Assembly: GCA_038046605.1 (NCBI GenBank)
Contig: JBBSVW010000070.1
Coordinates: 1 to 13,093 of the forward strand
Length of the DNA stretch: 13,093 nt
Direction: 5' to 3'
DNA from: Candidatus Micrarchaeota archaeon
GTDB lineage: Archaea; Micrarchaeota; Micrarchaeia; Norongarragalinales; SBBD01
The position numbers and the translations under genes are program-made. The notes under the pieces were generated by a model, which was given only the letters and a program-made list of their open reading frames with translations, was not told where the DNA came from and ran no database searches. This document shows positions 1-13,093 of the stretch, piece by piece. Numbering within the stretch: the first letter of the stretch is position 1; each line of letters opens with the position of its first letter.

Positions 1-360
1 CGGGTACATATTTAACGCCTTTAATAGTTTTATTTCATTTATGAAATAGTATATACATAATTATATATAAGCTTTATGTAAACTATTTTGTAGTGGTTTA
101 GCAGCGATTGGCGGGCCTAAAACACAATATTCGCAACTCTTAGCTGCACCGGCCGGCGCAGCTGCCCTTGCAAATCAACCATGATGCGCACAAAGCCGGG
201 CTTGCCAATCGTAAGGGTGGTGTTTTGCTATCTTGCCTGCTTGACTATCTCCAATAACGTGGTTTTTGCCATGCGGATCCCCTGAAAAGGCTGCCATGGC
301 TTAATTTTCTCTTAATGAAAACATTAACATTCTAAACTGTGCACTTTTTTAAAAAATCAA

Positions 361-1050
361 TCATACCACTTTCGTTTGCACATTCCCGGCGGTCATTTTA
401 TTCAGCCTATCATAGAACTCGCCCTGGAGGCCAGCTGGGATTTCTATCATTGCAATCAGGGAGCCATCGCCGCCGTATTCCTCCTTTTTTATCCCGTATT
501 CCTTGAGGAGGCCGTAGCATCTGGCAGCATGCTCAGGGGGGATTTTCACGGCAATTTTCATTTTCTCAAGGGAAATGGGGATGATCTCGCGGATGGCATC
601 TATTGCCCCTTCCATCTGCTCTTCTGCGGATTTGAATGCATCGAAGTGGAACCTTGCCTGCTCAAGCGCATTTTGGATCCGGATTGGCGGATGGGGCGTT
701 TTTGCGCGGGGATCAACGGCATTCTTCGCTATAAGCTCGATTATTTTCGCCTTCTTTTCTTCCATGAGCTTGCGCTTGTGGTCGGTTGTCAGCTGCAGAT
801 CGCCATCCTTAATAATTTTCAGGGCAACGGCAATCGGGTCGGTTGTGCCAAATGCCTTCTTTATCGCGGAATCCGTATGGCGCACGCCATTGTTGGCATC
901 CTTGAAGACTTCTTCCACCAAGAGCACATTGGAAAAATCAGTGCGGGCGCCAATCTTGAAATCATAGCCCTTCTTTGGGTCCACCAGTATTTCAAATTTC
1001 TCCCCCGCCTTTTCGTAGCGGCAAATCAGCGTGCCTTCCATTTGGGACAT
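361..1050 (-). CDS. sdo1: Ribosome maturation factor SBDS/Sdo1 homolog
   Basis: Typical archaeal SBDS motifs: GEKFEILVDP, VFKDA..G, FGTTDP, LQLTTDHKRKLMEEKK, AVDPRAKTPHPPIRIQNALEQA, EIPAGLQGEFYDRLNKMTAG. Start placed at ATG 1050 rather than TTG 1059; ATG 1041 is also possible. Confidence 0.95.
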   Translation of the reverse strand: MSQMEGTLICRYEKAGEKFEILVDPKKGYDFKIGARTDFSNVLLVEEVFKDANNGVRHTDSAIKKAFGTTDPIAVALKIIKDGDLQLTTDHKRKLMEEKKAKIIELIAKNAVDPRAKTPHPPIRIQNALEQARFHFDAFKSAEEQMEGAIDAIREIIPISLEKMKIAVKIPPEHAARCYGLLKEYGIKKEEYGGDGSLIAMIEIPAGLQGEFYDRLNKMTAGNVQTKVV

Positions 1051-1102
1051 AAAAATCAACAGGGTACTTCAACAATCCAACATTAATACGCATTTCGCTT
1101 CC

Positions 1103-2077
1103 TCAATCTTCGGGGAAATAGAGGTATTTTCTCACTTCGGAATATACCATGTAATCGTATGACCGGATTATTTTGGAAAATTGGCGTTTTATTTTGCCCA
1201 TAAGCTGCTTGAACTGCTGCGGGTCGCGGACGTGGAATTCCGCCTCAAGATCGCCCCCGCCGACGGTTTCGTCGATATAAACCAGGTTTGGCATGCCCTC
1301 GAGATATTCCAGGAGTTTTGCCCTCTTGACCATGTCCTCAAGCTGGAAATCGACTTTGAACAGGGAGTACCCTAATTTTTCCGCGGCTATGATGGGCCTG
1401 AAGTTTTGTATTACGCCGTTTGAAAGAAGATTCTTGAGCCGGTATTTGACCATGGCTGGCGTGAGCCCGGTCCTGCTGGCAATTTCGATAACAGGCATCC
1501 TGCCGTTCCGGGCAAGGATCCTAAGTATTTGGCGGTCCCGCCCGTCTATCCCGACTTGCGGGCCTTCCCCCACCACCTCGGCGCTCCTGCTCCGTCTGGG
1601 CTCATCGCTTAAAATGTAATCGAGGCGGTAATGCCTGAGCTTGGCATAAACCGAGAATTCGCTTCTTTGCACGTATTTCCGGAACTCGAGGAGGAATTTA
1701 AGCCACAGCGTCCGGAATTCGTAGATGCTCTTGACCCAAACCAAAAAGCCGATGTCCCAGCTGCCTTCCAACTGCCCCAGCCACCACACCTGCCGCTCGT
1801 GCTGGAGAAAATCCGCGATGCGCGTTTCAATCGCGGGATTCGTGTGCTGGAATTTCACATATACGCGGAAACTGGAATAGCCTAAACGGGAGGAATCAAT
1901 CACGGCATAATAGCCCCGTATTATCCCGCCATCCTGCATTTTCGCAACCCTTAGTGCGACTGACGCTTTGCTAAGATGCACTTTTTTTCCTATTCTTGAA
2001 AAGGGGATCCTGCCATTCCCATCGAGTAAAACCAGTATTTCCCGGTCCTTTTTGTCCAGCTTTCCCATTTTGTCCAT
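1103..2077 (-). CDS. Lrp/AsnC-family transcriptional regulator with two tandem HTH+RAM units
   Basis: Two copies of the Lrp HTH (LDKKDREILVLLDGNGRIPFSRIGKKVHLSKASVALRV..GIIRGY and IDGRDRQILRILARNGRMPVIEIASRTGLTPAMVKYRLKNL..GVIQNF). Each is followed by a RAM-like domain (GSWDI; GGGDLEAEFHV). Confidence 0.9.
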   Translation of the reverse strand: MDKMGKLDKKDREILVLLDGNGRIPFSRIGKKVHLSKASVALRVAKMQDGGIIRGYYAVIDSSRLGYSSFRVYVKFQHTNPAIETRIADFLQHERQVWWLGQLEGSWDIGFLVWVKSIYEFRTLWLKFLLEFRKYVQRSEFSVYAKLRHYRLDYILSDEPRRSRSAEVVGEGPQVGIDGRDRQILRILARNGRMPVIEIASRTGLTPAMVKYRLKNLLSNGVIQNFRPIIAAEKLGYSLFKVDFQLEDMVKRAKLLEYLEGMPNLVYIDETVGGGDLEAEFHVRDPQQFKQLMGKIKRQFSKIIRSYDYMVYSEVRKYLYFPED

Positions 2078-2128
2078 ATTTTACAATATGAGAATTTAAT
2101 ATAATAAATTATCTATTCGTCCGGTTTT

Positions 2129-2162
2129 TTAGGAAATTAGTTAATCAATCTGATTTTCCTAA
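2129..2162. promoter_or_regulatory. Inverted repeat TTAGGAAA-N18-TTTCCTAA in the divergent Lrp/methyltransferase intergenic region, a putative operator
   Basis: Perfect 8-bp arms at 2129-2136 and 2155-2162, extendable imperfectly. It lies in an AT-rich ~100 bp spacer between divergent starts. Confidence 0.45.
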
Positions 2163-2178
2163 TTACTCCGTGGTGCAC

Positions 2179-2940
2179 ATGAAATCGGCTTATCCGGAGA
2201 ACTTCAACTCCGAGCAGCTGGTAAAATTATGGGCGGATTTCATCGATTGGGGAAAGCGGCGGGCTGGCGAGGGGGGTTTTTTAATAAGGACGCTCAAAAA
2301 GCACGGCTGCACGAAAGTGCTTGACGGCGCCTTGGGGGATGGATGCGATTCCATTTATTTGCTTAAGGAGGGCTTTGATGTCACCAGCAACGAATTCGAT
2401 GAGGAGTTCATCCGCAAGGCCCTCTTGAACAGCAAAATGCAAAAAGTGCGGCTTGAATTGACAAGGCTTGATTGGAGGGAAATGGGGGAAAACCTTCCGC
2501 GGGCTTCTTTTGACGCGGTTCTTGTCCTTGGAAATTCCCTGACCTACCTCTTCAGCAAAAAGGACCAGCTAAGGGCGCTGGCTAATTTCCGCGCCATTTT
2601 GAAAAAAGGGGGCATATTGATAATCGATGAGCGCAACTACGATTACATCCTAAGGAATCGGGAGGAAATTTTGAAGGGCGATTTCAAATATTCCGGAAGG
2701 GCGGTTTATTGCGGGAAAAAAGTGCATGCCAGGCCAATCCTGATAAGCGACAACAAGGTCAAGATGCGCTACGAACATGAAAACGGCAGCGTGGGGCATT
2801 TGACAATGTATCCTTTCAAAAAAGGGGAGCTAAGGGGCCTGCTTAAGGAGGGCGGCTTTAGGGTTTTGGAGGAATATTTGGATTATGGGAGGGGAATTCG
2901 GGGAAACGCGGATTTCTATACTTATGTTGCAAGGACATGA
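2179..2940 (+). CDS. SAM-dependent methyltransferase, glycine/sarcosine N-methyltransferase (GSMT/GNMT) family
   Basis: GSMT-like motifs along the whole length: WADFIDWGKRRAGEGGF, VLDGALGDGCDS, DWRE, FDAVLVLGNSLTYLF, GILIIDERNYDYIL, YCG, HLTMYP, ADFYTYVA. A GGTG RBS before ATG 2179 favours it over GTG 2170. Confidence 0.85.
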   Translation: MKSAYPENFNSEQLVKLWADFIDWGKRRAGEGGFLIRTLKKHGCTKVLDGALGDGCDSIYLLKEGFDVTSNEFDEEFIRKALLNSKMQKVRLELTRLDWREMGENLPRASFDAVLVLGNSLTYLFSKKDQLRALANFRAILKKGGILIIDERNYDYILRNREEILKGDFKYSGRAVYCGKKVHARPILISDNKVKMRYEHENGSVGHLTMYPFKKGELRGLLKEGGFRVLEEYLDYGRGIRGNADFYTYVART

Positions 2941-3013
2941 CTATTTTTGGGAAATAATCAGCGGCTGCTTCAAGGATTTTGGAAGTCAAGATTCGATTTT
3001 GCAGAAAATTCAA

Positions 3014-3502
3014 TTATGTTTGCGAAATTATGCGGGGCGCTTTCAGGAAATCCCTAAGCGGCGCCTTGAAGCGCTCGCCGGAATGGTTTTGCCACCCAAT
3101 TGAAAAGCGGGCCTGCACATCCTGGGAAAGCGCCTCATCCGATAATAGCTGCAAAAAGGCGCGGGAAAACCAAGCAACCTCCTCCCTTGCGCACTGCGCT
3201 TCAAGCCGGATCACGATGGTTTTATCGGGCGAGTATTGATCGGGAGGGAAAACTGAAGCGTAAATTTCATCAACTGTTTTTGGGAAGGAATAAGAGGGGT
3301 TTAGCGCATCGGAAACAACGCCAAATTCCCTAAGCCAGAGCATGCGGGTTTCATCCTCTAGGGAGGGAAACTTGGCATCGCAAATTGAAAGGATTACTTT
3401 TTGGTGCTCGCGATCGATTAGGCAAATGCAATTTGAGGGGGATGAGGATGGGTCCAATAGCGGATCTCCCAGTTTCCTGACGAGAATCGAAAATTCCGTC
3501 AT
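3014..3502 (-). CDS. Hypothetical protein (162 aa)
   Basis: ATG preceded by a GGTGA RBS (complement of tcacc near 3510). It fills the gap between the methyltransferase and psmA and has protein-like composition. No family recognised. Confidence 0.6.
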   Translation of the reverse strand: MTEFSILVRKLGDPLLDPSSSPSNCICLIDREHQKVILSICDAKFPSLEDETRMLWLREFGVVSDALNPSYSFPKTVDEIYASVFPPDQYSPDKTIVIRLEAQCAREEVAWFSRAFLQLLSDEALSQDVQARFSIGWQNHSGERFKAPLRDFLKAPRIISQT

Positions 3503-3634
3503 AATGCATCACCAGTGAGAAAAAGTTGGAATGGAAACAAAAAATCGGTAAGGAAATTGGTTGGTTCACAAAATTCAAATACATTCCCACCAATTGCCCA
3601 CAATTGCAAATAAAAAAAGTCGCAGTGCGCCTAG

Positions 3635-4351
3635 TTACTTAAGGTCGGCGATTAGCTTTGTGATCTCATCCTTCTTGAGGAAAATGACCTTCTTGTGCTC
3701 CTTTGAGATGATTGCAACGTCCACATTCGAGGGGGTGAGCTTTTCTTCGACTGCCTTCTTGAGGGCTTTTAGGGCAAGCTTAATGCCATCGTGCTGGGAA
3801 AGGTTGTCGGAATATTCCTTTTCGAAGAATTCCTCAGCGGTTTTCTTGCCAGAGCCAATGCCTGTAGCCCGGTATTCGAACAATGCTCCCGAGGGGTCGG
3901 TTTCAAACAATTTGAAGGTGCCATCCATGCCCGCAATCAGCAGCGAAACGCCGTAAGGCCGGACGCCGGCAAACTGCGTGAACGTCTGTATCTGGTCGCC
4001 GATCTTTTTTGCAAGCGTTTCAATTGGGATTTCGGTGCCATACACAATGCGGTGGCGCTGCGCTTCCATTCTTGCAAAATCAACCAGCTTGCGCGCATCC
4101 GCAATGAGGCCGGAGCTTGCCGCAACGATGTGCCTGTCAATTTGGAAGATTTTCTCGTGGGATTCTGGAACTATTAGGGATGAACTTATGCGCTTGTGGG
4201 CAACTAGGATTACCGCATCCTTTGCGACAAGCCCAATGCAAGGGGTTCCGGTCCTGACTGCTTCCCTTGCGTATTCCACCTGGAAGAGCCTTCCGTCGGG
4301 GGAAAAAACGGTAATTGCGCGGTCATATGCCGCCTGTTGAGGGGGGTACAT
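3635..4351 (-). CDS. psmA: 20S proteasome alpha subunit
   Basis: Signature YDRAITVFSPDGRLFQVEYAREAV, SGLIADAR, GVRPYGVSLLIAG, LFETDPSG. GGTGA RBS upstream. Confidence 0.98.
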   Translation of the reverse strand: MYPPQQAAYDRAITVFSPDGRLFQVEYAREAVRTGTPCIGLVAKDAVILVAHKRISSSLIVPESHEKIFQIDRHIVAASSGLIADARKLVDFARMEAQRHRIVYGTEIPIETLAKKIGDQIQTFTQFAGVRPYGVSLLIAGMDGTFKLFETDPSGALFEYRATGIGSGKKTAEEFFEKEYSDNLSQHDGIKLALKALKKAVEEKLTPSNVDVAIISKEHKKVIFLKKDEITKLIADLK

Positions 4352-4412
4352 ATTATCACCAAACCAAAGTGTAGGCTAATAAGCATTAGCAAGCCAAATC
4401 TACGATGAGCAG

Positions 4413-4420
4413 TTATAAAT
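4413..4420. promoter_or_regulatory. TATA box in the divergent psmA / ORF4471 spacer, possibly bidirectional
   Basis: TTATAAAT on + and ATTTATAA on -, roughly central between starts 4351(-) and 4471(+). Confidence 0.5.
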
Positions 4421-4470
4421 AGGTTTGGTTTTTGTTGAGGTAAAAATTGCTTATGGGCTAGGCGGAAAAA

Positions 4471-5121
4471 ATGAGCAATATTAGATTATTCAACATTCGA
4501 TATCGGAAGCACCCGGAATTCAGCTCACTTATCACCCTTGGAAAAGGTAGGGTCATTAAGGAAGGCAGCCGACTTGACATGGAGCGCGCACTTACAATGA
4601 AATATGCAGCAAAAATTGCGCAAACTGCTTTGGATGGGCATGAAATTGGTGTTTTGCAATATGAGATAGTAAGGGCTGAGCCGGAACACGACAGGAGCGG
4701 CGGATCTGGAAATGGGCATGCCATATTTTCTGCATATATTGGTAGGATAATGCGGAAAGTTATGGGCGGTAAACAAAAAACAAGGAGGGTGAAAGGAAAA
4801 GTCGTTTTATTAAGCAAAAGGATGGGTTATTTTCCAAAAATTAGCGGGGAAGCCGACAGGATTATATCCGAAAAAGTATTGGAAATATTATATCATGCCG
4901 GTTTGCGAGGAATTGATGTAGGAGGCTCGAATTTACGGCGAACGCTTGATGGAAAACCATATTTAGGGGAGGTTTTGCACGATGTAAGGGGAAAAACAAC
5001 TTCTGAAATCAAAGATTCTGCCTTCGATAGGGAGATTGTTAAAAAGATCAGGCGGCTGACAATGGAATATCATGAGAATATTGATGCGTTAAATAAAAAT
5101 GAAAAGGTTGAAGGCAAATGA
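4471..5121 (+). CDS. Hypothetical protein, possible divergent protein-kinase-like fold
   Basis: 216-aa ORF whose stop overlaps the ABCE1 start (ATGA 5118-5121). The segment LYHAGLRGIDVGGSNLRRTLDGKPYLGEV resembles kinase subdomains VIb-VII. The CDS is likely, but the fold call is tentative. Confidence 0.65.
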   Translation: MSNIRLFNIRYRKHPEFSSLITLGKGRVIKEGSRLDMERALTMKYAAKIAQTALDGHEIGVLQYEIVRAEPEHDRSGGSGNGHAIFSAYIGRIMRKVMGGKQKTRRVKGKVVLLSKRMGYFPKISGEADRIISEKVLEILYHAGLRGIDVGGSNLRRTLDGKPYLGEVLHDVRGKTTSEIKDSAFDREIVKKIRRLTMEYHENIDALNKNEKVEGK

Positions 5122-6893
5122 CTCGAATCGCAATCGTTGACCGGAATTTATGCAACCCGTTAAAATGCAATTTGGAGTGCATGAGGGGATGCCCATCAAA
5201 CCGGCTTAGGAAAGAGTGCACGTTTTTAGTGGATAAAAAAACCGGCGAAAAGCACATCGATTTCAAATACGAGTACAGCAAGGAGATCAGGAGCAACAGC
5301 GTGGCGTTCATCGAGCCTGCGCTTTCGCAAGGATGCAACATATGCGCTAAAGCATGTCCGTTTCATGCGATCAATGTCGTGAACCTGCCGCAGGCTAAAG
5401 AGGAGGAGATGGTGTTTTCGTATGGGAAGAATGGATTTTCGCTCTACAAGATGGCCATCCCAAGAACGGGGATTGTTGCAATTGTTGGGGAGAATGGCTG
5501 CGGGAAGAGCACGAATTTGAAATTGATTGCAAAAAAGCTTGCGCCATTGAAAACGCCAACAAAGGAGATCAAGGAATATTTTGAAAAAACCAAGGAGGGG
5601 GATTTGGTATACAAGCCGCAGGAGATTTCGGGAGAGGGGGAAAGGAGGAAAGTTAGTGAACTACTTGAAAAAACGGCAAATGTGGGGGCAGGAATAGGTG
5701 GAAACAGCAAGAAAAGTGTGGGGGCAGGGGGCAAACAAAATGGCACCGGAACTAGGCTTGCAGAAATGACCAAGCTTTTCGATCTTGGCAAGATTTACGA
5801 TAGGGAATTGCAGCAATTAAGCGGCGGGGAGCTGCAAAAGGTCATCATCACGGCCGCGCTTTTGCATGAGAAGGATATATACTTTTTGGATGAGCCATTC
5901 TCGTTCCTTGATTACGTATACCGGGTAAGGCTGATAAATTACCTTTTGGAGAATTTCCAGCAAAAGAAGGTTGTGATCGTGGACCACGATATTTCCCTTC
6001 TTTCATATTTGTGCAAGCAGAGCTATTTGATGTTTGGGGAAGCATCAGCTTACGGCATTGTTTCGCAAATTTATGCGACAGATAGGGCAATCAATATGTT
6101 CATGGAAGGGTTCATTGCACCGGAGAACATGAAATTCAGGGAGGAATCCATTGCCTACAAGCATTATGTGGAAGAGACGCACAAGAACAAATTATTGGAG
6201 CTTGGTGTGGCAAAAATCAGGAGGGGCGAATTTACTCTCGAGAACGCCTCGCCAATAAAAATTAACGAGGGGGAAATTGTGGGTATCGCTGGCAAGAACG
6301 GCATTGGGAAGAGCACTTTTTGCAGGGATGTGTTTGAGAAGAACGGGGGGGGAACAGCCTTCAAGGAGCAGGTGCTAAGGCGCGAGGGCGGTATTGCCGG
6401 GAAATACCTCCAGAGGAACGATTTGTTCTCGGAAAACTACATCCGGACCATGAAGATGAAAAAATTGGAGTTCTATGAGATTTCCAAATTGAGCGGGGGG
6501 GAATTGCAAAAGCTTGAGATATACAAAACGCTAAACCAGGAGAAAAAAGTTTACATTTTGGATGAGCCAACAAACATGCTTGATGTGAGCGCGAGGATTT
6601 CGCTTTCGAAAATGCTGCGGGAAAGGGTGGCTGCGGATAGGGCGGTAATTGTTGTCGACCATGATTTGGAGTTTTTGTACAATACGGTTGACCGCCTGAT
6701 TGTAATGGATGGAAAAAGCGGGGAAAACGGCTTTGTAAAGGGGATTTTTAGCAAGGAGGAGGGCGTTAGGATGCTTATGGAGGAATTTGATTTGAGCTAT
6801 AGGAAGGATCCGGAAACAAAGCGGCTCAAGCTGAACAAGCAGGGGAGCAAGAAGGATGTGAAATTGAAGGGGGAGGGAAGGTTTGTCGAGTGA
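5118..6893 (+). CDS. rli: Ribosome recycling ATPase ABCE1/RLI, divergent
   Basis: N-terminal Fe-S domain (RIAIVD..CNPLKCNLECMRGCP...GCNICAKACPFHAINVVNLP) and YGKNGFSLY. Two NBDs (GENGCGKST/LSGGELQ/LDEP; GKNGIGKST/LSGGELQ/LDEP/VVDHD). Hinge IN.FMEGF...ENMKFR and C-terminal YRKDPETKRLKLNKQGS. Confidence 0.93.
   Translation: MTRIAIVDRNLCNPLKCNLECMRGCPSNRLRKECTFLVDKKTGEKHIDFKYEYSKEIRSNSVAFIEPALSQGCNICAKACPFHAINVVNLPQAKEEEMVFSYGKNGFSLYKMAIPRTGIVAIVGENGCGKSTNLKLIAKKLAPLKTPTKEIKEYFEKTKEGDLVYKPQEISGEGERRKVSELLEKTANVGAGIGGNSKKSVGAGGKQNGTGTRLAEMTKLFDLGKIYDRELQQLSGGELQKVIITAALLHEKDIYFLDEPFSFLDYVYRVRLINYLLENFQQKKVVIVDHDISLLSYLCKQSYLMFGEASAYGIVSQIYATDRAINMFMEGFIAPENMKFREESIAYKHYVEETHKNKLLELGVAKIRRGEFTLENASPIKINEGEIVGIAGKNGIGKSTFCRDVFEKNGGGTAFKEQVLRREGGIAGKYLQRNDLFSENYIRTMKMKKLEFYEISKLSGGELQKLEIYKTLNQEKKVYILDEPTNMLDVSARISLSKMLRERVAADRAVIVVDHDLEFLYNTVDRLIVMDGKSGENGFVKGIFSKEEGVRMLMEEFDLSYRKDPETKRLKLNKQGSKKDVKLKGEGRFVE
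5681..5728 (+). repeat. 12-bp direct repeat TGTGGGGGCAGG (x2, 36-nt period) encoding a Gly-rich insertion in ABCE1 NBD1
   Basis: Copies at 5681-5692 and 5717-5728, giving the protein segment NVGAGIGGNSKKSVGAGGKQ. Confidence 0.7.
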
Positions 6894-6898
6894 GGCAT

Positions 6899-7735
6899 AT
6901 GAAAGAAAGTGAAGGTTCGGTCCAGGAAATAACATGGAAAAGGTTGGACCGCATAGGCGATCACCTAATTGCTAACCCGGGCGCGCTATTGGAATTGAAG
7001 GAATGGAATCCGCGGATGCATAAGGTTATCGAAGCGTTTTGGAGGGATCCGAGAGGAAAACAACTGCATCGAGAATTGGAAACAAACCGCCACACAGCCA
7101 GGAAAAGGCTGCTTAGGGCGATGGAAGCATTGGGGATAGATAGAAAACCAGGAAAGGCATATTCCGATTTGACGGCATTGACACCGGGGCAGATGCGAAA
7201 ACTAGAGAGGGAAAACATCGGCGCACATGAGATTGTAGTGCTTTTACGTGAGGGGCACTGGATTGGACACATCGCTTATAAAAAACAAATCACGGCAAAT
7301 AGGGTAGCATTGCTCATTCATAGGGCCCGCAAAATTTTGGGGATTGGTAAAGTGCCAGTTGGATATGGCGCCATAACCCTTGCCACAATTGCAAGAACCC
7401 CAAAACAATTGCTGGATGGCAAAGCATTTGCCCTAACAAGCAACCCAAGGGCAGGAGAATATCATCGAATGCCAAGGGTGCCCCTTCATGCAAGCCCAAG
7501 AACGAGGTATATCCTAAAAGGCTACGAAAGCATAACGCCGGGCTTCCTCGATGAAGTAAGGCATTGGCATAGGGGGGCATTCCGGGCCCTTAACCTATAC
7601 GCACTAGAGGGGAGACCTAAAACCGCAGGTTGGGTCGCAAGGAAAATGGGAATTGAAAAAACTAAGGACGCGGAACATTTGATCAGGCTTGGCTTTGCGC
7701 TCGCGGCAATTGCCCATCATAAAAGGCTGCCTTAA
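6899..7735 (+). CDS. Basic hypothetical protein with three sigma70 region 4/LuxR-like HTH segments
   Basis: Directly follows ABCE1 (ATG 6899 with GAGG RBS, or GTG 6890 overlapping the stop). HTH-like segments: PRMHKVIEAFW..LHRELETNRHTARKRLLRAMEALG; HEIVVLLREGHWIGHIAYKKQITANRVALLIHRARKILG; FRALNLYALEGRPKTAGWVARKMGI. Confidence 0.65.
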   Translation: MKESEGSVQEITWKRLDRIGDHLIANPGALLELKEWNPRMHKVIEAFWRDPRGKQLHRELETNRHTARKRLLRAMEALGIDRKPGKAYSDLTALTPGQMRKLERENIGAHEIVVLLREGHWIGHIAYKKQITANRVALLIHRARKILGIGKVPVGYGAITLATIARTPKQLLDGKAFALTSNPRAGEYHRMPRVPLHASPRTRYILKGYESITPGFLDEVRHWHRGAFRALNLYALEGRPKTAGWVARKMGIEKTKDAEHLIRLGFALAAIAHHKRLP

Positions 7736-7757
7736 ACCGACACACTTAACAGAAGAC

Positions 7758-7785
7758 AAAAATCAACCCCGAGTTGATTTTTTTT
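7758..7785 (+). terminator. Hairpin plus oligo-T terminator after the ABCE1 gene cluster
   Basis: AAAAATCAAC-cccga-GTTGATTTTT is a perfect 10-bp stem ending in a T8 run, about 20 nt after the stop at 7735. Confidence 0.6.
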
Positions 7786-7844
7786 CTACCAAACGAATAT
7801 ATCCAAGGAGCGGAAGCTATGTATCCGGAGGCGGGGGGAACAGA

Positions 7845-8195
7845 ATGGCATTCGGGGCATTAAGCAGGTTTTTGGGGAAAAATGGAAAGGGGGAAATGGA
7901 AAAAAACAGGGGGGAAATTGCAAAAACCAGCATGGGTGGGAATAACCCCAATGATGGAAACGCAAAGCACGCCCATACGAATAAGCATGGGCAAAAGGCA
8001 ATCCAAAAGCCGCTGACATTTTGGAATGAGGAGAAGGGGCAGGTATCGGCGGAAATGCTGATAATTATTGCCGCCATGATCGCCGTTGCGCTGGTTTTGG
8101 TTTCACAGCTCCAAAGCTCCGCAAAAACCGGCGCAAAGAATTTGGACGCGAAAACGGACAAGGCGTGGAGCGAAATTGACAAAATTGGAAAATAG
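7845..8195 (+). CDS. Class III signal peptide protein (archaeal type IV pilin-like, DUF361-type)
   Basis: EEKG|QVSAEMLIIIAAMIAVALVLV motif (Q+1, E+5, hydrophobic helix) followed by a short amphipathic helix. Start uncertain: ATG 7845 has a G-rich RBS, and 7896 and 7932 are alternatives. Confidence 0.8.
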   Translation: MAFGALSRFLGKNGKGEMEKNRGEIAKTSMGGNNPNDGNAKHAHTNKHGQKAIQKPLTFWNEEKGQVSAEMLIIIAAMIAVALVLVSQLQSSAKTGAKNLDAKTDKAWSEIDKIGK

Positions 8196-8314
8196 AAAGT
8201 GGAATTTGCTGGGGCGGAATGCAAATGGGGATTGGGGGGCGCTTATGGAGCATGGAACATTGCAAATTGGGGGCAGCTAAATTGCCAAGCCTCATTCATT
8301 TGAGAGGAAAAACC

Positions 8315-8746
8315 GTGGAAAGGAAGGCGCAAATCTCATTGGAGATGCTTATTGTAATGGCGGCGCTTGCGGGGGCGTTAATTGCTTTTTCTCCCTCAAT
8401 TGGCAAAATATCCTCATTTTCGAAAGCGGCCCTGGTTCAAAAGCAGATGGAATTTGCAGTTGAAAAAATAATTGCGGGAGTTGAGGAAGCGGATTTGATG
8501 GGGAATGGCTTTGCCGGGGAAATAAGCGTGCTCCTGCCGGTTGAAATGAAAATTTCATATGGGAGGGGGGAAATGATGTTTGAATATGAATCATTTGGAA
8601 GCGCGAGGAAAATCGAGGCGGGGGCGCCCCAAAAAATGGAAATTGGCAACGGGGCCTCAAGCATGGTTGTTTCAAGCGGGGAGAAAATAGCCATTTTGAA
8701 CGATCGAAGCATTGTAAAAATCAAAGCGGGCCCCAAAAAGGGTTAA
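8315..8746 (+). CDS. Class III signal peptide protein (pilin-like)
   Basis: GTG 8315 with a GAGAGG RBS gives MERKA|QISLEMLIVMAALAGALIAF, followed by a helix and a beta-rich globular domain. Confidence 0.8.
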   Translation: MERKAQISLEMLIVMAALAGALIAFSPSIGKISSFSKAALVQKQMEFAVEKIIAGVEEADLMGNGFAGEISVLLPVEMKISYGRGEMMFEYESFGSARKIEAGAPQKMEIGNGASSMVVSSGEKIAILNDRSIVKIKAGPKKG

Positions 8747-8799
8747 AAACGTTATCATGGTAAAAGATAGCACTCTGATGCAAGAGGGGTGTGGAAATT

Positions 8800-9087
8800 A
8801 TGAACATTTCTGAATTGAAGGCAGGAACCGGGAACATCGAAGTTACCGGCGAAATTACCAATCTTGAAGCTCCGCGGGAGATCAACAAGATGGGAAGGAC
8901 CCTTCGGGTTGCGAATGCGACCCTCAAGGATTCGTCCGGAACCATCACGCTTGTGCTTTGGAACGATGACATCGATAAGGTGCAGATGGGAAACATGGTC
9001 AAAATTGCAAATGGATATGTAAACACATGGCAGGACAAGACCCAGCTTACGCTAGGCAAGTTCGGCAAGATGGAAGTACTGGAGTGA
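8800..9087 (+). CDS. ssb: Single OB-fold single-stranded DNA-binding protein
   Basis: MNISELK..NIEVTGEI....PRE....GRTLRVANATLKDSSGTITLVLWND...VKIANGYV..WQDKTQLTLGKFG matches the archaeal single-OB SSB/RPA pattern. Confidence 0.9.
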   Translation: MNISELKAGTGNIEVTGEITNLEAPREINKMGRTLRVANATLKDSSGTITLVLWNDDIDKVQMGNMVKIANGYVNTWQDKTQLTLGKFGKMEVLE

Positions 9088-9092
9088 AAATT

Positions 9093-9197
9093 ATGAAGCC
9101 GCAAAAAATCGACAAGGGCGCTTATGAGAGGAATTTAACATTCTTCCTCGTATTCGCATTTTTGGCGCTATTCCTTTTCATGCAGTTTTTGCAGTGA
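9093..9197 (+). CDS. Small single-pass membrane protein (34 aa), below the ORF track cutoff
   Basis: MKPQKIDKGAYERNLTFFLVFAFLALFLFMQFLQ*. It starts 5 nt after the ssb stop, with GGAGTGA upstream and a T-tract after the stop. Confidence 0.55.
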   Translation: MKPQKIDKGAYERNLTFFLVFAFLALFLFMQFLQ

Positions 9198-9306
9198 AGT
9201 TTTTGCTTTATTGCATACACGCGCCCCTAGGCTTGCGTTGCGTTAATTTACTAATTTGATAAAACTACCCATAACCAACCCTTTTGCTAAGTTGGGCTTA
9301 TTTTTC

Positions 9307-9344
9307 TGTCGAACTCCTCATCGACAAGTGGCAAAGCTTAAATA
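9307..9344 (+). promoter_or_regulatory. Palindrome TGTCGA-N8-TCGACA followed by BRE/TATA (AAAGC TTAAATA) upstream of the HTH regulator
   Basis: Arms at 9307-9312 and 9321-9326. TATA at 9338-9344 lies about 25 nt before ATG 9367, consistent with a leaderless transcript. Confidence 0.5.
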
Positions 9345-9366
9345 GGAACGAATTCTAGTAGAAAGC

Positions 9367-10056
9367 ATGGAACAATTAAAGGTAAAAATCGCAGGAGAAA
9401 TTTCGCTTTCATCCGATCCGGGGAGCACGATGAAGAAATGGCGCGAAGTGTTTAATATAGCGCAAACTGATCTTTCCCAGTATTTGAAAATTTCGCCATC
9501 AACCATTAGCGACTACGAAAGCAACCGGAGAAAATCGCCGGGAATTGCCGTCATCCATAGGTTTGTTGACGCCCTATTTGCAATTGATTCGCAAAAAGGG
9601 GGAACGACAATCAAGAAATTCCGGGAAGCGGATGAGTCCGGAAGGGGGATGTACGAGGCTATCGAATTCATTAAGCCGGTTTCCGCAAAGGAGTTTGCAA
9701 AACTAATTGAGGCAAAGGTTTTGGCAAATGGCGAAAAACTGGAAACAAAGAGCATTTTTGGGTGCACCATACTTGATAGTGTGCGCGTGATATTGGAATT
9801 GCCATATGAGAGCTTCATAAAAATTTACTCAACCACGTCCGAAAGGGCGCTGATTTTCACGCATGTTTCAACGGGAAGGAGCCCGATGATTGCGGTTAGG
9901 GTTACGCCAATCAAGCCATCGATAATAATCCTCCATGGGATTGATGAGGTGGATAAGCTCGCGGTAAAAATTGCGGAAACGGAGGGGATCCCCCTGCTTG
10001 TGACTAAGCTGGGCGTTGAGGAGATCAAAAAGCGCGTGAAGGATGTAGCATACTAA
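9367..10056 (+). CDS. Archaeal XRE-HTH transcriptional regulator with C-terminal DRTGG-like domain (COG1709-type)
   Basis: KIAGEISLSSDPGSTMKKWREVFNIAQTDL..LKISPSTISDYESNRRKSPG; G.TILDS; ERALIFTHVSTGRSPMIAVRV...KP..IILHG...VDKLAVKIAETEGIPL. Confidence 0.9.
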   Translation: MEQLKVKIAGEISLSSDPGSTMKKWREVFNIAQTDLSQYLKISPSTISDYESNRRKSPGIAVIHRFVDALFAIDSQKGGTTIKKFREADESGRGMYEAIEFIKPVSAKEFAKLIEAKVLANGEKLETKSIFGCTILDSVRVILELPYESFIKIYSTTSERALIFTHVSTGRSPMIAVRVTPIKPSIIILHGIDEVDKLAVKIAETEGIPLLVTKLGVEEIKKRVKDVAY

Positions 10057-10066
10057 GGCGAATTTG

Positions 10067-10534
10067 ATGAATCTTGTTGCCATACTTGCAATTGCAGCAC
10101 TCATTTTTTCATTTGGGGGAATGCATGCGCTCAATTATGATTTTTCGGCGGGCAAGGCGAAAGTGGAAATTGCGAGCTTTAAGGCACCATATTATTTTGC
10201 CCCGGGGGATTTTACGTCCTATTTGAATGCGTATTTTTTCGTATTTGTATTTTCGCTTCTCTTCTTTGGGTTTTCGGCGCCAATTGCCCTTGGTATTGAG
10301 GGCACAAAATATGCATCGTTTGCAATCAGCGGCTCCCTTCCGGCATTTGATTATGTTTTCCTGATACCCGAAATGCTTGCGGCATATTCCGCAATCGTGC
10401 TTGGGGGCGGGATATTAAACGATATCGATGGGGAAAATGTGTTTGAGAAATGGAGCGCTGCGGTCAAATTCTTCGTTATTGGCCTGGTATTGATGGTTGC
10501 GCTTGCATTGATTAGGCCCTACCTGGTAGGCTGA
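10067..10534 (+). CDS. Multi-pass membrane protein, weakly stage II sporulation protein M-like
   Basis: About 4-5 hydrophobic segments and an IPEMLAAYSAIVLGG motif. It starts 10 nt after the regulator stop. Confidence 0.75.
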   Translation: MNLVAILAIAALIFSFGGMHALNYDFSAGKAKVEIASFKAPYYFAPGDFTSYLNAYFFVFVFSLLFFGFSAPIALGIEGTKYASFAISGSLPAFDYVFLIPEMLAAYSAIVLGGGILNDIDGENVFEKWSAAVKFFVIGLVLMVALALIRPYLVG

Positions 10535-10576
10535 ATTTTTATGGAAACCGCGGAATGCGACTTGACTAAAACTAAT

Positions 10577-12022
10577 CTAAGATGCACCATAAGATGGTGA
10601 GGAATACCAGCACAATTTGTTGGCGCCGCTTGCCCTAACTTGTTTTGATGCGTCAGTATCATAAAAACTAATTACGGTATTGCCGGGATTTTTGATGTAG
10701 GCGCAAAAAGCAATGCCATCTTGAGAAGAACCGCAATCGCCAGAGTCAATGTTAAAATTGTTAATCAATTCATCGGGGCTTGCTGCCATGTCCTTGCAGG
10801 CAGTTTCGGAGCCAGGCCCGCCAATTGAAACATTTAGGCCATAGGGCTGGTTTGATACGAAGTCGCATGCAGCTTTAAGCGTGTGGGGGCCAAAATCCTG
10901 CGCATATTTCGTTTTGGCAGCATTTGGATCGGGCAGGGGCATTGGCCCAAAATCGCCAGTGCTAAGGGGCGGAATGAAATCGACATTTTTGCATCCCGAA
11001 TTTGCAGTATTTTTGCCAATGCAGCTCCCATCAATAATGCCGCGCTGCGCGCCAACAGCATCGTTCCTATTCGGATTTGCCCCATATGCCAAGATCCGGT
11101 TGAACCGAAATGCCGCATCGAGGTATTTGAAGAAGGGATAGCTTATCGGTGCATCAAAATCCACATCGCTTATGGATCCGGCACGTATCTTGTTCCCGGC
11201 GCTATCCTCCGCAAGCACTCTTGGGAATTTCCCGAATACATCGGTGTTTTGGATTGCAATGCGCACAAAAAACTGGTTGCCGCCCTCGCAGCCTAAAACC
11301 TTCTTGCCTGCTTTGCAACTGCCATCATCATTGAACTCGCTGCAGCACTCGTAATCATCATCACTTATTATGTCCGTTGCTTGTGAAAACCTATCGCAGT
11401 TGAGCTCCACAGTTGAAACTAGCCTCGAGCAAAGATCATCATGCACTATGCCTTCGGTGCTATCGTAGTGGGTAAATGCGGTCACCGCATCCTTGTTTGC
11501 AGCGGAGAGGGTGATCCCTTCAAAGCTTGTCTGTTCGGATATGATCCTGACAAGTTCGGGGAGGGAAAAAAGGTAGGTCCCATCGGAGGAGGGCTTGGAG
11601 CACACAACCTGCTTCATTATATCCGATGAGCGCTTGCATACAAAGAGCCGCTCTTCACGTTCATCTACCACATCATCATAGGGTTGGGATGGGGTTTGGG
11701 TGTTTTCACATAAAGTATCCCCGGAGCAAACACCCGGCCCGGCCGAGGATAGCGTCTTTTCCGTTTCCAGGTTGATGAAGTTCTGCCAGCATTGGGATGT
11801 TAGCGCGTATTCGATGTTGCGCTGGAGGCCTATGTTGAAAACTGAGCCAAGGTCGCTTCGGTATATTTCGACAACAGAAACCAGCTTGTTGTGGTAGGAA
11901 TCTGAAACGGTTTCAGCAATTGCGGCGGATTCGGATCTGGCAATGTTGATTATTACGAGTATGGCTACTAAGAAAATTAGGGTGCCTATGAGGGGGGCAG
12001 CGATGAAGGCCTTCCTTTGCAT
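10577..12022 (-). CDS. Large Cys-rich secreted/surface protein with class III-like N-terminus (481 aa)
   Basis: True start inferred at ATG 12022: MQRKA|FIAAPLIGTLIFLVAILVIINIA. The ectodomain is acidic with 18 Cys. The longer ORF-track start (12196) would run into the tRNA. Confidence 0.8.
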   Translation of the reverse strand: MQRKAFIAAPLIGTLIFLVAILVIINIARSESAAIAETVSDSYHNKLVSVVEIYRSDLGSVFNIGLQRNIEYALTSQCWQNFINLETEKTLSSAGPGVCSGDTLCENTQTPSQPYDDVVDEREERLFVCKRSSDIMKQVVCSKPSSDGTYLFSLPELVRIISEQTSFEGITLSAANKDAVTAFTHYDSTEGIVHDDLCSRLVSTVELNCDRFSQATDIISDDDYECCSEFNDDGSCKAGKKVLGCEGGNQFFVRIAIQNTDVFGKFPRVLAEDSAGNKIRAGSISDVDFDAPISYPFFKYLDAAFRFNRILAYGANPNRNDAVGAQRGIIDGSCIGKNTANSGCKNVDFIPPLSTGDFGPMPLPDPNAAKTKYAQDFGPHTLKAACDFVSNQPYGLNVSIGGPGSETACKDMAASPDELINNFNIDSGDCGSSQDGIAFCAYIKNPGNTVISFYDTDASKQVRASGANKLCWYSSPSYGAS

Positions 12023-12138
12023 AATTGGTTGAACGGAAGTGTTGGATAAAAAGGTTTTGAACTCTGTCGAAATCAAGTGCAAATGAAGGTTTTGGAAAAT
12101 CATCCCGCTGCGCAATGAAAAATATGGGCCCGCGGAGA

Positions 12139-12278
12139 TTTCCAGCCTTGCCGATATTCGGCGGAGCCGGCAAATTGTTTTCTTTGGCGGCGCCATCGCC
12201 TTTCTTTTTTGAAACCGAAAAGAGCATTGCGCTCTTTACGGCCTCGAAGAAAAAAATCTTCGTGGAGAAAGGCAAGGC
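12139..12278 (-). other. tRNA intron 2 in the T-loop (~59/60, 140 nt, relaxed BHB)
   Basis: Central helix TCCG(54-57)/TGGA, 3' bulge AA|T closed by the T-stem, and an intron-closing helix GCCTTGCC/GGCAAGGC. The exact register could shift by 1-2 nt. Confidence 0.72.
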
Positions 12279-12301
12279 ATCGGACTCCGAATCTCTCGTG
12301 T

Positions 12302-12330
12302 TTTCTCGGACAGATGGATTTGCAAGTCCA
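12302..12330 (-). other. tRNA intron 1 at position 36/37 (29 nt, BHB-type)
   Basis: Central helix TCTT(31-34)/GAGA, 5' bulge AC|T, intron helix GGAC/GTCC, 3' bulge AA|A. Splicing yields the normal Val loop CTTACAC. Confidence 0.8.
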
Positions 12331-12546
12331 GTAAGACGAGCGTCTTGGCCATTCGACTACGAGCCCATAGCCGATAAATATGGTGGAAAAGGTTAAAGAA
12401 AAGGGTGTTTTAACCCGAATTGTCCGGAAAGGGTTGGAGGCAACGCGGAGCTGTTAAAACGGGGGTCGGGCTTTCAATCGGTTCGGAATCGCATGTTTTT
12501 TTAAGAGGGGGGTTGTGATAAATGCAATAATTTAGGGGTGGTCTGT

Positions 12547-13020
12547 ATGGGATGGTTGGAAAATATGCTAATACAAGTGGCTAGGCTTTTGTTTGCAATT
12601 GTGTTTGCGGTTGCAGCGCAGTATTTGGCAATCAAGATCTTTGATAGGATGACTTCAAGGATTGACGAGCTTGAGGAATTAAAGAAGGGAAACCTGGCAG
12701 TTGGCATCGTGCTGGGGGCGGTAATAATATCCGTTGCAACAATCATTTCGGGCGGGGTTGCACGCATGGTACCCCAAAGCTTCAATGCGGGAAGCGTAGA
12801 TTTTTGGGGGGCGCTGTCACTAGGAATGCTTAATCTGCTGATAGCAATTGTCTTTGCGGTGGTTGCGCAGTTTGTTGCCCTGAGGGTCTTTGATTCCATG
12901 ACGGAAGGGATTGACGAGCAAAAGGAATTAAAGAGGGGGAATTTGGCAATTGGAGTCCTCCTGGCTGCGGTGATTTTTGCAACTGCGCTTGTTGTGCAGG
13001 CGGGCTTGCCGCAGTTCTAG
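12547..13020 (+). CDS. DUF350-family membrane protein with two tandem domains
   Basis: Two repeats with the DUF350 motif: FDRMTSRIDELEELKKGNLAVGIVLGAVII and FDSMTEGIDEQKELKRGNLAIGVLLAAVIF. GGGGTGG RBS before ATG 12547. Confidence 0.85.
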   Translation: MGWLENMLIQVARLLFAIVFAVAAQYLAIKIFDRMTSRIDELEELKKGNLAVGIVLGAVIISVATIISGGVARMVPQSFNAGSVDFWGALSLGMLNLLIAIVFAVVAQFVALRVFDSMTEGIDEQKELKRGNLAIGVLLAAVIFATALVVQAGLPQF

Positions 13021-13021
13021 G

Positions 13022-13036
13022 TTTTTTTATTTTTTA
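13022..13036 (+). terminator. Oligo-T archaeal terminator
   Basis: Two T-runs (TTTTTTTATTTTTTT) directly after the DUF350 stop. Confidence 0.6.
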
Positions 13037-13093
13037 TTGTAACGGGTTAGTTTTGTAACTCACCGAAAAGCGTAAATTCTAGCTCTGCCTGCT

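Follow-up and report, generated by a model that had tools for sequence, protein, structure and literature searches.

A tRNA-Val(UAC) gene of an uncultured micrarchaeon with two predicted protein-spliced introns, one of them from a repeated T-loop intron family

Introduction

Introns at position 59/60 of the T-loop and heavily disrupted tRNA genes have been published for ARMAN-2, in which 56% of the tRNA genes are reported as disrupted in the available text of that study (PMC3239211). The tRNA-splicing endonuclease EndA of the ARMAN-2 type is reported, in the available portions of two papers, to cut both relaxed and T-loop bulge-helix-bulge (BHB) introns (PMC3239211; PMC3488258), and the second of these describes in-vitro cleavage of a relaxed T-loop BHB intron by the ARMAN-2 enzyme itself (PDB 4FZ2; PMC3488258). 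The locus described here resembles that system in phylum, EndA type, use of the T-loop site 59/60, the occurrence of more than one intron per gene, relaxed BHB junctions as predicted here from folds, and the presence of genes that standard scanners miss. It differs in that its T-loop intron is 140 nt long and drawn from a repeated family, related or repeated introns being unmentioned in the available text of PMC3239211. The kind of gene is therefore one already known for the phylum, and it is the family nature of the T-loop intron that we did not find in print.

Among Thermoproteales, very similar introns occur in tRNAs of different identity, their presence varies among close relatives and a BHB is required at their junctions; the available text of a 2014 review describes such introns as transposed between tRNA genes by an unknown mechanism, and calls the mechanism of archaeal tRNA intron gain unknown (PMC4090602). 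The introns described here are likewise similar across tRNA identities and vary in presence among relatives. Thermoproteales tRNA introns are mostly short, and that lineage belongs to another phylum and has an (alpha-beta)2 EndA, whereas the enzyme in our genome is assigned to the epsilon2 type and the family is concentrated at 59/60, with relic layouts in which the 3' exon is duplicated.

A reconstituted tRNA with a directly repeated tRNA end flanking an insert, together with several states of one locus among close relatives, links our loci to the Caldiarchaeum tRNA-Thr gene as presented in the available text of Sugahara 2012 (PMC3293823). That insert, however, spans 1.8 kb, contains a recombinase gene and is accompanied by a 5'-end repeat (PMC3293823), whereas the inserts seen here are 130-200 nt long, geneless and accompanied by a 3'-end repeat, in a genome in which we found no integrase. 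Finally, the available text of a 2026 preprint on Asgard archaea (bioRxiv 10.64898/2026.10.13.758758) describes heavily interrupted tRNA genes, with many introns missed by annotators, repeated gains and BHB-competent sites, all of which have counterparts here. The same text treats the arrival of archaeal tRNA introns as still open and reports neither a general arrival route nor general copying between tRNAs, whereas in the present lineage one family has plainly been copied between tRNA genes.

Results

A tRNA-Val(UAC) gene in three exons

The window, that is, the whole stretch of 13,093 nucleotides that was analysed, comes from a Micrarchaeota MAG. The original prediction had proposed that it hides a tRNA-Val(TAC) gene broken into three exons. 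Comparison of sequences, which supplies the decisive evidence, identifies positions 12125..12366 on its minus strand as a real tRNA-Val(UAC) gene of an uncultured ultrasmall archaeon, with two introns that are predicted to be spliced by proteins. The features of the locus are as follows.

12125..12366, minus strand: whole tRNA-Val(UAC) gene; precursor body of 242 nt, 73 nt when spliced; CCA not encoded
12331..12366, minus strand: exon 1 (36 nt, tRNA positions 1-36), to which BLAST of the spliced form assigns residues 1-36; acceptor 5' strand, D-arm, anticodon stem 5' strand, C32 U33 and the anticodon UAC
12302..12330, minus strand: intron 1 (29 nt, at 36/37); relaxed BHB junction as modelled from folds; missing from intron-free orthologues
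12279..12301, minus strand: exon 2 (23 nt, tRNA positions 37-59), from mapping of the spliced form; joined to exon 3 in 7 of 8 orthologous loci; A37 C38, anticodon stem 3' strand, variable region, T-stem 5' strand and T-loop 54-59 (TCCGAT)
12139..12278, minus strand: intron 2 (140 nt, in the T-loop at 59/60); branched hairpin with GCCTT/AAGGC as its closing stem; member of a repeated intron family
12125..12138, minus strand: exon 3 (14 nt, tRNA positions 60-73); T60, T-stem 3' strand, acceptor 3' strand and discriminator A73
12141..12144, minus strand: TGGA near the 3' end of intron 2, forming with T-loop 54-57 (TCCG) the predicted 4-bp central helix of a BHB
12178..12226, minus strand: conserved family arm within intron 2, which model R1 matches at E 9.8e-10
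12374..12380, minus strand: A/T-rich stretch TATTTAT, a possible TATA element; 8-14 nt upstream of the mature 5' end
12117..12124, minus strand: T-run TATTTTTC directly 3' of the discriminator; possible archaeal terminator
10580..12022, minus strand: downstream gene for a 481-aa protein without a Pfam family; adjoins Val-UAC in G001, G002, G005 and G006

Introns account for 169 of the 242 nt of the gene (70%), the share originally estimated. A longer ORF of the 481-aa gene, which reaches 12196 and overlaps exon 3, is probably a spurious extension. When the three exons were joined in silico by a script before tRNA calling, ARAGORN at default settings called the 73-mer as tRNA-Val(tac) over positions 1-73, and relaxed settings agreed. 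In the spliced product the acceptor stem counts 7 bp, one of them G-U, and the D-arm contains G18 and G19; the anticodon stem and the T-stem each have 5 bp, the anticodon loop reads CUUACAC, the variable region is 5 nt long and the discriminator is A73. As a point against the reading, the T-loop carries a cytosine at position 55, a place almost universally taken by U55; uninterrupted orthologues (G002, G010) and other tRNAs of the genome share this C55.

In its unspliced form the gene escapes standard annotation, as had been suspected. ARAGORN found no genes in the window and, with introns allowed, 20 genes genome-wide but none on this contig. Rfam gave no matches in the window at the gathering threshold, and with E values up to 10 on positions 12050-12450 it gave three chance-level matches to unrelated families (E 3.4-3.8) and no tRNA. 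The tRNA model RF00005 matched at 24 places across the genome, none of them on this contig. Neither ARAGORN, RF00005 nor BLAST with the spliced form found the second Val-UAC gene for which a check had been advised, in an assembly of 106 contigs that is 90.7% complete. The gene encodes the sole GUA-reading tRNA found in the genome, and standard scanners miss about half of the tRNA set. Self-splicing introns of group I or II were also considered and rejected, as the Rfam covariance models recognised no ribozyme core at the gathering threshold or at E up to 10.

Orthologous loci define both junctions

The same exons were found in six related genomes (G001, G002, G003, G005, G006 and G009), and also in G004 and on a second contig of G002 (contig C55). 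The 481-aa gene stands beside Val-UAC in four of these genomes, as listed above, which identifies the loci as orthologous. Intron 1 is present and the T-arm unbroken in G001, G002 (contig C32), G003, G005 and G009; the G006 orthologue has no intron 1 and carries a family intron at the same T-loop site; and the orthologues in G004 and on contig C55 of G002 lack both introns. Exons 2 and 3 are uninterrupted at every orthologous locus examined bar that of G006, and the Val-UAC locus occurs in three states inside one genus.

The orthologues that lack either intron fix both junctions to a single nucleotide. In those free of intron 1 (G006, G004 and contig C55 of G002) the anticodon loop reads CTTACAC, and 36/37 is the sole junction that reproduces this loop; in those free of intron 2, T(T/C)CGATT lies between the corresponding T-stem halves, which places the 140-nt intron at 59/60. 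In the five relatives that have it, intron 1 is 23-35 nt long; its 3' end is conserved (RAGAAA), its inner helix covaries, and its architecture is kept in six species despite differing inner-helix sequences. The anticodon stem itself shows compensatory changes across species (CTCGT/ACGAG, CCTGT/ACAGG, TCTGT/ACAGA and TCGCT/AGCGA). Together with the ARAGORN call on the spliced 73-mer, these syntenic orthologues bear out the three-exon gene at 12125..12366, its 29-nt intron at 36/37 and its 140-nt T-loop intron as originally drawn.

Junction folds and splicing enzymes

Because unconstrained folding of the precursor (-99.4 kcal/mol) gave no cloverleaf, the four tRNA stems were enforced, at -95.2 kcal/mol. 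The constrained fold shows at the T-loop the T-stem, a 4-bp helix, a 2-nt bulge, a 3-nt bulge and an inner helix. We model this junction as a near-canonical BHB with the helix TCCG/TGGA (one G-U pair) and bulges of 2-3 nt and 3 nt, from which cuts would fall at 59/60. The anticodon-loop junction at 36/37 is modelled as a relaxed form of the motif and not the strict 3-4-3: in its lowest local fold (-10.2 kcal/mol) the 5' site lies hidden within a helix, and a BHB-like alternative that is 1.5 kcal/mol worse has a 3-4-bp helix (CUU/GAG), a bulge AC|U (the bar marking the cut) and a 5-nt A-rich bulge. The T-loop model agrees with the BHB-type junction of the original prediction, and the anticodon-loop junction may do so as a relaxed form.

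Pairing between T-loop positions 54-57 and the intron extends to the other T-loop introns of this genome. Among 20 introns judged credible it involves all four positions in 11, three in 7 and two in 2, and the pairing tetramer follows the T-loop variant, with TTCA opposite TGAA or TGGA, TTCG opposite CGAA, and TCCG opposite CGGA or TGGA. In 0.02% of 20000 partner permutations (mean 64.8) the pair sum came up to the observed 69, in a test that counts related intron copies as independent.

A relaxed-specificity EndA had been expected from the gene's structure, and the genome encodes a single, three-unit EndA of 388 aa whose residues 14-388 align to residues 15-387 of 4fz2_A (E 3.5e-126), with Pfam matches to tRNA_int_endo (two stretches) and tRNA_int_endo_N. 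Judged by this alignment the protein is an EndA of the epsilon2 type, like the ARMAN-2 enzyme of PDB 4FZ2. The ligase RtcB is encoded as well (E 2.4e-171).

The T-loop intron belongs to a repeated family

Intron 2 is a member of a palindromic, sequence-conserved family that occupies 59/60 of about 20 tRNA genes in this genome. BLAST of the tRNA-Val gene against the genome gave 15 further matches, and nhmmer with the family arm returned 35 rows; these reduce to about 25 distinct arms, almost all of which lie in tRNA loci. We scanned the real genome for T-loop introns and accepted 25 rows (22 loci) from 6021 candidates, as against 0 of 5512 candidates in the reversed genome used as a decoy; this null result and the orthologues with the same exons make the tRNA-Val gene more than a product of chance. 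Alternative row pairs were merged at C68 and C73, and the loci C10, C13 and C79:24402 were set aside as doubtful because their T-loop or acceptor is atypical and they have no family element. Introns of the family are 80-200 nt long, branched and palindromic.

The family reaches well beyond this genome. Model R1 was built from sequence alone, since MAFFT misaligned the sub-families and the structure that RNAalifold derived from the arm alignment A1 was poor for that reason; the model matches 31 of the 68 genomes of the order, with 36 matches in this genome and 18-45 in six congeners, and scores reach about 55 bits on the 50-position model in different families of the order. Of 17 loci examined from further genera and families within the order, 9 gave in the scan a reconstructed tRNA with a 59/60 intron, in various tRNAs. 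Beyond the order, arm matches are weak and confined to 5 of 116 genomes (E 1.6e-5 or worse). Changes from C-G to U-A can be read by eye in the 10-bp hairpin of the arm. A K-turn or C/D-box reading of the conserved arm was judged by eye and rejected, the boxes being absent.

Some copies lie outside T-loops: in a D-loop (C106), upstream of a ProRS-like ORF on C93, and after a stop codon in G004:C42. Four public DNA contig sets show contig breaks and a depth peak at 12176-12209, within the intron 2 repeat, and no joints. We also identified a recurrent relic layout, in which a complete tRNA is followed by a 130-200-nt spacer that ends in an inverted family arm and then by the tRNA's last 17-21 nt once more. 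It is found at C57, C9 and C89 of G000 and also in G058, G030, G005 and G004; as a broad regex scan for duplicated 3' exons was too permissive, only three of its cases, exact or known ones, were used.

Discussion

We assign a probability of roughly 0.88 to the explanation that this locus is a functional tRNA-Val(UAC) gene whose introns EndA cuts out, whose exons RtcB joins, and whose second intron derives from a spreading family. Taking the observed anatomy, junctions, family membership and enzymes as given, we infer the following course of transcription, cleavage, ligation and spread. The transcript of the gene would be a precursor of about 242 nt, extended by a leader and a trailer, and the epsilon2-type EndA would cut it at two BHB motifs, two nt into each bulge, with the bulges about 4 bp apart. 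In the T-loop, the T-stem would run into a 4-bp helix of positions 54-57 (TCCG) with the intron's TGGA, and a 2-3-nt bulge on the 5' side (A58 U59 | G) and a 3-nt bulge on the 3' side (A A | U60) would release the intron at 59/60. In the anticodon loop, U31/C32-U34 would pair with GAGA of the intron, leaving A35 C36 | U as the 5' bulge and an enlarged A-rich bulge AA | A37 C38 on the 3' side, which would release the intron at 36/37. RtcB would then join the three exons, followed by addition of CCA. The palindromic family would have spread to 59/60 in about 20 tRNA genes here and across many genomes within the order. Its copies would be tolerated because a tetramer near the 3' end of each, either retained or evolved, pairs with the T-loop of the host tRNA.

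How the family spread is a separate question, and here our readings are tentative. It is possible, though we rate it well below even odds, that the T-loop intron is a still-active, order-wide mobile element that colonises 59/60 and is removed by the host EndA by virtue of its T-loop-pairing tetramer. We found no tyrosine integrase (PF00589), Cas1, reverse transcriptase or associated transposase in the 90.7% complete assembly, hence no enzyme for casposon-like, integrase or retro-element routes there; on this reading, that would point to a route not yet described.

One possible origin, which we hold only tentatively, is that intron 2 and its relatives are remnants of elements that integrated site-specifically into the 3' part of tRNA genes and whose borders collapsed into T-loop introns removable by EndA. 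The relic layout of complete tRNA, spacer and duplicated 3' end speaks for this, as does the Glu-TTC intron, which ends in a direct copy of the T-loop (TTCA) and not its complement, and the whole resembles the model proposed for Caldiarchaeum tRNA-Thr in the available text of PMC3293823. Tyrosine integrase, Cas1 and reverse transcriptase are missing from the 90.7% complete assembly, however; no virus or plasmid carrier came to light, as two arm patterns have no exact matches in viral_contigs and intron 2 matches nothing in phage or plasmid collections; the spacers are far too short for coding, and the flanks of Val-UAC show no duplication beyond AT.

A second origin, doubtful to a similar degree, is ectopic gene conversion through near-identical T-arms, or a reversal of the EndA and ligase reactions followed by copying back into DNA. 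Copies sit exactly at 59/60 without consistent target duplication, the T-loop context is common to all host sites, the same arm sequence recurs across families of the order, and the transposed introns of Thermoproteales offer a parallel in the available text of PMC4090602. Such a route, however, finds flanking homology of only a few nt and, on its RNA side, no reverse transcriptase in the assembly, and it leaves unexplained the duplicated 3' exons, the D-loop copy on C106 and the copies outside tRNAs.

Far less probable is that the gene is a pseudogene, killed when a palindromic repeat inserted into its T-loop, with GUA and GUG decoded through another gene. The repeat is indeed multi-copy, occurs outside tRNAs (near the ProRS-like ORF on C93 and in G004:C42) and breaks assemblies, but the exons are intact, the stems show compensatory change, the TGGA of the intron matches the unusual TCCG of this tRNA at 4 of 4 positions, and no other Val-UAC gene was found in the assembly. 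Moreover, about 20 tRNA genes bear like insertions, including Trp-CCA, Asn-GTT, Phe-GAA and Asp-GTC, for each of which one gene was found, so it is impossible that all are dead.

The most improbable account makes the family a miniature derivative of the IS200/IS605 type, mobilised by a Y1 transposase in the form of single-stranded hairpin DNA, with no duplication on insertion. The arms do have conserved small hairpins and insert without duplication, and on C9 the genome's only Y1 transposase is separated from a copy of the element by about 1.3 kb. We reject that transposase as the mobiliser, however, because it shows no association with the element across the order (present in 6 of 31 genomes with the element and in 11 of 37 without). 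The transposase is also absent from G001, G002, G003, G005 and G006, which have 18-45 arm matches; the sequence of the hairpin next to the C9 transposase gene bears no relation to that of the arms; and neither a common left-flank target word nor a consistent duplication was seen.

For a functional tRNA-Val(UAC) with a family-derived intron, two consequences follow. Since standard scanners miss such tRNA genes, tRNA counts and completeness estimates are misleading for genomes of this kind. The lineage is also useful for the question of intron gain, as it combines a recognisable family with many recent copies, a locus in three states inside one genus, and relic layouts, which together permit comparative and experimental tests of the spreading route. 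Should the family prove to be a still-active element, the relic layout and the states of Val-UAC (empty, intron and relic) would be snapshots of insertion and loss, and the lineage would become the first natural system tractable enough for studying the arrival of archaeal tRNA introns.

Anatomy and detection of the tRNA-Val(UAC) gene

The reverse strand of the window, which is the entire contig C70 of a 1.64 Mb assembly in 106 contigs (90.7% complete), very probably (about 0.88) carries at positions 12366..12125 a functional tRNA-Val(UAC) gene that is spliced by the tRNA splicing endonuclease EndA. Its exons are separated by two introns.

Parts of the tRNA-Val(UAC) gene, 5' to 3'
Exon 1, from window position 12366 (-): 7-nt acceptor strand, U8, D-arm with G18 and G19, 5-bp anticodon stem, C32, U33 and the anticodon UAC
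Intron 1, (-), directly 3' of UAC: 29 nt of non-tRNA sequence
Exon 2, (-): A37, C38, 3' strand of the anticodon stem, 5-nt variable region, T-stem strand and TCCGAT
Intron 2, (-), after TCCGAT: 140 nt of foreign sequence
Exon 3, to window position 12125 (-): T, 3' strand of the T-stem, 3' strand of the acceptor stem and A73

The original prediction held that a complete tRNA-Val(TAC) cloverleaf emerges once both introns are removed and that scanners may miss the gene; the observation was confirmed and its interpretation is supported. When the exons were joined in silico by a script working from the coordinates, ARAGORN in default mode recognised the 73-mer as a full-length tRNA-Val(tac), and all eight possible T-loop junctions were tried in an additional run with relaxed settings. 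The unspliced form gave no ARAGORN gene in the window, and with introns allowed none of the 20 genes found in the whole genome lay on C70. Rfam did not match the unspliced form at the gathering threshold, the region gave three chance-level matches at E up to 10, none of them to tRNA, and none of the 24 genome-wide matches to the Rfam tRNA model fell on C70.

BLAST of the spliced sequence against the genome returned only its own locus and the termini of a paralogous Val(CAC) gene on contig C61, whose architecture is the same: a long intron next to the anticodon and, at 59/60 in the T-loop, an intron from the repeat family described below. No other Val-TAC gene was found in the 90.7% complete assembly, nor was an intact Val gene detected there by genome-wide ARAGORN with introns allowed or by the Rfam tRNA model.

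The longest open reading frame (ORF) nearby, at 10577-12196 (-), extends across exon 3 and into intron 2. Its likelier start is the ATG at 12022, which gives a 481-aa protein that lacks a Pfam family and is kept beside the tRNA gene across the genus.

Orthologous loci fix the splice junctions

Orthologues of the gene in related genomes adjoin the same downstream 481-aa protein gene. In G001, G002 (contig C32), G003, G005 and G009, an intron of 23-35 nt occupies the same site after UAC and the T-arm is unbroken, with T(T/C)CGATT between its two matching stem strands. G006 lacks an intron behind UAC (loop CTTACAC) and carries an insert at the same T-loop site, and both introns are absent from G004 and from a second G002 contig, C55, in a genome with about 4% contamination. 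Because these intron-free orthologues serve as natural deletion controls, the junctions are fixed at 36|37 and 59|60, bearing out the predicted positions beside the anticodon and in the T-loop. The anticodon stem shows paired changes between species (CTCGT/ACGAG, CCTGT/ACAGG, TCTGT/ACAGA and TCGCT/AGCGA), a hallmark of genes selected for their RNA structure. On this comparative proof, the gene is more than a cloverleaf obtained by chosen deletions.

The T-loop of the gene (window 12279-12284) has a C at position 55, where to our knowledge U55 (pseudouridine 55) is almost universal. C55 also occurs in the genome under study on C61, at C26:14567 and on C90, as well as in G002 (locus L022) and the relative G024 (L136), and since uninterrupted orthologues have it too, it is no artefact of the splice model.

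Junction structure and splicing enzymes

The precursor has a folding energy of -95.2 kcal/mol when the four tRNA stems are enforced, versus -99.4 unconstrained. In the enforced fold the T-stem runs directly into a 4-bp helix between T-loop positions 54-57 (TCCG) and intron TGGA; the 5' strand continues with a 2-3-nt bulge (A58 U59, then G) and an inner helix GCCUU/AAGGC, while a 3-nt bulge (A A U60) lies on the 3' strand between T-stem and 4-bp helix. Cuts two nucleotides into each bulge give exactly 59|60. As predicted, the junction of intron 2 is modelled as a near-canonical bulge-helix-bulge (BHB).

That of intron 1 is looser. A possible BHB-like fold, 1.5 kcal/mol less stable than the optimal local one, pairs C32-U34 with GAG (or U31-U34 with GAGA), followed by a bulge A35 C36 | U, an inner helix GGAC/GUCC and a 5-nt A-rich bulge, with both cuts two nucleotides past the helix of about 4 bp. 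All six species having intron 1 keep its 3' end RAGAAA, and the inner helix differs in sequence in each of them, starting at intron nucleotide 1 or 2, a pattern that fits a conserved architecture.

The genome encodes a single EndA (contig C20, 388 aa), with the Pfam catalytic domain in two stretches plus an N-terminal domain. Residues 14-388 align with PDB 4fz2_A (E 3.5e-126), and the nearest 80 genomic relatives are almost all labelled Candidatus Micrarchaeota, Micrarchaeia or Norongarragalinales, in agreement with the predicted ARMAN/DPANN lineage with a relaxed-specificity EndA. The RNA ligase RtcB is also present. According to published accounts, 4FZ2 is the EndA of the Micrarchaeota relative ARMAN-2, a three-unit enzyme of the epsilon2 type, and the wild-type enzyme cuts a relaxed BHB intron from the T-loop of pre-tRNA-Cys in vitro (PMC3488258; PMC3239211).

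Intron 2 belongs to a repeated intron family

Intron 2 is a repeat whose 3' half matches many sites in the genome and its congeners at 80-93% identity, and in public assemblies it coincides with contig breaks and a depth peak. Its copies sit in tRNA genes directly after T-loop position 59. A scan for T-loop-interrupted tRNAs accepted 25 rows among 6021 candidates, versus 0 of 5512 in a separate control on the reversed genome. Three doubtful loci were set aside and 20 judged credible: Ala-TGC, Met, an Ile-like gene, Asp, Trp, Glu-TTC, Phe, Gly-GCC, Gly-TCC, Lys-CTT, Val-CAC, Ser-GGA, Ala-GGC, Val-TAC, Leu-CAG, Asn, Gln, Lys-TTT, Gly-CCC and Pro-GGG.

These introns span 80-199 nt, and at least 15 of the 20 share a conserved arm of about 50 nt, in which GCCTTGC is joined by an A/T-rich hairpin of 10 bp and a G/C-rich stretch that includes a small hairpin. 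Long copies contain two inverted arms, making the intron a branched palindrome, and short copies a single arm plus a remnant of the second; in intron 2 of the Val-UAC gene the arm's hairpin loop is enlarged by two extra stem-loops. At the end of nearly all copies, GGCAAGGC precedes a single nucleotide, a tetramer and a final AA. This tetramer pairs with host T-loop positions 54-57 (4/4 in 11 introns, 3/4 in seven and 2/4 in two), TTCA occurring with TGAA or TGGA, TTCG with CGAA, and TCCG with CGGA or TGGA. Of 20000 partner permutations, with a mean pair sum of 64.8, 0.02% reached the observed value of 69, a figure that overstates independence as the copies are related. Such pairing is what selection for EndA splicing predicts.

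Copies also occur in other settings, namely a D-loop intron of a hidden Arg-CCG gene (C106 10685-10848, L115), a site after a stop codon in G004, and C93 at about 9300-9460 (L120), directly upstream of a prolyl-tRNA-synthetase-like ORF. On the far side of the C93 arm lies a 30-nt duplicate of the first ten codons of this ORF, with all six differences synonymous. A hidden Leu(GAG)-like tRNA at C62 3353-3750 (L119) has one intron in the D-loop and, in the T-loop, another of about 250 nt that contains two arms. Directly 3' of four tRNA genes there is a near-identical G/C hairpin of G and C runs with a short loop (C9 23115-23166; C106 10854-10889; C61 9253-9284; C26 10947-10965), degenerate forms of which open several T-loop introns.

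A sequence-only arm model built from 24 copies (R1) matched 31 of 68 genomes of the order, with 36 matches in the genome under study, 18-45 in six congeners and 1-27 in the other 24. In a class sample, it matched 13 of 35 genomes of the order versus 5 of 116 outside it, the latter all at E 1.6e-5 or weaker. Among 17 loci from other genera and families of the order, the scan rebuilt a tRNA with a 59/60 insert in nine (Thr-CGT, Arg-GCG, Arg-CCG, Glu-CTC, Val-CAC, Leu-TAA, Ala-CGC, Ala-GGC and Gln-CTG); the remaining eight are no evidence of absence, as the scan is blind to D-arm introns and cut contigs.

A locus in three states and the route of spread

Across the genus, the syntenic Val-UAC locus lacks the T-loop intron in G001, G002 (twice), G003 and G005 and has it in the genome under study and G006. 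The G004 locus (L147) consists of a complete intron-free tRNA, a short spacer, an inverted arm and a second, diverged tRNA 3' end. By exon sequence, G004, G006 and G002:C55 form one group and the genome under study falls with the others. Both groups include loci with the T-loop intron and loci lacking it, which implies repeated gain or repeated loss.

The layout in G004 recurs: behind a complete tRNA comes a spacer of 130-200 nt that terminates in an inverted arm, followed by a duplicate of the final 17-21 nt of the tRNA. It is found with identical copies in the genome under study (C57 9932-10247, C9, and C89 at about 36690-37013), and also in G058 (L128), G030 (L137) and G005 (L004). Such relics look like the border of an integrated element, by analogy with the reconstituted tRNA and direct repeat of the integration model in Sugahara 2012 (PMC3293823). 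However, the inserts are only 130-200 nt long, no tyrosine integrase, Cas1 or reverse transcriptase was found in the 90.7% complete genome, and the family had no match in viral, phage and plasmid collections. The genome's one IS200 transposase was rejected as the mover, since across the order it occurs in 6 of the 31 element-bearing genomes versus 11 of the 37 without.

This transposase lies 1 kb upstream of a tRNA-Ile(GAT)-like gene in C9 23167-24700 (L140 1668-3199) whose 5' acceptor strand is not apparent. An ORF of 277 aa and LAGLIDADG type (Pfam E 1.3e-7) runs into the D-arm of this gene, so the locus may represent a very long intron with a homing-endonuclease gene inside it. A family arm lies downstream, as does a perfect duplicate of the tRNA's final 17 nt.

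Relation to known tRNA introns

For ARMAN-2, the published account describes multiple and non-canonical tRNA introns, including T-loop introns at 59/60, disruption of 56% of tRNA genes and an epsilon2 EndA (PMC3239211). The Val-UAC gene shares with it the non-canonical introns, the 59/60 site and an epsilon2-type EndA. For Thermoproteales, similar introns in unrelated tRNA genes, termed 'intron transposition', are reported as cited in a 2014 review that calls the mechanism unknown (PMC4090602), and the present family likewise places similar introns in different tRNA genes. Given these published precedents, the Val-UAC gene belongs to a known kind. Within the literature searched, no account was found of a 59/60 intron family in Micrarchaeota that is repeated, palindromic and order-wide; the 2011 ARMAN-2 supplementary tRNA table, which lay outside that search, might bear on this point. 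On its own, the Val-UAC gene is ordinary for the phylum. Together, the intron family and the locus with its three states bring the question of how tRNA introns are gained within reach of testing.
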